Assembly (NCBI GenBank): GCA_038851755.1 | Contig: JAWCKR010000004.1 | Location: forward strand, 1-64,000 | DNA: 64,000 bases | Origin: Candidatus Hadarchaeales archaeon | GTDB taxonomy: Archaea > Hadarchaeota > Hadarchaeia > Hadarchaeales > WYZ-LMO6 | Reading direction: 5' to 3' | Shown: in pieces, positions 1-64,000 of the stretch | Layout of the letters: the number at the start of each line of letters is the position of its first letter | Numbering within the stretch: position 1 is the stretch's first letter | Program-made: the position numbers and the translations under genes | The notes under the pieces: generated by a model | What the model was told of the DNA's origin: nothing | The model's input: the letters and a program-made list of their open reading frames with translations, nothing else | Databases searched by the model: none

Positions 1-1255
1 AGCTCTCCCAGGCCAGGTTGGCCCTCCAGGTTTGCCGGTTGACCAGGGTGGAGTGCAGGTCGTACAGCACCGCCACCTTGGCCACCCTCTCCAGGTTCTC
101 GTAGTACTGGGGGTGCTCGGCGAAGAAACGGGTGTAGGGGGAGATCCTGTCGGCCGGGAGGGTGTAGGACCCCCCTCCGTGGGTGTAGGCCCGGTAGGGG
201 AGGAGGAAGGAAGCGCCGCAGGAGCGCGCTTCGGCCAACCAGCACCTCCACAGCCACCACTCCTCCTCGGAGAGCTCCGCCAGGTCGAACACGTCGGGGA
301 ACCCCGTGAAGGGCTTATCGGGTGCTGCGGCCTCCCCCAGCAGGTAGGTGGTGAGGTGCTTGCCCGGGAGGGGAAGGGTGAAGGAGCCGGTGGGCGAGGT
401 GATGGGCATCTCGAAGATCACGAAGTCCAGGTAGGGCAGGTAGATCAGCTGGTTGGGATTCAGCCCGTAAAGGTTCCCGCTCATGAGCACCTCCCTGCCG
501 GCCGTTCGCCTGGTGTGGATCACCAGCTCCCTGATGAACCCCGCTCTGGCCAGGTGCTTGGCCTTCAGGTACTCCAGCTGGAGCAGCGGGTTGGGGTCCC
601 CCCAGTAGTCGGTCGCCCCGTGCTCCAGCAGGTAGAGCCTGTAGTTGAAGGAGAGGAGGTTCTCTATCCCGAAGAGGGAGCTGAGCTGCTCCGGCGTGTA
701 CTTCGTCGCCAGGTAGAGGTTGAAGACCATCATGCACCAGTCGCAGAATCCACCCGTGTCTCCTATTTCGTCGATCAGGATGGCATCCACTCCCCCCTGC
801 ACGTGCTCCTCGAACCTCTCCATCAGGAACTCCCTCCAGAGCGGGTGGTTGCCGCACATGGCGCACTGCTCCGTCCCCAGGAAGCGGAGGGGCCGGCCGT
901 AGATGTCCCTCTCGCAGGCCTCCTCCTTCAGCCGCTCGTTGTCGGTCGTGTTGGACTGTACGGTGGGAGGGCCGGAGCAGACCACGAAACCGTTGCGGTG
1001 CAGTTTGTTCACGTATTCCCTGTCATCCTCGTTGACCCCCGCGAAGTACACTGACCAGGTCGTTCCCGTGGCCCCCACCTCCCGCAGGTACTCCAGGGGG
1101 GGTTGCCCGAACACCCACACGTTCCCCTTCTTCAGCCAGTCGCGGGTGAAGGTGTAGGAGAACTCCTCCTTTCCCCCTCTCTCCCAGGGGCGGAGGGAAA
1201 GTACAGCGACCAAGAGGAGCACCGCGACCAGTGCCGCCAGCAAGGCCTTCCTCAA
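1..1255 (-). CDS. Membrane-anchored or secreted glycoside hydrolase-like (TIM-barrel, GH42/GHL-like) protein, 3' end outside the window
   Basis: Absent from the ORF track because it runs off the edge. Manual translation from TTG 1255 is open to position 1: hydrophobic N-terminus (RKALLAALVAVLLLVAVL), then CGNHPLWREFL..GVDAILIDE..GFCDWC and KVAVLYD. Confidence 0.6.
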   Translation of the reverse strand, partial: MRKALLAALVAVLLLVAVLSLRPWERGGKEEFSYTFTRDWLKKGNVWVFGQPPLEYLREVGATGTTWSVYFAGVNEDDREYVNKLHRNGFVVCSGPPTVQSNTTDNERLKEEACERDIYGRPLRFLGTEQCAMCGNHPLWREFLMERFEEHVQGGVDAILIDEIGDTGGFCDWCMMVFNLYLATKYTPEQLSSLFGIENLLSFNYRLYLLEHGATDYWGDPNPLLQLEYLKAKHLARAGFIRELVIHTRRTAGREVLMSGNLYGLNPNQLIYLPYLDFVIFEMPITSPTGSFTLPLPGKHLTTYLLGEAAAPDKPFTGFPDVFDLAELSEEEWWLWRCWLAEARSCGASFLLPYRAYTHGGGSYTLPADRISPYTRFFAEHPQYYENLERVAKVAVLYDLHSTLVNRQTWRANLAWES

Positions 1256-1345
1256 GGTCCCAATACCCCCTCGGGAGGTTACTATTAAAATTCACGCGGT
1301 AGGCAGCCTCGGAAATTTTATAGAGGGATAAACAAAAGAAAAACG

Positions 1346-2605
1346 GTGCCGACGGCCGACGACTTCACCAGGCCGGTGGAATGGATTCCGGATGTGGCCC
1401 AGCAGTTCGCCCAAATGATCAGGGACTTCGGGGAGAGGAGGTACCGTCCCCTCAGGAGGAAGATCGACGAGGACTGGAGGGAGCACAAGATCGTGGAGCC
1501 CCTCCTGAAGGAGGTGCTGGTGGATTTGGGGATGAGCAAGGCCCTCTGGCCGGAGGAGTACGGTGGCCTGGGCCTCCCCAGGGAGGTCCTGGGGACCATG
1601 ACGGCGGTGATGAGCGAGGAGCTGGGGAGGCTGGACTCGGGCTTCGCCGTCTCCGTGCTGGTCTCCATGTGGCCCATGGTGATGATCGCGGTGGAGCCCC
1701 ACAGGAACCAGAGGCTGATAGAGGAGTTCGCCCCGAAGTTCTGCGGAGAGGAACTCTATGTGGGGTGCAACGCCATGACGGAGCCCCAGGGGGGTTCGGA
1801 CATAGAGAACCTCGAGGCCATGAAGGGGAGGACCATCAGGACCACCGCCAGGCTGGAGGGGGACGAGTGGGTGATCAGGGGGCACAAGATCTGGCCCACC
1901 AACTCGGGGAAGATAGCAGACCTCTTCGGGGTGGTCTGCACCACCAACCCTTCGGCGGGAGAGGAGGGAATGGCCTACATCTACGTTCCCGCCGATGCCG
2001 AGGGGGTGAAGGTGGGGGAGCCCTACCAGAAGGCGGGAATGGCCGCTGACATGAACACGGACATCTGGTTCGAGGACGTGAGGGTCCCGGCATACTACAG
2101 GGCCCACGGTCCCGGTCTTGACGCCAAGTACTTCAGGGAGCTCATCACCATAGCCAACATCGCCACGGCGGGTTTCTCCGTGGGAGTGATCAAGGACACC
2201 TACGAGATCCTGAAGAGGTGGGTGGACGAGAGGGTGGTGGCCGGCAAGCCGCTGAAGGAGCACTCCATAAGCGCGGTCAATCTGAGCGAGATTGCCACCG
2301 CCGCGGAGATCTGCACCCACTCCCTGTACATGGCGGCCAGGATGTACGACCACCCGGAGGTCTACGGCGAGCCGTGGTCGGAGAAGATCGTGGCGAAGAC
2401 CAGGGCGGTCTCCCTCTTCTGCAGCGACCAGGCCGTGCACTGCACCAACAGGGCCATGGAGCTCATGGGCTCCTACGGCTACTCCAGGGAGTTCGACGTG
2501 GAGAAGCACTGGAGGGACTCTAAGATGCTCACCCTCTGGATGGGTGGAAGACAGCTGGACATGATAGAGATCACCAGGTACTTCTTCGACTGCCAGACCC
2601 TCTGA
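1346..2605 (+). CDS. Acyl-CoA dehydrogenase
   Basis: PEEYGGLG, AMTEPQGGSD, GHKIWPTNSG, ELMGSYGYSREFDVEKHWRD motifs. Confidence 0.93.
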   Translation: MPTADDFTRPVEWIPDVAQQFAQMIRDFGERRYRPLRRKIDEDWREHKIVEPLLKEVLVDLGMSKALWPEEYGGLGLPREVLGTMTAVMSEELGRLDSGFAVSVLVSMWPMVMIAVEPHRNQRLIEEFAPKFCGEELYVGCNAMTEPQGGSDIENLEAMKGRTIRTTARLEGDEWVIRGHKIWPTNSGKIADLFGVVCTTNPSAGEEGMAYIYVPADAEGVKVGEPYQKAGMAADMNTDIWFEDVRVPAYYRAHGPGLDAKYFRELITIANIATAGFSVGVIKDTYEILKRWVDERVVAGKPLKEHSISAVNLSEIATAAEICTHSLYMAARMYDHPEVYGEPWSEKIVAKTRAVSLFCSDQAVHCTNRAMELMGSYGYSREFDVEKHWRDSKMLTLWMGGRQLDMIEITRYFFDCQTL

Positions 2606-2644
2606 GGGAAAAGAGAAAAGGGCCGCACCGGAGCGGGAGAGACC

Positions 2645-2824
2645 TCAGTAGGTCTCTTCGTCTTCCCCGCCTTCCCACTCCTCTTCCCAGGCCTCGCCTT
2701 CAGCCTCGGGGGCGGCCTCGGGAGCAGCCTCGGGCTGGGGTTCTGGCCGGGGTTCGGGTTTGGGCGAGGGCTTCGGCGCGGGTTTCTTTTTCTTCTTGGG
2801 TTTCGACCTCTTGCACTTTGGCAT
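2645..2824 (-). CDS. Small low-complexity protein (59 aa): Lys-rich N-terminus, Pro-rich hinge, acidic tail
   Basis: ATG 2824 gives MPKCKRSKPKKKKKPAPKPSPKPEPRPEPQPEAAPEAAPEAEGEAWEEEWEGGEDEETY; TTTTAAA box about 25 nt upstream; fills an otherwise empty gap. Confidence 0.6.
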   Translation of the reverse strand: MPKCKRSKPKKKKKPAPKPSPKPEPRPEPQPEAAPEAAPEAEGEAWEEEWEGGEDEETY

Positions 2825-2958
2825 TAAAAAAGAGACGGAAAAATGGTTTAAAAGTCTACCGCTTGTCAAGGGAAAGGAGGGATTTTCGGTTTACAAACCT
2901 TTTCCCATCCCTGCGACGGGTGGCCTCTCGCAGGGTCTCAGGTGGGGGTTTGAACTCC

Positions 2959-3354
2959 CTATCGTCGTTTTCTGAGGACCTCCACCCTCCCCCGGTTGGC
3001 ATCCACCTCCACCAGGTCCCCCGTCTCCAGCAGGTTCAAGTCCACCTTGTCCACGCAGGGGATGTCGGCCAGGATGACCCCGGCGGCCACGATGGGCTCG
3101 GTCTCCTCGTTCACCACCGCCAGCGGGGCCGCCCCGTTCCTCTTCAGGGCGTAGATCACGTAGGACCCCACGGTGGATCCCTTCCCCCTGGGGAAGACCA
3201 GGATCTTCCCCTTCACGGACTTCCCCTCCAGCTCGTGCCCCCTCTCCACCACCACCCCGCTCTTCGGGTCCACCCCCCCGTAGAAGCTCAGGGGGGAACG
3301 CGAGACCAGGGCCTCCCCCACGGCCTTCCCCGGATTCACCGTTCTCCCCCTCAT
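2959..3354 (-). CDS. Aconitase X swivel subunit (DUF126); phosphomevalonate dehydratase small subunit
   Basis: LSFYGGVDP, FPRGKGSTVGSY; overlaps the stop of the large subunit (ATGA). Confidence 0.9.
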   Translation of the reverse strand: MRGRTVNPGKAVGEALVSRSPLSFYGGVDPKSGVVVERGHELEGKSVKGKILVFPRGKGSTVGSYVIYALKRNGAAPLAVVNEETEPIVAAGVILADIPCVDKVDLNLLETGDLVEVDANRGRVEVLRKRR

Positions 3355-4535
3355 CCCTTTCCCCCCAGGAGCTTTTCGGGAGGGGAGAAGACCACCTTCA
3401 CTCCGCACAGGCCCGGGAGGTAGTGAGCGGCCTTAGCCGAGTCCACCCCCACCGTCTTGAGGCCCAGCCTCTCCAGCGGGGAGACCACGGCGCAGGTGTC
3501 GGCCACCAGCCTCCCCCCCGCCTCCTCCGCCCTCCTCCGCAGCCCGGAGCGGGTGGCCTCCTCCTTGACCTTCCTGCTGGTGCAGATCCACACGGGCTTT
3601 CGGTTTTTGCCCTTCTCCAGGAGGGAGACTGCACGGGAAACCTCCTCCGCGGAGGCGTGGGGACATCCCAGCACCACCAGCTCCGGTTCCTCTCCGGTGG
3701 TCAGGAACTCGTAGGATCTCCTCACCTCCTCCCTCCCGGCCTTCACCCTCTCCAGCCCCCTGGCCTTCTCTGGATCGGCTTCGGGAGTGATCCCCTCCAC
3801 GTGGAAGAGGGCCACGGCCCCGGAGGCGGCCATGGCGGCCCCGAGCGCCTTCAGCTCGTCGGGCCCCGCTTTCTTTATCCCCCTGAAGTACGGTATCCCT
3901 CCCCCCACCTCCTTGCCTACCCAGTACCCGAGGGCGCCGAAGTCCGAGGGTCCCTCCAGCTCCCCCTCCACCTCCACCAGGAGGGTGGGTTCCCTGTTCT
4001 CCTCCAGGTGCAGGCCGTACCTGGGGGTGAGCCCGCAGATGGCCGCGGCCAGGGCGGAGGGTCCCCCCTCCCTGTTCGTCCTGGCTCCCAGCACCGAGTT
4101 CGAGAAGGCCACGGCCGAGGACTCGGACCAGGCCAGGTGCTCCCCCCTCGAGGGGACCAACCCTGCAAGGTAGGGGGTGCAGGTGACGGTGAGCTCCGCC
4201 CCCAGCCTCCCGAAGGCCTCCAGGATCCTGAGCTGCTTCTCCGCGAAGTCCTCCGGGAAGCCCAGCTCCCTCCACTCCTCCCGGTCCAGACCCGCCGGGT
4301 TCAGGGTGGTCCTCACCCTCACCCTCGCTCCTTTCCCCGCCAGGTCCTCCAGGAACTCCAGGCCCGGGTCGCCCACCGACTTGTAGGAGACTCCCGAGAC
4401 CTGGCAGGAGGAGACGGGGATCATCCTGTCCGCCCCGTACAGGTCCCCCAGGCGGACGAGGAGGCGGAACATCCTCTCCACCACCTCCCCCTCCTCCCCC
4501 TCCAGCATCCTCTCCTCGTCCCTGCTCAGGTACAC
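3351..4535 (-). CDS. Aconitase X catalytic subunit (DUF521); phosphomevalonate dehydratase large subunit
   Basis: TCTPY, WSESSA, GARTNREG, GCPH, DTC, DSAKAAHY motifs. Confidence 0.92.
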   Translation of the reverse strand: MYLSRDEERMLEGEEGEVVERMFRLLVRLGDLYGADRMIPVSSCQVSGVSYKSVGDPGLEFLEDLAGKGARVRVRTTLNPAGLDREEWRELGFPEDFAEKQLRILEAFGRLGAELTVTCTPYLAGLVPSRGEHLAWSESSAVAFSNSVLGARTNREGGPSALAAAICGLTPRYGLHLEENREPTLLVEVEGELEGPSDFGALGYWVGKEVGGGIPYFRGIKKAGPDELKALGAAMAASGAVALFHVEGITPEADPEKARGLERVKAGREEVRRSYEFLTTGEEPELVVLGCPHASAEEVSRAVSLLEKGKNRKPVWICTSRKVKEEATRSGLRRRAEEAGGRLVADTCAVVSPLERLGLKTVGVDSAKAAHYLPGLCGVKVVFSPPEKLLGGKG

Positions 4536-4539
4536 TCCC

Positions 4540-5790
4540 TCACCCCCTGGGAGGAGGGGGACGGAGGAAGGAGGAACGCGGGCGGTCGGAGGGAATGGTG
4601 AGGTCGAAGCCCACCTTCGTGGTGAGACCCGTCTCGGGGTCGGCGGAGGGATCCAGCGAGGAACCCCTCTCCCTCTTCACCACCATCCCCCTGTCCCCCT
4701 GGAAGCGCGTAGCCATGGCCCACTCCACCTCCTGCGGGTTCCTGGGGTCCACATCTTCGTCCACCACCCACACGTGTTTGAGGGAGGTGTGCCCCCTGAA
4801 GGCCGCCTCTATGGCCCTCTTTCCGTCCTCGGGCCCCCTCTTCTTTATGCTCACCACCGCGTGGAGCCAGGAGCATCCTCCCGGTGTGATGTGAACATCC
4901 CTGCACTCGCACACCCTGCTCACCTCCCGGAAGATGGTGGGCTCCCGGGGCATGCCCATCAGGATTTTGTGCTCCGGTCCCCCGGGGAGGATGGCGTGGT
5001 AGAGGGCCCCCTCCCTCGCGAAGAGCCTTTTCACCCTGGCCACCTTCTGCCTCCTCACCAGGTCCGGGGTTCCCGTCAGGTCCAGGAAGGGTCCCTCCTC
5101 CCTCTCCTCTTCCGTCATCTCCATGATCATCACCATCTCCGCTTCGGGTACCAGGTGTCCTCCCAGCTCCACCACCCTCGTCCTGCGGAGGGCGCTGGCC
5201 ATCCCGAGTTCGCTCCTCCCCAGCTCCAGGGAGGTGGCGGCGGCGAGGAGGACGTGCACGTCGCATCCTATGCACACGGCGAACTCCTTCAGTCCCCTTT
5301 CCAGGAAGGTGTGGAAGTGGCGGGGGAGGATCCTCACCACCACCCTGTCCTTCCCCACCACCATCATCCTGTGGAAGGACAGGTTGAGGCCCAGCTCCGG
5401 GTCCCTGGCCACCACCACTCCCCCCGTGAGGTACTTACCCCCGTCGAAGGGGTAGTGGAGGAGGATGGGGAGCTTCCTCAGGTCAGGAGGAAGTTCCCTG
5501 TACCCCCAGGCCTTTGCTCTCTCGGGCTCCCTCGGATGCTCTATGGCTCTAAGGAGGGTGCGCAGCAGGTGCTGGGGCTTGACCCCCAGGGCCATGGCCA
5601 CCAGCTCCCTGGAGGCGCACACGTTGGAGACCAAGGGGAAGGAGGAGCCCTTCACCCTCTCGAACTTCACGGGTTTCTCCCCGGCCTTCAGCAGCAGCGA
5701 GGTGATCTCGTACCTTGGATTCACCTCCCGTTTAACCTTGAGGAGCATTCCCCTCTTCTCCAGCTCCTTCACGAACCCGCCGAGGCTCAT
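4540..5790 (-). CDS. UbiD-family prFMN decarboxylase, probable trans-anhydromevalonate phosphate decarboxylase
   Basis: SFHRM, EGPF, VVDEDVDP, EWAMATRFQ, GSSLDPS; lies between AcnX and UbiX. Confidence 0.88.
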   Translation of the reverse strand: MSLGGFVKELEKRGMLLKVKREVNPRYEITSLLLKAGEKPVKFERVKGSSFPLVSNVCASRELVAMALGVKPQHLLRTLLRAIEHPREPERAKAWGYRELPPDLRKLPILLHYPFDGGKYLTGGVVVARDPELGLNLSFHRMMVVGKDRVVVRILPRHFHTFLERGLKEFAVCIGCDVHVLLAAATSLELGRSELGMASALRRTRVVELGGHLVPEAEMVMIMEMTEEEREEGPFLDLTGTPDLVRRQKVARVKRLFAREGALYHAILPGGPEHKILMGMPREPTIFREVSRVCECRDVHITPGGCSWLHAVVSIKKRGPEDGKRAIEAAFRGHTSLKHVWVVDEDVDPRNPQEVEWAMATRFQGDRGMVVKRERGSSLDPSADPETGLTTKVGFDLTIPSDRPRSSFLRPPPPRG

Positions 5791-6344
5791 CCTTCCCCCC
5801 ACCTGTGGTAAAGATGGTGCTCCACCCCAAGAACGTCCAGGATCTTGCCCACCACGAAGTCCACCAGATCGCCTATGTTCCTGGGCCCGTGGTAGAAGGC
5901 CGGGCAGGCGGGAAGGACCACCGCACCGGCCCTCTTCACCCTCACCAGGTTCTCCAGGTGGATGAGGCTGAGGGGGGTCTCGCGAGGCACCAGCACGAGG
6001 GGTTTTCCCTGCTTGAGCATGACATCGGCCGCCCTAGTGATGAGGTTGCTTGCCACCCCGTTCGCCACACAGGCCAGGGTCTTCATGCTGCAGGGAACGA
6101 TGACCATCCCGTCCACATGATAGGAGCCGCTGGAGAGGGGCGAGGTGAGCTCGTCCTCCTCGTAGTTCCTGGTGGCCAGCTTCTCCACCTCCTCGGGCTC
6201 CTTCCCGGTTTCCACCCTCAGGATTTTTTTTCCAGCCTCCGAGAGGATGAGGTCGGTCTCCACCTTCAGGTCCCTGCACACCTCTAAAAAGCGCACTCCG
6301 TAGAGGATCCCGCTGGAACCCGTGAGGGCCACGATGAGGTGCAT
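5787..6344 (-). CDS. ubiX: Flavin prenyltransferase UbiX
   Basis: ALTGSSG, SSGS, PCSMKTL, RAADV, PRETPL, PAFY. Confidence 0.95.
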   Translation of the reverse strand: MHLIVALTGSSGILYGVRFLEVCRDLKVETDLILSEAGKKILRVETGKEPEEVEKLATRNYEEDELTSPLSSGSYHVDGMVIVPCSMKTLACVANGVASNLITRAADVMLKQGKPLVLVPRETPLSLIHLENLVRVKRAGAVVLPACPAFYHGPRNIGDLVDFVVGKILDVLGVEHHLYHRWGEG

Positions 6345-6397
6345 CCCTCCCTCTCTGGCAGGGAGAGAGTTAAAAACTGCCTGGGGAAGGAGGGAAG

Positions 6398-6637
6398 GTG
6401 AGGCCTGAGGGGCTGCTGCTGGCCGGCTTCCTGCTCCTGGTGGTGGGCATCCTCCTCCTCACCCTGGGGATGTGGGGGATGGTGGAGAGGGGAAGGGTGG
6501 AGGGAGGAGGGGTGGTGGTGATAGGTCCCTTCCCCATAGCCTTCGGCACCAGCGAGACCATCGCCAAGGCGATGGCGGCCGTGGGTCTGGCGCTCGCCCT
6601 CCTCTTCGTCTTCCTGATGCTGAGGTGGGTGGGTTAA
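6398..6637 (+). CDS. TIGR00304/DUF131-type small membrane protein
   Basis: Two TM helices flanking GGGVVVIGPFPIAFGT. Confidence 0.8.
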   Translation: MRPEGLLLAGFLLLVVGILLLTLGMWGMVERGRVEGGGVVVIGPFPIAFGTSETIAKAMAAVGLALALLFVFLMLRWVG

Positions 6638-6677
6638 AAGTTTTTAGAGGGGGAAGAGGGAGGGAAAGGGTGGAAAG

Positions 6678-6902
6678 GTGGGCCTTCTGAAGTTCGGCAA
6701 GAAAAAATATGAGAAGTGGAACGAGGAGCGCGTGCTCTCGGAGATGAAGGAGTGGACCCGCAAGCACGGAAGGGCGCCCAGGGCGCGGGAGGTCTCACCC
6801 TCCCTGGTGAGCGCGGCGGTCAGGCACTTCGGCTCCTGGGCGAAGGCCAAGCGCAGGGCCGGTCTCACCGTCTACCCCCCCGGAAGGAAGAAGAAGGAAT
6901 AG
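6678..6902 (+). CDS. Small basic protein with one homing-endonuclease-associated repeat (HNH_repeat-like)
   Basis: W..E.VL..MKE...KHGRAP...RHFGSWAKAKRRAGL resembles the 'GRxP...RxFGSWxxAxxxAGL' repeat pattern. Confidence 0.65.
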   Translation: MGLLKFGKKKYEKWNEERVLSEMKEWTRKHGRAPRAREVSPSLVSAAVRHFGSWAKAKRRAGLTVYPPGRKKKE

Positions 6903-6958
6903 CGACTCCCTGCGCCCCCTGAAAGTGGGATAAATACGCGCGAGGAGAAGGGGTCTGG

Positions 6959-7474
6959 ATGGACGTATACTCTGCCATAAGGGAGCGCAGGAGCGTGAGG
7001 GCCTACCGTCCCGATCCCGTCCCGGAGGAGGCCCTGAGGAGGATGCTGGAGGCGGCCAGACTGGCCCCCTCCGCCAAGAACCTGCAGCCCTGGAAGCTGG
7101 TGGTGGTGAGGGACCCGGAGCGCAGGAAGAAGCTGGCGGAGGCCGCCCACGGGCAGAGCTTCGTGGCGGAGGCTCCGGTGGTGATCGCGGCCGTGGCCCT
7201 GGACCCCGAGAGGGTGATGAGGTGCGGAGTCCCCTCCTACGCCGTGGACGTGGCCATCGTGGTGGACCACCTCACCCTGGCGGCCGTGCAGGAGGGCCTG
7301 GGGACGTGCTGGATCGGGTCCTTCTCCCAGGAGGAGGCCAGGAAGGTCCTGGGAGTGCCGGAGAAGTACATGGTGGTGGCCCTCCTCCCCGTGGGCTACC
7401 CGGCCGACGAGCCTCTGCCCAAGTGGAGGAAGGAACTGGACGAGCTCGTCTGTCACGAGGTCTTCAGGGAGTAG
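6959..7474 (+). CDS. Nitroreductase family protein
   Basis: RRSVRAY, APSAKNLQPW, GLGTCWIG. Confidence 0.93.
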   Translation: MDVYSAIRERRSVRAYRPDPVPEEALRRMLEAARLAPSAKNLQPWKLVVVRDPERRKKLAEAAHGQSFVAEAPVVIAAVALDPERVMRCGVPSYAVDVAIVVDHLTLAAVQEGLGTCWIGSFSQEEARKVLGVPEKYMVVALLPVGYPADEPLPKWRKELDELVCHEVFRE

Positions 7475-8234
7475 CGCGCCTGGTTCTTCCGACGGGGCAG
7501 GCCTTCACGCATTCGAAGCAGTGGTAAAAGGTGCCCAGCGTGGTGGTCTGCCAGAGGTTCAGGAAGACCGGGTCAAAGGTGAGCTGGCTTCTCTCCTCGG
7601 CCCCCTTGCCCGCCAGCTCGGAGAGGAAGGCCGCCGCCCCCGGGGGACCGTACCTCAGGAGGTTGATGGCGCACCTGAACACGTCCACCTTCCTCCCCTC
7701 CTCCACGGCGCCCACGGGACAGGCCTTCATGCACCTCCCGCACCTCCTGCAGATACCTTCCACCCTCTTCCCCTCTGACCGCAGGGGGGCCTCCGTCAGG
7801 ACGCCCCCTATCCTGACCCTGGGCCCGAACCTATCCGTCACCAGCAGCCGGCTCAGGCCCAGCTCCCCGAGCCCCGCCGCCACGGCCGCGTGACGCAGAG
7901 AGAACTCCCCCCTCAGGCCGAACTTTCCCTCCCCCATATCCAGCGGGAGGGCCAGGGGCACGGAGAGGGAGGGAAAGCCCCGATCCTCTAGGAGGCGAAC
8001 GAGCTCTCTCCCTATCAGCCCCAGCTTCTGGTAGGTGCAGTAGGTGTCATACTGGGCCATCCTGACGTTGCTGGAGAGGGCCCCCTCAGCCTGTCCGCAG
8101 AGGAAGACCACGCAGGAGGAGGCGCTGGGCAGGAGAGTGGGCTCGTAGCCCTCCACCTCCTTCACCGAGCATATCCCCACGAGGTCAGCCCCAAGCCCCA
8201 GGGCGCGCTCCTTCACCTCCTCCTCCAGACCCAT
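7464..8234 (-). CDS. QueG / reductive-dehalogenase-like cobalamin and 2x[4Fe-4S] protein
   Basis: Start at ATG 8234 (MGLEEEVKERALGLGADLVG); SLRHAAVAAGLG, FGPRVR, CxxCxxCxxxCP and CxxCxxxCP. Confidence 0.8.
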   Translation of the reverse strand: MGLEEEVKERALGLGADLVGICSVKEVEGYEPTLLPSASSCVVFLCGQAEGALSSNVRMAQYDTYCTYQKLGLIGRELVRLLEDRGFPSLSVPLALPLDMGEGKFGLRGEFSLRHAAVAAGLGELGLSRLLVTDRFGPRVRIGGVLTEAPLRSEGKRVEGICRRCGRCMKACPVGAVEEGRKVDVFRCAINLLRYGPPGAAAFLSELAGKGAEERSQLTFDPVFLNLWQTTTLGTFYHCFECVKACPVGRTRRATP

Positions 8235-8300
8235 CGGACACGCTGGGGGGATGAAAGATTTAATTTTTATTCGGCACGCTCGAGTGCTGCGGGTGGGGAG

Positions 8301-8663
8301 ATGGCGCTGGAGGAGATCTGGGCGAAGATTCCCTCGATGGAGTGCGAGGAGGGGTGCAACGAGTGCTGCCTGTGGCCCAGCCGGACTCCCCTGGAGGAGG
8401 AGAGGCTGCGCAGGTGGCTGAGGGAGAGGGGAAGGGAGGAGAGGGTGGGAAAGGCTGGGGAGAGATGTCCTTACGCGGAGGAGGGGAGGTGCTCCATCTG
8501 GCCCGTGCGCTTCCTCCCGTGCAGGCTCTTCGGGGTGGTGGAGACGGTGAAGTGCCCGAAGGGGAGGGGGCCCGCGAGGTTCCTCACCGAGGAGGAGGCC
8601 GTGGCCCTCATCCTGGAGCTGGACGAGGAGAACCGGCGCTTCCTGCAGAGCAAAAGGGTTTAA
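8301..8663 (+). CDS. YkgJ-family cysteine cluster protein (CxxCxxCC type)
   Basis: CEEGCNECC...CPY..GRCSIW.VR..PCRLF. Confidence 0.8.
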   Translation: MALEEIWAKIPSMECEEGCNECCLWPSRTPLEEERLRRWLRERGREERVGKAGERCPYAEEGRCSIWPVRFLPCRLFGVVETVKCPKGRGPARFLTEEEAVALILELDEENRRFLQSKRV

Positions 8664-8690
8664 CCGGAGTGGAAGAGGGTGGGGGAGAGG

Positions 8691-9980
8691 ATGGCCCCCG
8701 CGTGGAGGGAAGTGGCCCTGCTCGGCCCTGAGGGAACGCACACGGAGAGGGCCCTGGAGGCCCTGGAGGACCTGCTGCCCAGGAGAGCCCGCAGGAGGTA
8801 TCTCTCCCCCGTGGCCGAGGTCTTCGAGTACGTCTCCACCCATCCGGAGGCGCTTGGGGTGGTGCCCGTGGAGGACTCGGTGGAGGGGGAGGTACCCTTC
8901 GTGCTGGACCTCCTCCGCAGGTACCACGGGCTCAGGGTGGTGAGGGAGATCAGGATGCCGGTGGTCCACCATTTGCTGGCCAGACAGGAGGACCTGAGGA
9001 GGGTGAAGGTGGTGGCCTCCCACCACCAGGCCCTTTCCCACTGCAGGAGGTACCTGAGGGAGAACCTCCCGCACGCGGAGCTCAGGGAGATGCCGAGCAC
9101 TGCCGCCGCCGCTGAGCTTGCGGCTTCGGACCCCTCCGTGGCGGCCGTGGCGGGGGAGAGGGCGGCCAGGATCTACGGGCTGAAGGTGGTGAGGAGGAAC
9201 ATCCATGACCAGGGCCTGAGCTTCACCAGGTTCTTCGTCCTCAGCCAGAGGCCCCTCCCGGGCATCAAGCCCGTGAAGACCTCCGTGCTGCTGGAGCTGG
9301 CGGAGGACAGGCCCGGCATCCTGCAGGAGATCCTGGGGGAGTTCTCCTCCAGGGGGATCAACCTCACCAGGATAGAGTCGCGGCCGGACAGGGGTGTGCT
9401 GGGGGAGTACGTGTTCTTCGTGGACTTCCAGGGGAGGGCGGGGGAGAGGAGGGTGGAGGAGGCGCTGAAGGCGATAGAGGGGAAGAGGGTGCACGTGAGG
9501 TTGCTGGGCTCCTACGACATGAGGGAGGTGGAGGGTGAGAGGGTGAGCAGACCCCCCCTGCTGGAAAGGGGGGAGGGGGAGCTGGCCGAGTCCAGGCTGG
9601 CGGAGGAGAAGGCTTTCATAAGGGGGGAGGAGAGGAGGGTGATGGCCGGGAACCAGATCAGGCAGGGGGAGCTGGTGAGGGTGAGGACGCCCTCGGGGGA
9701 GAGGCTGGCCCTGGTGGTCTCCTCCGACAGGTACAACAGGCTGGGGAAAGAGGTGGTGGTGGTCCCGGTGGTGGAGGGGAAGGGAGGAGGTGAGCTGGAC
9801 CACGAGCTCTCCGGGAAGGATTTGAAGTTCGCGGGGCTCAAGGGACCCAGAACGGTGAGGATGGGCGTTCTCCTCACGGTGGAGAAGGGGAAGGTGGAGA
9901 GGGAGGGCAAGCTTCCCTCCACCACGGTGAGGGAGATCCTCTCGGGTCTGCAGGCCAGGGTCCTCTCCTCCGACCTGTGA
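8691..9980 (+). CDS. pheA: Prephenate dehydratase (PDT+ACT) fused to a C-terminal MazF/PemK-like domain
   Basis: LGPEGTHTE, PVEDSVEG, SHHQALSHC, TRF, NLTRIESRP, LLGSY; then about 150 extra aa including IRQGELVRV..RLALVVSSDRYN..VVVVP. Confidence 0.88.
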   Translation: MAPAWREVALLGPEGTHTERALEALEDLLPRRARRRYLSPVAEVFEYVSTHPEALGVVPVEDSVEGEVPFVLDLLRRYHGLRVVREIRMPVVHHLLARQEDLRRVKVVASHHQALSHCRRYLRENLPHAELREMPSTAAAAELAASDPSVAAVAGERAARIYGLKVVRRNIHDQGLSFTRFFVLSQRPLPGIKPVKTSVLLELAEDRPGILQEILGEFSSRGINLTRIESRPDRGVLGEYVFFVDFQGRAGERRVEEALKAIEGKRVHVRLLGSYDMREVEGERVSRPPLLERGEGELAESRLAEEKAFIRGEERRVMAGNQIRQGELVRVRTPSGERLALVVSSDRYNRLGKEVVVVPVVEGKGGGELDHELSGKDLKFAGLKGPRTVRMGVLLTVEKGKVEREGKLPSTTVREILSGLQARVLSSDL

Positions 9981-10011
9981 GGAATAAAGGCACTCCCTTC
10001 CATTCTCTCTG

Positions 10012-10797
10012 ATGTCCGAGCTGGAGGTGGCCGTCTCCCTCGCCCTGGAGGCGGGGGAGGTCCTGAGGGAGGGCTTCAGGAAGGGCGGGTTCCTGGGGAT
10101 GCGCGGGACGGCGAAGGGCCTGACCACCCCCTACGACCTGAAGTCGGACAAGCTGCTGGTGGAGGGGCTCTCCTCCAGGTACCCCGGGCACAACCTGCTG
10201 ACGGAGGAAACGGGCCTGGTGGAAAGGGGGTCGGAGTTCACCTGGGTGGTGGACCCGCTGGACGGTACCACCAACTTCGCCTCCGGCAACCCCCTCTTCT
10301 GCGTCACCCTGGCCCTCCTCAGGAGGGGGGAGCCGCTCCTGGGGGTGACCTTCCTCCCCGTGCTCGGGGAGCTCTTCCTGGCGGAGAGGGGGAAGGGTGC
10401 CTTCCTGGAGAGGACGGACACCGGGGAGAGGGTCCCCATCCGCGTCTCCGAGGTGGAGGAGCTGAGCAGGGCCTACATGTATTCATGCGAGGGGAGCGAG
10501 ACGAACAGGGAGAGGACGGGCAGGATCGTGGGCACCCTCTACCCGAGGGTGAGGGACCTCAGGAAGCTGGGCTCGGCCGGGGTGGAAGCGGCCTGGGTGG
10601 CCTGCGGGAGGGGGGACGCCTACGCCGCCACCGCCCTCCAGCCCTGGGACGTGGCGGCCTCCGTCCTCCTGGTGGAGGAGGCGGGAGGGAGGGTGACGGA
10701 CTTCGGGGGGAGGGAGTGGAGGCCGGAGAGGATGGACCTGCTCTTCTCCAACGGAAGGCTGCACGGGAAGCTCGTGGGGCTGCTGGCGGGCCTCTGA
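10012..10797 (+). CDS. Inositol monophosphatase family protein
   Basis: TEE, WVVDPLDGTTNF, PWDVAA. Confidence 0.92.
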   Translation: MSELEVAVSLALEAGEVLREGFRKGGFLGMRGTAKGLTTPYDLKSDKLLVEGLSSRYPGHNLLTEETGLVERGSEFTWVVDPLDGTTNFASGNPLFCVTLALLRRGEPLLGVTFLPVLGELFLAERGKGAFLERTDTGERVPIRVSEVEELSRAYMYSCEGSETNRERTGRIVGTLYPRVRDLRKLGSAGVEAAWVACGRGDAYAATALQPWDVAASVLLVEEAGGRVTDFGGREWRPERMDLLFSNGRLHGKLVGLLAGL

Positions 10798-10833
10798 GGT
10801 TAGGCTAAAAGGGAGGAGGAAAAAGGGGGAAGG

Positions 10834-11511
10834 ATGAGGCCGCAGCACCTGGGTCTGATACCCGACGGGAACAGGAGGTGGGCGAGGGAGCATGGGCTGG
10901 AGGTCTGGCAGGGACACGAGAGAGGGGTGAGGGTGCTGGAGGATTTCCTTCACTGGTGCCTGGAGGAGGACATCCCCGAGGTCACCGTTTACACCCTTTC
11001 CCTGGAGAACCTGGAGAGGAGGCCCGCCGAGGAGCTCCGCCACCTCTACAGGCTGATGAACTCCTGCCTGCGCAAGCTGGAGGGGGACCGCACCCTCCAC
11101 GAGAAGGAGGTGAGGGTGAGGGTGGTGGGGAGGCTGAACAGACTGCCCGACTTCCTCCTCTCGGGGGTGAGGAAGATCGTGGAGGCCACCCGCCCCTACA
11201 GCCGCAGGTACGTGAACTTCCTGATAGCCTACAGCGCCCAGGACGAGCTCTTCTCCGCCCTCAGGCGCCTCCTCTCCAGCAGGCCGGCCAGGCTTACCAG
11301 GGAGATGCTGGAGAGGCACCTGTGGGTGAAGAGGCCCGTGGACCTGGTGATCAGGACGGGCAGGGAGCGCAGGCTCTCCAACTTCCTCCTCTACCAGGCG
11401 GCCTACGCCGAACTCTTCTTCGTGGACAAGTACTGGCCCGACTTCACCAGGGAGGACCTGGAGAGGTGCCTGGAGGAGTTCGAGGAAAGGCAGCGCAGGA
11501 TGGGGAGCTAA
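10834..11511 (+). CDS. uppS: cis-isoprenyl diphosphate synthase
   Basis: HLGLIPDGNRRWA, SLENL, DLVIRTG, RLSNFL.YQ.AYAEL. Confidence 0.93.
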   Translation: MRPQHLGLIPDGNRRWAREHGLEVWQGHERGVRVLEDFLHWCLEEDIPEVTVYTLSLENLERRPAEELRHLYRLMNSCLRKLEGDRTLHEKEVRVRVVGRLNRLPDFLLSGVRKIVEATRPYSRRYVNFLIAYSAQDELFSALRRLLSSRPARLTREMLERHLWVKRPVDLVIRTGRERRLSNFLLYQAAYAELFFVDKYWPDFTREDLERCLEEFEERQRRMGS

Positions 11512-14465
11512 CCCCTCCTCCTGAGCAGGAGCCTGAAGGTCTCCCCCTCCACCTCCCAGTCCCTCATGTGGCCCTCCCCCCCCACCTCCTCCTTCCTGCA
11601 GATCCTCAGCCCTTCGATCCTGACCTCCCTCCTCAGGTACTCCAGGTGGGGCTCCAGCGCCTTCTCGTCCTCCTCCCCCATCCCCAGCTCCGCCTCCACC
11701 CTCTCCTCCATCCCCAGTCCCATTTCCTTCCTCATCACCTGCAGGCGCCTGACCAGCTCCCTCGCCAGGGCCTCCCCCCTCAGCTCCGGTGAGAGGGTCC
11801 TGCTCACCGCCACCTTCCTCCCCTCCGCCTCCACCGTCGAGTACTCCCCGGGGGGCACCTCCTCCCCCGGCCCCAGGAGGAGGAGCCTCTTGCAGTTGAA
11901 CCTCTCCTTCAGGAAGTCCTCCACCCCCCTGAGGAGTTCCGCCTCCTCCCCCGGCAGCTTCAGCACCACCTCCTCCACCGGCCACCTGAGCTTCAGCCCG
12001 GCCCTCTGCCTGGCCTCCGCCACCTCTTCGGTGAGGGCCCTCGCCAGCTCCATGGTCCTCTCCAGCTTTGGGTCCTTGAGCCTCTCCTCCGGCAGGGGCC
12101 AGTCGAGGAGGTGCACGCTCTCGGGGAGGGAGGGGTCCTCCCTCAGGTCGGCGTACATGACCTCGCAGAGGTGGGGGGCGAAGGGGGCCAGGAGCCTGAT
12201 GAGGCGCTCCAGGGTGTAGTACAGGACCCCGTAGGCGGCGAGCTTGGAGGGGTGCTCCTTCTCCACCCAGGTGCGGGGACGGATGGCCCTCACGTACCAC
12301 CGGCTCAGGTCCTCCAGGATGAAGGAGAGGAGGGCCCTGGTCGCCCTGTGGACCTCACAACCCTCCAGCCCCCCCGTCACCTCCTCCACCAGGCCCTGGA
12401 CCCTGGAGAGCATCCAGCGGTCCTCTGGGAGGAGGTGGGGGAGGAGCCCCTCCAGAGGGTGGCGGCGGGGGTCGAAAGAGTCCAGGGACATGTAGGTGGT
12501 GGCGAACACGTGCACGTTCCAGAGGACGTTGACCGTCCGCCCCACCTGCCTTAGCTCCGTCAGGTTGAACTTCAGGTCCTCCCACGGGGGATTGGCCGAG
12601 AGGATGTAGAGCCTGAGCACATCCGCCCCGTGCTCCTTCGCCACCTCCACGGGATCGATCACGTTGCCCAGCGACTTCGACATCTTCCTGCCCTGGGCGT
12701 CCAGGGCGAAGCCGTGGGTGAGCACTCTCCTGTACGGGACCTTCCCGAAGGCCAGGACGGAGGAGACCTGCTGGGCGTAGAACCACTTGGTCACCTGGTC
12801 TTCTCCCTCCGTGATGAAGGCGCTGGGCCACAGGCGCTCGAAGGCCTCCTTCCGCTGCGGGAAGCCCAGGCTGGCCCAGGAGGCGATGCTGGAGTCGAAC
12901 CAGACGTCCAGCACGTCGGGTACCCTCCTCATCTCCCCTCCGCATTCCGGGCATCTCCCGCGCAACCTGTCCAGGTCGGAGCGGTGCAGGTCCAGCTCCC
13001 CCTTCTCCCCCGTGAGGGCCCTCAGCTCCCCCGCGCTTCCCACCAGGACGGAGTGCCCGCAGGAACCGCATACCCAGAGGGGCAGGGGGATCCCCCAGTA
13101 CCTCTGCCTGGAGAGGCACCAGTCCCCCACCGAGAGCACCCCGTTCACATATCTCTCCCTCACCCACGCGGGGACCCACTCCACCTCCCGGTTCTTCTCC
13201 AGGAGGAGGGGCTTGACCTCCGAGACCCTGAGGAACCACTGCTCGGTGGCCCTGAAGATCAAGGGGGTCTTGCACCTCCAGCAGTGGGGATAGGAGTGCA
13301 CCACCGTCCCTCCCTTCACGAGCAGTCCCTTCCTCCTCAGGTCCTCCAGCACCACGGGGTCGGCCTCCTTCACGAAGAGCCCCGCGTACTTCCCAGCCTC
13401 CTCCGTGAACCTCCCCTCGGGACCCACGGGGCTGAAAACGGGAAGCCCGTACTTCCCCCCCACCAGGAAGTCCTCCTCTCCGAAGCCGGGAGCGGTGTGC
13501 ACGCAGCCCGTACCCTCCTCCAGCACCACGTGCTCCCCGCAGATCACCCTGTGGTGCTCCACGAACTCCCTCTGCCTGGGCACCTCCTCCAGCAGGGGGT
13601 GCTCGTAGCGCAGTCCCTCCAGTTTCTTCCCCTCCACCCTCTCCAGCACCATGTACTCCGCCCAGCCCAGCTCCCTGGCCACCCTGGACAGCGCCCCCTC
13701 GGCCAGCACGTAGACCTCCCCACCCACCTCCACCCTGACGTACGTGAACTCTGGGTGGACGCAAACGGCCAGGTTGGCGGGGAGGGTCCAGGGGGTGGTG
13801 GTCCAGATCAGCAGGTATTCCCCCTCCCTCAGCCTGAAGCGGGCATAGAGGGAGGGATCCTTCACCTCGTAGTACTCACCCCTCACCTCGTGCTCAGCCA
13901 GGGCGGTCTCGCACCTGGGGCACCAGTGGATTACCCTCAGGTCCTTCCGGAGCAGGCCTTTCTCGTGGGCCCTCTTCAGGGTCCACCAGGCCGACTCGAT
14001 GTACTCGTTCGTCAGGGTGAGGTAGGGTTCCTCCCAGTCCATCCACACTCCCAGGCTCCTGAACTGGTCGGTCATCAGCCTCACGTGCTCCAGGGCCCAG
14101 CGCTTGCACTCCTCGATGAACCTCTCCACCCCTACCTCCCTCTCTATGTCCTTCTTGGAGCGGATCCCCAGCTTCTCCTCCACCATCACCTCTATGGGCA
14201 GACCGTGGCAGTCCCAGCCTGGCTGCCTCCTCACGTCGAACCCGCGCATGGTCCAGTACCTGAGGAGGACATCCTTCAGGATCTTGTTCCAGGCTGTCCC
14301 CAGGTGGATGGAGCCGCTGGCGTAGGGGGGGCCGTCCAGGAAGTACCAGGGCTTTCCCCCCTTTCCCTTCTCCTTCACTTTTTCGTAGATTCCCCTCTCC
14401 TCCCACCATCTCTGCACCCTTTTCTCGGCCTCGGGTGGGCGGTAGGTTCTGGAAGCAGGCTTCAT
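11508..14465 (-). CDS. ileS: Isoleucyl-tRNA synthetase
   Basis: DGPPYA..HLG, GWDCHGLP, WTTTPWTLP, SRQRYWG, KMSKS. Confidence 0.97.
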   Translation of the reverse strand: MKPASRTYRPPEAEKRVQRWWEERGIYEKVKEKGKGGKPWYFLDGPPYASGSIHLGTAWNKILKDVLLRYWTMRGFDVRRQPGWDCHGLPIEVMVEEKLGIRSKKDIEREVGVERFIEECKRWALEHVRLMTDQFRSLGVWMDWEEPYLTLTNEYIESAWWTLKRAHEKGLLRKDLRVIHWCPRCETALAEHEVRGEYYEVKDPSLYARFRLREGEYLLIWTTTPWTLPANLAVCVHPEFTYVRVEVGGEVYVLAEGALSRVARELGWAEYMVLERVEGKKLEGLRYEHPLLEEVPRQREFVEHHRVICGEHVVLEEGTGCVHTAPGFGEEDFLVGGKYGLPVFSPVGPEGRFTEEAGKYAGLFVKEADPVVLEDLRRKGLLVKGGTVVHSYPHCWRCKTPLIFRATEQWFLRVSEVKPLLLEKNREVEWVPAWVRERYVNGVLSVGDWCLSRQRYWGIPLPLWVCGSCGHSVLVGSAGELRALTGEKGELDLHRSDLDRLRGRCPECGGEMRRVPDVLDVWFDSSIASWASLGFPQRKEAFERLWPSAFITEGEDQVTKWFYAQQVSSVLAFGKVPYRRVLTHGFALDAQGRKMSKSLGNVIDPVEVAKEHGADVLRLYILSANPPWEDLKFNLTELRQVGRTVNVLWNVHVFATTYMSLDSFDPRRHPLEGLLPHLLPEDRWMLSRVQGLVEEVTGGLEGCEVHRATRALLSFILEDLSRWYVRAIRPRTWVEKEHPSKLAAYGVLYYTLERLIRLLAPFAPHLCEVMYADLREDPSLPESVHLLDWPLPEERLKDPKLERTMELARALTEEVAEARQRAGLKLRWPVEEVVLKLPGEEAELLRGVEDFLKERFNCKRLLLLGPGEEVPPGEYSTVEAEGRKVAVSRTLSPELRGEALARELVRRLQVMRKEMGLGMEERVEAELGMGEEDEKALEPHLEYLRREVRIEGLRICRKEEVGGEGHMRDWEVEGETFRLLLRRRG

Positions 14466-14489
14466 AGTCTTAGATACTTCGCCGTGGGA

Positions 14490-14939
14490 TTAAAACGGGT
14501 GCGCCTTGCCCTTTCTGCTGGGGATCCTCTCCCCCTTTCCCACCACCAGCCTCCAGGACCTGGCCACCACCCTCACCCCCACCACGATGAGGGCGATGCC
14601 GATCAGGGTGAGCGTCACCGCGTAGGCTATTCCCCGGGGGTCCTCGGCCGCCGCCAGCCCGCTCCCCACCAGGCAGAGGAGACCCGAGACGAAGAGAACG
14701 GCCGTGGCCGTGGCCCCGGGCCAGGGGTGGCTCAGACCCACCAGCACCAGCAGGCACCCGGTCGCCAGGAGCCCCACGCTCACCACCAGCCTGGGACCCA
14801 GCTCCTTCGCCAGGTCCACCCCCTGGTTGATCAACAGTACTCCCGTGAGGCAGAGCACCCCTCCCAGCAGGAGCATGGCCAGGTTCCTGTATCCCTCCCA
14901 GCCCGCCTCCGGGGGAGCGTAGCCCAGGCCCTGCGACAA
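14490..14939 (-). CDS. Hypothetical membrane protein (about 4 TM)
   Basis: Hydrophobic segments; fills the gap between ileS and rfc; start uncertain. Confidence 0.55.
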   Translation of the reverse strand: MSQGLGYAPPEAGWEGYRNLAMLLLGGVLCLTGVLLINQGVDLAKELGPRLVVSVGLLATGCLLVLVGLSHPWPGATATAVLFVSGLLCLVGSGLAAAEDPRGIAYAVTLTLIGIALIVVGVRVVARSWRLVVGKGERIPSRKGKAHPF

Positions 14940-14998
14940 GCTCTCAAGCCTTCTTATCGTTTAACCTATTTATTCGCCCTGCCTAGGAAAAAGATAGC

Positions 14999-17281
14999 GT
15001 GGAGGAAACGGAAATCTGGACGGAGAAGTACCGCCCCAAGAAGCTCGAGGATATGGTGGGGCAGGCCGAGATCGTGGCCAGGCTCAAGAACTTCGTGAAG
15101 ACGAAGGCTTTGCCACATACCCTTTTCTCAGGGCCCCCCGGCACCGGCAAAACGACCGCCGCGCTCTGCCTGGCCAGGGAGCTCTTCGGGGAGGAATACT
15201 GGAGGCAGAACCTGCTCGAGCTCAACGCGAGCGTCGCACCTGAGACTCCCATCTTGGTTCGCATGCATGGGAGAATCAGGCGGACGAGTTTTAAGGAACT
15301 TGACAGGTTCTTTTTCCGGTTTCCGAACCAAAAATATGCGGATGCGCGAGGCCTCGAAATTCTTTCCCTGGATGAAAATTACAGGCCGTGCTTTAGGCCG
15401 GTGAGCCTGATCTCTAGGCATTGGGTGGATCAAATCGCGACGATAAGGTATGAAGGAGGAAAGATAAGGACGAGTCTGGACCACTCCGTGATGGTGATAA
15501 GCGGTGAAGGAAGGCTCGTTTCAAAGGCCGTGGCCGAGATAGGGCCCGGTGATTGTCTCATAACTTTCAGGGATGAAATTCCAGGAAGACCCGTCTGTGT
15601 GGACTTTGAGGCTCACAAACCGACGGAGTTCGTCCACCTGAGGAGCGGGGTCGTGAAAAACCCTAAGGTTAAGCGGATTCTTGAAAACAGGCGGCTGGAT
15701 GAGGGGCTAGCTTGGCTCTTCGGAATGTACCTCGCAGAGGGGTGCGTTTCCTTCCCTAGAGCAAACACAAGCGGAGTCACCATCTTTACGCTGGGGGCAC
15801 ACGAGACGGAGGAGCTGGGGGAACTCCAAAACATCGTAAGCGAGGAGCTGGATCTTCCGTATCGGCTTTCACTCGCCCCCTCAGGTTTCGATCGCGATAG
15901 GTTTTCCGCTTTCCACCTGAAGATTTTCAACACTCAACTGGCGAAGTTCCTGCAGCAGCACTTCTATGACGGGACCGGAGAAAGAAGTGCGAGAGAGAAG
16001 AGGATTCCGGGTTTCATGTATGAGGCACCCATAGGGGAAAGACTCAACTTTTTGAAGGGTTATATGGGAGATGCCGCGGGAAGGTGGGGAGTTCTTGTCA
16101 GGTATTCCTCGAGGTCCCAAGAAGGTTTAAAGGACGTAGCTTGGCTTGGCAGGATTTCCGGTCTCGATACTTCGGTTTATGAAAGGGAAACGAGGGTGAT
16201 TTGGAAGCTTCCTTCTTATTCCTATGTAAAAACGGATCTTCTCCCAGCCGAGCCCTTTATCAGGGCTTTCGAGAAGCTGAATGTCCCGTCCTTTAGATAT
16301 TTCATGAGGCACTCTCTCTATTACAGGAAAAGCAAACGAATCTCGAAAGAGGTGCTCAAGAACTTCTTCGAGGAGCATGGAATGAACGGGGGGAGGAGGC
16401 TTCAACTCCTGAGGAAGCTCCTCTACTCTCCCCTCTCCTCGGTTCTCGTGAGGAGCGTGGAAATCTCCCGATACGAGGGCTATGTTTACGACGTCTCCGT
16501 TCCCGGAACTCAGGTGTTCTGGGGGGGAACCACACCCGTTCTCCTACACAACAGCGATGAGAGGGGGATAGACACCATAAGGGAGAGGGTGAAGGACTAC
16601 GCCCGCACTATGCCGATAGGGGAGGTCCCGTACAAGATCGTGTTGCTGGACGAGGCCGATGCCCTCACCCCCGAAGCCCAGCAGGCCCTCAGAAGGACGA
16701 TGGAGATGTACTCCAGGAACTGCAGGTTCATCCTCGACTGCAACTACTCCAGCAGGATCATCGAGCCCATCCAGTCCAGGTGCGCTCTCTTCCGCTTCCG
16801 CAGGCTGACGGACGAGGAGGTGGAGGGGATGCTGAAAAAGATAGCGAGGGAGGAGGGTCTAACGCTGGATCCGAAGGCGGCGGAGGCCATCATCCGTGTG
16901 AGCGAGGGTGACCTCAGGAGGGCCATCAACCTCCTGCAGGCCGCCGCCGCGGTGAAGAAGCACGTGACGGAGAAGGCGGTCTACGAGGTGGCGGCAGCGG
17001 CCCACCCTGAGGAGGTGAGGGAGATGGTGGAGCTCGCCTTGAAGGGGGACTTCGAAGGGGCCAGGAAGAAGCTCTACGAGCTGCTCATCGACCGCGGTCT
17101 CTCCGGTGAGGACGTGCTTAACCAGGTGCACAGGGAAATCCTGAACCTGAAGATTCCGGAGAGAAAGAAGCTGGAGCTGGTGGAGAGGGTGGGGGAGTTC
17201 TCCTTCAGGATCACGGAAGGTGCGAACGAGAGGATCCAGCTGGAGGCCATGCTGGCCCAGTTCGCCCTGGTGGGTTCCTAG
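14999..17281 (+). CDS. rfcS: Replication factor C small subunit, intein-containing
   Basis: WTEKYRP, GPPGTGKT, LELNA|SDERGID, LDEAD, SRC. Confidence 0.96.
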   Translation: MEETEIWTEKYRPKKLEDMVGQAEIVARLKNFVKTKALPHTLFSGPPGTGKTTAALCLARELFGEEYWRQNLLELNASVAPETPILVRMHGRIRRTSFKELDRFFFRFPNQKYADARGLEILSLDENYRPCFRPVSLISRHWVDQIATIRYEGGKIRTSLDHSVMVISGEGRLVSKAVAEIGPGDCLITFRDEIPGRPVCVDFEAHKPTEFVHLRSGVVKNPKVKRILENRRLDEGLAWLFGMYLAEGCVSFPRANTSGVTIFTLGAHETEELGELQNIVSEELDLPYRLSLAPSGFDRDRFSAFHLKIFNTQLAKFLQQHFYDGTGERSAREKRIPGFMYEAPIGERLNFLKGYMGDAAGRWGVLVRYSSRSQEGLKDVAWLGRISGLDTSVYERETRVIWKLPSYSYVKTDLLPAEPFIRAFEKLNVPSFRYFMRHSLYYRKSKRISKEVLKNFFEEHGMNGGRRLQLLRKLLYSPLSSVLVRSVEISRYEGYVYDVSVPGTQVFWGGTTPVLLHNSDERGIDTIRERVKDYARTMPIGEVPYKIVLLDEADALTPEAQQALRRTMEMYSRNCRFILDCNYSSRIIEPIQSRCALFRFRRLTDEEVEGMLKKIAREEGLTLDPKAAEAIIRVSEGDLRRAINLLQAAAAVKKHVTEKAVYEVAAAAHPEEVREMVELALKGDFEGARKKLYELLIDRGLSGEDVLNQVHREILNLKIPERKKLELVERVGEFSFRITEGANERIQLEAMLAQFALVGS
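15230..16552 (+). mobile_element. Intein (441 aa) with LAGLIDADG homing endonuclease domain
   Basis: Interrupts LELNA/SDERG; begins SVAPETPILV, has TSLDHS (block B), GMYLAEG, VYDVSV, and ends LLHN followed by Ser; visibly more AT-rich than the exteins. Confidence 0.95.
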
Positions 17282-17703
17282 AGTTCCTTCTGGAGTTCCA
17301 CCCACTCCCCCTTCTTCCCCGTCTCCCTGAGACCCATCTTGCGCATGAGGGAGAGGGAGGGCTGGTTGGTCTCCAGCACCCTGGCCCTCACCCTGGGGAA
17401 GCGGTCGGAGCGGAACCTCTTCAGCTCCTCCTCCATCAGGAGCTCGCCCACCTTCTTCCTCCGGTGGTCGGGATGCACGCAGATCTGGTAGATCCAGGCC
17501 TCACCGCTCAGGCTGGGGAGGCCCACCACGAAGCCGGCCATCCCGGCGGGGCCCAGGGCGACTAGGAAGTACCTGGGGAAGCAGATGGCCAGGTATTCGT
17601 AGGTACCCTTCACGGAGGCCCTGAGGGGCTGGCAGAGCCTGGCCAGGGCCTCCACCTGTCCGGCATCGTCTTCGCTGGCTTCCCTCAGCTGGTACTCAAC
17701 CAA
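17278..17703 (-). CDS. GNAT-family N-acetyltransferase
   Basis: ICVHPDHRRKKVGELL, N..SL.L.RKMG; TTG start overlaps the comDE stop. Confidence 0.8.
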   Translation of the reverse strand: MVEYQLREASEDDAGQVEALARLCQPLRASVKGTYEYLAICFPRYFLVALGPAGMAGFVVGLPSLSGEAWIYQICVHPDHRRKKVGELLMEEELKRFRSDRFPRVRARVLETNQPSLSLMRKMGLRETGKKGEWVELQKEL

Positions 17704-18811
17704 CTCCCATCGCCCTCCTGAACCTCCTCTTAATTTCCTCTGGAGTGAGGGGTATGAGGCCCACCTCCTCATTCCCTGGTTTGACGGGAACGTGTATAAA
17801 ACAGGGACCTCTCTCTCCCAGGGCCTCTCTCAGCTCCCGGGGTGAGGAGGCCCTCCTGGTCCTGAGCCCGGCTGCCAGGGCAAGGAGTTCCAGGTCCACT
17901 TTGAGGTAAGAGTAAGTAAGCTGGTTCCCCGTGCTGCCCAGGGTGCCGTTGTCGAGGCATACCACGCGCAGGTTTTCCTTCCCCTCTGCCCCCAGTACAG
18001 GCAGAAGGCTGGAGCCCAGCACACTTCCATCGCCCTCCAGCACCACCACCCCCCTCCTCGTGGAGAGGGACATCCCCAGGCCCACCGAGGAGGCCTGGGT
18101 ATAGCTCCCCATCATGTAGAAGTTAAGGGGCCTGTCCCTCGCCTGGTAGAGCTCTCTGCTGGGGAAGCCCAGGTTCGAGACCAGTATCTCTTCCTCCTCC
18201 GCCTCTTCAGCCACCACCCTTATCGCCTCGTACCGCGTCATTTCTGGAGGGACAAAGACCTTCTCGTACCGGAGTTCCACCTTTCTCCTCCTTGGGGGAA
18301 AGGAGGGTTTAATCTCCGGTTCCCCCTCCCACAGCTTGGGGGACAGGAGGATTACCACGGGTCTCTCTTCCTCATAGGACTTCTTTATGGCCCTCCTCAG
18401 CTCCTCCAGCTCCGAGGCTTTCCTTATCCTGCAGGTCCTAATCTTCCAAGCCCTGAGGGCATCGGGGAGGTGGCGGTTGAAGGGGACCTGGGCCGGAATT
18501 TTTTCCCCGTGCACCCCTCTCCAGCTGGCCAGGATGGGGAGGGGAAGTCCGTAAGTGACGGAGAGGGAGAGGAGGGCGTTCAGGGAGTTGCCCAGGCCCG
18601 AACTCTGGATGAGGAGCGCGGGTCTCCCTCCAGCGAGATAGGACCCTCCCCCTATCCCCACGCCGTCCTCCTCCCTGTTCAGGAGGAGGGGATGAAGGGC
18701 GGGCCTGGAACAGAGGAGGTGGAGGAGGTAACGAATTTTCTCGCATGGCAGATAGGGAACGAGGTTAATCCTCTCCTCTTCCAGTATCTGCAGAATACTC
18801 TCAGCGAGCAG
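17696..18811 (-). CDS. comDE: Fused sulfopyruvate decarboxylase ComD-ComE (ThDP-dependent), probable CTG start
   Basis: LPCEKI, REEDGVGI, QSSGLGNS, SWRG..EKIPAQ, NFYMMGS, GDGS, LDNG..GSTGNQ. The conserved N-terminus extends 50 codons upstream of the ORF-track start. Confidence 0.88.
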   Translation of the reverse strand: MLAESILQILEEERINLVPYLPCEKIRYLLHLLCSRPALHPLLLNREEDGVGIGGGSYLAGGRPALLIQSSGLGNSLNALLSLSVTYGLPLPILASWRGVHGEKIPAQVPFNRHLPDALRAWKIRTCRIRKASELEELRRAIKKSYEEERPVVILLSPKLWEGEPEIKPSFPPRRRKVELRYEKVFVPPEMTRYEAIRVVAEEAEEEEILVSNLGFPSRELYQARDRPLNFYMMGSYTQASSVGLGMSLSTRRGVVVLEGDGSVLGSSLLPVLGAEGKENLRVVCLDNGTLGSTGNQLTYSYLKVDLELLALAAGLRTRRASSPRELREALGERGPCFIHVPVKPGNEEVGLIPLTPEEIKRRFRRAMGVG

Positions 18812-20075
18812 GTGGACACCACCCCTTCAGGACTTCCTTTACCTCTTCGAGTGAGGTATTTTGGTCCAGCACCAAAGAGGGCTCTAGGGGACAGAGAGAA
18901 AAATCTTCCCTAATTCTCTCGTAACCTCCCCCGCTCAAGTTGAGGAGCACCGTCTCTTCCCCTTTCACCTTTCCCTCCTCTACTGCCTGAAGGAGGGAAG
19001 CCACCGCCACGGAGGCGGCCGGGTCAAGGTCTATGCCTTCCTCTTCCAGCGTCAATTTCCAAGCCTCTAGGGCTTCCCTGTTGGAGACCCCGTACATCTC
19101 CCCCCCGCTCTCCCTCAGGGCCTCGTACACCCCCCCCTTCACGGAGTAGGGTGGTGAGCGGTTAGAGAGGATGGTTGCGTACATCTCCCTCTCCGCTTTT
19201 TCCGGAGAGGGGAGGTCGAGCTCGGGTATGATCTTGTTCCTGCCTTCCCTCCAGGCATGGAACATGGGGGCGAAGGGTAGGTTCTGGGAAAGTTGGAGCC
19301 TGGGGAGCCTTTTCCCGAAACTTCCGTCAGCCAAGAGTCTGAGGGAGGCCTCCAGCACGGCCAGGGCCCCCACCCCGCTCCCCACCGCTTGGAAATAGTG
19401 GTCTGGGAGCCTCCCCATCTCGAGCACAGCGCCGAGGAAGAGGGTGCCTATCCCGTCCCTCCTCCCCACGTTTCTGGCCCCTCCCTCCGCCACTGTACCT
19501 TCCAGCTTGGAGATCCTCTCCGCCCACTGGATGGCAGCCTGGTATCCCCCCTCTGCCCCAAGTAGCAGGAAGTGGGAAGGTTTTTCTCCCGGCACCCACA
19601 TCCTGGACAGATACGGGCGGGGGACCACTGCCACCACTCGGACGGAGGCCTCCTCCGAGAGGAGAGCAAAGGCTCTCGCCGTGTTACCCGCAGAGGCCAG
19701 TACCAGGATTTCCCTGCTCCTCTCCCTTGTCCTGGCCAGTACAGAGGAGGCCTCCAGCTCCTTGAAGGAGCAGCTCTTGAGCCTTCCCCCCCGTTCGGGC
19801 CAGTAACCGCTGAAGCTTATGTAGAGATCTCTGAGCCCCAGCGTTTTGGCCAGCCCCTCGCTCCGGTAGGTGAGGGCCTCTCCCTCTGTGGGCAGTGGGG
19901 AAGCACAGGGGAGCCATTCCAGGAACCTCCACATGCCTGGAAAGTTCCCCACCCTCAGTTTCCTCTCCCGATACTCGCTCCGGAGGAGGGCGTCATGTCC
20001 GCGGGGGCACTTGTTCTGAAGGCGATCTTCCATTGTGAGGCCGCACTCTAGACAGACGAGGGTGTGGTCCCCCAC
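18801..20075 (-). CDS. Cysteate synthase (threonine synthase-like PLP enzyme)
   Basis: SGYWPERGG...SFKELEA, ASAGNTARAF, EGGARNVGRRDG, YFQAVGSG, LSNRSPPY; adjacent to comDE. Confidence 0.9.
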   Translation of the reverse strand: MGDHTLVCLECGLTMEDRLQNKCPRGHDALLRSEYRERKLRVGNFPGMWRFLEWLPCASPLPTEGEALTYRSEGLAKTLGLRDLYISFSGYWPERGGRLKSCSFKELEASSVLARTRERSREILVLASAGNTARAFALLSEEASVRVVAVVPRPYLSRMWVPGEKPSHFLLLGAEGGYQAAIQWAERISKLEGTVAEGGARNVGRRDGIGTLFLGAVLEMGRLPDHYFQAVGSGVGALAVLEASLRLLADGSFGKRLPRLQLSQNLPFAPMFHAWREGRNKIIPELDLPSPEKAEREMYATILSNRSPPYSVKGGVYEALRESGGEMYGVSNREALEAWKLTLEEEGIDLDPAASVAVASLLQAVEEGKVKGEETVLLNLSGGGYERIREDFSLCPLEPSLVLDQNTSLEEVKEVLKGWCPPAR

Positions 20076-20078
20076 GCT

Positions 20079-21329
20079 TCATCCCCCCAGCGGCTGCAGG
20101 GGTTCGGAGAGCAGGAAACCTCCTTCCAGGATTTTCTTCTTGAGAAGCTCCGCCAGCTCCCTGGCTTTCCTCCTGCAGGATTGTCGGAGGGTGATGGGTA
20201 CCTCCCTACCTCCCACAGGCAGCGTTCCCAGTCTCCCACGGAAGGAGGAGGGACAGAGTTGTATGCAGGTCCCGCAGTCGAAGCACCTCTCCGGATCGAT
20301 TCCCACCCCTTTCCTGAAAGCGCCGGTGGGACATTTCTTCTCCACAGGGCAGGCTTTGTGTCCGGCGCAGGAGGATGGCAGGTACTCCACCTTCAGGTCG
20401 GTCCCCTTCCAGACCCTGGAGTAGCGGGTGCGCTCGAAGGGTATCCTGTCCCTTACGTCGGCGAGGGGGAGTTCTACCTCTTCGTCCCTCACCCGTAACT
20501 CCTCGAAGACCTCCCTGTCGAGGACGGGAATGGCCATGGCCACGGAGGTGATGCACTCAGGCCCGACCGAGGTGACAAAACCACCCATGAATCTAGGGAT
20601 CATTCCCTTCATGTCCGCCACCAGCGAGAGATTGGGTTTTTCTCTGGAGAAGCGTGTTCCCACCCCTATCACGTACCCGGGAGCCCCGTTGAGGAGAACC
20701 CTCGTTCCGGTCCCTATCGTCAGGAGCTTGGGATCGTTCTCCAGGGGGTTGAGTTCCCCGCACCCGCAGACGGAGGCCTCGGCCAGCCTGCCCCTGAGGC
20801 CCAGTACGGAGAAGATAGTCCTCATCCTCCCCCTCCCCCTGTGGACGAAGGCCATGTAGTTCCTGAAGGCGCTGCGGCTGGTGAAGATCCTTGCCAGCTC
20901 CATCTCCTCTAGCCTCACCTCTCTCCTGAACTTTTTTCCCCCGCCCCTTACCTCCACCTCCACTTCCCTCCCTTCCACCATTTCCCTGAAGAGGTGTCCT
21001 CCACCGTAGTTCCTGGGGGAAAGCTCGGAGCTTGAGGTGCCGTAGACTATGGCTTCCACCATCCCCAGTCGCTCGTTGGGACAGGGACCAGGGAAGGCCG
21101 GGACTCCGTTGAGCCAGACTTCCTCGGCCCTCTTGAACCTTCCCCTCTCAGCGACCGGGATGGAAAGGAGGGCGAAGGTGCCGGACATGAGGGCGCAGGT
21201 AGCGCAGGTGACTACATCCACCTCCTCAGGAGAAAGCCCGCTTTCAGCCGCCTCCTTGAACTCCTCAGCCGTCATAACCACGGCTTTTCCCTCTCTTATC
21301 CTGCGGTTGATCTCCTCCACCGTTTTCAT
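20079..21329 (-). CDS. Methanogenesis marker 16 metalloprotein (ComF-like, proposed CoM synthase) with C-terminal ferredoxin domain
   Basis: EIN.RI..G.AVVMTAEE, VDVVT, LNGVPAFPGPCPNERLG, YGGGHLFR, GCGELNPLENDP, C-terminal CxxCxxCxxxCP; first gene of the operon. Confidence 0.85.
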   Translation of the reverse strand: MKTVEEINRRIREGKAVVMTAEEFKEAAESGLSPEEVDVVTCATCALMSGTFALLSIPVAERGRFKRAEEVWLNGVPAFPGPCPNERLGMVEAIVYGTSSSELSPRNYGGGHLFREMVEGREVEVEVRGGGKKFRREVRLEEMELARIFTSRSAFRNYMAFVHRGRGRMRTIFSVLGLRGRLAEASVCGCGELNPLENDPKLLTIGTGTRVLLNGAPGYVIGVGTRFSREKPNLSLVADMKGMIPRFMGGFVTSVGPECITSVAMAIPVLDREVFEELRVRDEEVELPLADVRDRIPFERTRYSRVWKGTDLKVEYLPSSCAGHKACPVEKKCPTGAFRKGVGIDPERCFDCGTCIQLCPSSFRGRLGTLPVGGREVPITLRQSCRRKARELAELLKKKILEGGFLLSEPLQPLGG

Positions 21330-21411
21330 CGACTCTCCTTCACCCTCCGTTATAAAAAAGTGGGGACAGCGCTTTATTTTAGTGAAAGAAAAGGGGGAAA
21401 TACAGGGAAGA

Positions 21412-21429
21412 TTTTCCTTATAAGGAAAA
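21412..21429. promoter_or_regulatory. Perfect 18-bp palindrome TTTTCCTTATAAGGAAAA in the divergent intergenic region; candidate operator
   Basis: Identical to its reverse complement; lies between TATA-like boxes at ~21349-21358 (minus) and ~21441-21448 (plus). Confidence 0.6.
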
Positions 21430-21470
21430 CCATATCGACATTTTAAAAACAAAGAAGTTAAACCCTCAAG

Positions 21471-22892
21471 ATGGACGAGGAGCCGCTGGACCCCAGGCTG
21501 CCGAAATACCTTTCCTGCATGCAGTGTGGTTCATGCGCTTCCTCCTGCCCGGCCGTTTACGCCTACCACCAGGGTTTACTGGGTGAGGAGTTCAACCCCA
21601 TGAAGCTGGTGGGCCTCATGAGGCTCCACTCTTCCCCTGACGGCTTTCCCGTAGACAAGTGCTTTCACTGCTACACCTGCAAGTGGACCTGCAGGGCGGG
21701 CAACAGCGTCTCGGACCTCGTCAAGGTGCTGAGGGAGAGAAAGAGGGGGGTGTGCCAGGGCTCCCTTTACCGCTCCCTCTACGAGAAGGGACTGTGTCTG
21801 ACACCAGAAAGCTTCCGGTCCGGGGGATGGGAGGACTGGAGGGGCTTCGACAGAGTGCTGGAAGAAATGCCCCGCGTTCGCAGGGAGCTCGGTCTGGAGG
21901 GCCTCTACAGGAAGATACCTGAAGAGGCTCTTCAGCAGGTCCAGAGGCTCTTGGAGGTGAGCCCCTCTCTGAAGTTGAACGGGAAGAGATATGAAGGGGA
22001 GTGTAAAAGGCCCAATCCTCCAGGGGGGATCTATCTCTTCAAGAGCTGCGTGATGGACTCCCACTATCCAGGCGTCACTCTCTCCCTGAAGTATCTCCTG
22101 GAGAGGCTTAACGTGAGTTACCTGGACGACGAGAGGCAGTCCAGTTGTGGTGGTTTCGGTTACTACGCTGACGAGGTTTCCTTTCCCGCTCTCTTGGTTC
22201 TGAACGCTAGGAACTTCGCCCTAGCGGAGGAAGGGGGTTTCGGAAAGGTGGCTACGGTGTGCGTGACCTCCTACGGCATCCTCACCGAGTGCTGGGAACT
22301 CTTGGGCGGGAAACTGGGGGGAGAAGTGAACGAGCTGCTCAAGGGAATGGGAATGAGGTACAGGGGGAAAGTGGGGGTTTATCACCTCTCGGAGATCCTG
22401 CATGCGTTCAGGGGAAAGCTCCGGTCTCTGGTCAGTCACGGCCTCTCGGGCCTCCGGGTTGCCGTCCATCACGGTTGTCATTACACTAAGATGTTCAGGG
22501 AATACGCGACACCTAACTTGCTGGAAGAACTGGTGGCGGTGACGGGTGCAGAGGTGGTTGACTACGAGGAGAAGAACCTCTGCTGTGGTATGGGGTTCAG
22601 GCACACGTTGGAGAATAGAGAGCTGGTGAGATCCGTGGCTCTGAGGAAGTTGAGGGCCCTTAAAAACTCAGGGGCGAGGATAGTGGTGCACGCCTGTCCT
22701 GGCTGCCAGATGACGCTGGACAGGAACCAGAAGTACCTGGAAGAGAGGACGGGGGAGGAATTCGGGATGGTGCATATGAACTATGGGCAGCTCCTGGCCC
22801 TCTCTCTCGGCGCAGACCCCTGGAGGGTGGTGGGCATCCAGACCCACTCAGTTTCGCCCCAGCCTCTCCTGGAGGAACTCCGCCTGGCCTGA
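21471..22892 (+). CDS. Fused heterodisulfide reductase-like HdrC-HdrB protein
   Basis: N-terminal CMQCGSCASSCP and CFHCYTCKWTC; CCG-domain motifs KSC, SSCGG, CVTS, HHGCH, LCCG, CPGC. Confidence 0.85.
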   Translation: MDEEPLDPRLPKYLSCMQCGSCASSCPAVYAYHQGLLGEEFNPMKLVGLMRLHSSPDGFPVDKCFHCYTCKWTCRAGNSVSDLVKVLRERKRGVCQGSLYRSLYEKGLCLTPESFRSGGWEDWRGFDRVLEEMPRVRRELGLEGLYRKIPEEALQQVQRLLEVSPSLKLNGKRYEGECKRPNPPGGIYLFKSCVMDSHYPGVTLSLKYLLERLNVSYLDDERQSSCGGFGYYADEVSFPALLVLNARNFALAEEGGFGKVATVCVTSYGILTECWELLGGKLGGEVNELLKGMGMRYRGKVGVYHLSEILHAFRGKLRSLVSHGLSGLRVAVHHGCHYTKMFREYATPNLLEELVAVTGAEVVDYEEKNLCCGMGFRHTLENRELVRSVALRKLRALKNSGARIVVHACPGCQMTLDRNQKYLEERTGEEFGMVHMNYGQLLALSLGADPWRVVGIQTHSVSPQPLLEELRLA

Positions 22893-22917
22893 AGGTGTCC
22901 CAAGCATCTCCACCAGC

Positions 22918-23664
22918 CTACCTGAGCCTTTTGGGGATCTGGCCGGGGTGGTAGGAGAGGAGGGGACGGATTCCGGCCCTCTTCAGTCTCTCCTCCACGT
23001 GGGGGTAGAGGAAAACGTATTCCTCTTCCAGGTTCCTTGAGAGGGAGGGATCCAGCTCCTCCAGCCTGCGCTTCAGGTTCACCAGGGCCTCTCTGGGACT
23101 GAAGGAGAGCATCACGGCAGGATGGCAGGTCACCCCCTGGTCCAGCAGGTTCTTCAGGGCCGTCAGGGCCAGCTCGAAGGCCTCGGGCCTGGCCCCCGTG
23201 AGGCGGGAGAACTCCTGGGGATTGGTCCCCTTGAGGGAGACCCTGACGTGGAGGTTCTTGAACTCGGAGAGGTCCCTGGCGTACCTCTCGTCGATGAGCA
23301 TGCCGTTGGTCTCTAGGATGAAGGTGTAGGGGCTCTTCTCCACCAGCTCCAGCAGGCGGAGGAGGTGCTTCTTACCTATGGTGGGCTCGTTCCCGCTCAC
23401 CCTGAGCTTCTGGTACTGGAAACGCTTGGCGCAGGCCTGCAGCTCCCTGAAGACCTCCTCCGGGGAGTAGAACCTGCCCGTGGAGGGGTTATCCCTTGGG
23501 GCACCGCTCCAGCAGAACACGCACTTCAGGCAGCACCCCGAGCAGTCCGCGGTGGCGATGCCCCCGTACCAGTCCCCGGGCCTGGGAATCCTGTAGTACC
23601 TCCTCTTCTCCCCGTCCACCACCACCTTTTCCAGTTCCTGGGCCAGCTGGAGGGGGTCGTACAC
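22918..23664 (-). CDS. Radical SAM protein
   Basis: CCLKCVFCW (CxxxCxxC), SGNEP, LETNG. Confidence 0.88.
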   Translation of the reverse strand: MYDPLQLAQELEKVVVDGEKRRYYRIPRPGDWYGGIATADCSGCCLKCVFCWSGAPRDNPSTGRFYSPEEVFRELQACAKRFQYQKLRVSGNEPTIGKKHLLRLLELVEKSPYTFILETNGMLIDERYARDLSEFKNLHVRVSLKGTNPQEFSRLTGARPEAFELALTALKNLLDQGVTCHPAVMLSFSPREALVNLKRRLEELDPSLSRNLEEEYVFLYPHVEERLKRAGIRPLLSYHPGQIPKRLR

Positions 23665-23686
23665 CGTATAACCTACTCAGGGGGGG

Positions 23687-24265
23687 TTAAGGCTGGCGGT
23701 CCCCCCATCTTGGGGGAGCAACCGGTTCCCCCGTCTTTCGCCATCTACCCACTCCCCCCGCTACCTCCACCAGTGGGCTCTTCCCAGTTTCGGCAAGATA
23801 GGACCTCCATCCCCCCCTCCTGATTACTTCCTGTAAGTCCTTTCCCACCGCAGAGTGAAATCCCTCTATCTTCACCTTGGCGGGATTGGACACGTACACG
23901 TAACACTCCCTTCCGTCCTGAGTGCGGAACTCGAACTTCTCATAGAGATCCGGGACCCCTTCGTACTCGTCCAGACGTTTCAAAACCTCCTCCTTCGAGG
24001 AGCACTCTATCTCCAACAGCTTTCCCCAGGTGGCTCCGCCCTTGAAAGGGAAGAGCGTGTCGTACCTTCCTCTCGCCCCGTGCCTCAGCAGGATGAAGTC
24101 CAAGATGCGGGCATCCTGATACCGGAACCTAGCTGCTAGACCCCTCAACCTGGAGGAGACCGTCTGTGGATCGGTCAGGTTGCCATATACGAAAAAGAGT
24201 ACCCTCTCCTTTCCTTCCGCGGGTTTTCCGCATGTTTGGACGTTGTTTCCTACCACAGGTTTCAC
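23687..24265 (-). CDS. Gamma-glutamylcyclotransferase (AIG2-like) family protein
   Basis: FFVYGNL, LDEYEG..YE, YVY; start overlaps the topA stop. Confidence 0.7.
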   Translation of the reverse strand: MKPVVGNNVQTCGKPAEGKERVLFFVYGNLTDPQTVSSRLRGLAARFRYQDARILDFILLRHGARGRYDTLFPFKGGATWGKLLEIECSSKEEVLKRLDEYEGVPDLYEKFEFRTQDGRECYVYVSNPAKVKIEGFHSAVGKDLQEVIRRGGWRSYLAETGKSPLVEVAGGVGRWRKTGEPVAPPRWGDRQP

Positions 24266-26346
24266 CTTTGCTGGCGAGAATTCGTTTCAGTTTCCCTCCT
24301 CCCCCATCCCTCCTTGGTCGGGCAGCTTGGCTCCAGGCACATCCTGTACGGCCTCCTCCCGGGCCTCCTCACCTGGATGAGAGGGGTGCCGCACTGCGGG
24401 CAGGTCTTTCCTAGGGCCAGGATGACCCCCGAGGAGGGGAGGGGATAGGTCACCCTGCACCCCTTCTCGAAGTTGGAGCACCCCGCGAAGCGCTTCCCGT
24501 TTCTGGTCAGGATCACCCTGAGCTCCCCCCCGCACCTGCACCTCCCCAGCGTCCTCTGCGCCAGCCTGGTCCTCCTGTACCTTTCCGCCAGCTTCTCCCC
24601 TATCTCCGCCTCCCTCTCCCTGAACTTCCTCAGGATCTCCTCCAGCTTGATCCTGGCCCTCTCCACCACCTCTTCTTTCCTCACCCTTCCCTCCTGGATG
24701 GCGTCCATCTCCCTCTCGAAGGAGGCGGTGAGCTCCTCGCTCACGATCTCGGGGCAGTGCTCCCTCAGGGCTTCCACCACGCCCATCCCCAGCTCCGTCA
24801 CGGTGATCCTCTCCCCGTAGATGTAGCCCCTCTCGTAGAGGTTCTGCAGGATGGCGGCCCTGGTGGCCTTGGTCCCCAGTCCCCTCTCGGCCATCTCCCT
24901 CACGATGGAGGCGGGGTTGTACCTGGGCGGGGGCTGGGTCTCCCCCCTCTCCAGCCTCACCTCTTTCACCCTCAGTTTTTGCCCCTCCTCCAGGGGAGGG
25001 AGGGGAACCTCCTCCGCCTCCGCGTACCTCCCGTACAGGTCCAGCCATCCCCTCTCCACCACTCTCCTGCCCGAGAGGTGGAAGCCCTGGTCCCCGCACA
25101 CCAGCTCCACCCTGGTCCCCTCCATCACCACCGGGTCCCCGAAGACGGCCAGGAACCTGCGCACGATCAGGTCGAAGAGGTTTCGCTGGGGCCCTGTGAG
25201 TTCCTCGGGTTTCTCACCCGTGGGATAGATGGAGGGGTGAGCGGGGTCGGTCTTTTCACCCTCTCTCGGTTTCAGCTCCCCCTTAGCGAGCAGGCTATTC
25301 ACCGCTTTCCGGTACTCCCCCACCTCTCCCAGCCTTTTAAGGACCCCCCTGTACCCGATGGTGGGGGGAAGCTTCTGGGAGCTGGTGCGGGGATAGCTGA
25401 TCAGCCCCGCCAGGTAGAGGTCCTGGGCAAGCTGCTGGGTGCGCAGGGGGGTGTAGCCGAAGCAGCGGTAGGCCTCCGCCTGCAGGGTCCCCAGGTCAAA
25501 GGGAATGGGGGGGAGGCGGCGGTACTGTCTCACCTCCACTCCCTTCACCACGGCCTCCTCCCCGCAGGCCTCCTTTGCCCTCTGGGCCTCTCCCTCCTCC
25601 CAGAACTTCTCCACCTCGTGCTCCGCCACCAGCTCCTTCCCCTCCGCCTCCACCACCAGCTTCAGGGACCAGAAGGGCCTGGGCACGAACCTCCCGATCT
25701 CCTCCTCCCTCTCTGCCAGGATCTTCAGGGTGGGGGTCTGCACCCTCCCCGCCGAGAGCTTGGCGAAGGAGCCCGTCACCCTCTGCACCGAGGAACTCAG
25801 GGCCTTGCTCACGTTCATCCCCCAGTACCAGTCCAGCACGTGCCTGGCAATCCCCGCGTCCACCTGCTCGAAGTCCAGCCTGGGCAGAAGGTTCCTGTAG
25901 GCCTCCCTGAGTTCCCCTGCGGTGAGGGTGGAGAACTTCATGCGCCTGGCCCTCTTCACCGCCTCTTCCCCGCACAGGAACTTGAGCACCGTCCACCCTA
26001 TGACGCTGCCCTCCACGTCGAAGTCCGTGGCCACCACGTACTCCGAGCTCCCCTGCGCCAGCTCCCTTATCGCCTCCAGGAAGGCCTTAGTTCGGGCTGC
26101 CCTCTTGTCCACCAGATAGGAGGGGACCCACTCCACGTCGAAGACCGGGTAGTCCCTCAGGGGTCTGGTGTTCTTGAGGGTGAAGAGGTGTCCCAGGGAG
26201 GGAACCACCACCGCCTCTCTCCCGTCTAGTTCCAGCTCGTAGTAGGGCACCCCCTTCTTCTCCCCCCTCCTGACTTTTCCCCCTCCCAGCGCGGAGGCGA
26301 TTTTGGAGGCGGCATCGGGCTTCTCGCACAGGATGAGGGTCTTCAC
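24262..26346 (-). CDS. topA: DNA topoisomerase I (type IA)
   Basis: EKP, GHL, DFDVEG, SAGRVQTP, ISYPRT, GLGT.ATR, C-terminal Zn ribbons. Confidence 0.96.
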   Translation of the reverse strand: MKTLILCEKPDAASKIASALGGGKVRRGEKKGVPYYELELDGREAVVVPSLGHLFTLKNTRPLRDYPVFDVEWVPSYLVDKRAARTKAFLEAIRELAQGSSEYVVATDFDVEGSVIGWTVLKFLCGEEAVKRARRMKFSTLTAGELREAYRNLLPRLDFEQVDAGIARHVLDWYWGMNVSKALSSSVQRVTGSFAKLSAGRVQTPTLKILAEREEEIGRFVPRPFWSLKLVVEAEGKELVAEHEVEKFWEEGEAQRAKEACGEEAVVKGVEVRQYRRLPPIPFDLGTLQAEAYRCFGYTPLRTQQLAQDLYLAGLISYPRTSSQKLPPTIGYRGVLKRLGEVGEYRKAVNSLLAKGELKPREGEKTDPAHPSIYPTGEKPEELTGPQRNLFDLIVRRFLAVFGDPVVMEGTRVELVCGDQGFHLSGRRVVERGWLDLYGRYAEAEEVPLPPLEEGQKLRVKEVRLERGETQPPPRYNPASIVREMAERGLGTKATRAAILQNLYERGYIYGERITVTELGMGVVEALREHCPEIVSEELTASFEREMDAIQEGRVRKEEVVERARIKLEEILRKFREREAEIGEKLAERYRRTRLAQRTLGRCRCGGELRVILTRNGKRFAGCSNFEKGCRVTYPLPSSGVILALGKTCPQCGTPLIQVRRPGRRPYRMCLEPSCPTKEGWGRRETETNSRQQR

Positions 26347-26390
26347 GGGCTTCCCGGCAATCTTTTTGCGGGAGGATGTGATATAAGCAG

Positions 26391-28307
26391 ATGAGAGCCA
26401 CTCCAGCCCGCGAGGGCGAGCGGATGTGGAGCCCCCTCACCGATTACGATATCTACCTCTTCAGAAAGGGAGAGCACTTCAGGCTCTACCGGAAGCTGGG
26501 GGCCCACCTGGTGGACGGAGGCGCCCACTTCGCCGTCTGGGCGCCCAACGCCGAGTACGTTTCGGTGATAGGGAGCTTCAACGGCTGGGACCCTGGGGCC
26601 AGCCCCCTCAGGCCAAGGGAGGACGGCTCCGGGATCTGGGAGGGCTTCGTGGAGGGGGTGAGGAAGGGGGACCTGTACAAGTACCGCATCCTCTCCAGGT
26701 ACGGGGGGCACGCTGCGGACAAGGCCGATCCCTTCGCCTTTTTGGGTGAGGTCCCCCCCAGGACGGCCTCGGTGGTCTGGGAGCTGGACTACGAATGGGG
26801 GGACGGGGAGTGGATGCGCTCCAGGAGGGAGAGAAACTCCCTGAGCTCCCCCATGTCCATCTACGAGGTACACCTGGGCTCCTGGAGGAGGGTCCCGGAG
26901 GAGGGGAACCGCTTCCTCACCTACTCGGAGATGGCAAGGTGGCTCCCTGAATACGTGGAGGAGATGGGCTTCACCCACGTGGAGTTCCTTCCCGTGATGG
27001 AGCACCCCTTCTACCGCTCCTGGGGTTACCAGGTAACGGGTTACTTCTCACCCACCAGCCGTTACGGTACCCCCCAGGAGTTCATGGGCTTGGTGGACGC
27101 CCTCCACCAGCGAGGAATAGGGGTGCTCCTGGACTGGGTTCCCTCCCACTTTCCCTCCGACGGGCACGGTCTGGTTTTCTTCGACGGCACCCACCTGTAC
27201 GAGCACGCCGATCCCAGGAAGGGGATTCATCCGGAGTGGGGGAGCTGCCTCTTCAACTACGGTCGCCACGAGGTCAGGGCCTTCCTGATAAGCAGCGCCC
27301 TCTTCTGGCTGGACAGGTACCACGCGGACGGTCTGAGGATAGACGCCGTGGCCTCCATGCTCTATCTGGACTACGGGAGGAAGGAGGGGGAGTGGGTGCC
27401 CAACGAGTACGGGGGGAAGGAGAACCTGGAGGCCATCCACTTCCTGCGCAGGCTGAACGAGGTGGTGTACGGGGAGTACCCGGACGTGCAGATGATTGCG
27501 GAGGAGTCCACCGCCTGGCCCCTGGTCACCAGGCCCACCTACGTGGGTGGCCTGGGGTTTGGACTCAAGTGGAAGATGGGATGGATGCACGACACCCTCC
27601 GCTATTTCTCCATGGACCCCATCTTCAGGAAGTACCACCACGACCTGATCACCTTCAGCATGTGGTACGCCTACTCCGAGAACTTCGTCCTCCCCCTCTC
27701 CCACGACGAGGTCACTTACGGGAAGGGCTCCCTCTTCGGGAAGATGCCTGGCGATGCCTGGCAGAAGTTCGCGAACCTCAGGCTCCTCTATGGCTACATG
27801 TACGGTCATCCCGGTAAGAAGCTCCTCTTCATGGGGGGAGAGTTCGGGCAGTGGAGGGAGTGGGTCCACGACGAGAGCCTGGAGTGGCACGTACTCCAGT
27901 ACGAGGACCACAGGGGGCTCCAGCGGTGGGTGAGGGATTTGAACCGCCTTTACAGGGAGGAGCCAGCCTTGCACGAGCTGGACTTCGAGCCCGAGGGTTA
28001 CGAGTGGGTGGACCTCAAGGACGTGGAGAAGAGCATCATTTCCTTCCTGAGGAAGGGAAGGACAGGCCCACCGGTGCTGGTGGTGTGTAACTTCACGCCC
28101 GTTCCCAGGTACGGGTACAGGGTGGGGGTTCCACGGGGAGGCTTCTGGAGGGAACTGCTGAACAGCGACGCCAGGGAGTATGGAGGGAGCGGGCTTGGAA
28201 ACTTGGGTGGTGTCTGGGCTGAGCCCGTTCCGTGGCACGGTCGCCCCTGCTCCCTCCCCCTCACCCTGCCTCCGCTGGGGTGCCTCTACCTGAGGCCGGA
28301 GGGCTAG
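26391..28307 (+). CDS. glgB: 1,4-alpha-glucan branching enzyme (GH13, bacterial type)
   Basis: [43 protein letters not shown]; alternative start at 26424. Confidence 0.95.
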
Positions 28308-28308
28308 C

Positions 28309-30672
28309 ATGAGGTACGTGTGCATCCACGGGCACTTCTACCAGCCCCCTAGGGAAAACCCCTGGTTGGGGGAGGTGGAGGTGGAAGAAGGGGCCCACCC
28401 CCACCACGACTGGAACGAGAGGATCACGGAGGAGTGCTACGCCCCCAACACCGCTTCACCCCTGCTGGACCAGGAGATGAGGGTGAAGGAGTTCGTCAAC
28501 AACTACTCCAGGATCAGTTTCGACTTCGGTCCCACCCTCCTCTCCTGGCTGGAGAGGAGGGCCAGGGAGGTGTACGAGAGCATCCTGGAGGCGGACAGGG
28601 AGAGCAGGGAGAGGTTCTCGGGCCACGGTTCCGCCCTCGCCCATCCCTACGCCCACTCCATCCTCCCCCTGGACCATCGAAGGGACAGGTGCACCCAGAT
28701 CCTCTGGGGGGTGAGGGACTTTCAGAGGAGGTTCGGGAGGAAGCCGGAGGGGATGTGGCTCCCCGAGACGGCGGTGGACCTGGAGACCCTGGATTTCCTC
28801 GCCAGGGCGGGTGTGAAGTTCACCATCCTGGCCCCCCACCAGGCCGCCAGGGTGAGGCCGCTGGGGGAGCGCAGGTGGGTGGATGTCTCGGGAGGGAGGG
28901 TGGACACCACCATGCCCTATCTCTGCCGGCTCCCCTCCGGTCGCTCCCTCTCCCTCTTCTTCTACCATGGGGGAGTGGCCTTCGACGTGGCCTTCGGGGG
29001 TCTGCTGCACAGCGGGGAGCAGCTGGCCAGAAGGTTGCTCGGTGTCTTCTCTCCCAGGCAGGGACCGCAGCTCGCCCACATAGCCACGGACGGGGAGACC
29101 TACGGCCATCACCACCGCTTCGGGGACATGGCCCTGGCCTACTGCCTAAGGTACCTGGAGTCCAGGGGAGAGGCCAGGCTAACGGTCTACGGGGAGTACC
29201 TCGAGAAGCATCCCCCCACCCACGAGGTGCAGATCCTGGAGAATACCTCGTGGAGCTGTGCGCACGGGCTGGAGAGGTGGAGGGGAGACTGCGGATGCAG
29301 GCTCGGCTCCAGGCCGGGCTGGCACCAGAGGTGGAGGGGTCCCCTGAGGGAGGCCCTGGACTGGTTGAGGGGGACCCTTGCCTCCCTCTACGAGCGGGAG
29401 GCCGGAAGGTGGCTGGCGGACCCGTGGAGGGCCAGGAACGAGTACGCGGAGGTGGTCGCCTGCCGCTCCCCTGAGGCCTTCAGGGTCTTCCTGGAGAGGC
29501 AGGGGGTGAGGGAGCTATCCGAGGGGGAGAGGGTGAGGATCCTGAAGCTGCTGGAGATGCAGAGGCACTCCCTCCTGATGTACGCCAGCTGCGGGTGGTT
29601 CTTTGACGAGATTTCCGGGCTAGAAACGGTGATCATCCTCAGGCACGCGGCCATGGCCCTCCAGCTGGCGAAGGAGGCCACGGGGGTGGATCTGGAGCCC
29701 GAGTTCCTCCGCAGGCTGGAGAAGGCCCCGAGCAACCTCCCCGAGTTCGGGACGGGTGCCGGGGTCTACGAGAAGCTGGTGAGGCCCTCCGCTTACGATC
29801 CGGCCAGAGTGGCCTCCACCTTGGCGGTTCTCTCCCTCTTCAACCCCTCCCCTCCTTCCCGCTTCTACCACTTCGAGGTGGAGGCGAAGGTGCAGCGCGG
29901 CTGGGAAGGGGAGGGGGGAAGGCTGAGGCTGGGATGGATGGTGCTGCGCTCGGGGTTGACGGGTGAGAGGTTCTCCTTCCAGTTCAGCGCCCTCCTCTCC
30001 CCCTGGTTCTTTCCCCTGGCCATGATGAGGGAGGGGGAGGGAGAGCTTCCCCCCACGCTGGTGGAGGAGCTGGGTTCGGTCTTTCGGGAGGATGTGGGGG
30101 AGGCGGTGAGAAGGGCGGAGCGCCACTTCCCCCTCCAGTACTCCCTGCGCCAGCTGCTGGTGGATCCGGGGAGGGAGGTGCTGGAGAGGATGGTGGAGGA
30201 GAGGCTCGGTGCCCTGCTCTTCCTGCTGGAGGAAACGGTGGGCTTCTTACCCTCCTCCAGGGAGGGGGGAAAGGGTTTGCCCGCGGAGTTCTCCCCCCTG
30301 CTCGAGCTCTGGTTGAACCTGGAGCTCAGGAGGGAGATGGAGGAGGGGAACTTCGAAAGGGTGGCGGAGCGGATGGAGGAGATGAAGGAGCTTTCGCTCA
30401 GGATCGACGAGCCCCGCCTCTCCTTTATCCTCTCCAGGAAGCTCGCTGAGCTTGCGGGCAGGCTCACGGGTGGGGAGGAGGACCTGGAGGTTCTGAGGAG
30501 GATGGAAGGGGGACTCTCCCTTCCCCTGCGGCCGAACCTTTGGAGGGCGCAGGTGAAGTGTTTCGGGCTGGGTGAAAAGTACGCGGAGAGAAAGGTGGGA
30601 GAGTGGGGGGGACTCTTCGGCAGGGTGGCCCGTCTGCTGAGGCTAAAGTTGCCCGACCCGAAAGGGGTTTAA
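28309..30672 (+). CDS. GH57-family glycoside hydrolase with DUF3536 domain
   Basis: HGHFYQPPRENPW, GMWLPETAVD, ATDGETYGHH, SWSCAHG.ERW, SCGWFFD. Confidence 0.9.
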   Translation: MRYVCIHGHFYQPPRENPWLGEVEVEEGAHPHHDWNERITEECYAPNTASPLLDQEMRVKEFVNNYSRISFDFGPTLLSWLERRAREVYESILEADRESRERFSGHGSALAHPYAHSILPLDHRRDRCTQILWGVRDFQRRFGRKPEGMWLPETAVDLETLDFLARAGVKFTILAPHQAARVRPLGERRWVDVSGGRVDTTMPYLCRLPSGRSLSLFFYHGGVAFDVAFGGLLHSGEQLARRLLGVFSPRQGPQLAHIATDGETYGHHHRFGDMALAYCLRYLESRGEARLTVYGEYLEKHPPTHEVQILENTSWSCAHGLERWRGDCGCRLGSRPGWHQRWRGPLREALDWLRGTLASLYEREAGRWLADPWRARNEYAEVVACRSPEAFRVFLERQGVRELSEGERVRILKLLEMQRHSLLMYASCGWFFDEISGLETVIILRHAAMALQLAKEATGVDLEPEFLRRLEKAPSNLPEFGTGAGVYEKLVRPSAYDPARVASTLAVLSLFNPSPPSRFYHFEVEAKVQRGWEGEGGRLRLGWMVLRSGLTGERFSFQFSALLSPWFFPLAMMREGEGELPPTLVEELGSVFREDVGEAVRRAERHFPLQYSLRQLLVDPGREVLERMVEERLGALLFLLEETVGFLPSSREGGKGLPAEFSPLLELWLNLELRREMEEGNFERVAERMEEMKELSLRIDEPRLSFILSRKLAELAGRLTGGEEDLEVLRRMEGGLSLPLRPNLWRAQVKCFGLGEKYAERKVGEWGGLFGRVARLLRLKLPDPKGV

Positions 30673-30694
30673 CCGTGGGTCCTCAGGTGGGGTG

Positions 30695-31546
30695 ATGGAG
30701 ACCGCCATCCTCCTCCTCTCCTGCCCCGATGCGAAGGGGATAGACGCCAAGCTCTCGAGCTTCATCTGGAAGAACAACGGGAACATCGTGCACTTCGATC
30801 AGCATGTGGACGAGGGATTCGGGAGGTACTTCGCCAGGGTGGAGTGGACGCTGGAGGATTTCTCCCTCCCCAAGGAGAGGATAAGGGAAGCCCTTCTTCC
30901 CCTGGCCTCGGAGCTGGGGGCGGACTGGAGGGTGCACTTCAGCTCGGAGAGGCCCAGGGTGGGGATCATGGTTTCCAGGCATCTCCACTGCCTCTACGAC
31001 CTGCTGGCACGGTGGAGGGAGGGAAGGCTCAGGTGCGACATACCGCTCGTCATAGGGGACAAGCCCGATGGAGAAGGGGTGGCCAAGATGTTCGGCATCC
31101 CCTTCCACCACATCCCCGTGGATTTGAAGAGCAGGGAGGAGGGGGAAAGGAAGCAGATCGAGCTCCTGAAGAGGGAGGGAGTTGAACTCGTGGTGCTGGC
31201 CAGGTACGGGAAGATCCTCTCCCCCATGTTCGTGCAGGAGTTCAGGAACAGGATTTTGAGCATCCATCCGTCCTTCCTCCCGGCTTTCCCGGGGAAGGAT
31301 CCCTTCACCCAGGCCTACCGGAGGGGGGTGAAGCTCATAGGGACCACCGTCCACTTCGTGAGCGAAGAGGTGGATGAGGGGCCCATCGTCCAGCAGGACG
31401 TGGTCAGGATAAGCCACAAGGACAGCCTGGAGGACCTGGTGAGGAAGAGCGAGAACCTGGAGAAGATCACCCTGAGCGAGGCCGTGAGGCTTTACTGCGA
31501 GAGGAGACTGCTGGTCTACGAGAACAAGACCATCGTGTTCGAGTAG
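30695..31546 (+). CDS. purU: Formyltetrahydrofolate deformylase
   Basis: N-terminal ACT (CPD..GI), VS...HCL.DLL, VLARY, IHPSFLPAF, RGVKLIG.T.HFV, DEGPI. Confidence 0.88.
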   Translation: METAILLLSCPDAKGIDAKLSSFIWKNNGNIVHFDQHVDEGFGRYFARVEWTLEDFSLPKERIREALLPLASELGADWRVHFSSERPRVGIMVSRHLHCLYDLLARWREGRLRCDIPLVIGDKPDGEGVAKMFGIPFHHIPVDLKSREEGERKQIELLKREGVELVVLARYGKILSPMFVQEFRNRILSIHPSFLPAFPGKDPFTQAYRRGVKLIGTTVHFVSEEVDEGPIVQQDVVRISHKDSLEDLVRKSENLEKITLSEAVRLYCERRLLVYENKTIVFE

Positions 31547-31552
31547 CTCGGA

Positions 31553-33430
31553 TCAGAGCTCAATCTCGTTCACGGTCTCCCAGGTTCTCTCGTCGAGCAC
31601 GGTGAGGTTCCCCTCGGAGATCACGTAGAGGTAGTCGTCCAGGTAGACGGCCCTCCTCGCCGTCACGTTCTCCATCTCCCTGACCACCTCAAGCCTGTTT
31701 CCACGGTAGGAGAGCACGTACCCCTTCCCGGAGGCGGGGAGGAAGAAGACCTCGTGGTCTGGATCCAGGAGAAAGGCGTGGTGCGTTTCCAGGATCTCGG
31801 ACCAGTACTCCTCCAGCAGGATTCTGTCCAGCTCCCCGGGCCGGGAGGGCGAGGAGACATCGAAGAGGGAGACCTTCACCTTCCAGTTCTCCCTCCCTAT
31901 CCCCAGCAGTAGGTTCTCGGTTATGGGGTGGAGGTAGGAGGAGTATCCCGGCATCTTCAGCTCCCCCACCACCCGTGGGTCGTGGGGATCGGAGAGGTCG
32001 ATCACGTGCAGGGGATCGGTCTCCCTGAAGGTTACCACGTATCCCTTGTCCCCCAAGAACCTCACCGCGTAGATTCCCTCCCCCAAGCCCAGGTCCCTGA
32101 GGGAGCCCACCACCTTCAGCTCCTGGTCCAGGACGTACACGTCGTTGGCGCTCTCCCCCCTCCCCCCGAGCATCCAGGGCTCCACGGTGGTGGCGAGGCG
32201 CAGGTACCCCCCCTCCTCGTCCAGCGAGAACTGGTTGATCGGCCTTCCAGGAACCTCGGCCTGGGCCACGATCTCGAAGCTTTCTAGGACTATCTTCACT
32301 ATGTGGGTGGTCTCGAGTTCTCTCTTCCTCTCAGCCACGTACTCCTCCCACCTCTCCCACAGCTCTTCCCAGGGGAGGTCGGCCGAGGAGAGGAGGACCT
32401 CGAGCTCCACCATCTTGGCGGTATCGCTGAGCTCGTACCCCATGAGCCTCCCTATCCTCCCCATGAGCTCCGTGGGGAGGAGATCCGTGCACCTCGAGAG
32501 GAAGTCGTAGTACGTTTTCACGGGGGAGGGGTAGGAGGTGTAGGTGAGGTAGAGGGAAGCCCCTGACATGTAGACCACCGAGATGCCGGAGTATCCCACG
32601 AAGCTCACGCTCTTCTCCACTCTGCCTTCCCTGGGGTCCAGGATGAAGGCCGTGTAGAGCGAGTCCACGGGTACGGGGGTCGGTGGGTGGTAGATGTCGG
32701 TGGCCCTCACCAGCACCTCGGCGTCCCCGGCTTTCAGGGGCTGCAGGGGAAGGGACACTGGGTCCTGCAGGGGAGTGCTGGTGACGAGGTAGATTTTACC
32801 CCGGTAGAGACGCGCCGAGACCAGGCTGGCTTTCAGTTCCACCTTCCAGAGCTCTCTGGGGGAGGAGGGGTCGGATACCTGGTAACCGGTGATCCCCTCG
32901 TAGGAGAGGAGGACCAGCAGGTTCTCCAGAAGGAGCAACTCCCCGTTTCTCTCCAGGTCGGAGACCACCGAAAGCCCGGAGGGGGGGAAGGCCCTTATCA
33001 CCTTCGTGTCCCAGTAGCCCGAGAAGTAGAGGTATCTTCCGTCGGTCTTCACCACATCAGGCTCGTCTATGCCCCTCACCTGTACCGTGGTCTCGGAGAC
33101 CCTGGAGGCCCCCTCTTCCCCCCCACCACCCTCTTCGAGGGCCCTGAGGGGCGAGAGGGGAGTTTTCCCGGTTCCCAAGGGATACCCCCATCCCATCCTC
33201 CAGTAGCCGCTGAGCCACTCCCTGGACCGGGAGAGGTACTGGGAGAATTCCGCTTCGGAGGAGAACTTGGTCAATCCCCAGGTGGACACTTCCTGCCCGG
33301 GACTGCGGAACCAGAGCCAGCCCAAGGAGACCACGAGAAGGATACAGAGGACCAGAACGGCGCCGATTTTCGGGATGGGTCTCGCCTTGCCCTCCACCCT
33401 TCTCTCCCACCTGCGGTAGTCCTCGGCCAC
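31553..33430 (-). CDS. Secreted or membrane-anchored beta-propeller domain protein (COG4880-like)
   Basis: N-terminal TM helix, S.TTVQV.GIDE.DVVKTDG, NQFSLDE..GYLRLATT, YVVTF..TDPL.VIDL, GYSSYLHP; start uncertain. Confidence 0.85.
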   Translation of the reverse strand: MAEDYRRWERRVEGKARPIPKIGAVLVLCILLVVSLGWLWFRSPGQEVSTWGLTKFSSEAEFSQYLSRSREWLSGYWRMGWGYPLGTGKTPLSPLRALEEGGGGEEGASRVSETTVQVRGIDEPDVVKTDGRYLYFSGYWDTKVIRAFPPSGLSVVSDLERNGELLLLENLLVLLSYEGITGYQVSDPSSPRELWKVELKASLVSARLYRGKIYLVTSTPLQDPVSLPLQPLKAGDAEVLVRATDIYHPPTPVPVDSLYTAFILDPREGRVEKSVSFVGYSGISVVYMSGASLYLTYTSYPSPVKTYYDFLSRCTDLLPTELMGRIGRLMGYELSDTAKMVELEVLLSSADLPWEELWERWEEYVAERKRELETTHIVKIVLESFEIVAQAEVPGRPINQFSLDEEGGYLRLATTVEPWMLGGRGESANDVYVLDQELKVVGSLRDLGLGEGIYAVRFLGDKGYVVTFRETDPLHVIDLSDPHDPRVVGELKMPGYSSYLHPITENLLLGIGRENWKVKVSLFDVSSPSRPGELDRILLEEYWSEILETHHAFLLDPDHEVFFLPASGKGYVLSYRGNRLEVVREMENVTARRAVYLDDYLYVISEGNLTVLDERTWETVNEIEL

Positions 33431-33542
33431 GTTTCGTTTCTCCCGTTCGTTCGGTAAATATCCAATCCGGAACGAAGACATAGCCGAGAACGTGTCCGTT
33501 GCCGGTGGGAAGGGTGTTTTATGAGGGGAACTCCAGCTCTAG

Positions 33543-33752
33543 GTGATGAGGTTCAGAAAGCCCTCGGGGCGACAGCCCGTTTCGATCGAGGAGGTTTTTC
33601 TGGAACCCAAGAATCAGAAACTGGTCGTGTACCTTCCTCCCACCATAAAGGAGCTTCTGGAGGAGCTGGCCAGGAACTCGGAGGTCAAGACGAACACGTG
33701 CGTCCTTTACCTTCTGGTGAAGCAGCTCAAAGAACTGGGCCTGCTGAAGTGA
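33543..33752 (+). CDS. Small hypothetical protein, possible ribbon-helix-helix DNA-binding protein
   Basis: KLVVYLPPTIKELLEELAR strand-helix pattern; AGGTGA next to the start. Confidence 0.55.
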   Translation: MMRFRKPSGRQPVSIEEVFLEPKNQKLVVYLPPTIKELLEELARNSEVKTNTCVLYLLVKQLKELGLLK

Positions 33753-33782
33753 TTTCACGCCATGTTTTCAGGGTGAGCCCTC

Positions 33783-34295
33783 TTAGTACTGGATTCCCCT
33801 CTTGGGCCGGAGATTTTTGGGGAGCTTGACCTCCCTCACCTCCACCACCACCTCCGCCCTCTCCCTCAGCTTCCTGGGAGCATACCTTCCCGTCAGCACC
33901 ACGTCCGTTTTCTCAGGAAGGTCGTCAAGAAGCCTGAGTACCTCCTCCACCTCAATCAGCTTCCACCCCGCCACCAGGTTCAGCTCGTCCAGGATGAGTA
34001 AATCGGGCTTCTTCTCCTCGGCGACCTTCCTCGCGAACTCCAGTCCTTTCCTCACCAGCGTCCGGTCCTCCTCTCCCAGCTCTTCTTTTCCCGTCCAGCC
34101 CTTCCTTCCGAACTGGTAGATTTCATAGTGGGGGGAGAGCCTCTCCCTTATCTTGTACTCTCCCGTGTTCTTCCACCACTTCAGGAACTGGATGATCACG
34201 ACCTTCCTCCCCTGCCCCACTGCCCTCAGGGCCAGGCCCAGGGCGCTCGTGGTCTTTCCCGGTCCCGTGCCCGTGAGGACGTAGACCTCCCCCAT
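33783..34295 (-). CDS. cobO: Cob(I)alamin adenosyltransferase (CobA/BtuR/CobO type)
   Basis: TG.GPGKTTSALGLALRA.G, IQFLK, LILDE, VLTGR, GIQY. Confidence 0.9.
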   Translation of the reverse strand: MGEVYVLTGTGPGKTTSALGLALRAVGQGRKVVIIQFLKWWKNTGEYKIRERLSPHYEIYQFGRKGWTGKEELGEEDRTLVRKGLEFARKVAEEKKPDLLILDELNLVAGWKLIEVEEVLRLLDDLPEKTDVVLTGRYAPRKLRERAEVVVEVREVKLPKNLRPKRGIQY

Positions 34296-34402
34296 CGAGC
34301 GACTTGGGAGGGATGACAAAAAAGGGCATCGAACGAGCCGTTTCCGGGTTTTGTCGAGGTTTTTAGGAAGATACTCCCGAGGAAGGTGGGGGACCTCAGG
34401 GC

Positions 34403-36496
34403 ATGCCTATTGAGAAGATAAGGAAGAGGGACGGAAGGCTGGTCGATTTTGATTCCAGCAGGATAAGGGACGCCGTCCACAAGGCCTTCATCGCCGTCGA
34501 GCTGGAGGACGGGGAAAGGGCGGAGGCCGTGACCAAGGAGGTGGTGAAGGTGCTGGAGGAGAGGTTCAGGGGGAAGGTGCCCTCGGTGGAGGACGCCCAG
34601 GACGCCGTCATCGAGGTCCTGAGGAGGAAGGGTTATGAGAGGGTGGCGGAGGAGTACCGCTCCTACAGGGAGAGGAAGGAAGAGATAAGGAGGCTCAGGC
34701 AGAGCCTGGGGATTCCTGAGCCGAAGCTCACGGTGAACGCGCTGGAGGTCCTGAGGAGGAGGTACCTCCTGAAGGACGAGAGTGAGAGGGTGGTGGAGAC
34801 ACCGGACCAGATGTTCAGGAGAGTGGCTGGGGCCGTAGCCAGGGTGGATAGGGAGTACGGTGAGGACCCGGAGGAGAGCGAGCGGACCTTCTACGGGATG
34901 ATGGCCCGTCTGGAGTTCCTTCCCAACTCTCCCACCCTCTTCAACGCGGGTACGGAGATGGGCCAGCTCTCCGCCTGCTTCGTCCTCCCTGTCGAGGATT
35001 CCCTGGAGAGCATCCTTACGGCGGTGAAGAACATGGCCCTGATCGAGAAGAGCGGGGGAGGCGTGGGTTTTGACTTCTCCAGGCTGAGACCGAAGGGGGA
35101 CGTGGTGAGGTCGACGATGGGGGTGGCCTCCGGTCCCGTTAGCTTCATGAGGATCTTCGACACGACCACCGAGGTCATCAAGGCAGGTGGGAGACGCAGG
35201 GGGGCCATGATGGGGATTCTGAGGGTGGACCACCCAGACATCCTGGAGTTCATAACCTGCAAGAAGGATCCCGGTTTCCTCCAGAACTTCAACCTCTCCG
35301 TCTCGGTAACCGATGAGTTCATGGAGAAGGTGGAGGGGGACGGGGAGTACTGGCTCGTCAACCCCAGGAACGGGGAGAGGGTGAAGAAGCTGAGGGCCGG
35401 GAGCGTCTGGGACCTGATGGTGGAGTCCGCCTGGGCGAGCGGCGACCCAGGGGTGATTTTCATAGACGAGATCAACCGCCACAACCCCACACCCGAGGTG
35501 GGGAGGATAGAGGCCACCAACCCCTGTTCCGAGCAGCCCCTCCTCCCCTACGAGTCCTGTAACCTGGGCTCCATCAACCTCTCTCGGATGGTGGAGGGAG
35601 GGGAGGTGAACTGGGACAAGCTCAGGGAGACGGTGAGGAACGCCGTCCACTTCCTGGACAACGTCATCGACGCCAACAGATACCCGCTGAGGGAAATAGA
35701 AGAGATCACCAAGGCCAACAGGAAGATAGGTCTGGGGGTCATGGGTTTCGCCGACATGCTGATTAAGCTGGGGATGCGCTACGACTCCGAGGAGGCCCTC
35801 AGGTTCGCCGAGAGACTGATGAAGTTCGTCTCCGAGGAGGCGCGTAGGAAGTCCGTGGAAATCGCCGAGAGGCGCGGTTCCTTCCCCAACTTCGAGAGGA
35901 GCATCTGGAAGGACAGGTACGGGGCCATGCGGAACGCCACGGTGACCACCATAGCGCCCACGGGGAGCATCAGCATCATCGCCGGGTGCTCCTCGGGGAT
36001 TGAGCCCGTGTTCGCCCTCTCCTTCATCCGGAAGGTGCTGGGGGGGACGAAGCTCTTCGAGACTCACCCGCTCTTCGAGCTGATGGCCAAGGAAAGAGGC
36101 TTTTACAGTGCGAAGCTGCTGGAGGAAATAGCCAGGACGGGGTCCGTGCAGGGAGTGGAGGAGGTTCCGGAGGATTTGAGGAAGATCTTCGTCACGGCCT
36201 TGGATATCGCCCCAGAGTGGCACGTGAGGATGCAGGCGGCCTTCCAGAGGTACACGGACAACGCGGTCTCGAAGACCGTGAACTTGCCGGCGAACGCCAC
36301 GGTGGAAGAGGTGAGGAAGGTGTATGAGCTCGCCTGGAAGCTGAAGTGCAAGGGGATAACAGTCTTCCGCTACGGGAGCAAACCCGAGCAGGTCCTGTAC
36401 ATAGGGGAGGTCAGGGCGAAGGAGAGGAAGTTCGTGGCGGCGGAGTCGGAGTACGCCGGCGGGTGCCCCACGATGACTTGTCCCTTCCCCGGCTGA
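34403..36496 (+). CDS. nrdJ: Class II (AdoCbl-dependent) ribonucleotide reductase with ATP cone
   Basis: ATP cone (KRDG...FD), PNSPTL, LSACF, TNPCSEQ, SCNLGSINL, TIAPTG, C-terminal Cys pair. Confidence 0.95.
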   Translation: MPIEKIRKRDGRLVDFDSSRIRDAVHKAFIAVELEDGERAEAVTKEVVKVLEERFRGKVPSVEDAQDAVIEVLRRKGYERVAEEYRSYRERKEEIRRLRQSLGIPEPKLTVNALEVLRRRYLLKDESERVVETPDQMFRRVAGAVARVDREYGEDPEESERTFYGMMARLEFLPNSPTLFNAGTEMGQLSACFVLPVEDSLESILTAVKNMALIEKSGGGVGFDFSRLRPKGDVVRSTMGVASGPVSFMRIFDTTTEVIKAGGRRRGAMMGILRVDHPDILEFITCKKDPGFLQNFNLSVSVTDEFMEKVEGDGEYWLVNPRNGERVKKLRAGSVWDLMVESAWASGDPGVIFIDEINRHNPTPEVGRIEATNPCSEQPLLPYESCNLGSINLSRMVEGGEVNWDKLRETVRNAVHFLDNVIDANRYPLREIEEITKANRKIGLGVMGFADMLIKLGMRYDSEEALRFAERLMKFVSEEARRKSVEIAERRGSFPNFERSIWKDRYGAMRNATVTTIAPTGSISIIAGCSSGIEPVFALSFIRKVLGGTKLFETHPLFELMAKERGFYSAKLLEEIARTGSVQGVEEVPEDLRKIFVTALDIAPEWHVRMQAAFQRYTDNAVSKTVNLPANATVEEVRKVYELAWKLKCKGITVFRYGSKPEQVLYIGEVRAKERKFVAAESEYAGGCPTMTCPFPG

Positions 36497-36609
36497 CTTC
36501 CCCGACCTTCTCCGTTGGCCCCAAGCTCGCACGCCCGGCTGTCAGCGCTTTTCTCCCCCTATAAACCGGCGCAAGGTTTTATGGAGAGAGGAAAGAATAA
36601 AAAGGGAAC

Positions 36610-37791
36610 ATGCCCTGGGATGCGGGGATGGAGAGCCTGCTGCTCTGGATGCTGATGTTCTTCATCTTCGGAGTCCTGTGGAGCTACCTCACTCCCCAGC
36701 TGATGTCCATGCAGTCCAACCTCCTGCTCTCCAAGATGAGGAAGTCGGTGAAGGAGCTGGAGGAGTGGGCCAGGGAGACCAGGAGGATCGCCCTCCTCTC
36801 CTTGGGGAAGCACGGACGCACCAAGAGGGACCTGGAGGAGGAGCTGGGGAACTTCCTGGAGTTCTTCGCCATCGAGCCCGTGTCCGACGATCCGGCGGGG
36901 GTCATCCAGAGACTGGACCACATCCTGGACGTCAGGAAGAAGAGGTTCGAGGAGGCGGTAGCCCGCTTCGCTCCAAAGGCCGACCCGGAGGAGGCGGCCA
37001 CGCTGGAGATGGTGATAGAGGGTGCGATGGCCAGCCACTACCTCTACCGGATGGTCAGGCACTTCCTCCTGCTCGCGGAGAAGACCAAGAGCTACCAGCT
37101 GGCCATGGCCATCCAGATGTACATGCCCCTCTTCAGGGAGTACGCGAAGGCCTACAGGGATGCCACCAAGGTGTTCTCCGAGGGCAAGCCCATAGGGGAC
37201 GGGGTGGGGGCACTGGTGGCGGCCAAGCTCTTCAACGGGGCCAAGGTGAGGGAGCCGGTGGAGGGCACGGTGGTGGGTGAGGTGGAGTTCGAGGGGCGCA
37301 AGCTTCTGGTGGTGAAGGCCAAGGGGCCGGGGGGCAGGGTGGGCAAGCCCGGGGAGCTCATAAGCAAGCTGGCCAGGAAGAGGAAGATCGCCAGGATCAT
37401 CATGATCGACGCGGCGCTGAAGCTGGAGGGCGAGAGGAGCGGGGAGGTGATCGAGGGGGTGGGAGCAGCCATAGGTGGACCGCCCACGGAGAAGTACAAG
37501 ATTGAGCAGGTGGCGGTGAAGCACCGCATCCCCCTCGACGCCGTCGTGGTCAAGGAGTCCTTCAGGGAAGCCATCACCCAGATGAACAGCAGGATCGCCA
37601 AGGCAGCGGATGCCACGGTGGAGAGGGTGAAGAGGGCCATAAGGGAGAGGACGAAGAGGGGGGACTGGGTAATCGTGGCGGGGATAGGCAACACGATAGG
37701 GATAGGGCAGGGGAAGGATTTGCCCAGGGAGTTCCCTCCCCCCGCTAAGGAAGAGGAGATAGAGTCAAACAAGCTATTTATCCCCGTTTAG
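36610..37791 (+). CDS. DUF1512-family archaeal protein
   Basis: N-terminal TM; PIGDGVG.LVA, IDAALKLEGE, GVGAAIGG, GIGNTIG. Confidence 0.8.
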   Translation: MPWDAGMESLLLWMLMFFIFGVLWSYLTPQLMSMQSNLLLSKMRKSVKELEEWARETRRIALLSLGKHGRTKRDLEEELGNFLEFFAIEPVSDDPAGVIQRLDHILDVRKKRFEEAVARFAPKADPEEAATLEMVIEGAMASHYLYRMVRHFLLLAEKTKSYQLAMAIQMYMPLFREYAKAYRDATKVFSEGKPIGDGVGALVAAKLFNGAKVREPVEGTVVGEVEFEGRKLLVVKAKGPGGRVGKPGELISKLARKRKIARIIMIDAALKLEGERSGEVIEGVGAAIGGPPTEKYKIEQVAVKHRIPLDAVVVKESFREAITQMNSRIAKAADATVERVKRAIRERTKRGDWVIVAGIGNTIGIGQGKDLPREFPPPAKEEEIESNKLFIPV

Positions 37792-37819
37792 GGGTAAGGT
37801 TTGTAACAAGGGTGAGCGC

Positions 37820-40009
37820 ATGCACCGGTACAAGCACGTCTCCGAAATAGAGAAGCTCATGTGGGAGACCAAGAGAGTGAGGAACATCGGGATAGTGGCC
37901 CATGTCGACCACGGGAAGACCACCCTCACCGACTCCCTGGTGGCGGCCTCGGGCATCATAAGCTTCGAGCTCGCCGGGGAGCAGCTCTTCACGGACTTCC
38001 TGGAGATAGAGCAGCAGAGGGGCATCACCGTGCAGACCTCCGCCGTGAGCCTGGTGCACGAGCTGGAGGACGGGGAGTACCTGATTAACCTGCTGGACAC
38101 CCCGGGGCACGTGGACTTCACCGGTGACGTCACGAGGGCGCTCAGGGCCATCGACGGGGCTATCGTGGTGATGGACGCGGTGGAGGGCATCATGCCTCAG
38201 ACCGAGACCGTGCTCAGGCAGGCCCTGCAGGAGTACACCAGGCCCGTCCTCTTCATCAACAAGGTGGACAGGCTGATAGACGAGCTGAAGCTACCCGCGG
38301 AGGCCATCCAGGCCAGGCTGGCCAAGCTCATCGCCCAGTTCAACGAGCTCCTGAGAAAGTACGCCCCCAAGGAGCTGGCGGAGCGCTGGCAGGTGAAGGT
38401 GGAGGAGGGATCGGTGGCCTTCGGTTCGGCGAAGGAGAAGTGGGCCCTCTCCGTGCCCCAGATGAAGAAGAAGAACATCACCTTCAGGGACGTGCTGGAG
38501 GCCTCGAAGGAGGGGAAGAGGGAGGAACTGGCGAAGCGCACGCCGGTCTACGAGGTGGTGCTGGACATGGTGGTGAGGCATCTACCCAACCCCCTGGAGG
38601 CCCAGAAGCTGCGCATCCCCATCCTCTGGAAGGGAGACCTGAACAGCGAGCTGGGGAAGTCCATGCTCTCCTGCGACCCCAACGGGAAGATCTGCATGGT
38701 CATCACCGACATCATCGTGGACGAGCAGGCGGGTGTGATCTCCACGGGCAGGGTCTTCTCCGGGACGGTGGAGAAGGGGAAGACCGTGAGGCTGGTGGGC
38801 TCGAAGCAGGAGGCACGCGTCCAGCAGGTGGGGATCTACATAGGTCCCAAGAGGGAGATTGTGGAGAAGGTTCCCGCGGGGAACATAGCGGCCATCATAG
38901 GCATGAAGGAGGCGGTGGTGGGGGAGACCCTGGTGGAGGCAGGGGTGGAGGGGGTGGGCTTCGAGGAGCTCAGGTACATAAGCGAGCCCGTGGTCACGCT
39001 GGCCATAGAGCCCAAGAACTTCCAGGACCTCCCCAAGCTGGTGAACCAGCTCAACAAGATCGCGAGGGAGGACCCCAACGTCAGGGTCAAGATCAACGAG
39101 GAGACGGGGGAGTACCTGATTTCGGGAATGGGTGAGGTGCACCTGGAGATCGTGGAGTACAAGCTGAAGGAAGCGGGCCTGGAGATCAAGACCTCGGAGC
39201 CCCTGGTGGTCTACCGTGAGACCGTCACAGGGAGCGCCGGGCCGGTGGAGGGGAAGTCACCGAACAAGCACAACCGCTTCCAGATCAGCGTGGAGCCGCT
39301 GGAGCCGGAGGTGCTGAAGGCCCTGGATGAGAAGAAGATCACGGACAAGCAGGAGGCCAAGGAGAGGGCCTCCCTCCTGAGGAAGCTCGGGTGGAGCGCC
39401 GACGCGGCGAAGGGTGTGATGGCCGTGGTGGGGGGGAACATCCTCGTCGACATGACGAAGGGGGTCCAGTACATGGGGGAGGTGGAGGACTACATCAGGG
39501 AGGCCTTCACGCAGGTGTGCAACGAGGGGCCGGTGATGAGGGAGCCCATGAGGGGGGTGAAGGTCATCCTGAACGACGCGATGCTTCACGAGGATTCGGT
39601 CCACAGGGGGCCCGCCCAGATCATACCCGCGGTGAGGCGCCCCATCCAGGCCTGCGTTCTCATGGCCAACCCCGTCATCTTGGAGCCCCTCTTCAGGCTG
39701 GAGGTGCGCGTTCCCACCGAGTTCATGGGAGGGGTGATCAAGGTGATTCAGGGGAGGAGGGGAAGGATCGTGGCCATGGAGCCGGAGGGAGAGGCCGTCA
39801 CGGTGATAAAGGCCCACCTCCCCGTGGCCAACTCCTTCGGCCTGGCGGCGGAGATGCGCTCGGAGACGGAGGGGAGGGCGATCTGGGCCACGGAGTTCGA
39901 GCGCTTCGAGCGACTCTCCCCGGAGCTCCAGGCCCAGGTGGTGGCGAACACCAGGAAGAGGAAAGGTCTGAAGCTGGAGGTACCCAGGCCAGAGGAGTTC
40001 ATGGACTGA
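37820..40009 (+). CDS. fusA: Translation elongation factor aEF-2
   Basis: AHVDHGKTT, RGIT, DTPGH, NKVD, diphthamide loop HEDSVHRGPAQ. Confidence 0.97.
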   Translation: MHRYKHVSEIEKLMWETKRVRNIGIVAHVDHGKTTLTDSLVAASGIISFELAGEQLFTDFLEIEQQRGITVQTSAVSLVHELEDGEYLINLLDTPGHVDFTGDVTRALRAIDGAIVVMDAVEGIMPQTETVLRQALQEYTRPVLFINKVDRLIDELKLPAEAIQARLAKLIAQFNELLRKYAPKELAERWQVKVEEGSVAFGSAKEKWALSVPQMKKKNITFRDVLEASKEGKREELAKRTPVYEVVLDMVVRHLPNPLEAQKLRIPILWKGDLNSELGKSMLSCDPNGKICMVITDIIVDEQAGVISTGRVFSGTVEKGKTVRLVGSKQEARVQQVGIYIGPKREIVEKVPAGNIAAIIGMKEAVVGETLVEAGVEGVGFEELRYISEPVVTLAIEPKNFQDLPKLVNQLNKIAREDPNVRVKINEETGEYLISGMGEVHLEIVEYKLKEAGLEIKTSEPLVVYRETVTGSAGPVEGKSPNKHNRFQISVEPLEPEVLKALDEKKITDKQEAKERASLLRKLGWSADAAKGVMAVVGGNILVDMTKGVQYMGEVEDYIREAFTQVCNEGPVMREPMRGVKVILNDAMLHEDSVHRGPAQIIPAVRRPIQACVLMANPVILEPLFRLEVRVPTEFMGGVIKVIQGRRGRIVAMEPEGEAVTVIKAHLPVANSFGLAAEMRSETEGRAIWATEFERFERLSPELQAQVVANTRKRKGLKLEVPRPEEFMD

Positions 40010-40047
40010 GCGTCCGGTTTTTTTAGCGGAGCCCCCAGTGGGATGTG

Positions 40048-40581
40048 ATGGAGCCTCCGGTGAAGGTGAGGGTTTACAGGGACAGGGGACTGGTGCTCGA
40101 GGAGGCCCAGGCCAACCAGCTGTACCAGAAGGGGGCCTTCGGCAAGCCGCTGAGCGGGGGCAGGCTGCAGCTCTCCCCGCTGGAGGTCCTCTACCTGCTG
40201 GAGAACGGTAAGGCGGAGGCCGTGGACGGCAGGTCGGGGAAGCCCCTGGGCTGGGAGGAGCTCTGCCGGAGGTTCTCCAGGCTGGACCCCGAGCTGGTGG
40301 TGAAGTACGCCGTTTATTCGGATCTGCGCTCGAGGGGATACGTGGTGAAGACGGGACTGAAGTTCGGGGCCCACTTCAGGGTGTACGGCAGGGGGGAGAA
40401 GCCGGGGGAGGCCCACTCCAAGTACCTGGTGCACGCCCTGAAGGAGGGGATCAGGCTCTCACCTCCCGAGCTGGCCAGGGCCGTGAGGCTGGCGCACTCT
40501 GTCAGGAAGACCATGCTCTTCGCGGTGGTGGACGACGAGGGTGACGTGACCTACTATTCCCTCAGGAGGGAGAAGCCGTAA
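40048..40581 (+). CDS. endA: tRNA-intron endonuclease, single catalytic unit
   Basis: LSPLEVLYL, VYSDLRSRGY, GLKFG, triad FRVY / EAHSK / SVRK. Confidence 0.92.
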   Translation: MEPPVKVRVYRDRGLVLEEAQANQLYQKGAFGKPLSGGRLQLSPLEVLYLLENGKAEAVDGRSGKPLGWEELCRRFSRLDPELVVKYAVYSDLRSRGYVVKTGLKFGAHFRVYGRGEKPGEAHSKYLVHALKEGIRLSPPELARAVRLAHSVRKTMLFAVVDDEGDVTYYSLRREKP

Positions 40582-41687
40582 TGCCCGAGAGGCTCGATCC
40601 CTGGGGAGCGGGCGTGCCGGAGGACTACGCCAGGCTCATGGAGGAGTTCGGGATCAGGCCGCTGGAGGAGCTCCTCCCCAGGATCCCCGATCCACCCCAC
40701 CTGATGAGGAGGGGCGTGATCTTCGGGCACAGGGACTTCGAGAGGGTCCTGGAGAGGATGGGGGGAGGGCGGTACGCGGTGATGACGGGCCTCATGCCCA
40801 GCGGGAGGATGCACCTGGGGCACAAGATGGTGGTGGACCAGCTCATCTGGTACCAGAAAAGAGGGGGGGAGATCTTCCTGTGCGTGGCGGACATGGAGGC
40901 CTTTTCGGCCAGGGGCATACCCTACGAGCGCGGCAGGGAGATAGCTTTCGAGGAGTACCTGCTTAACTGCGAGGCCCTGGGGCTGGAGCTGGAGAAGTGC
41001 AGGGTGTACTTCCAGTCCCGTAGCCAGGAGGTGCAGGCTCTGGCCTACAGCCTGGCCCGCAGGGTGAACTTCAGCGAGGTGAGGGCCATCTACGGTTTCT
41101 CCGGGGAGACGCATCTCTCCCACCTCTACTATCCCATGATAGACGTGGCGGACATCCTCCATCCCCAGCTGGAGGAGTTCGGCGGTCCCAGGCCCACCGT
41201 GGTCCCGGTGGGGGTGGACCAGGACCCGCACCTCAGGCTGGCAAGGGATGTGTCGGCCAAGTTCTCCGAGGAGTACGGCTTCCTCCCTCCCTCCTCCACC
41301 TACCACCGCCTGATGAGGGACCTCTTCGGGGGGAAGATGTCCAGCAGCAGGCCCGACTCCGCCCTCTTCCTCACCGACCCTCCCGAGGTCTGGGAGAGAA
41401 AGATCTGGGACGCCCTCACGGGTGGCAGGCCCACGGCCAGGGAGCAGAGGGAGAAAGGAGGTGAGCCCTTCAAGTGCCTGGTGTATGAGCTATGCATGTA
41501 CCACTTCGTGCCCGAGGACCGGGAGCTCCTGGAGCTCAAGGAGAGGTGCGAAAGGGGGGAGGTTATCTGCGGGGAGTGCAAGGAGGAGGTGGTTGGGAGG
41601 GTGAGGGGATTCCTGAGGGAGCTGGAGGAGAGGAGGAGGGAGGTGAGACCTGCAGTGGAGAGGCTCCTGCGGCGGATTTCCCCCTAG
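40581..41687 (+). CDS. trpS: Tryptophanyl-tRNA synthetase
   Basis: TGLMPSG.MHLGH, VGVDQDPH, KMSSS. Confidence 0.95.
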   Translation: MPERLDPWGAGVPEDYARLMEEFGIRPLEELLPRIPDPPHLMRRGVIFGHRDFERVLERMGGGRYAVMTGLMPSGRMHLGHKMVVDQLIWYQKRGGEIFLCVADMEAFSARGIPYERGREIAFEEYLLNCEALGLELEKCRVYFQSRSQEVQALAYSLARRVNFSEVRAIYGFSGETHLSHLYYPMIDVADILHPQLEEFGGPRPTVVPVGVDQDPHLRLARDVSAKFSEEYGFLPPSSTYHRLMRDLFGGKMSSSRPDSALFLTDPPEVWERKIWDALTGGRPTAREQREKGGEPFKCLVYELCMYHFVPEDRELLELKERCERGEVICGECKEEVVGRVRGFLRELEERRREVRPAVERLLRRISP

Positions 41688-41725
41688 GATTTTAATCCCC
41701 GTGGAGCAAAGGAAGGAGGACCCCC

Positions 41726-41839
41726 ATGGGAAAGAGACCCAGGAAGTGGAAGAAGAAGGGACGGATGCGCTGGAAATGGGTGAGGAAGCGCATGCGGAGG
41801 AAGCTCAGGAGGCTCAGGCAGAGGAAGACGGGGGTCTGA
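41726..41839 (+). CDS. rpl41e: Ribosomal protein eL41/eS32 (L41e), 37 aa
   Basis: Below the ORF-track cutoff: [37 protein letters not shown]; GGAGG upstream; precedes rpl10e. Confidence 0.85.
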
Positions 41840-41885
41840 GGAAAGGGTTTAAGCCAGGGACAGGGAGGTTTGGGAGGGAAGGAAC

Positions 41886-42395
41886 ATGCCCCTGAAACCA
41901 GGCAAATGCTACAGGCACTTCAGCGGCCCAGCCTACACCAGGAGGGATTTCGTGGACGGAATACCGGGCTCGCGCGTGACCTTCTTCGACATGGGCAACC
42001 CCAACGGGGAGTTCCCCGTGGAGGTCTCGCTGGTGGCCCGGGAGCAGGGGCAGATCAGGCACAACGCTCTTGAGGCGGCCCGCATGGCGGCCAACCGCCT
42101 GCTGGAGACCAAGGCGGGGAGGGAGAACTACCACTTCAAGATTCGCCTCTACCCCCACCAGATCCTGAGGGACCACCCCATGGCCCTTGGGGCGGGGGCG
42201 GACAGGGTCTCGGAGGGCATGCGCCTAGCCTTCGGCAGGCCGATAGGCACGGCGGTGAGGGTGAAGGCGGACCAGAAGGTGATGACCGTCAGGGTCCCGG
42301 AGCAGTTCCTTGGCCTGGCCAAGGAGGCCCTGGACCGGGCGGTGAGCAAGCTCCCCCTCAGGTGGAGAATGGTGGTGGAGAAGGCGGGGAGCTAG
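41886..42395 (+). CDS. rpl10e: 50S ribosomal protein uL16 (L10e)
   Basis: P..CYR....PAYTR, QIRHNALEAAR, GADRVSEGMRLAFGRP. Confidence 0.95.
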   Translation: MPLKPGKCYRHFSGPAYTRRDFVDGIPGSRVTFFDMGNPNGEFPVEVSLVAREQGQIRHNALEAARMAANRLLETKAGRENYHFKIRLYPHQILRDHPMALGAGADRVSEGMRLAFGRPIGTAVRVKADQKVMTVRVPEQFLGLAKEALDRAVSKLPLRWRMVVEKAGS

Positions 42396-43255
42396 AGGAG
42401 GCTTCCCAGGAGTTCGTAGATGGCCCTGGCCGCTGCGAAGGCCGTCTGACCCGTGTCGAAGGGCGGCGCCACCTCCACCACGTCGAAACCCCTTATGTTC
42501 AGGCCCCTCAGTCCGCGCAGGATCCTGAGGAGATCTAGCGTGCTGAGGCCCCCTGGCTCAGGGGTGGTGACGGCAGGGGCGAAGGCGGGGTCCAGCACAT
42601 CCACATCCAGCGTGAGGTACACCGGGGAGGATCCCACCTCCCTCCTCACCTCCTCCACGATTTTTCCTCCCTCGGCCAGGAGCTGTTCTGAGGTGTAGTA
42701 CCTGATTCCCTTCTCCTCCCCGTACCTGGCCTCCTCCGAGGAGGAGGACCTGACCCCGAGCTGGATCAGCCTCCCGGGGTCCACATGCTCCAGCGCCCTC
42801 CTCATCACCGTGGCGTGGTTGATCCTGCTCCCCAGGTACTCCTCCCTGAGGTCCCGGTGGGCGTCCAGCTGCAGCAGGTAGACCTCCCCGAAGGCCTGGA
42901 GGGAGAAGAGGGTGAGGGTGTGCTCCCCTCCCAGCAGGGCGGGAATCTTTCCGTCCTCCAGGAGCTCCCTCACGGCCTCCCTTATCCTGCGACCGTCCTC
43001 CCCCAGCTCCGAGGAGAGCAGCAGGTCCCCCAGGTCGGCCACCCTCCATCTCTCCGCCAGCTCGACGCCCAGGGACATGAGATGGGTCTCCAGGTTGAGG
43101 GAGGCCTCCCTTATCCTGGAGGGACCGAAGCGGGTCCCGGTGCGGTAGGAGGAGGTGGAGTCCAGGGGAATGCCGAGGAAGACCACCTTGGCGTCCCCGT
43201 AGCTTCCCTCCAGCCCCCCGAAGCCGGGCTTCACGCTTATGAAGTCAGGGCTCAT
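42392..43255 (-). CDS. speB: Agmatinase (ureohydrolase)
   Basis: G.RFGP..IR.AS, GGEH, DAH.D, DVDVLDP, PEPGG. Confidence 0.92.
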   Translation of the reverse strand: MSPDFISVKPGFGGLEGSYGDAKVVFLGIPLDSTSSYRTGTRFGPSRIREASLNLETHLMSLGVELAERWRVADLGDLLLSSELGEDGRRIREAVRELLEDGKIPALLGGEHTLTLFSLQAFGEVYLLQLDAHRDLREEYLGSRINHATVMRRALEHVDPGRLIQLGVRSSSSEEARYGEEKGIRYYTSEQLLAEGGKIVEEVRREVGSSPVYLTLDVDVLDPAFAPAVTTPEPGGLSTLDLLRILRGLRGLNIRGFDVVEVAPPFDTGQTAFAAARAIYELLGSLL

Positions 43256-45591
43256 TCTCTTCCTTTGGTCCCGGCTTTCAGCTTCTCCTCCATCTGGTAC
43301 ACCAGGAGCTTGGTCCTGGCCACGGTGTCGGGGTTGACGGAGACGCTGTCTATCCCTGACCTCACCAGGAACTCCGTGAACTCGGGATAGACGCTGGGTG
43401 CCTGGCCGCAGATGGACACCGTCACTCCCCTCGAGTGGGCCTTCCTTATGAGGTCCTCTATCGCCCTCTTCACCGCCTCGTTCCTCTCGTCGAAGTACCC
43501 CATGTTGGCCAGGATTCCGGAGTCCCGGTCCACCCCTAGCACCAGCTGGGTGAGATCGTTGCTCCCTATGCTGAAGCCGTCGCAGAACTTGGAGAACTCC
43601 TCCGCCAGGAAGACGATGCTGGGGACCTCGGCCATCAGCCAGACCTTGAAGGTTCCTCCCCTCGTCAGTCCTTCCTCCTTCATGATCTGCAGGCACCTCT
43701 CCACCTCCCAGACGGTGCGCACAAAGGGAAGCATCACCCACACGTTGTCCAGCCCCTTCTCCCTCACCCTCCTGATGGCCCTGCACTCCAGCCTGAAGGC
43801 CTGCTCGAACTGCGGGCTGATGTACCGGGAGACCCCCCTCCAGCCCAGCATGGGGTTGGCCTCCGTGGGCTCGTACCGCTCTCCCCCCTTCAGCTCCCTG
43901 TACTCGTTCGTCTTGAAGTCGGAGAACCTCACCACCACGAACCTGGGGTAGATGGCCTCCGCCACCCTCGCTATTCCCTCCGCCAGCTTCTCCGTGTAGA
44001 GGTTGCCCTCCCCCTTCTCCAGCAGGTAGTTGGGATGCTGCCCCACCCAGCTGGCGATGATGAACTCCACCCTCATCAGTCCTATGCCCTCGAAGGGCAG
44101 GTCCTTGTATCTCCCTATCTCGTCCGGCTCTCCCAGGTTCATCAGGATCTTCGTCCTGGTCTTCAGCCCCCTCACCTCCTCGGGTGAGACCTCCAGGGCC
44201 TTTTCCCTGGCCAGGAGCTCCGGTACCTCTCCCGCGTAGACCAGCCCCTTCCTGGAGTCCAGCGTGACCACCATGCCCTCAGAGAGGACCCTCAGGGCGT
44301 CCCTGGCCCCCACGATGCAGGGTATGCCCAGCTCCCTGGAGACGATGGCAGCGTGGGAGGTGATGCCACCCTCCGTGGTGATGATGCCAGAAGCGATCTT
44401 CATGTAGGGTACCCAGTCGGGGGAGGTCATCTCCGTGACCAGGAGGTCCCCCTTCTTCAGCCTCTCGGAGGCCTCCTGCGGGCTCTTCACGATTTTGACC
44501 TTTCCTATGGCAGCCCCCGGGGAGGCCGGAAGACCCTTCAGGAGGGGCGGATGCTTCACCTCCACCTCCACCGCCTTCTCCTCGTAGAAGACCGTCACGG
44601 GCCTCGCCTGCAACAGGAAGACCCTTCCATCCTCGCTGGCCCATTCGAAGTCCTGGGGAGTCTTGTAGTGCTCCTCCAGCCTCAGCGCGAGTTCCCAGAG
44701 CTGCCTGAGCTCGTCCTTCGTCAGGCACTCCCTCTTGGCCATTTCGGGGGACACCTCCCTCTCCCTCAGACCGCCGTCGGGGGAGACCACGGACATCCTG
44801 GTTTTCGAGGAGATGTGCTTCTCCACCACCTCCCCCGTCCGCTTGTCGAGGACGTAGGTATCGGGGGTCACGGCCCCAGAGACCACGGCCTCACCCTGTC
44901 CCCAGGAGGCCTCCACCACGATCTTGTTCCTGTCCCCGGTCGAGGGGTGCAGGGTGAAGCCCACCCCGGCCTTGTACCTCCCCTGCAGGTAGCCCTCCTC
45001 CCCCAGCATCCCCAGCTGCTTCTGCACCACCAGGGCGATGAGGACCTTCTCGTGCTCGAAGCCTTTCTTGGCCCGGTAGAAGGTGGCCCGGGAGGTGAAG
45101 AGGGAAGCCCAGCACTTCTTCACGGCATCCAGTATCTTCTCCTCCCCCCTCACGTTGAGCAGGGTGAGCTGCTGCCCGGCGAAGGAGGCGTCGGGCACGT
45201 CCTCGGCGGTGGCGGAACTCCTCACCGCCACGTACTCCTCCTCCTTTCCGAACCTCCTGGAGAGGTCGCGGTACTCCCTCAGGATCTCCTCCCTTATCTC
45301 GGGGGGCATCGGGGAGCCCTCTATCATGGAGCGCAGCTTTTCCGTGTTCTTCTCCAGCTCCGAGGGATCATCCACGTTCGTCCTGGCGAGCAACTCCTGG
45401 ATCTTCTTCCCCAGTCCGTTCTTTTCCACGAATTCCCGGTAGGCACGGGTGTTGATCACGAAGGCGTAGGGGACGGGCAGACCGGCGTTGTGCATCTCTC
45501 CAAGGTTGGCGGCTTTCCCCCCCACCTTGGGCAGGTCGTCCCTGCTCAGTTCCTCCAGCCGCTCGATGTAGATGCCCATTTCTTTCCCCAT
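43252..45591 (-). CDS. ppsA: Phosphoenolpyruvate synthase
   Basis: VGGKAANLGE, AVRSSATAED, GGITSHAAIVSRE, SIGSNDLTQ. Confidence 0.95.
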   Translation of the reverse strand: MGKEMGIYIERLEELSRDDLPKVGGKAANLGEMHNAGLPVPYAFVINTRAYREFVEKNGLGKKIQELLARTNVDDPSELEKNTEKLRSMIEGSPMPPEIREEILREYRDLSRRFGKEEEYVAVRSSATAEDVPDASFAGQQLTLLNVRGEEKILDAVKKCWASLFTSRATFYRAKKGFEHEKVLIALVVQKQLGMLGEEGYLQGRYKAGVGFTLHPSTGDRNKIVVEASWGQGEAVVSGAVTPDTYVLDKRTGEVVEKHISSKTRMSVVSPDGGLREREVSPEMAKRECLTKDELRQLWELALRLEEHYKTPQDFEWASEDGRVFLLQARPVTVFYEEKAVEVEVKHPPLLKGLPASPGAAIGKVKIVKSPQEASERLKKGDLLVTEMTSPDWVPYMKIASGIITTEGGITSHAAIVSRELGIPCIVGARDALRVLSEGMVVTLDSRKGLVYAGEVPELLAREKALEVSPEEVRGLKTRTKILMNLGEPDEIGRYKDLPFEGIGLMRVEFIIASWVGQHPNYLLEKGEGNLYTEKLAEGIARVAEAIYPRFVVVRFSDFKTNEYRELKGGERYEPTEANPMLGWRGVSRYISPQFEQAFRLECRAIRRVREKGLDNVWVMLPFVRTVWEVERCLQIMKEEGLTRGGTFKVWLMAEVPSIVFLAEEFSKFCDGFSIGSNDLTQLVLGVDRDSGILANMGYFDERNEAVKRAIEDLIRKAHSRGVTVSICGQAPSVYPEFTEFLVRSGIDSVSVNPDTVARTKLLVYQMEEKLKAGTKGRE

Positions 45592-45709
45592 GTTCTTTTT
45601 TCCATCGCCCCCCATATCTACGAGCAGGCTTTTTTATCCGTTTTCTTTTTTCCGCCTTGCGAGCGGTAGAGTTAAACGGGGAGAGGTAAAGGGGGGGAGG
45701 TGAGGTGTT

Positions 45710-46552
45710 TTGACCTCTTCTCCCTCGAGGCGTCTCGGGGTCTCCCTGATAGGCTGCGGTGAGATAGGAGGTATTCTGGCCAAGGCGGTGCAGGCTGGAA
45801 GGGCGGGCAGTGCGGAGCTCAGGTTTCTCTTTGACAGGGACCAGGAGAGGAGCAGGAGGCTGGCGCGGGAGCTGGGTGGGATCAGGGTGGCGGAGAGCGT
45901 GAGGGAGATTCTCTCGGACTCGGGGACCAGGGTGGTGGTGGAGGCAGCCTCCCAGGCCGCCGTGGTGGAGTACGGAGAGGAGGTCCTGAGGTCGGGGAAG
46001 GACCTGATGGTGATGAGCGTGGGCGCTCTTGCCGACGAGGAGCTGCTCCAAAGGCTTCTAGAGGCCGCCAGGAGGGGGGGGAGCAGGATCCACGTGCCCT
46101 CCGGTTCCATCCCCGGGGTGGATGGAGTGAAGGCAGCCCACCTGGTGGGGATAAAGGAGGCGCAGCTGACCACCAGGAAGCCACCCGTGGCCCTCTCCTA
46201 CAGTCCCTACCTGAAGAAGAAGGGGGTGGACCTCTCCGGGCTGAGGGAGCCCCTGGTGGTGTTCGAGGGCACGGCCAGGGAAGCCGTCAGGGCCTTCCCG
46301 GAGAGCGTGAACATCGCCGCCACCCTGGGTCTGGCGGGGATAGGTCTCGACAGGCTCAGGGTGAGGATCATCGCCGATCCCTCCCTCGACAGGAACGTGC
46401 ACGAGCTCAAGGTGGTGGGGGAGGCAGGGGAGATAATGACGGTGGCCAGGAACGTCCCCTCCCCGGGCAACCCCAGGACCAGCTACCTGGCAGCCCTCTC
46501 GGCCATCATGAGGCTCCGTGACCTGGTGGAGACCCTGCTGGTGGGAACCTAG
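45710..46552 (+). CDS. nadX: L-aspartate dehydrogenase
   Basis: IGCGEIG, VEAAS, SVGAL, PSG.I.G.D, TTRKPP, FP.SVNIA, NPRTSYLA. Confidence 0.92.
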   Translation: MTSSPSRRLGVSLIGCGEIGGILAKAVQAGRAGSAELRFLFDRDQERSRRLARELGGIRVAESVREILSDSGTRVVVEAASQAAVVEYGEEVLRSGKDLMVMSVGALADEELLQRLLEAARRGGSRIHVPSGSIPGVDGVKAAHLVGIKEAQLTTRKPPVALSYSPYLKKKGVDLSGLREPLVVFEGTAREAVRAFPESVNIAATLGLAGIGLDRLRVRIIADPSLDRNVHELKVVGEAGEIMTVARNVPSPGNPRTSYLAALSAIMRLRDLVETLLVGT

Positions 46553-47757
46553 GTGACGGCCAGGCCGTGTTTCCTGGCTATGTCGAGGAAGCCCTCCGCC
46601 ACGAGCTTGACCTCCTCCCACTTCAGGCCGTAGGTGTTGAGCTTGAAGTGCCTGGTTAGGCCAGGCTGTATGCCCACGATACCCCTTTCCCTCAGCTCCT
46701 CGTAAAGGAAGAAGCCCCTCCTGCGGTGCTCCTTGGAAACCTTGTAGAAGCCCTCCGACTGCACCTGAACCAGCGTGTGTCTCTTGGGCCTTTCCCCCAG
46801 CTGCCTGGTACCCTCTATCCTTTCCAGCTCCCCCACGAGGTACCGGGTCTTCCTTACCTCCTCCTCCCACCCCTTCACCCTTTCCACCACGTGCGGGAAG
46901 GAAGCCATCAGGGTGGCCAGGGGGGCGCCCATCACCGTGCACCCCAGCAGGGCCACCTCCTTTTCCGGGAAGGACCGACCGCTCACGTCCCCCCTCATCC
47001 CGGACCTGCGGAGGATCCTCTCCGCCACCCCTCCCCCCAGGGCCATGATCCCGGTGGGGGCGCTGGCGGCCCAGCTCTTGTGCCCGCTGCTCACCAGCAC
47101 GTCTGCCCCCAGCTTCTCTCCGTCCACCGGCATCACCCCTGCGGTGTAGGCGGCGTTCAGCAGGAAGGGTACCCCCTGCTCCCTGCACAGCTTTCCCACC
47201 TCCTCCGCCGGGGCCAGGTTTCCGTAAAAGGAGTCAACGTGGGTGAGGAGAACCACGGCGGGTGGTTTTCCCGTTTCCTTCTTCACCCTCTCCATCACCT
47301 CCGCGTAGGCCTCTGGCGTGATCCTGAACTCCGGTGGGCCGGAGTGGGGGACCTCCCTCACCTTCACGCGGGCGAGCTCCGCGGCCAGGTAGGTGGAGTA
47401 GTGGGCCAGGCTGTCCACCACCACGCAGTCCCCGGGCGAGGCCAGGGAGGAAAAAGCGATGAACTTCCCCTCCCTGCACCTGGTCACCACCCTGGCCACC
47501 TCCAGGTGCAGGAACTCCGCCAGGTCCTCCAAGAAGTCGGCTACGGGGGGCCTCTTTATCTGGTCCAGTCTGGGGGTCTTGGGGGGGCACCAGTCGCACA
47601 CCGAGTACCCGTCACCGAACTCCAGGAGGGCCCTCCTCGCCTCCGGGGTGAGGATTCCTCCCCTCTGGATGGGGTTCAGGTTGATGATCCCCTCCCTCCC
47701 GAACTCCCTTTCCAGTTCCCTGTAGCGGGAGAGGCGCCCGGGGGTGAGCTCTCCCAT
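46549..47757 (-). CDS. pscS: Sep-tRNA:Cys-tRNA synthase (SepCysS)
   Basis: INLNPIQRGG, DGYSVCD.C, SGHKS, LLGCT, GIQPGLT. Confidence 0.95.
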   Translation of the reverse strand: MGELTPGRLSRYRELEREFGREGIINLNPIQRGGILTPEARRALLEFGDGYSVCDWCPPKTPRLDQIKRPPVADFLEDLAEFLHLEVARVVTRCREGKFIAFSSLASPGDCVVVDSLAHYSTYLAAELARVKVREVPHSGPPEFRITPEAYAEVMERVKKETGKPPAVVLLTHVDSFYGNLAPAEEVGKLCREQGVPFLLNAAYTAGVMPVDGEKLGADVLVSSGHKSWAASAPTGIMALGGGVAERILRRSGMRGDVSGRSFPEKEVALLGCTVMGAPLATLMASFPHVVERVKGWEEEVRKTRYLVGELERIEGTRQLGERPKRHTLVQVQSEGFYKVSKEHRRRGFFLYEELRERGIVGIQPGLTRHFKLNTYGLKWEEVKLVAEGFLDIARKHGLAVT

Positions 47758-47802
47758 CCCCCTACTCGGGAGGGGGAGATATTTTAACCCGGGGGAGGAG
47801 CT

Positions 47803-48213
47803 TTGGTGATGAAGAGGAAGATCCTCCTCAGGTACCCTGCCGAGATGGCGGAGGAGCCCATCTTCGCCTCCGTCCTTCTGGAGACGGGCATCCCGGCGAA
47901 CATCCTCTACTCCAGCATAGGGGCGAGGGGAGGGGAGATCCTCATAGGGGTGGATGCACCCCCGGAGCAGGTGGAGCGGATGATGGCCCTCTTCAGGAGG
48001 AAGGGGGTGGAGGCGGTGGAGGTGAGGAGGGCGATCAAGGTGGAGAGGGAGAGGTGCTTCGACTGCGGTGCCTGTATCTCCCTCTGCCCCACGCAGGCCC
48101 TCAGGCTGGCGGAGGACTACTCGCTGCAGGTGGAGGAGGAGAAGTGCGTGTGCTGCGAGGTGTGCGTCCCCGCCTGTCCGGTCAGGGCCATCACGGTGAG
48201 GAGCTTCGAATGA
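47803..48213 (+). CDS. NIL-domain plus 2x[4Fe-4S] ferredoxin (MA1822-like)
   Basis: P..ANIL, CFDCGACISLCP, CVCCEVCVPACP. Confidence 0.88.
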   Translation: MVMKRKILLRYPAEMAEEPIFASVLLETGIPANILYSSIGARGGEILIGVDAPPEQVERMMALFRRKGVEAVEVRRAIKVERERCFDCGACISLCPTQALRLAEDYSLQVEEEKCVCCEVCVPACPVRAITVRSFE

Positions 48214-48992
48214 TCTCCCTGAGGTGGTCTTACAGGGAGACCCACCTCCTGATCAGGGCGGACGACCGCGAGGTGGCCAGGGCCGCCGTGCGCTCCGCCT
48301 TCAGGGCCAGGAGGGAGGTGGAGAGGTTCCTCCTGGCGCATCCGGAGTTCAGGTATTCCCTGGAGCCCCTCTCCTTTCCGGGGGAGGAACTGCCCAGGAC
48401 GGTGGAGCTCATGGTGCGGGCGGGTGAGGTCGCGGGCGTGGGACCCTTCGCCTCGGTGGCGGGCGCCATCGCCCAGAGGGCCCTGGAGGGGGCCAGGGAG
48501 GCCGGTGGGGTCAACGTGGTGGTGGAGAACGGGGGGGACATAGCCCTGGACGGCAGGAGGGAGTTCTCGGTGGGCATCTTCGCTGGAGGCCATCCCCTCT
48601 CGGGGAGGATAGCCCTAGTGCTCACTCCCAGGGAGCTTCCGGCGGGTGTGTGCACGAGCTCCGGAACGGTGGGGCCCTCCCTCAGTTTCGGCTGGGCGGA
48701 GGCCGTGACGGTGGTCTCGGACGAGGCCTCCCTTTCCGACGCGGCCGCCACCTCCATCTCCAACGAGGTGAGGGGGGAGGCCGAGGAGGCCGTGGGGAGG
48801 GGGCTTGACAGGGCGAGGGAGATCCCGGGGGTGAGGGGTTGCCTGATCCTTTACGGTGGGAAGGTGGGGGCGGTGGGGAGGCTCCCCCGTCTCTGCTTGG
48901 TGGAGGGAAAGGAATTGCGTCGACCCTCTCCCTGGCCTTCTCCCCTAGAGGAGTGGTTCGAGGGCGGTAAGGTTAAATCCGGAAGGAAGTAA
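48210..48992 (+). CDS. UPF0280 / ApbE-like protein (COG2122)
   Basis: VGPFASVAGAIA, VENGGDI, GVCTSSGTVGPSLSFG.A.AVTV, DAAAT; ATGA overlap with the upstream gene. Confidence 0.88.
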   Translation: MISLRWSYRETHLLIRADDREVARAAVRSAFRARREVERFLLAHPEFRYSLEPLSFPGEELPRTVELMVRAGEVAGVGPFASVAGAIAQRALEGAREAGGVNVVVENGGDIALDGRREFSVGIFAGGHPLSGRIALVLTPRELPAGVCTSSGTVGPSLSFGWAEAVTVVSDEASLSDAAATSISNEVRGEAEEAVGRGLDRAREIPGVRGCLILYGGKVGAVGRLPRLCLVEGKELRRPSPWPSPLEEWFEGGKVKSGRK

Positions 48993-48999
48993 AGCGGGT

Positions 49000-49896
49000 G
49001 TGAACGCCGTGGTTCCGAGCGGTTCCGGTCTGAACCCTTACGTGAGGCATAAGATCAGGCAGATGCTCGCCGAGGACCTGAGCTTCGGGGATCTCACCAC
49101 CGAGGCGCTGGTGGACCCAAAGCTGGTGGTGAGGGCGAGGATCGTGTGCAAGGAAAGGGGAGTGCTGGCCGGGGTTCAGGAGGCCAGGATGGCTTTCGAG
49201 GAGATGGGCGTGAAGACGCTCGGGTCTAAGGAGGATGGGGAGGAGCTGAAGCCCGGGGACGTGGTGATGGAGGTGGAGGGACCCGCGCAGGGGGTCCTGA
49301 AGGCGGAGAGGATTTCCCTGAACCTCCTCATGCGGATGAGCGGTGTGGCCACCGCGGCCAGAAGAATGGTGGAGAAGGCCAGGGAGGTGGCGCCAAAGGT
49401 GAGGGTGGCGGCCACCCGCAAGACCCTGCCCCTCCTGACCTACTTCGACAAGAGGGCCGTGGTGGTGGGTGGGGGGGATCCCCACCGGTGGAGGCTTGAC
49501 GACGGGGTGCTGGTGAAGAAGGACCACCTAGAACTGGTGGATTCGATAGAGAAGGCGGTGAAAAGGGTCAGGGAGGCTGTGAGCTTCACCAAGAAGGTGG
49601 AGGTGGAGGTGACCACGGCGGAGCAGGCGCTGGAGGCAGCAAGGGCGGGTGCGGATATCGTGATGCTGGACAACGTTTTACCCTCCGAAGCGAGGAGGGC
49701 GGTGGAGGAGCTGAAGAGGGCAGGGCTCAGGGAGAGGGTGATCGTGGAGGTTTCCGGGGGGATTACCCCCGATAACCTGCAGGAGTACGCCAGGACGGGG
49801 GTGGATGTGGTCTCCTCCAGCTACATGACCTTCAGGGCCCTGGCCGTGGACATGAGCCTGGAGGTGGAGAAGGTAGGCACCCGCCGCCATCGATAA
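49000..49896 (+). CDS. nadC: Quinolinate phosphoribosyltransferase
   Basis: ED...GDLTT, ER..LN, SG.AT, TRKT.P, HR..L, EVEV, MLDN, SGGI. Confidence 0.94.
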   Translation: MNAVVPSGSGLNPYVRHKIRQMLAEDLSFGDLTTEALVDPKLVVRARIVCKERGVLAGVQEARMAFEEMGVKTLGSKEDGEELKPGDVVMEVEGPAQGVLKAERISLNLLMRMSGVATAARRMVEKAREVAPKVRVAATRKTLPLLTYFDKRAVVVGGGDPHRWRLDDGVLVKKDHLELVDSIEKAVKRVREAVSFTKKVEVEVTTAEQALEAARAGADIVMLDNVLPSEARRAVEELKRAGLRERVIVEVSGGITPDNLQEYARTGVDVVSSSYMTFRALAVDMSLEVEKVGTRRHR

Positions 49897-49936
49897 GTTA
49901 AAAAGGCGGGGAAGACCATCCTCGGAGGGTGAAAGC

Positions 49937-50152
49937 TTGGAGGGACTGTCAGGAAACGCCCAGAAGGTATACGAGGCGCTCAAGAAGCTCGGCGCCACCT
50001 CCCAGAACACCCTGAAGACGGCGGACGACGTGATGAGGGCGGCGAAGCTCCCCAAGGGAATGGTGAACAATTCCCTGATAGAGCTCGTCAACAAGGGTTA
50101 CGCCAAGAGGGTGGCCAGGGAGAAGGCGGCCGGCTACTACCTGGTGAAGTAA
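49937..50152 (+). CDS. Small basic winged-helix protein
   Basis: 71 aa; KVYEALKK..TADDV..KGMVNNSL.ELV.KGY; GGAGGGTGA RBS; T-rich tract downstream. Confidence 0.7.
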   Translation: MEGLSGNAQKVYEALKKLGATSQNTLKTADDVMRAAKLPKGMVNNSLIELVNKGYAKRVAREKAAGYYLVK

Positions 50153-50186
50153 GGGTTAAGCTTCTCGGGCCCCTTTTCTTTTCGGG

Positions 50187-51293
50187 ATGAGGACCGGGAC
50201 AGCGGAGCTTCCCCTCCATGGGGGGCGTTGTCCCCCCTGGCTCTTCGGAAGGATGAGAAGGCTGGGAGGGGCGGTCGTCAGGGTCATCGTGGAGGAGTTC
50301 GGGAAGAAGGAGCTGCTGAGGAGGATGGGGGATCCCTTCTTCTTCCAGTCCCTGGGCTGCGCCCTGGGTTACGACTGGCACTCGAGCGGTCTCAGCACCG
50401 TCACGCTGGGGGCCCTGAAGGAGGGTGTGGATCCCAGGGAGGTCGGCCTGGCCTTTTGCGGGGGGAAGGGGAGGGCCTCCAGGAAGACGCCCGAGGAGAT
50501 CCTGAGGTGGGGGGAGCTCTTCTCCCTCTCCTCCTCCAGAGTAGGTGAGCTCCAGCACGCCAGCAGGATGGCGGCCAAGGTGGACAACGCCTGCGTGCAG
50601 GACGGCTACCAGCTCTACCACCACAGCTTCATCCTCACGGAGGACGGGGACTGGGCGGTGGTCCAGCAGGGGATGAGGGAGAGGTGGGCCCGCAGGTACC
50701 ACTGGGTGTCGGAGGGGGTGAGGAGCTTCGTGGAGGAGCCCCACTCTGGAATAGCGGGGGAAAGGAAGGAGGAGATGGTCCTGGACATGACGGCGAGGGA
50801 GAGCGAGGGGGCGAGGAGGGAGAGCGTGGAGCTGGCGAAGCGGGACCCTCAGGACCTCCTCGCCCTGAGCAGGGAGGCGGAACAGACCTCCCTCGACGAG
50901 TACCTGGGTCTTCCACCCAAGGCCAGGCTCCTCATGCCGGGGGAGCACGGGATTTCGAGGCTGACCAAGGAGACCCTTTCAGTGCTGAGGAGGGTCAGGG
51001 AGGTGGACCCCAAGGACTACGAGGAGCTGGTGGCCATCAGGGGGGTGGGGCCGAAGACCGTCAGGGCCCTGGCCCTCCTCTCCGCCCTGATCTATGGCAG
51101 GCCCCCTTCCTGGAGGGACCCCGTGAGGTACTCCTTCACGGTGGGTGGAAAGGATGGGGTGCCCTATCCCGTGGACAGGAAGCACTACGATGAGGTGGTG
51201 GAGTTCCTCCAGCTAACCCTGGAAGAGGCGAAGGTGGAGAGGGAGGAAAGATTGAAGGCCCTCCGGAGGCTGGCCAGGCTTGCGGGGGGTTAA
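50187..51293 (+). CDS. DUF763-family protein
   Basis: LPLHGG..P.WL, DWHSSG, AKVDN...QDGY.LYHH, GVGPKTVRAL, GGKDGVP.PVD. Confidence 0.88.
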   Translation: MRTGTAELPLHGGRCPPWLFGRMRRLGGAVVRVIVEEFGKKELLRRMGDPFFFQSLGCALGYDWHSSGLSTVTLGALKEGVDPREVGLAFCGGKGRASRKTPEEILRWGELFSLSSSRVGELQHASRMAAKVDNACVQDGYQLYHHSFILTEDGDWAVVQQGMRERWARRYHWVSEGVRSFVEEPHSGIAGERKEEMVLDMTARESEGARRESVELAKRDPQDLLALSREAEQTSLDEYLGLPPKARLLMPGEHGISRLTKETLSVLRRVREVDPKDYEELVAIRGVGPKTVRALALLSALIYGRPPSWRDPVRYSFTVGGKDGVPYPVDRKHYDEVVEFLQLTLEEAKVEREERLKALRRLARLAGG

Positions 51294-51327
51294 CGGATTT
51301 ATCCCAAGAGGTCCAAGAGAAAACGGT

Positions 51328-51418
51328 CCCGCGGTAGCTCAGCCTGGTTAGAGCGGCCGGCTGTAGACCCAGGGCCGTTACCGGCATGTCGGGAGTTCAA
51401 ATCTCCCCCGCGGGACCA
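51328..51418 (+). tRNA. tRNA-Tyr(GTA) with a 13-nt intron at 37/38 (51367-51379); CCA encoded
   Basis: Acceptor stem CCCGCGG/CCGCGGG (C1:G72, A73), anticodon stem GCCGG/CCGGC, T-arm GGGAG-TTCAAAT-CTCCC. Confidence 0.93.
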
Positions 51419-51430
51419 CCCCGTCTCGGC

Positions 51431-52528
51431 CTACTCAGCGGTCCTTTCCAGGAGGGCCACACATTCCACGTGCTTGGTCTGGGCGAAGAGGTCTAGGGGC
51501 CGCGCCCTTTCGAGGTTGAAACCCCTCAGCCTGGCCAGGTCCCTCCCGAGGGTCGTGGGATTGCAGGAGACGTACACGATTCTCCTCGGAGGTGAGCGGT
51601 TGATGGCTTCTATGACCCTTTCCGAGCATCCCTGCCTGGGAGGGTCGAGGAGGAGGACGTCCAGGCCCTCCATCGGGAGGACCTCCTCCACCCTCCTCCT
51701 CACGAACCTCACGTTGGGGAGCCCCCGGAGGTTGTGGAGGGCGTCCTTTTCGGCGGAGGGTGAGGCCTCCACCGCCAAGACCTCCGAGGCCAGGTCGGAG
51801 AGGAGGGAGGCGAAGGTCCCCACCCCGGCGTAGGCATCCAGGATCCTGTCCGCGCTCCCTATCCACTCCCTCACCGTCCTCACCATCTCCTCCGCGCCCT
51901 CCGTGTTGGTCTGGAAGAAGGAAGAGGCGGAGATCCTGAACCTCCTGTCCAGCAGGACCTCGTGGTAGAAGGGCTGTCCCGTGGGCAGGTCCTGCAGGAA
52001 AAGGTTGGGCTGGATGAGGTACTCCCCCGTCCTTACCCCCACCCTGAGGGAGACCATGGTGCTGAAGCACCTCCCCTGCACCCGGGGGAGCAGCTCGTTT
52101 ACCTGGGAGGTCATGAGGAGGCAGCGGTCCACCCTCACGAATTCCCCGGTGAGCTTGTTCAGGAAGCCCACCTCCCCCCTCCTCGCGGTCAGCCTGGCAT
52201 GGTTCCGGTAGCCCAGCTCACCTCCGCTGAGGGGGGGCTCCACCCTCCTCCCCAGCGCCCTCTCCACCTTCTCCCTTTTGAACTCCAGCTGCTTGTCGTA
52301 CCTGAGGTGCTGGAGCTGGCACCCCGCGCAGCGGGGAAAGAGGGGGCAGGGGGGCTCCCTTCTGTCGGGGGAGGGAGAGAGGACTTCCCTGACCACCGCC
52401 ACGCCTTCCCCCAGGAGCTCGGCCTCCACCTCCTCTCCCGGGAGGGCGTGAAGCACCCTCACCGTTCTTCCCCCCCACTCGGCCAGCCCCTCTCCCCCCT
52501 CCCCCATCCCCTTGATCAGGAGTCTCAT
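51431..52528 (-). CDS. RlmD/TrmA-family RNA m5U methyltransferase with Fe-S motif
   Basis: C..F..C.GCQ.QH, YRN, SFFQ.N, DAYAGVG, DPPR.G, YVSCNP.TL.RD, DLF.QT.HVE. Confidence 0.9.
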   Translation of the reverse strand: MRLLIKGMGEGGEGLAEWGGRTVRVLHALPGEEVEAELLGEGVAVVREVLSPSPDRREPPCPLFPRCAGCQLQHLRYDKQLEFKREKVERALGRRVEPPLSGGELGYRNHARLTARRGEVGFLNKLTGEFVRVDRCLLMTSQVNELLPRVQGRCFSTMVSLRVGVRTGEYLIQPNLFLQDLPTGQPFYHEVLLDRRFRISASSFFQTNTEGAEEMVRTVREWIGSADRILDAYAGVGTFASLLSDLASEVLAVEASPSAEKDALHNLRGLPNVRFVRRRVEEVLPMEGLDVLLLDPPRQGCSERVIEAINRSPPRRIVYVSCNPTTLGRDLARLRGFNLERARPLDLFAQTKHVECVALLERTAE

Positions 52529-52598
52529 CAACACCGGTGTTTTCCCTGGTTTTTGAGGCTAGGGGAGCGTAATAAGGTGGGCGGTCCAAGATAGGGGA

Positions 52599-52850
52599 AT
52601 GGAAGTGGTGGTGAGGTGCGGGATCTGTGGCGAGGTGCTGTTCAGGGGTTCCCAGCTCTCCTGGCTTCAGGAGCTGCCCGAGGAGGTAAGGAAGCAGCTC
52701 TCGGAGGCGCTGGGGCTCCTCAGGGAGGTCAGCTGGCAGGACCCCTCCTTCGCCAGGGAGGTGGTCCTCTTCTCCATCGCCCTCCACCACCTCAGCTCCG
52801 CCCACCCCGACAAGCTGAGGGAGCTGGTGAGGGTGGAGATGGAGCCGTAG
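52599..52850 (+). CDS. Hypothetical small protein with an N-terminal CxxC
   Basis: ORF with host-like codon usage that fills the gap before the 5S gene. Confidence 0.55.
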   Translation: MEVVVRCGICGEVLFRGSQLSWLQELPEEVRKQLSEALGLLREVSWQDPSFAREVVLFSIALHHLSSAHPDKLRELVRVEMEP

Positions 52851-52891
52851 CCCCTCGTAAGGTTAAATAACTCTTTCTCCCCCTGTTTGCT

Positions 52892-53016
52892 TGGTTGGCG
52901 GCCATAGCGGCGGGGAAACACCCGGTCTCGTTCGATCCCGGAAGTTAAGCCCGCCAGCGATCTGGACTGTACTGTCCTGCGGAAGCGGACGGGAACTCCA
53001 GGACGCCGCCAACCAC
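52892..53016 (+). rRNA. rrf: 5S rRNA (stand-alone)
   Basis: GGCGGCCATAGCGGCGGGGAAACACCCGG...CCGGAAGTTAAGCCCGCC; terminal helix TGGTTGGCGGC/GCCGCCAACCA; TTAAATA box about 28 nt upstream, T-tract downstream. Confidence 0.93.
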
Positions 53017-53052
53017 TTCTGCTTTTTAAAGTCTCGGGGGGGAGGGGATGGT

Positions 53053-53775
53053 GTGAGGGAACCCATCGTGATGGAGGGGCTGACGAAGCGCTACGGTGGC
53101 TTCCTCGCCCTGGACGGTCTTTCCCTCAGGGTGGGAAGGAACGAGAAGGTGGCCCTGCTGGGACCCAACGGTGCCGGAAAGACCACCGCCCTGAAGCTCC
53201 TCTGCGGGCTCCTGCGGCCCTCGGGTGGGAGGGCCTGGCTGGCGGGCTTCGACGTGGTGGGGGAGAGGGAGGAGGCGGTTGCCAGGGCAGGGATCATGGT
53301 GGAGACCCCCGAGTTCTATCCTTTCCTCACCCCCGAGGAGACCCTCCGGTACCTGGGCCTCCTTCGAGGCATGGGGGGCAGCAGGCTGGAGGAGAGGATG
53401 GGGGAGGTGCTGGAGCTCGTGGGCCTGGGGGAGTGGAGGAGGACCAGGATAGGGAGCTTCTCCAGGGGGATGAAGCAGCGTCTGGCCCTGGCCCAGGCCC
53501 TCCTGCACGATCCTCCCATCCTCCTCCTGGACGAGCCCTCCTCCGGGCTTGACCCCAGGGGCATGCTGGAGTTCAGGCGGATTCTGGAGAGGGTGGGAAG
53601 GAGGAAGACCGTGCTCCTGGCCTCTCACCTCCTCACCGAGGTCTCCCACCTCTGCCGCAGGGTAGCGGTCCTCAACCAGGGGAGGCTGGTGACCTACCAG
53701 CCCCTCTCTTCCCTGAAGAGGAAGTACGGGTCCCTGGAAAGGGCGTACCTCAGGCTCACGGGGGGAGCGGTGTGA
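53053..53775 (+). CDS. ABC transporter ATP-binding protein
   Basis: GPNGAGKT, FSRGMKQR, LLDEP, SH. Confidence 0.93.
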   Translation: MREPIVMEGLTKRYGGFLALDGLSLRVGRNEKVALLGPNGAGKTTALKLLCGLLRPSGGRAWLAGFDVVGEREEAVARAGIMVETPEFYPFLTPEETLRYLGLLRGMGGSRLEERMGEVLELVGLGEWRRTRIGSFSRGMKQRLALAQALLHDPPILLLDEPSSGLDPRGMLEFRRILERVGRRKTVLLASHLLTEVSHLCRRVAVLNQGRLVTYQPLSSLKRKYGSLERAYLRLTGGAV

Positions 53776-54605
53776 GGGAGCTGGACAGGCTGTGGGTGGT
53801 GGTGAAGTACGAGTTCCTGAAGCAGTACCGCAGGAGGAGGTTCTACGGGGCGATGATCGTGGTGGTGCTGGCGGTGGTCCTCTCGGCCGCCATGTGCGAG
53901 GGCTGGAACCTCCTGGGAAGGATGGGGATTCCCTCCTGGTTGCTGGAGGAGAAGGGTGCCGAGCTCTTCGCGATATGGGTTTCCTCCATGAGCGCCTTCG
54001 CCCTCCTCGCCGCCGTCTTCTTCTCCGGCGATGCCCTGGCCTCCGAGTTCGAGCGCGGGACGGGTTACCTCCTCTTCCCCAATCCCGTGGGGAGGGGCAC
54101 GCTGGTGCTGGGGAAGTACCTTGCCTGCCTCCTCGCCACCGTCCTGGTCCTGGGGACGGGCTTTTTCCTCTCCGCTCTCCTCACGCTGGCGTTCTACGGG
54201 AGGGTGCCGCTGGGAATGGCGGGCTCCTTCGGCGTGACCCTGGCCATAGCGGTCTTCGTGAACGGCATGGCCTTCGCCTTCAGCTCTTCCCTGAAAGGGG
54301 GAACGGGCGCGACGGTGGCCACCCTCCTCACCTACATGGTGCTCTTCTCCACCGTTTCGACCGGTCTGAGCTACGCGGGGCACGAGCCCTGGTTCATGCC
54401 GGACCGGGCGAGCGATGCCATGGCCTCCACCTACGGCGTCTCCTTCGAGGAGGCCTTCGGGGGGATGATGGGCGGGGGCCAGGCGATGGGCAGGATGGTG
54501 AGGGCGAGCGAGGATCCCGTGGTGGCCTCCCTCCTCCTCACGGGATACGGGCTGGGCCTCCTGGGCTTCAGCGTCTGGAGGTTCAGGAGGAGGGAGATGG
54601 CCTGA
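53772..54605 (+). CDS. ABC-2 type permease
   Basis: About 6 TM; EFERGTG..L..PV.R....GK; coupled to the ATPase gene. Confidence 0.88.
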   Translation: MRELDRLWVVVKYEFLKQYRRRRFYGAMIVVVLAVVLSAAMCEGWNLLGRMGIPSWLLEEKGAELFAIWVSSMSAFALLAAVFFSGDALASEFERGTGYLLFPNPVGRGTLVLGKYLACLLATVLVLGTGFFLSALLTLAFYGRVPLGMAGSFGVTLAIAVFVNGMAFAFSSSLKGGTGATVATLLTYMVLFSTVSTGLSYAGHEPWFMPDRASDAMASTYGVSFEEAFGGMMGGGQAMGRMVRASEDPVVASLLLTGYGLGLLGFSVWRFRRREMA

Positions 54606-54653
54606 CCCGGGCGGGAAAATTCCTTTAACTGCGTGGGGGGAAGGAAGTTTGGC

Positions 54654-54759
54654 GCCCTGGTGGTGTAGCCCGGTCTAATCGGGGGCGAGGAGTTCCCGAG
54701 ACCAAACATACAGGCCTGTCGAGCCTGTGCCCCGGGTTCAAATCCCGGCCAGGGCGCCA
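54654..54759 (+). tRNA. tRNA-Asp(GTC) with a 28-nt D-loop intron (about position 21/22; 54678-54705); CCA encoded
   Basis: Acceptor stem GCCCTGG/CCAGGGC with G73; anticodon arm CAGGC-CTGTCGA-GCCTG; removing the intron restores D-stem GTGT/ACAT. Confidence 0.9.
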
Positions 54760-54790
54760 CCGCTTATACCCCTCCTTCCGAGTAGGGTGG

Positions 54791-55819
54791 ATGGAGCCCC
54801 TCCCCACCGTGAGAAGGGCCCTCCTCTGGGAAAAACTGGAAGGGGGCAGGGTGAGGTGCGGTCTGTGTGAGAGGAGGTGCGAGGTGGAGGAGGGGAAGGA
54901 GGGCTTCTGCGGGACCAGGAGGAATGTGGGGGGAGAGCTCAGGACCCTGGTGTACGGCGATGTTTCCTCCCTCTCCGCCAACCCCATAGAGAAGAAACCC
55001 TTCTACCACTTCTGGCCGGGATCCCTGGCCCTGACGGTGGGGACCTGGGGTTGCAACTTCACCTGCGGGTGGTGCCAGAACTGGACCCTCTCCAAGACCA
55101 GGCCCAGGCCGGAGAGGGCGAACTACCTGAGCCCCACCGAGTTCGTGAGGCTCACCCTCAGGGAGGGTTGCCATGGAACCTCCCTCTCCTTCAACGAGCC
55201 CACCCTCCTCTTCGAGTGGGCTCTCGAGGTCTTTCCCCTCGCCCGGAGGGAAAAGCTGTACAACACCTTCGTGAGCAACGGGTACATGACGGAGGAGGCC
55301 CTGAGGGCCCTCGCGGAGGCCGGTCTGGACGCCATCAACATAGACGTGAAGGGGGACGGGGAGGTCGTGAGGAGGTGCTGCGGGGCCGATGTGGAGAAGG
55401 TCTGGAGGAACGTGGCCCTGGCCAAGCGGCTGGGGCTGCATGTGGAGGTGGTGAATCTGGTCATCCCCGGGGTGAACGACCGGGAGGATCAGCTGCTCTC
55501 CCTGGTCCGCCGCCACCTCAGGGAGGCAGGACCGGAGACCCCCTTGCACTTCACCGCCTACTATCCCTCCTTCAGGTTCACCGCCCCGCCCACTCCCCTC
55601 TCCACGTTGGAGAGGGCGCACGACCTGGCCGTGGGGGAGGGCGTGGAGTTCGTCTACCTGGGCAACGTTCCGGGGCACCGGTACGAGAACACCTACTGCC
55701 CCTCCTGCGGGGAGCTCCTGCTCAGGCGCTTCGGTCTTTCCCTGGAGGAGTGCAGGCTGGAGGGGAGAAGGTGTCCGAGGTGCGGGAGGGAGATACCACT
55801 GATCGGGGAGCTGCCCTGA
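54791..55819 (+). CDS. amrS: AmmeMemoRadiSam system radical SAM enzyme
   Basis: C.LC.R.C, PIEKKP.YHF.PG, GCNFTCGWCQN, SFNEP, VYLGN, T.CP.C. Confidence 0.9.
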   Translation: MEPLPTVRRALLWEKLEGGRVRCGLCERRCEVEEGKEGFCGTRRNVGGELRTLVYGDVSSLSANPIEKKPFYHFWPGSLALTVGTWGCNFTCGWCQNWTLSKTRPRPERANYLSPTEFVRLTLREGCHGTSLSFNEPTLLFEWALEVFPLARREKLYNTFVSNGYMTEEALRALAEAGLDAINIDVKGDGEVVRRCCGADVEKVWRNVALAKRLGLHVEVVNLVIPGVNDREDQLLSLVRRHLREAGPETPLHFTAYYPSFRFTAPPTPLSTLERAHDLAVGEGVEFVYLGNVPGHRYENTYCPSCGELLLRRFGLSLEECRLEGRRCPRCGREIPLIGELP

Positions 55820-55868
55820 CCCCAACTTTTTTGGAGGAAGAGAGGGATAAAGAAGAAAGGGGAAGGGC

Positions 55869-56600
55869 TTGGCTAAGAGGATGGAGGTCCTGGTGACGGC
55901 CGAAACCCTCTCCTCGAAGGAGAGAGCGGGAGCCCTCCTCCGTCCTTCCTGCGAGTGTCTCTTCCTCGACCTCCCGATGGATCACACCGAGTACCTGGGG
56001 AGGATGGCGAGGGGGGAGAAGCCGGAGAGGGTGGTGGAGGAGATGGAGAGGAGGGGGAAGGTTTGGGTACCGGAGGACTTGCAGGAGTTCAGGGCGCTGG
56101 GCCCCCTTCTGACCACCGTCCGTGGGAGGGGGATCAGGCTCTTCGGGTACAGGGACCTCTCCTCCTACAGAATCTCCAGGGAAACGGCCGTGGCCCTGCT
56201 GCGTCTGACCATGAGGGCAAAGCTCGGGAGGGTGAAGGCGGAGGAGTGGAAGGGAGTGCTCAGGAGGGAAGTGCTCAACAGGTTCGAGGCCGCCGAGCTG
56301 GAGGCCGACTTCATAGCCTCCAGGGCCGGGGGGGAGAACGTTTGCCTGGATGCTCCCCCCGAGCTGGTCCGCCTCCTCTCCGAGCTGGGGTTCGAGACGG
56401 AGGTGAGAACGGTGGACCCGCCCTGCAGGCCGCTCGATCTCCTGCTGGGAAGGGTGAGGGAGGAGATGCTGGGAGGGAGGAAGCTGGGTGAGGAAGAGGT
56501 GAGGGAGCTGGTGAGCGAGCACCTCAGGTTCGTGGACCTGGTGGTGGAGAAGGGATACGAGAGGGCCTACGAGGCATGGAAGCGGGAGAGAGGGGGATAA
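55869..56600 (+). CDS. Hypothetical protein
   Basis: Long ORF with host-like codon usage; no recognised motif. Confidence 0.65.
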   Translation: MAKRMEVLVTAETLSSKERAGALLRPSCECLFLDLPMDHTEYLGRMARGEKPERVVEEMERRGKVWVPEDLQEFRALGPLLTTVRGRGIRLFGYRDLSSYRISRETAVALLRLTMRAKLGRVKAEEWKGVLRREVLNRFEAAELEADFIASRAGGENVCLDAPPELVRLLSELGFETEVRTVDPPCRPLDLLLGRVREEMLGGRKLGEEEVRELVSEHLRFVDLVVEKGYERAYEAWKRERGG

Positions 56601-57481
56601 AGGCCATCACCTTCGACGTGGGAGGGGTGCTGGCGGAGGGAAAGCCGGACCACAGGCTTTATGCGGAGAGGGTCCTCTCGCACCTCGCCTCCCTCGGTTT
56701 CGGGGTGAGGGAGGAGGAATGGCTGGAGGCCACCTCCGGCGCCCTTTCCGAGCTGGGACGGAAAAGAAGGGAGGGGAGGGAGATGTCCTTCGAAGAGTTC
56801 TCCTCCCTTCAGCTCTCAAGCGTGGGGGTGGAGCCGAACCAGGAGCTGCTGGAGAAGATGCTCTCCCTCTACCTCTCCTCCTTTCCCCGGAAACTGAAGA
56901 GGGGGGCGGGGAGGGTGGTGGAGGAGCTGGCGAGTTCTTACAAACTGGGGGCCGTTTCCAACTCCATGAGCCCCGCACCCAGGAGGTTCCTGGAGGAGAG
57001 GGGGCTGGACAGGTACTTCGGGGTCATCCTGGTGTCGGGCGAAGTGGGGTACCGCAAGCCCCATCCGGAGATCTTCTTGAGGGCCCTCAGGGAGCTGAGG
57101 GTCTCACCGGAGGAGGCCGTGCACGTGGGTGACCGTGCCGATACGGATGGGGGAGCAAAGGGGGTGGGGATGCGCTTCGTTCTCCTGAGCCCGAGCACTC
57201 CGGAGGGGGTGGAAGCGGATGCCGTGGTTCCCTCCGTGCGGGAGGTGCCTGGAGCGGTGGAGATGCTTTCACGCGGGGAGGAGTTCGTCGAGTCCCTGGG
57301 GAAGGGATGCTTCGTTTGTTCCTCTCCTCACTTCTCCCTCTACGAGCTGGAGGGGGAACCGCTCCTCCTCTGCCCGCGCTGCCGGAGGAGCTTCAGGCAG
57401 CGCGTTCCCAGGCCCAGGAAGCACGGGAAGTACAGGGCGGTGTACCGGAGGGCCTGGAGGGATCAGGGGCCGTTGCGGTAG
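56576..57481 (+). CDS. HAD-family hydrolase with a C-terminal Zn-finger-like extension
   Basis: FDVGGVL, VSN, KP.PEIF, HVGD...D; then CFVC..LLLCPRC and a basic tail. Confidence 0.82.
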   Translation: MEAGERGIKAITFDVGGVLAEGKPDHRLYAERVLSHLASLGFGVREEEWLEATSGALSELGRKRREGREMSFEEFSSLQLSSVGVEPNQELLEKMLSLYLSSFPRKLKRGAGRVVEELASSYKLGAVSNSMSPAPRRFLEERGLDRYFGVILVSGEVGYRKPHPEIFLRALRELRVSPEEAVHVGDRADTDGGAKGVGMRFVLLSPSTPEGVEADAVVPSVREVPGAVEMLSRGEEFVESLGKGCFVCSSPHFSLYELEGEPLLLCPRCRRSFRQRVPRPRKHGKYRAVYRRAWRDQGPLR

Positions 57482-58425
57482 TGCTCGTACCCCCTGTCTG
57501 GAAGTTTTTTCTCCCCCAGAAGAACCCCCCTCCCCCTTTCCACCCTCCCTATGAGGTGGGCCCTGCACCCCACCCCCTCCAGGGCCTTCCTCACCCCCTG
57601 CCACCTTCTTGGGGGGAGGGTGAAGAGGAGTTCGAAGTCTTCTCCGCCGTAGAGGGCGAAGTCCAGAGGGGAGAGACCCTCCCGTTCGCAGAAGGAGGTG
57701 AGCTGGGGGGAGAGGGGAAGGGAGGAGGGGTTCACCCGGAGCTTCACCCCGCTCTCCTCCGCCAGCCTCCACAGCCCCTGGGCCAGCCCATCCGAGAGGT
57801 CGATGGCCGAGGTTACCCCCCTCTCCGCCAGCACCTCCCCTTCCCTCACCCTGGCTTTCGGCTGGAGGAAGCTCCTGACCAGCCTTTCGTACCCCTTCCT
57901 CTTTCTCTTGAGGACCTCCAGCCCGGCCCCCGCGGCCCCCACCTCCCCCGTGAGGGCCAGAAGCTCGCCTGGGGAGGCACCCTCCCTCAGCAGAACCCTC
58001 TTGGCCTTCCCTAGCCCGGTCCCGCTCACCACCACTTCCTCGCAGCCACTGAAGTCCCCGCCCACCACCGGGACCTCGTGGAGGGAGGAGGCCTTCCTTA
58101 TCCCGAGGAGAATCCTGTTCGCCTCCCTCTCTTCCAGGTCAGGAGGGAGACCGAGGGAGAAGAGGAGGGCGAGGGGTCTGGCCCCCATGGCGGCGAGGTC
58201 GCTGAGGTTGGAGACCACGGCTTTCCACCCCAGGTAGAAGAGGTCGCTACCCGGGGGAAGGTCCCTGCTGTAGGTGAGCATGTCGGAGCACACCACCAGT
58301 TTGTCTCCCCCTGACCTCAGGACCGCTCCGTCGTCTCCTATTCCCACCTCCACCCAAGGGGCGGAGGGAAAGAGCCTTCTCACCCTCTCCAGCAGTTTTC
58401 TCTCTCCCACCTCTCTGAGCCTCAT
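57463..58425 (-). CDS. thiL: Thiamine-monophosphate kinase
   Basis: IGDDGA, NLSDLAAMGA.P, GGD, DLSDGL, GGEDFELLF. Confidence 0.93.
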   Translation of the reverse strand: MRLREVGERKLLERVRRLFPSAPWVEVGIGDDGAVLRSGGDKLVVCSDMLTYSRDLPPGSDLFYLGWKAVVSNLSDLAAMGARPLALLFSLGLPPDLEEREANRILLGIRKASSLHEVPVVGGDFSGCEEVVVSGTGLGKAKRVLLREGASPGELLALTGEVGAAGAGLEVLKRKRKGYERLVRSFLQPKARVREGEVLAERGVTSAIDLSDGLAQGLWRLAEESGVKLRVNPSSLPLSPQLTSFCEREGLSPLDFALYGGEDFELLFTLPPRRWQGVRKALEGVGCRAHLIGRVERGRGVLLGEKKLPDRGYEHYRNGP

Positions 58426-58428
58426 CCT

Positions 58429-58794
58429 TCACCTCAGCAGGGGAAGCTTTCCCGTCACCCTGTCCACCAGCTCTGAGGGTGCTGGTCCCACGGCCAGCAC
58501 CGTGACCGTCCCAGGAGGAAGCTCCGTGAGCCCCGCGTCCTCCACCAGCCCGGCAGGTAGCCCGAGCTCCCGGGCTTCCCTCAGGAGTTCCCTTAGTTCA
58601 CCCTCTCCAGGGGCCGAAACCACCACCTTCTTCTGCCCTTCCCCCATCCACTCCCTGAACCACTCCTCCCTCTTCCTCCTGCACTCCTCCACACCCAGCA
58701 CTGCACCGTGGGCCACCTGGGCTGCCAGCTTTCCTCGGCTCATGGGCAGGTCCTCCCTCACCACCATCACCTGCTTGTACCTGAAGGACCTCAT
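58429..58794 (-). CDS. pth2: Peptidyl-tRNA hydrolase Pth2
   Basis: MS.GKLAAQVAH, GQKKVV, DAGLTE, GPAP, TG.L.LL. Confidence 0.95.
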   Translation of the reverse strand: MRSFRYKQVMVVREDLPMSRGKLAAQVAHGAVLGVEECRRKREEWFREWMGEGQKKVVVSAPGEGELRELLREARELGLPAGLVEDAGLTELPPGTVTVLAVGPAPSELVDRVTGKLPLLR

Positions 58795-58862
58795 CTCCTT
58801 CCTTCCTTCTCCCTAGGTTAAAGCTCGGGGGCATCGGATAAAAGGGAACAGACCCAAGGGTA

Positions 58863-60041
58863 ATGTTGAAAGCTTCACCTTACCGGTGGGTCATCCTGGC
58901 GCTGGCCTGGCTGTTGATTTTCTTCGTGAACTACAGCTGGTACATTCTCCCTCCTCTGGAGGAGGAGCTTTCCTCCTCCCTGGGTCTCTCCACGGATCAG
59001 CTCTACCTCCTCCTCACCGCACCCACGCTGGCAGCCGCCCTGAGCAGCATACCCGGAGGGGCGGTGGGAGACAGGCTGGGGGTGAGGAGGACGGTCCTGG
59101 CGGGAATCCTGCTGGGCTCCACAGTGGGAACGGCGAGGGCCCTTTCCACGGGCTTCCCCTTCCTCTGGTTCCTGACCTTCCTGGTGGGGGCTTCCATGGG
59201 TCTGGTGGTGCCCAACCTCCCCAAGATGGTGGGGGAGTGGTTCCCGGAGGGGGAGACGGGCGCGGCCTCCGGGATCTACGTCAGTTCGATGGGGCTGGGG
59301 ATCTCGGCAGGCCTCTTCACGGGGGCCCTCTTTCCCTCCTGGAGGTGGGCCTTTCTCTGCACGGGGGCGGGCATGCTCCTCTCCTCCTTCTTCTGGCTCC
59401 TCTTCGCCAGGGAGCCTCCGGAGGGAAGACACGAGGGAGTGCCTTTGAGGGAGAGCCTCTCCCACGCCATCAGGAGCCGCAACGTGTGGTCTCTGGCGGC
59501 CTCTCAGTTCCTCTTCATGGGGGCCTTCGTTTCCTACACGGGTGGTCTCACCCATGCCGTCCAGGATTTCTTCGGGGTGGGAGCGGGTGAGGCGGGAGCC
59601 CTTTCAGCCCTCGCCGTGGTGGGGATGGTGGTGGGGAACCTGGTTTGGCCTCCCCTCGCTGACCGGACGGGCAGGTTCAGGACCCTTCTCATCCTCTGCT
59701 CCCTCACCTCCGGTCCCCTCCTCTTCCTGGCCTGGTTCTTAGCCTACGGTCTCCCCACCTGGTTGCTGGTCTTCGCGGGAGGGGTGATGGCCGGGGGTAT
59801 CCCTCCCCTCCTGCTGGCCTATCCCCCCCTCTTACCCGAGGTGGGACCCAGGTACAGCGGAGGGGCTTCCGGTGTGGTCCTCACCTCCGGCAACCTGGGA
59901 GGCCTCATAGTGACCGTGGCCCTCTTCAGCCCTCTCTCCAAGAGGGGATACGACCCGGCCTTCCTCTTCCTGGGAATCGTCTTCTGCCTGATCTCCCTCT
60001 TCACCGCCGTTCTTTCCAGGGTGGGGAAGGCTAGAGCCTGA
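58863..60041 (+). CDS. MFS transporter
   Basis: About 12 TM; GAVGDRLGVRR and LADRTGR motifs. Confidence 0.9.
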   Translation: MLKASPYRWVILALAWLLIFFVNYSWYILPPLEEELSSSLGLSTDQLYLLLTAPTLAAALSSIPGGAVGDRLGVRRTVLAGILLGSTVGTARALSTGFPFLWFLTFLVGASMGLVVPNLPKMVGEWFPEGETGAASGIYVSSMGLGISAGLFTGALFPSWRWAFLCTGAGMLLSSFFWLLFAREPPEGRHEGVPLRESLSHAIRSRNVWSLAASQFLFMGAFVSYTGGLTHAVQDFFGVGAGEAGALSALAVVGMVVGNLVWPPLADRTGRFRTLLILCSLTSGPLLFLAWFLAYGLPTWLLVFAGGVMAGGIPPLLLAYPPLLPEVGPRYSGGASGVVLTSGNLGGLIVTVALFSPLSKRGYDPAFLFLGIVFCLISLFTAVLSRVGKARA

Positions 60042-61947
60042 GGCCCACCTCCCAGCCTTCCTGGATGGCCTCCAGGGCCTTCCTCGGCTGGGAGCAGTCA
60101 CCCACCAGGTAAAGCTCCTCCACCTTGCCCTTCAGCTCCTCCGCCAGGCTGGAGTTGGGCCTGGAGCCCACGGCCAGCACCACGGAGTCGGCGGGAAAGA
60201 CCTCCTCTCCCCCGCCCCTCACGGCCACCACCCCCTCAGGGCGAATCTCTTTCACCTTCGTGGAGGTGAAGATCCTCACCCCTCCTTTCTTCAGGTTCTC
60301 CCTCAGGATCCAGCGGGTGGTGATCCCCACGTCTCCCGCCACCTTCTCCAGCATCTCCAGCAGGGTCACCTCCTTCCCCCTCGAGGTGAGGTAGTGTGCG
60401 GTGTAGCACCCCACCCCGCCTCCCCCCACGATTACCACCTTCTTCCCCACCTCCTTCCCCGCCAGGACCTCCCAGGCCTGCGAGACGTGGGGGAGGTTCA
60501 CGCCGGGGAAGGGAGGCACGAGGGGCAGGGCACCGGTGGCCACCACCACGGCGTCGGGACTCACTTCCTCCACCAGCTTCGCATCCACCCGGGTTCTCAG
60601 CCTCACCTCCACCCCAGCCTTCCTGGCATGTACGGCCAGCTCCCTCACCACCGTTCCGAGTTCCTCCCTGCCGGGGGTGACGGAGGCCAGCCTGAGCTGC
60701 CCTCCCAGCTCCCCGTCCTCCTCGCAGAGGATCACCTCGTGTCCCCTGAGGGCTGCCGTCTCCGCGGCCTTCAGCCCCCCAGGCCCTCCCCCTGCCACCA
60801 GCACCCTCTTCCTCTTTTCCGCGGGCTCCATCCTCACCTCCCCCTCCCTCCCCACGCCGGGGTTGACCATGCACGTCAGGGGCCTGCCCTCGAAGAGCCT
60901 GTCGAAGCATCCCTGGCAGCAGCCCACGCATGTGACGATGTCCTCCACCCTCCCCTCCTGTGCCTTCCTGGGGAAGTCGGGGTCCGCCACCAGCGCCCTC
61001 CCCATGGAGATCAGGTCCGCCTTTCCCTCTCTCAGTATCCTCTCGGCGAGGGCGGGTTCGTTGATCCGGTTGCTGGCGGCCACCTTCACCTCCGTTCCCC
61101 TCAGGGCCTCCTTGATGCCCTCCGCGAGGTGCACGTACCCTCCCCTGGGGACCTCCATGGTGATCATGGGGACCCTGGACTCGTGCCAGCCGGCGGTCAC
61201 GTTGATGGCCGAGATGCCGGCCTCCGCCAGCGTCCTGGCCACCACCTTCATCTCCCTCAGCGTGTTGCCCCCAGGGATGAGCTCGTCTCCCGAGAGGCGG
61301 CACATCAGCGGGAAGTCCCTTCCCACGGTTTCCCTGGTGAGTTCCACGATTTCCAGCAGGAACCTCATCCTGTTCTCCAGAGACCCTCCGTACTCATCGG
61401 TCCGCCGGTTGGTGACGGGAGAGAGGAACTGGCTTATCAGGTAGCCCGCGGAGCCTATGAACTCCACCGCGTCGAAGCCGGCCTCCTTCGCCCTCCCCGC
61501 CGCCTGCGCGAACTCCTCCTCTATCCTCTTGATTTCCGGGACGGTGAGGGCCCTGGGCTTCACCCGGCTGAAGATGGGAGGGGGCACGTCCGAGGCGGAG
61601 ACGGGCTCCCTTCCCGTGATCTCCACGAACTCGTACCTCCCGGGGTGCCAGAGCTGAAGGGCGGTTTTGGCCCCGTGGGCGTGGATGGCTTCCGCCAGCC
61701 CCCTCAGGCCGGGGATGTAGGAGTCGTCGGCCGCGGAGATCACGTACTCCATTCCTTTCTCCACCGCGACTATCCCCACCACGATCAGCCCCGCCCCCCC
61801 TCTCGCCCTGGCCTCGAAGTAGTGCTTCAGCTGGTCCGTGACCTCTCCGAAGGCGTAGCCTGTGGTGAGGGCAGGCATCACGATGCGGTTCCTCACCACC
61901 ATCCTGCCTATGGAGAGAGGGGAGAAGAGGGTGGGGAAGGGGGTCAT
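60031..61947 (-). CDS. FadH-like 2,4-dienoyl-CoA reductase (OYE + Fe-S + FAD)
   Basis: GSAGYLISQF, N.RTDEYGG, GWHESRVP, NRIN, CVGCCQGC, GGGPGG. Confidence 0.85.
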   Translation of the reverse strand: MTPFPTLFSPLSIGRMVVRNRIVMPALTTGYAFGEVTDQLKHYFEARARGGAGLIVVGIVAVEKGMEYVISAADDSYIPGLRGLAEAIHAHGAKTALQLWHPGRYEFVEITGREPVSASDVPPPIFSRVKPRALTVPEIKRIEEEFAQAAGRAKEAGFDAVEFIGSAGYLISQFLSPVTNRRTDEYGGSLENRMRFLLEIVELTRETVGRDFPLMCRLSGDELIPGGNTLREMKVVARTLAEAGISAINVTAGWHESRVPMITMEVPRGGYVHLAEGIKEALRGTEVKVAASNRINEPALAERILREGKADLISMGRALVADPDFPRKAQEGRVEDIVTCVGCCQGCFDRLFEGRPLTCMVNPGVGREGEVRMEPAEKRKRVLVAGGGPGGLKAAETAALRGHEVILCEEDGELGGQLRLASVTPGREELGTVVRELAVHARKAGVEVRLRTRVDAKLVEEVSPDAVVVATGALPLVPPFPGVNLPHVSQAWEVLAGKEVGKKVVIVGGGGVGCYTAHYLTSRGKEVTLLEMLEKVAGDVGITTRWILRENLKKGGVRIFTSTKVKEIRPEGVVAVRGGGEEVFPADSVVLAVGSRPNSSLAEELKGKVEELYLVGDCSQPRKALEAIQEGWEVGLRL

Positions 61948-61957
61948 CGTCCACCCC

Positions 61958-63814
61958 TCAGCCCGTGGGCAGGTCCAGGAGCTCCAGCTCGGCCAGCTTC
62001 TCCCTGGTGGGCACCCCGTTCTTGTCCCAGCCGCGGTACTGGTAGTAGGCGTCCAGCATGGGCTCGAGGTGCACCACCTGTCCGGCGGCGGGCCCAGAGG
62101 AGTGCGGCTCCTCCAGCAGGCGCTTCGGGAGGGAGTCATGGGAGCGGTTCAGGCCCTCCCTGACGTTGAACATCCTCTCCAGGTTGTAGATCCTCTCCCC
62201 GCACTTCCTGAACTCCCTCTCGTCGAAGTCCTTCCAGCCCGTGGCCGCGGAGACGGCCTCCGCCACCTTGTCCGCCGTGACCATCCAGGCCAGGAACTTG
62301 CACACCCCCAGACCCTCCACGGCGGCGTAGGCGTCCTCCGTCTCCTTCACCACCCTTCCCAGGATGGGATCCTCGGAGAGCGGGTCGAAGAAGGGATCCC
62401 TTATGTCCTCGGGCAGGATGGGGTGCGGGGCCCCTATGAAGGCCTGGAGCTGCACGTAAGCGTTGATGTGGCACCCTCCCCTGTTGGAGGTGGCGTAGGA
62501 GAGTCCTACGATCTTGGCCGCCCTGGGATCGTAGGCCGCGAACTCCAGCCCCTTCGAGTGCATGGCGAACCTCTCCGATCCCCTCCCCAGCTTCTCCGAC
62601 ATCCTCTTCGTCCCCTCCGCCAGCAGATTTCCTATTCCCTCCCTGCGGGCTATCATGTGCACGAGCCTGACCATCAGGTCCGCGTCCCCGAACCGCAGCT
62701 CCAGCCCCCCCGTGTCCTCCTTCGTCAGGATACCTTTTTCGAAGCACTCCATGGCGAAGGCTATGCTGCTTCCCGTGCTTATGGTGTCCATCCCGTAGTC
62801 GTTGCAGAGATGGTGAGCGTAGGTGACGGCCTCCATGCTGTCCACCCCGCACATGGACCCCAGGGCACCCACCGACTCGTACTCCGGTCCCTCCGTCTTG
62901 CAGGCGTAGGGGCCGCTCTTCACCTCCGAGAGCCTGGCACAGTGGATGGGGCACACGTAGCACCCCTTCGTTCCCACCAGCACCTTGTCGGCCAGGGAGG
63001 GTCCGTTGATCTTGTCACCGGCGGGGAAAACCCCTTCCTGCCAGTTCCTGGTGGGCATCCCTCCCACGGCGTTCACGAGGTCGAAGCCGGAGTTGGTCCC
63101 GAAGGTCTCCAGGCTGGTCTTCAGCATGCTCTGGTTTGCCAATTCTATGACCTCTCTGGTCAGCTCCTTCATCCTGTCCGGGTCCGCCACTTCCACCTTC
63201 TTCGTACCCCTCGCGGCCACCGCCTTCAATTTCTTCGAGCCCATCACCGTCCCCATGCCGCATCTCCCCGCCGCCCTGTTGTGGTCGTTCAGGATGGAGG
63301 CGTACCTCACCAGGTTCTCCCCGGCGGGCCCTATGCAGGAGATGTTGAACCTCTCACCTAGTTCCTCCTTCAGCATCCTGGTGGTCTCGTGCACTCCCTT
63401 GCCCCAGAGGTGCGCGGCGTCCCTCAGTTCCGCCCTTCCATCCTCCACCAGCAGATAGACGGGTTTTGGGGAAATACCCTCGAAGATGATTCCATCGAAG
63501 CCCGTGCGCTTGAAGTCCACCCCCCACATGCCTGCTGAGTTGGAGTGGCCGTAAAAGCCCGTCTGCGGAGACTTCGACACCACGTCGTACCTTCCCGCGG
63601 TGGGGAAGCCCGTCCCGGTGAGGAGTCCCGTCATGAAGATGAGCTTGTTTTCGGGCCCCAGCGGATCTATTCCCTTCCTCACTTCGAAGAGGTAGCGGGC
63701 CCCCAGTCCCCTGCAACCCAAAAACTTTCTGAATTCCGTTTCCTTGATTTCTTCCTCAGCTATCTTCCCGCGGGAGAGGTCCACCCTCAGAATTTTCCCC
63801 ATGTATGCGGGCAA
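61958..63814 (-). CDS. Aldehyde:ferredoxin oxidoreductase (AOR family)
   Basis: KSP.TG, IGPAGEN, AGR.G.G.VMGSK.LKA, C..CP..C, EYE, D.YG.D.I, YY..RGW. Confidence 0.93.
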   Translation of the reverse strand: MPAYMGKILRVDLSRGKIAEEEIKETEFRKFLGCRGLGARYLFEVRKGIDPLGPENKLIFMTGLLTGTGFPTAGRYDVVSKSPQTGFYGHSNSAGMWGVDFKRTGFDGIIFEGISPKPVYLLVEDGRAELRDAAHLWGKGVHETTRMLKEELGERFNISCIGPAGENLVRYASILNDHNRAAGRCGMGTVMGSKKLKAVAARGTKKVEVADPDRMKELTREVIELANQSMLKTSLETFGTNSGFDLVNAVGGMPTRNWQEGVFPAGDKINGPSLADKVLVGTKGCYVCPIHCARLSEVKSGPYACKTEGPEYESVGALGSMCGVDSMEAVTYAHHLCNDYGMDTISTGSSIAFAMECFEKGILTKEDTGGLELRFGDADLMVRLVHMIARREGIGNLLAEGTKRMSEKLGRGSERFAMHSKGLEFAAYDPRAAKIVGLSYATSNRGGCHINAYVQLQAFIGAPHPILPEDIRDPFFDPLSEDPILGRVVKETEDAYAAVEGLGVCKFLAWMVTADKVAEAVSAATGWKDFDEREFRKCGERIYNLERMFNVREGLNRSHDSLPKRLLEEPHSSGPAAGQVVHLEPMLDAYYQYRGWDKNGVPTREKLAELELLDLPTG

Positions 63815-63845
63815 CGGATTTTTTTAGCAGAGGAAGGTAAAAAGT

Positions 63846-64000
63846 TTACTCTCCTCCCCCCCTGGTGAGGAGATATCCTCCCACAGCGCTCGCTCCCCAG
63901 CTCAGGACGAAGAGGTTGAGAACCACTTTGAAGGCTGACCAGCTGTGGGAGAGGGCCCATCCCGAGACGAAGGTGGCCAGACCTCCCATCACCCCGGCGA
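63846..64000 (-). CDS. C-terminal end of a membrane protein (partial)
   Basis: Open frame AGVMGGLATFVSGWALSHSWSAFKVVLNLFVLSWGASAVGGYLLTRGGGE-stop. Confidence 0.5.
   Translation of the reverse strand, partial: AGVMGGLATFVSGWALSHSWSAFKVVLNLFVLSWGASAVGGYLLTRGGGE

Follow-up and report, generated by a model that had tools for sequence, protein, structure and literature searches.

A prephenate dehydratase fused to a MazF-fold domain in a hot-spring archaeon, and its plausible descent from a toxin–antitoxin module

The DNA considered here is a stretch of 64,000 nucleotides from the hot-spring archaeon Candidatus Hadarchaeales archaeon (positions 1-64,000 of contig JAWCKR010000004.1, assembly GCA_038851755.1), referred to below as the window. 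At 8691..9980 of the + strand, ORF reading together with Pfam and NCBIfam identified a single gene for a prephenate dehydratase (PDT) with its ACT regulatory domain (PheA*), a linker and a MazF-like domain, bearing out a preliminary description of the letters alone that had proposed a PDT-ACT unit, a charged linker of ~40 residues and a domain of 112 residues. The ORF comprises 429 amino acids from ATG 8691 and 433 from GTG 8679; homologues begin near the ATG, and residue numbers follow the 433-residue reading. The PDT domain, residues 12-191 (8712..9251, +; PF00800, E 1.1e-47), covers positions 1-179 of the 181 of the Pfam model, a full-length family match, with 3mwb as the nearest solved structure (E 8e-41), and is followed by the ACT domain, residues 207-267 (9297..9479, +; PF01842, E 9.7e-15). 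Both are complete, as in PDT-ACT enzymes such as that of 3mwb, and the fused protein scores 261 bits against the NCBIfam prephenate dehydratase equivalog NF008865 (cut-off 219). The sequences TRF (183-185) and ESRP (233-236), which we take to be functional PDT-ACT motifs, are invariant across the fused set. The gene is the sole PDT match detected in the source genome (93%-complete), which encodes chorismate mutase in a separate gene elsewhere, and these two features are indirect pointers to a predicted prephenate dehydratase activity with phenylalanine feedback inhibition. In P-protein-type fusions the chorismate mutase is found at the N-terminus, and its family PF01817 occurs in many of the 120 listed PheA relatives; on the other hand, PemK domains and C-terminal extensions are absent from all of these 120 outside the clade of the window. 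A full-length AlphaFold2 model built on a 5-row alignment (mean pLDDT 41.5) was unusable.

The upstream neighbour, at 8301..8663 (+), encodes a CxxCxxCC-domain protein and is syntenic within the genus, while the downstream neighbour, at 10012..10797 (+), belongs to the inositol monophosphatase family and is syntenic in every fused locus that reaches that far. An adjacent antitoxin gene had been reported missing from the locus; the upstream gene is indeed no antitoxin, and a profile of canonical antitoxin C-termini, run against the 19,816 six-frame ORFs of the genome, gave a best E of 0.92 and did not return the window linker. A promoter and terminator scan of 8200-10200 yielded 0 sites, its consensus being of the bacterial type and unsuited to archaea.

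The special feature of this protein is its C-terminal part, residues 322-433 (9642..9977, +), for which Pfam, an AlphaFold2 model and Foldseek agree with the earlier assignment to the MazF/PemK family. The PemK_toxin family (PF02452) matches residues 338-425 at 34.1 bits when the whole protein is searched and at 38 bits when the query is reduced to the last 112 residues, against a cut-off of 23.1. The model of residues 280-433, computed from a 70-row alignment, has a mean pLDDT of 89.9 with block means of 96-98 across most of the domain, and its top Foldseek matches in the PDB are all MazF, YdcE, MoxT or Kid (probability 1.00, target TM 0.73-0.82, rmsd about 2 Å). The domain shares with the MazF/PemK/Kid toxins (YdcE/MazF 1ne8 and 4mdx, MazF-mt1 6kys) their fold, an SSDRYN-type core motif and the catalytic arginine; of the 6 family columns that hardly vary it retains 5, and its nearest free-standing relatives are ordinary toxins of 110-125 residues. 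In contrast to these toxins, it forms the C-terminal part of a biosynthetic enzyme and comes without an antitoxin gene, and its nuclease activity and toxicity are putative. Its stretch between strand 1 and strand 2 is 7 residues shorter than in the relative G061 described below. PADLOC assigned no defence-system family to the fused protein or to the MazF-like proteins, and a search of the ESM Atlas gave no usable match; a word-based search with the 112-residue domain at near lengths gave 18 candidates, none of them scored, and a profile search took its place.

The residues at the presumed catalytic site have changed. The canonical Arg-Pro pair corresponds to Arg342-Leu343 (9702..9707, +), with the arginine kept and the proline lost, and the canonical Thr/Ser-Ser pair to Val365-Glu366 (9771..9776, +), with loss of the catalytic threonine. 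The preliminary description had likewise read the arginine of the RP motif as kept and the threonine of 'PIT' as valine, and the alignment of the signature columns agrees. In a comparison set of 65 rows (64 canonical relatives plus the protein P0006), the K-x-R-P / [TS]-S signature is present in 62/65, 63/65, 63/65, 63/65 and 55/65 rows for the columns K, R, P, T/S and S, respectively. The same five columns read GGGENK, RRRKLP, LLLLAA, VVVARI and EEESCS in the 6 rows of the PheA-linked clade, where the signature is degraded in 6/6. Pro → Leu and Thr/Ser-Ser → Val-Glu are found in every fused form; Arg342 is invariant among them, whereas in the sister split forms the catalytic arginine is replaced by lysine (G061) or leucine (G031). 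The corresponding catalytic residues are Arg25 and Thr48 in MazF from B. subtilis and Arg29 and Thr52 in MazF-sth; according to PMC10893535, the R29A and T52A mutants of the latter lose most of their activity, that of T52A being reduced, not abolished. Given the loss of the canonical proline and of the Thr-Ser pair, the domain most likely has little or no nuclease activity left, and since the arginine is retained in all fused forms, some residual nuclease activity is conceivable. The dN/dS ratio within the genus is 0.15-0.28 for the MazF-fold domain, 0.06-0.18 for PDT plus ACT and 0.44-1.40 for the linker. The value for the MazF-fold domain indicates purifying selection, which shows that the domain still does something. 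Of the two options offered earlier, a domesticated toxin fold or an RNA-directed module coupled to phenylalanine sensing, the degraded signatures together with this constraint favour the first.

A survey of the phylum placed the MazF-like domain in 6/66 genomes, where it is always either part of pheA or its neighbour. Three congeneric species share the fused frame (G063, G065 and G064, in the last cut by the contig end), and clustering of proteins at 90% identity gave four groups with the architecture PF00800+PF01842+PF02452 and lengths of 426-433 residues, one being the window's own, such that the search for the same architecture in related genomes, proposed at the outset, turned out positive. 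A weak extra profile match in G064 (E 0.008, with an internal TGA) was set aside. In the more distant relatives G061 and G031 there are two genes, namely a PheA with a tail of 34 residues followed by a MazF-like gene, so that PheA* takes the position of the antitoxin in a type II toxin–antitoxin operon, whereas the window holds a single ORF. Relatives with two separate genes had been named beforehand as evidence against a true fusion, and they do exist; the fusion stands nevertheless, as the MazF tree nests the fused forms within the split ones, and this nesting lets the split forms be read as the older state and not as a sign of faulty sequencing. The tailed PheA* protein P0156 and the MazF-like P0008 probably represent another two-gene form, their adjacency being deduced only from a common source and equal contigs of 5204 nt. 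A scan of viral contigs with P0008 returned nothing.

The PheA* lineage is a clade with support of 100/100, separated by a long branch from the other 24 PheAs of Hadarchaeota. The PheA and MazF trees are congruent, and so are identity matrices computed for either part, which speaks for inheritance of both parts together. Monophyly of the PheAs of genus g10 including that of G031 was rejected (p-AU 5.5e-7), while a control pair was not (p 0.127); an AU test with all of f3 as one clade was confounded, because rows of f2 and f4 nest in f3, and the genus test was used instead. In G031, the pheA*-mazF-like pair resides in an insert of 2.4 kb together with an HNH gene, adjoining the deleted native pheA.

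The linker of 42 residues (280-321; 9516..9641, +) starts directly after ...LLGSY (residue 279) and contains 12 acidic and 9 basic residues. Among the PheAs of Hadarchaeota parsed (L015 was left out of this count), such an extension is seen solely in MazF-linked enzymes: 24/24 unlinked PheAs stop 4 residues past GSY, while a 34-residue tail is present in 2/2 split forms and a linker of about 42 residues in 3/3 fused forms. Several canonical MazF relatives, in turn, are preceded by a short ORF of 61-92 residues ending in F-x-F-W-[DN]-x-x-[DE]-D-x-[IV]-Y. These ORFs match no antitoxin family of Pfam or NCBIfam, and we infer from their position that they are antitoxins. When tails were compared by Smith-Waterman scores against 2000 shuffles, the tail of P0156 matched the antitoxin C-termini of canonical relatives with z 10.1 and 11.6 (0/2000 shuffles); it bears the antitoxin C-terminal motif, with about 34 residues aligning with the C-terminal half of the upstream ORFs. 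From there, a chain leads to the tail of G061 (z 10.0 against P0156, 0/2000 shuffles), from the latter to the fused linker of P0004 (z 4.6, 2/2000 shuffles), and finally to the window linker, which aligns with that of P0004. Direct comparisons of the window linker were not significant, with z 0.3 against L054, 1.3 against P0156 and -0.7 against G061, and hhalign against the antitoxin motif gave P 0.72; the G031 tail resembled no other tail tested by Smith-Waterman. An antitoxin-tail profile run against the 120 listed PheAs returned P0156 only, at 9.2 bits, which is weak for so short a model.

In the AlphaFold2 model the linker forms a helix. A complex model of two copies of the domain with the linker reached a score of 0.69 (0.03, 0.69 and 0.76 in three runs; best of 3 controls 0.05); the mark applied to this score is reached by 116/157 solved complexes and by 2/215 mismatched pairs. 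At least 7% of contacts are common to the runs and the partner pLDDT is at least 39; one of the three runs failed, and resemblance to solved MazE-MazF structures may account for the score. Linker residues 291, 293-308 and 310-313 contact the domain dimer in this model, their modelled counterparts including Arg342, Pro363 and Val365-Gly370, such that the linker is predicted to lie across the dimer, over the groove of Arg342 and Val365. The idea that the linker is an antitoxin remnant, labelled speculative when it was put forward, has thus gained the canonical motif in the P0156 tail and the modelled placement over the groove, but no direct match of the window linker itself. Taken together, its position and the sequence comparisons suggest that the window linker is a remnant of an antitoxin C-terminal tail, tied to the motif only via intermediates. 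It occupies the same place as the tail of P0156, between PheA* and the MazF-like part; the arrangement differs from the canonical upstream antitoxins in that their N-terminal part is swapped for a whole PDT-ACT enzyme and in that the motif is statistically unrecognizable in the window. The near-neutral evolution of the linker would be odd for a specific binding peptide.

A natural single-chain toxin–antitoxin is reportedly known in the zeta-type EzeT. Such chains carry a toxin and a neutralizing segment on one polypeptide, and the covalent linkage of PheA*, linker and MazF-like domain is an observed feature of the window protein, inhibition in cis being predicted by the model and toxicity of the MazF-like part doubtful. 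It differs from them in that the chain includes a housekeeping enzyme, in its order (enzyme, neutralizer, toxin) and in its degraded signature. Inhibition in cis would be the expected default of such a chain; the natural example reviewed in PMC4826407 belongs to a toxin family other than MazF, and in PMC3281143 an engineered single chain of MazF and a MazE fragment, a 'zymoxin', is described as inert until its linker is cut. It can be asked, then, whether the window protein is a live toxin of this kind, a working endoribonuclease held off by the linker and released by proteolysis of this weakly constrained segment or by phenylalanine-dependent movement of the ACT domain, which would couple phenylalanine status to translation shutdown or RNA turnover. 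The invariant Arg342, the retained family columns, the purifying selection on the domain and the modelled position of the linker, which is that of the neutralizing segment in inhibited toxins, are all in keeping with this, as are the two precedents just cited. Yet the Val-Glu and Leu replacements are present in every fused form, the loss of the arginine in G061 and G031 suggests that constraint on catalysis has eased throughout the clade, a separate labile antitoxin is lacking, and the link between ACT domain and linker is hypothetical, so that a live toxin appears unlikely.

A different proposal concerns the in-frame ATG at 9642..9644 (+; Met322), which comes directly after GGAGGGTG, just as the preliminary description had it, and which is probably the relic start codon of a formerly separate mazF-like gene. 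If it still served as an internal start, a free MazF-like protein would be made and be neutralized or partnered in trans by the full-length protein or the linker, and the locus would act like the two-gene module of G061 and G031. Met322 is kept in 4/5 fused sequences, the start of the domain (M-A-G) resembles that of the separate G061 gene (M-A-R), and among the 6 in-frame ATGs ATG 9642 alone has a GGAGG within 15 nt. However, GGAGG occurs 27 times in the fused ORF (21 per kb), so its presence before ATG 9642 is unremarkable and the motif carries little weight; furthermore, the methionine of P0004 lies 3 residues further on. Two products from this gene are accordingly regarded as improbable.

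The reads had been singled out as the place to look for a lost stop codon. Coverage by contigs from 4 runs (2 studies) amounts to 28-30 of 30 bins, free of indels and joints, and one strain differs from the window by 11 substitutions, 9 of them synonymous, with the frame open. A stop codon lost by sequencing or assembly error, or a chance PemK match in a charged tail, could appeal to the separate genes in two relatives, but it is very improbable indeed, because the fused frame recurs in the three further species and four protein clusters, these contigs show no indels, and the Pfam score and the confidently modelled MazF fold leave little room for chance.

The account preferred here, which we hold to be somewhat probable, is that the window protein is a self-neutralized and probably catalytically weakened single-chain descendant of a toxin–antitoxin module, PheA having acquired the antitoxin tail by grafting. 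In a first step, the toxin-binding C-terminal tail of an antitoxin would have been attached to the C-terminus of PheA*, giving a two-gene module of pheA*-tail and mazF-like gene that would persist in G061 and G031, and probably in P0156/P0008. The module may then have spread horizontally, as the G031 insert with its HNH endonuclease gene beside the deleted native pheA would suggest. Finally, on the branch leading to the genus of the window and its sister cluster, the stop codon would have been lost and the genes fused. In the resulting protein the MazF-fold domain would be tethered for good to a neutralizing segment lying, in the model, across the dimer groove. The function retained may be the old protein-protein contact between toxin and antitoxin itself, and the MazF-type dimer with the linker, instead of being a free toxin, could clamp PheA* and thereby govern its assembly or allostery.

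Toxin–antitoxin modules are usually seen as self-contained units of two genes, in which the antitoxin consists of a DNA-binding domain and a tail, disordered, that binds the toxin. In the present case this tail seems to have moved onto a central enzyme of amino-acid biosynthesis, a hint that selfish toxin modules can be captured by housekeeping genes. The stages are visible in living lineages, from a canonical toxin paired with a tail of canonical appearance (P0156/P0008, presumed adjacent) via the degraded two-gene form (G061, G031) to the full fusion in the window's genus, and would make the locus a worked example of a selfish module captured and tamed. More tentatively, and with considerable doubt, the locus may stand for an undescribed toxin–antitoxin arrangement, in which a biosynthetic enzyme bears the neutralizing peptide in place of the DNA-binding domain: in the two-gene form the toxin would 'guard' a mobile pheA cassette that is hard to lose and displaces the resident pheA, and the fused form would be an ACT-adjacent single-chain switch through which phenylalanine metabolism is coupled to a module that targets (or binds) RNA. 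The G031 locus suggests that a guarded pheA cassette can displace the resident gene, a possible mechanism of xenologous gene displacement. The account also raises the question whether a MazF fold devoid of its catalytic signature can clamp an allosteric enzyme so as to assist its assembly or regulation; were the domain active instead, it would provide a direct link between phenylalanine sensing and RNA cleavage in archaea. The initial remark that no PheA-MazF fusion has been described holds for the literature searched, and the automatic JGI annotation labels members of the protein clusters as 'prephenate dehydratase/mRNA-degrading endonuclease toxin of MazEF toxin-antitoxin module'.

The fused gene is a single open reading frame on the forward strand, which starts at 8679 (GTG) or at 8691 (ATG, near where its homologues start) and ends at 9980; residues are numbered for the 433-residue version. 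Pfam assigns a PDT (prephenate dehydratase) domain to residues 12-191 (E 1.1e-47), an ACT domain to residues 207-267 (E 9.7e-15) and a PemK_toxin domain to residues 338-425 (34.1 bits, cut-off 23.1), the latter also found with the C-terminal 112 residues on their own (38 bits). The NCBIfam prephenate dehydratase equivalog is matched above its cut-off (261 versus 219 bits), and the nearest solved PDT is 3mwb (E 8e-41). The PheA part closes with LLGSY at residue 279, followed by a 42-residue linker (12 acidic and 9 basic residues) and by the MazF-like domain, which begins at Met 322. An AlphaFold2 model of residues 280-433, based on a 70-row alignment, has a mean pLDDT of 89.9, with block means of 96-98 across most of the domain, and the top Foldseek matches in the PDB are all MazF, YdcE, MoxT or Kid chains (probability 1.00, target TM 0.73-0.82). 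The preliminary description of a PDT-ACT protein fused to a domain of MazF/PemK fold was right in all checkable details. The PheA part, the sole PDT match in the window genome (1.25-Mb assembly, 93% complete), which also encodes chorismate mutase, is presumably the working enzyme.

The same three Pfam domains recur in four clusters at 90% identity (426-433 residues), one of them the window's own, in a region-restricted search. Within the phylum, the MazF-like domain was found in six of 66 genomes, also when the search was repeated with a profile: the window genome and three congeners, all fused (one gene being cut by a contig end), and two split relatives, G061 and G031. The domain was not detected in a fourth congener, whose assembly is 88% complete and split into 310 contigs. 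In the congeners the neighbouring genes are syntenic: the upstream one encodes a CxxCxxCC protein and the downstream one belongs to the inositol monophosphatase family. Contigs from four runs in two studies span 28-30 of 30 bins of 8600-10050 free of indels and joints, one of them bridging 9398-10050 with zero differences; in a second strain, nine of the 11 differences are synonymous and the frame stays open. A lost stop, for which the reads were to be checked, was not seen, and recurrence in congeners and clusters together with indel-free contigs from two studies contradicts a sequencing or assembly artefact.

In G061, from the same family but another genus, PheA (311 residues) ends 34 residues past GSY, and a separate gene for a 131-residue MazF-like protein follows after about 33 nt in a different frame. 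In G031, from another family, a 305-residue PheA with a 34-residue tail is overlapped by 7 nt by a gene for a 133-residue MazF-like protein; both MazF-like proteins score above the PemK_toxin cut-off. PheA is present in 61 of the 66 genomes, and its end was compared at 30 fetched loci, partial locus L015 being left unparsed. All 24 PheAs without a MazF-like neighbour stop exactly four residues past GSY, and the MazF-linked ones carry tails (two split forms) or linkers (three fused forms). Among the parsed loci, the extra segment is thus confined to MazF-linked PheAs, being present where the MazF-like part is present and absent where it is absent. As a side observation, the ESRP stretch of the ACT domain, kept in the fused forms and G061, reads LSRP in G031 and VSRP in P0156, the one further tailed PheA (316 residues, 50% identical) retrieved with the PheA part.

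A tree of 29 PheA rows, to be read with its long branches in mind, unites the MazF-linked PheAs (G031, G061 and three fused) as a clade (PheA*, support 100/100) on a long branch away from the other 24, among them those of G031's own congeners. A constraint that grouped G031 with its two congeners was rejected (delta lnL 67.9, p-AU 5.5e-7); the control, the congener pair alone, was not (p 0.127). For MazF, the tree (52 rows, with a single long row excluded) is congruent: (P0007,(P0008,((P0012,(G031,P0006)),(G061,(fused x4))))), with supports of 97/93, 98/76 and 85/52 at the key forks and 100/97 for G061 plus the fused forms. The fused forms are nested within it, and the fusion is thus a derived state. 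The G031 locus is collinear with that of its congener G032 save for a 2.4-kb insert (within L042 2029-4750) and a 578-nt deletion. The insert, located between tyrA and the broken native pheA, holds pheA*, the MazF-like gene and a gene for a 147-residue HNH endonuclease (Pfam 22.8 bits, cut-off 21.4; PADLOC ZorE-type HNH, E 1.3e-10), and is flanked by a diverged direct repeat (91 nt, 79% identical, spacing 2499). The native pheA lost its 578 nt internally, its last 50 codons being 92% identical to those of G032. By its appearance, the insert is a mobile cassette by which the resident pheA was displaced.

The MazF-like profile matched 302 of 1.84 billion representatives at E ≤ 0.001; among the best 150 of these, one is PheA-fused and the others are free-standing, grading into ordinary toxins of 110-125 residues. 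One protein of 967 residues, P0090, matches the profile in six separate stretches and may consist of MazF-like domains repeated in tandem. At ten of 21 loci of canonical relatives examined (L044, L050, L051, L054, L056, L060, L061, L063, L064 and L065, two being near-duplicates of others), an ORF of 61-92 residues lies just upstream of the toxin gene or overlaps it. These putative antitoxins vary at the N-terminus and end in a common F-x-F-W-[DN]-x-x-[DE]-D-x-[IV]-Y-type motif; since they match no family in Pfam or NCBIfam, the label is positional. One locus has a short upstream ORF of a different kind, six have none by the criteria used, two have an unparseable toxin frame and two only GC-rich frames upstream.

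The same type of end motif closes the tail of the PheA* protein P0156. In Smith-Waterman comparisons against 2000 shuffles, this tail scores z 11.6 and 10.1 with the putative antitoxins of L044 and L054 and z 10.0 with the G061 tail (0/2000 shuffles reaching the score in each case), the G061 tail scores z 4.6 with the linker of the fused protein P0004 (2/2000), and the latter is alignable with the window's linker. The probable partner of P0156 is the MazF-like protein P0008, whose signature is intact; each lies on a contig of 5,204 nt from the same source. The window's linker itself did not come up when 19,816 ORFs of the genome were searched with an antitoxin-motif profile, nor was it tied to the motif by hhalign (P 0.72) or by direct Smith-Waterman tests (z -0.7 to 1.3), and the G031 tail matched no other tail or antitoxin by Smith-Waterman. 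The earlier suggestion of an antitoxin remnant therefore rests on position and on this chain of intermediates, the direct tests having failed.

For B. subtilis MazF, passages of PMC10893535 name Arg25 and Thr48 as key residues, and report that a homologue lost most activity when mutated to R29A or to T52A. In the 70-row alignment, 65 comparison rows (64 canonical and P0006) keep the K column in 62 cases, R in 63, P in 63, T/S in 63 and S in 55. The PheA-linked clade (in order window, fused congener G064, P0274, G061, G031, P0006) reads G G G E N K, R R R K L P, L L L L A A, V V V A R I and E E E S C S in these columns. As initially noticed, the window's domain retains the RP-motif arginine (Arg342) and has valine for the usual threonine (Val365), with Leu343 at the P column and Glu366 at the S column; it lacks one defining feature of MazF, the Thr/Ser position. 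Within the genus, dN/dS is 0.15-0.28 for the domain, 0.06-0.18 for PDT plus ACT and 0.44-1.40 for the linker; against more distant fused forms it is 0.21-0.71 for the domain. The ratios within the genus indicate that the domain is under purifying selection there despite signature decay.

A complex model of two domain copies with the linker passed with a score of 0.69 (runs 0.03, 0.69 and 0.76; best of three controls 0.05), a pass that may only reflect likeness, because MazE-MazF complexes are already solved. The mark applied is reached by 116/157 solved complexes and 2/215 mismatched pairs; the runs had contact agreement of at least 7% and partner pLDDT of at least 39. Modelled linker residues 291, 293-308 and 310-313 contact both copies, Leu307 and Arg306 being placed against Arg342, Ala344, Pro363 and Val365-Gly370. 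With moderate confidence, we favour a single chain that would neutralise its own MazF-like part, whose nuclease would be weak or dead, the old toxin-antitoxin contact being kept for its value to the assembly or allostery of PheA*, on which it would act as a clamp. That the domain is instead a live RNase, releasable or controlled by Phe, is the main rival and appears unlikely; internal initiation at Met 322 is less likely still. The GGAGG upstream of it is weak evidence for such a start, given that the ORF contains 27 copies of this motif.

All parts of the protein have known counterparts, in PheA enzymes, in the MazF fold and in single-chain toxin-antitoxins, the last treated in PMC4826407 and PMC3281143. 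More interesting than these parts are the stages, which apparently begin with an antitoxin tail anchored on an enzyme and end with a fusion that has been tamed. A full-text literature search, judged at the level of search results, returned no description of the PheA-MazF architecture and only incidental co-mentions, in line with the first impression of novelty; automatic JGI annotation labels both halves.

Two further features of the window may be mentioned. An 887-residue open frame (7464-10127, reverse strand) runs antisense across the entire fused gene, with 4Fe-4S domain matches confined to its last ≈ 270 residues (7467-8276); the remainder is taken not as a gene but as a by-product of codon usage on the sense strand, which is GC-rich and purine-rich and so leaves the frame without stops. 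At 51328-51418 (forward strand), ARAGORN reports a 91-nt tRNA without type call and with a four-letter anticodon, 'gtag'; Rfam also identifies a tRNA there (55.8 bits), which may be an intron-bearing archaeal tRNA mis-parsed by ARAGORN.

What the first reader, a model, noticed from the sequence alone, without database searches (positions are those of the whole stretch)
17278..22892. Coenzyme M biosynthesis operon paired with a divergent HdrCB fusion: a candidate CoM make-and-recycle module
Seen: four tightly coupled minus-strand genes (Mmp16/ComF-like, cysteate synthase, fused ComDE, GNAT) sit head-to-head with a single HdrC-HdrB fusion. The block looks more AT-rich in codon use than its neighbours (judged by eye). 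Known: cysteate synthase plus ComDE is the phosphoserine route to CoM in Methanosarcinales/Methanomicrobiales, and marker 16 has been proposed for the final sulfur insertion. Inference: this is an acquired, co-regulated unit that makes CoM and handles its disulfide or sulfur supply. No mcr, mtr or other methanogenesis genes are in the window, so the host may be an alkyl-CoM-reductase alkane oxidiser or may use CoM as a redox thiol.
Basis: partly seen in the sequence, partly recalled or inferred. Interest (0 to 1): 0.8.

Follow-up and report, generated by a model that had tools for sequence, protein, structure and literature searches.

The report
Coenzyme M operon with Hdr-like partner
An alkane-oxidising hot-spring archaeon carries an ordinary coenzyme M biosynthesis operon, but the unusual iron-sulfur protein encoded beside it sits next to the coenzyme M synthase gene in many unrelated archaea and may be a missing helper of that enzyme.

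Summary
Window 17278-22892 holds comF (marker 16), cysteate synthase, fused comDE and a GNAT gene on the minus strand. They are coupled by a 3-nt gap and by 11-nt and 8-nt overlaps. They lie head-to-head, across 141 bp, with one HdrC-HdrB fusion gene.

GC3 of the four core genes is 0.72-0.76, against a genome median of 0.85. That puts them only at the 8th-16th percentile.

The host is a 1.25-Mb Hadarchaeon of the same genus as WYZ-LMO6. It has two mcrA genes plus mcrB and mcrG, and a bona fide HdrB elsewhere.

The fusion is not a true HdrB or HdrD. It scores below the curated cut-offs, and its first CCG motif keeps only 3 of 5 cysteines across the family.

The fusion gene is directly linked to comF in 12 of 18 informative ANME-1-class genomes and 17 of 28 informative metagenome loci. 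The linkage holds beside both the cysteate route and the ComA/ComB route.

Best reading: a known coenzyme M operon plus an accessory thiol/disulfide iron-sulfur partner of the ComF step that I did not find described. "Acquired" is only partly supported. The recycling role is unproven.

The parts
17278..17703 (-). GNAT-family acetyltransferase, last gene of the operon. The likely TTG start at 17703 gives 141 aa. The longest ORF would start at ATG 17772.
   Evidence: PF00583, E 1.3e-11. The start overlaps the comDE stop by 8 nt. The gene also lies downstream of comDE in G061, which has different flanks, and in G063, L003 and L056. GC3 is 0.86, host-like.
17696..18811 (-). Fused sulfopyruvate decarboxylase ComDE, 371 aa if it starts at CTG 18811. 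No canonical start codon precedes the conserved N-terminal part.
   Evidence: TIGR03845 scores 180.9 against a cut-off of 147.95. TIGR03846 scores 210.1 against 221.5. Phosphonopyruvate decarboxylase TIGR03297 scores 166.1 against 312.5. Frame and start. No variant or indel appears there in contigs of 3 DNA runs.
18801..20075 (-). Cysteate synthase (PLP enzyme: phosphoserine + sulfite gives cysteate), 424 aa, GTG start.
   Evidence: TIGR03844 scores 531.4 bits against a cut-off of 324.9. Threonine synthase models score at most 71.5 bits, far below their cut-offs. PF00291.
20079..21329 (-). Methanogenesis marker 16 (ComF, coenzyme M synthase): a COG1900/HcyBio domain plus a C-terminal ferredoxin-like Cys cluster region. 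416 aa, ATG start at 21329.
   Evidence: TIGR03287 scores 486 bits against a cut-off of 364. PF01837, E 4.6e-96. Start from sequence and homologue alignment.
21330..21470 (.). 141-bp AT-rich divergent intergenic region, with TATA-like runs about 20-30 nt upstream of each start codon and a short palindrome.
   Evidence: Read directly. Blocks are conserved among three Hadarchaeal genomes in a 3-sequence alignment. Promoter function is inferred, not shown.
21471..22892 (+). HdrC-HdrB fusion-like iron-sulfur protein, 473 aa. It has 8 invariant ferredoxin-type Cys, a first CCG motif reduced to 3 Cys (C193, C226, C264; S225 and S267 replace the others) and a complete second CCG motif (C336, C371, C372, C409, C412).
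   Evidence: PF02754, E 1.3e-27. HdrB models NF041780 (244.6 against 450) and TIGR03288 (168.7 against 345) fall below their cut-offs. Alignment to solved HdrB chains. Family alignment of 20 sequences. Synteny with comF.

Best explanation
This is a chromosomal operon for coenzyme M (CoM) biosynthesis in an Acr/Mcr-bearing Hadarchaeon.

Pathway (established chemistry, assigned here by family scores):
- Cysteate synthase makes cysteate from phosphoserine and sulfite.
- An aminotransferase encoded elsewhere gives sulfopyruvate.
- ComDE decarboxylates sulfopyruvate to sulfoacetaldehyde.
- ComF (marker 16) replaces the aldehyde by a thiol, giving CoM.

The divergently transcribed gene encodes a member of a distinct family of HdrC-HdrB fusion proteins. 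This family travels with comF. It is not the cell's CoM-S-S-CoB reductase, because a bona fide HdrB is encoded elsewhere.

Its most likely role is inferred, not shown. I read it as an accessory redox partner of the ComF step. It would take electrons through its two [4Fe-4S] clusters to the one intact noncubane-cluster site. There it would reduce a sulfur-sulfur bond formed during thiolation, such as a carrier- or enzyme-bound persulfide or a mixed disulfide with CoM, and so release CoM-SH.

The com genes were probably gained by the ancestor of this Acr-bearing family along with the rest of its alkane metabolism.
For: 1. Gene identities pass or nearly pass curated cut-offs.

2. The host uses CoM. 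It has two mcrA genes 84% identical over the 293 residues of the partial copy, plus mcrB and mcrG.

3. The fusion family was found only in MCR/ACR lineages among the 40 confirmed loci of a scan of species-representative genomes. These were ANME-1/Methanophagales-type MAGs, Methanoliparia and Hadarchaea. The scan used two peptide patterns.

4. The fusion is adjacent to comF:
- In the class around ANME-1-THS, 33 of 79 genomes have the fusion, one copy each. Of these, 12 have comF immediately downstream, 6 are unlinked with room to see it, and 15 are cut by contig ends.
- In metagenome contigs, of 41 family loci, 17 are linked, 11 unlinked, 1 is a deletion scar and 12 are uninformative.
- The gap from the fusion's stop to the comF start is 0-28 nt in 12 of 13 co-directional loci, and 234 nt in one.

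5. The pair stays together while the rest changes:
- It is followed by cs(-comDE) in some loci, and by comA-comB(-comDE) in others (L027, L035, L058, L059, L071, L072, L074, L078).
- comDE lies upstream in L033.
- The arrangement is divergent in Hadarchaea.
- Linked and unlinked loci interleave in the tree, so linkage is ancestral within single-copy orthologues.

6. It is not a true Hdr:
- Its scores are below the cut-offs.
- First-motif positions 225 and 267 are Cys in only 2 of 20 family members each, while the second motif is intact in 19-20 of 20.
- Genuine HdrB (TIGR03288, 434 bits against 345) lies at C2:59970-60857.

7. There is precedent for single-CCG relatives acting on protein-bound sulfur. 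DsrK, TmcB and HmcF act on the DsrC trisulfide (PMC10861901, passages read).

8. The ComF reaction needs two electrons, its mechanism is unresolved, and other unexplained Fe-S genes co-localise with CoM genes in methanogens (PMC12068725, sections 6 and 12 read).

9. Acquisition:
- Marker 16 is above its cut-off in 5 of 66 genomes of the phylum.
- The Hadarchaeal fusion clade is sister to two ANME-1-class sequences, with support 97/87.
- GC3 is lower than in the flanks in this genome and in G064.
- PMC10811742 (passages read) argues that alkane metabolism in this family came by horizontal transfer.
Against: - There is no experimental or expression evidence.
- The fusion is not required for ComF. 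By my tally, 28 of the 51 comF-bearing genomes of the ANME-1 class had no fusion match.
- The sister genus (G061) has comF-cs-comDE-GNAT without it.
- Methanoliparia have both genes but unlinked; within the 10 kb flanks of loci L010 and L022 there is no comF.
- Six genomes and 11 metagenome loci are unlinked.
- Genomes within a class are related, so the adjacency counts are not independent events.
- Which of the two HdrB cluster sites binds CoM was not established here. The idea that the retained site is the CoM site is therefore unsupported.
- The GC3 deficit is modest, and absent relative to topA in G063.
- ComF, CS and ComDE identities to G061 (59, 57 and 52%) are only a little below topA (66%). 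This is compatible with vertical descent within the family.
Confidence: 0.55

Rival explanations
1. The fusion protein serves the sulfonate end of the pathway. It would make or handle the sulfite (or activated sulfur) that cysteate synthase or ComA needs, by oxidising bound sulfane sulfur as sulfur-oxidising Hdr-like systems do.
For: - No known sulfite source was found in this genome (93% complete). There was no match to PAPS_reduct, NIR_SIR or ATP-sulfurylase.
- The three other com-bearing or related genomes of the genus also lack PAPS_reduct and NIR_SIR.
- The sister genus G061 lacks the fusion and has a cysH (NF002537, 163 bits against 154) at the same position, immediately upstream of comF.
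- Both CoM routes that the fusion accompanies need sulfite.
- The source of sulfite for CoM is called unclear in PMC6286981 (passage read).
Against: - The conserved immediate neighbour is comF, not cs or comA.
- L035 has the fusion together with a TauE/SafE gene and a cysH-like gene in one cluster, so the two are not alternatives there.
- There is no complementary pattern with sulfite reductase in the ANME-1 class. NIR_SIR is present in 17 of 33 fusion-bearing genomes and in 14 of 46 without the fusion (my tally).
- Known sulfur-oxidising Hdr-like systems need HdrA and lipoate-binding partners (recalled, not tested).
- The cysH-versus-fusion contrast rests on one lineage against one.
Confidence: 0.15
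2. The fusion would be a soluble, HdrD-like disulfide reductase that keeps CoM reduced (CoM-S-S-CoB, CoM-S-S-CoM or CoM-protein disulfides). It would be co-regulated with CoM synthesis but would not take part in it.
For: - It is homologous to HdrB over residues 189-470, with E 1e-39 to 1e-43 to solved HdrB chains.
- It has a complete HdrC-like part.
- It shares an intergenic region with comF.
- In M. acetivorans, CoM starvation raises cs, comDE and hdrABC transcripts together (PMC12068725, section 9 passage).
Against: - The two complete CCG motifs are called a hallmark of heterodisulfide reductases (PMC13261682 and PMC10861901 passages). They are not both present.
- Its scores are under both HdrB cut-offs.
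- A bona fide HdrB and further Hdr-like genes are present elsewhere.
- Tight operonic coupling to comF in particular is not predicted by a general recycling role.
Confidence: 0.15
3. There is no functional link. The adjacency would be inherited gene order within the ANME-1 class, copied once into Hadarchaea, and the fusion would be an electron-transfer protein of energy metabolism.
For: - Many genomes have the two genes unlinked, or have comF without the fusion.
- The counts come from related genomes.
- ANME genomes are rich in unusual Hdr-like genes (PMC9012536, passages read).
Against: - The adjacency survives at least four different arrangements, and a switch of the whole upstream pathway from cs to comA/comB.
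- Gaps of 0-28 nt indicate co-transcription.
- The family was found only in CoM-using lineages.
Confidence: 0.12

Closest known systems
Methanosarcina-type CoM biosynthesis cluster (cysteate synthase, ComDE, MMP16/ComF; M. acetivorans, PMC12068725)
   Same: It has the same three enzymes and the same cysteate route. Physical clustering of MMP16 with sulfoacetaldehyde genes is already described in that paper (section 6 read).
   Different: - This cluster has a translationally coupled GNAT gene and the HdrC-HdrB fusion neighbour.
- The paper's main text names an ATPase, a Ni-GTPase and a COG2000 Fe-S protein as unexplained neighbours. It names no Hdr-like protein.
- Its supplementary neighbourhood figure could not be seen.
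HdrB/HdrC of soluble heterodisulfide reductase, and the HdrD fusion of HdrDE
   Same: - The domain order matches HdrD: a 2x[4Fe-4S] part followed by two CCG domains.
- It aligns to solved HdrB over about 280 residues and to HdrC models over residues 14-163.
   Different: - The first CCG motif keeps 3 of 5 Cys, family-wide.
- It scores below the curated cut-offs.
- No hdrA or hdrE is adjacent.
- It is encoded next to comF rather than next to energy-metabolism genes.
DsrK / TmcB / HmcF (HdrD relatives with a single CCG motif that reduce the DsrC trisulfide)
   Same: It has one complete noncubane-cluster motif plus residual Cys from the other. By analogy, it is expected to act on a protein- or carrier-bound sulfur-sulfur bond.
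   Different: - In DsrK the first motif is complete and the second is lost (PMC10861901 passage). Here it is the reverse.
- It has no membrane partner.
- It had no significant match to the DsrK model among the ten listed for this protein.
L-aspartate semialdehyde sulfurtransferase (COG1900a with a NIL-ferredoxin partner, MA1821/MA1822)
   Same: Like ComF, it is a COG1900 enzyme that turns an aldehyde into a thiol. It depends on a separate iron-sulfur or ferredoxin partner. This is the model for 'ComF plus an Fe-S helper'.
   Different: - The partner there is a small ferredoxin-domain protein, not an Hdr-like one.
- This genome has its own L-ASST-like gene on contig C18: 141.6 bits to the marker-16 model, below the cut-off.

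Membership tests
Cysteate synthase (TIGR03844) | Scores above the curated equivalog cut-off, and clearly better than threonine synthase models. | tested here: met
   531.4 bits against 324.9. The best ThrC model scores 71.5 against 303.
Cysteate synthase (TIGR03844) | Catalyses phosphoserine + sulfite to cysteate. | not testable with these tools
   Needs an enzyme assay.
Sulfopyruvate decarboxylase ComDE | The alpha (ComD) part is above its cut-off. | tested here: met
   TIGR03845 scores 180.9 against 147.95 on the full open frame. It scored only 137.4 on the ORF truncated at GTG 18661.
Sulfopyruvate decarboxylase ComDE | The beta (ComE) part is above its cut-off, and better than phosphonopyruvate decarboxylase. 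| tested here: inconclusive
   TIGR03846 scores 210.1 against 221.5, just under. TIGR03297 scores 166.1 against 312.5.
Methanogenesis marker 16 / ComF (TIGR03287) | Scores above the cut-off over the full model length. The related L-ASST type scores far lower. | tested here: met
   486 bits against 364, model positions 1-390 of 391. The genome's second COG1900 gene scores 141.6 bits.
Methanogenesis marker 16 / ComF (TIGR03287) | Co-occurs with sulfoacetaldehyde-forming genes. | tested here: met
   It is adjacent to cs and comDE.
CoB-CoM heterodisulfide reductase catalytic subunit (HdrB / HdrD) | Scores above a curated HdrB cut-off. | tested here: not met
   NF041780 scores 244.6 against 450. 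TIGR03288 scores 168.7 against 345.15. The genome's true HdrB scores 434.4.
CoB-CoM heterodisulfide reductase catalytic subunit (HdrB / HdrD) | Two complete five-cysteine CCG motifs (CXnCCGXnCXXC). | tested here: not met
   The first motif has Ser at the positions of the first C of 'CC' and the last C of 'CXXC'. Those positions are Cys in 2 of 20 family members each. The second motif is complete.
CoB-CoM heterodisulfide reductase catalytic subunit (HdrB / HdrD) | An HdrC-type part with two [4Fe-4S] binding motifs. | tested here: met
   Eight Cys (16, 19, 22, 26, 64, 67, 70, 74) are invariant in 20 of 20 sequences. HdrC model NF041890 matches residues 14-163 at 52.8 bits, below its cut-off of 270.
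CoB-CoM heterodisulfide reductase catalytic subunit (HdrB / HdrD) | Reduces CoM-S-S-CoB. | not testable with these tools
   Needs an enzyme assay.
Acr-bearing Hadarchaea (GTDB family WYZ-LMO6 = Ca. Cerberiarchaeaceae, per PMC10811742) | Same family or genus as WYZ-LMO6, and presence of mcrA-like genes. | tested here: met
   - G062 carries the same place as the WYZ-LMO6 contig (L041 and L047).
- G062 is listed as the same genus as the window's genome.
- The genome has two mcrA matches.
- Whether the enzymes are long-chain Acr was not tested. The best solved matches are canonical MCR.

The most novel reading that the evidence does not exclude
The HdrC-HdrB fusion would be the missing reductase component of archaeal coenzyme M synthase. 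ComF would build the C-S bond through a persulfide or mixed-disulfide intermediate. This protein, with one intact CCG motif, would cleave that bond with electrons from ferredoxin and release CoM-SH. That would define a new biosynthetic function for the heterodisulfide-reductase fold. It would also explain why ComF alone has been hard to establish biochemically.
Probability: 0.3. Interest if true: 0.75.

Novelty: new variant of a known kind. Interest (0 to 1): 0.55.

Why it matters
The last step of coenzyme M (CoM) biosynthesis is still mechanistically open. ComF was confirmed genetically only in 2025, and its electron and sulfur donors are unknown (PMC12068725). A conserved, operon-coupled iron-sulfur partner gives a concrete candidate to test in that step.

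It would also mark a branch of the HdrB family as biosynthetic rather than bioenergetic. This matters when Hdr-like genes are counted in ANME and alkane-oxidiser genomes to infer energy metabolism.

For the organism, the operon shows that this Hadarchaeon can make its own CoM. A close relative with two mcrA genes (WYZ-LMO6) carries only a deletion scar at this locus and may depend on external CoM.

Tried and rejected
- Complex prediction of ComF with the fusion protein, using alignments A2 and A1, gave no verdict. The score was 0.00 against a mark of 0.32. I take it neither for nor against binding.
- The search for sequencing runs listed no RNA holder. It listed four DNA runs of one hot-spring study, so nothing can be said on expression.
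- Laying three of those runs showed contigs covering the stretch without indels and without a variant at the proposed CTG start. They are contigs from one study, and one run may be the source sample, so this is not independent support.
- Donor inference from ComF homologues failed. Identities sit on a 50-59% plateau across Methanophagales, Jordarchaeales, Hodarchaeota, Methanofastidiosia, Methanoregula and Methanofollis.
- I tested for a complementary pattern between the fusion and sulfite reductase in the ANME-1 class and found none.
- The protein atlas returned only generic CCG/ferredoxin clusters.
- I considered and rejected that unlinked loci are paralogues. Each genome has one copy, and linked and unlinked loci interleave in the tree.
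- I considered and rejected a frameshift as the cause of the missing comDE start. The same frame and position are kept in three genomes.
- I dropped three distant loci (L084, L086, L087; 32-36% identity) from the metagenome tally. L060, L062, L076 and L094 duplicate or mirror loci of the genome scan.
- Literature searches found no paper that links MMP16/ComF with an HdrB-like protein (passages). Supplements were closed. The supplementary neighbourhood figure of PMC12068725 may show this gene.

Full report
WHAT IS THERE

The stretch 17278-22892 holds five genes. On the minus strand, in order of transcription, they are:
- Methanogenesis marker 16 (ComF): TIGR03287, 486 bits against a cut-off of 364.
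- Cysteate synthase: TIGR03844, 531 bits against 325. The best threonine synthase model scores 71.5 against 303.
- A fused sulfopyruvate decarboxylase ComDE.
- A GNAT acetyltransferase.

On the plus strand lies one 473-aa protein. Its N-terminal part is HdrC-like with 2x[4Fe-4S] motifs, and it has two CCG domains.

Three gene starts needed correction:
- comF begins at ATG 21329 and is 416 aa. This matches the N-termini of 16 homologues.
- comDE's conserved N-terminal part lies upstream of the first canonical start. The frame is open back to a TGA at 18829-18827. The likely initiator is CTG 18811. It is TTG at that place in relative G063, and G061 has an ATG at the equivalent position. Read over the full frame, the ComD model passes its cut-off (180.9 against 147.95). 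ComE falls just short (210.1 against 221.5). Phosphonopyruvate decarboxylase is far below its cut-off (166 against 312.5).
- GNAT most likely starts at TTG 17703.

With these starts the junctions are a 3-nt gap, an 11-nt overlap and an 8-nt overlap. The head-to-head intergenic region is 141 bp. It is AT-rich, with TATA-like runs 20-30 nt before each start, and is partly conserved in three genomes.

COMPOSITION

GC3 of comDE, cs, comF and the fusion is 0.75, 0.74, 0.72 and 0.76. The genome median is 0.85 over 1026 called ORFs. That is the 8th-16th percentile.

- 163 of 901 genes of at least 150 aa lie below 0.78.
- There are 11 runs of four or more such genes, against 1.2 expected after shuffling.
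- In G064 the same four genes are again lower than their flanks (0.84-0.86 against 0.88-0.96).
- In G063 they equal topA (0.62) and are lower than GNAT and RFC.
- GNAT is host-like (0.86).

THE HOST

The window is contig C4 of a 1.25-Mb, 26-contig genome that is 93% complete.
- The closest named protein hit is from a Hadarchaeales MAG.
- The genome shares its genus with the record of Hadesarchaea WYZ-LMO6. PMC10811742 (passages read) equates the GTDB family WYZ-LMO6 with the Acr-bearing Ca. Cerberiarchaeaceae.
- The genome has two mcrA-like genes. They are 84% identical over the 293 residues of the partial copy. It also has mcrB and mcrG.
- A bona fide HdrB (TIGR03288, 434 bits against 345) and other Hdr-like genes lie on contig C2.

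I did not test whether the enzymes are long-chain Acr. The best solved matches are canonical MCR.

THE Hdr-LIKE GENE

It is a relative of HdrB and HdrC but not a member of the heterodisulfide reductase equivalogs.
- Its scores are below the cut-offs: 244.6 against 450, and 168.7 against 345.
- In the alignment to solved HdrB chains, the first CCG motif reads S-C instead of C-C, and CxxS instead of CxxC.
- In a 20-member family alignment these two positions are Cys in 2 of 20 members each. C193, C226 and C264 are invariant. The eight ferredoxin Cys are invariant. The second CCG motif is kept in 19-20 of 20.
- Two complete motifs are described as the hallmark of HdrB and HdrD. Single-motif relatives such as DsrK act on the protein-bound DsrC trisulfide (PMC10861901 and PMC13261682, passages read).

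LINKAGE

Species-representative genomes. A pattern scan gave 40 loci, all from ANME-1/Methanophagales-type MAGs, Methanoliparia or Hadarchaea. In 13 of them (L005, L008, L013, L015, L017, L026, L027, L029, L032, L033, L035, L039, L040), comF follows the fusion on the same strand. L003 repeats the window's divergent layout. L004 has cs directly after the fusion.

ANME-1 class. In the class around ANME-1-THS, 33 of 79 genomes have the fusion, one copy each, and 51 of 79 have comF. By my comparison of the coordinates:
- 12 genomes have the two genes adjacent.
- 6 have them unlinked with enough sequence to tell.
- 15 are cut by contig ends.

Metagenome contigs. Of 41 family loci, 17 are linked, 11 are unlinked, 1 is a deletion scar and 12 are uninformative. 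Three distant loci were dropped.

Spacing. The gaps from the fusion's stop to the comF start are 0-28 nt in 12 of 13 co-directional loci.

The pair is kept while its surroundings change:
- It is followed by cs and comDE in some lineages.
- It is followed by comA-comB(-comDE) in others.
- comDE lies upstream in L033.
- The arrangement is divergent in Hadarchaea.

So the constant partner is comF, not cysteate synthase.

Limits of the linkage:
- Methanoliparia have both genes unlinked.
- 28 comF-bearing genomes of the class had no fusion match.
- The sister genus G061 has comF-cs-comDE-GNAT without the fusion.

The fusion is therefore an accessory, not an obligatory part.

HOW IT PROBABLY WORKS

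The enzymatic steps of the operon follow established knowledge of the cysteate route and of MMP16 as ComF (PMC12068725).

For the fusion, I infer an electron-input and sulfur-sulfur bond-cleaving partner of the ComF step. The grounds are:
- the tight coupling to comF;
- the two-electron demand of converting an aldehyde to a thiol;
- the intact second noncubane-cluster motif;
- the DsrK precedent;

None of this is shown experimentally. The complex prediction gave no verdict.

RIVALS

Sulfite supply is a real alternative.
- In favour: this genome, and the other genomes of its genus searched, showed no PAPS reductase or sulfite reductase match; this genome, the only one searched for it, also showed no ATP sulfurylase match. 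G061 has cysH exactly where the fusion would be.
- Against: L035 has the fusion together with cysH-like and TauE genes. In the ANME-1 class the fusion does not complement sulfite reductase: 17 of 33 against 14 of 46.

Pure inherited synteny is weakened by the rearrangements that keep the pair together.

WAS IT ACQUIRED?

In favour:
- Marker 16 passes its cut-off in 5 of 66 genomes of the phylum. Four are in this family and one is in another.
- The fused gene is present in three of the six family genomes searched: G000, G063 and G064.
- It is also present in a 68-71% identical lineage seen only in metagenomes, with the same synteny (L055, L056).
- The Hadarchaeal clade is sister to two ANME-1-class sequences, with support 97/87. 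The root is at the midpoint only.

These points, together with the published case for horizontal gain of alkane metabolism in the family, favour an old acquisition.

Against a recent island:
- Synteny is conserved.
- The GC3 shift is modest.
- The com proteins are 52-59% identical to those of G061, against 66% for topA.

NOVELTY

The operon is a known kind in a known kind of host.

What I did not find in print is the comF-linked HdrC-HdrB fusion family with a reduced first CCG motif. Four literature searches and passages of eight papers were checked. Supplements were closed.

I rate the finding a new variant of a known kind and of moderate interest. It offers a testable candidate for an open step in cofactor biosynthesis.

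Noticed in passing
window 14999-17281 (+): The replication factor C small subunit gene carries an intein of about 437 aa between residues 78 and 516 (Pfam Intein_splicing). The orthologues in L003, G063, WYZ-LMO6 and L056 lack it. The insertion explains the gene's low GC3 (0.73).
   Followed up: partly
L041, L047 (G062 = WYZ-LMO6) and L094; corresponds to window 17975-22022 and 22103-22920: There is a deletion scar in a close relative. Between GNAT and the radical SAM gene, only about 273 bp of the comDE 3' end and 82 bp of the fusion gene remain. That genome still has two mcrA genes and no marker 16 above cut-off (88% complete), so it may depend on external coenzyme M.
   Followed up: partly
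window 18809-18811 (-): comDE has no ATG, GTG or TTG start before its conserved N-terminal part. A CTG is the likely initiator in this genome and in L003, and a TTG in G063. No variant is seen at this place in contigs of three DNA runs.
   Followed up: partly
L049 (G061:C18) 10056-10799 (-): In the sister genus the operon is cysH-comF-cs-comDE-GNAT. A PAPS reductase (NF002537, above cut-off) stands where the fusion gene stands here. The flanks differ (a luciferase-like gene instead of RFC), so GNAT travels with the operon.
   Followed up: partly
whole genome G000 and relatives G062-G065: No match was found to the PAPS reductase or sulfite reductase (NIR_SIR) families in G000 or these relatives, nor to ATP sulfurylase in G000, the only genome searched for it. 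Cysteate synthase needs sulfite, and its source in this genus is unexplained.
   Followed up: partly
L035 10580-12359: An ANME-1-class cluster runs fusion-comF-comA-comB. It is followed by a TauE/SafE sulfite-exporter-family gene and a cysH-like gene (27% identical to the G061 cysH).
   Followed up: no
G064 and G065 (same genus): No mcrA match was found in G064 (93% complete), although it has the full com cluster with the fusion. G065 (92% complete) has neither mcrA nor marker 16. The cause could be loss or missing contigs.
   Followed up: no
window 22918-24265 (-): A 248-aa radical SAM gene without a SPASM domain and a GGACT/AIG2-like gene follow the fusion gene convergently. Both are conserved at this place in all relatives, including the scar-bearing one. 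GGACT has the lowest GC3 of the neighbourhood (0.67).
   Followed up: no
window 51328-51418 (+) and 52894-53014 (+): A 91-nt tRNA was called by ARAGORN with a four-base anticodon, so it probably contains an intron. Rfam tRNA scores 55.8 bits. A 5S rRNA gene scores 98 bits.
   Followed up: no
L013 (contig labelled Nitrosotalea sp.): This contig carries an ANME-1-type fusion-comF-cs cluster that nests among Methanophagales in the tree. It is probably mis-binned.
   Followed up: no
G000 C12:34728-36578 and C20:1-882: There are two mcrA paralogues, 84% identical over the 293 aa of the partial copy. The complete one is 616 aa, with an N-terminal extension of about 50 aa relative to solved McrA chains. 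The second is cut by a contig end.
   Followed up: partly
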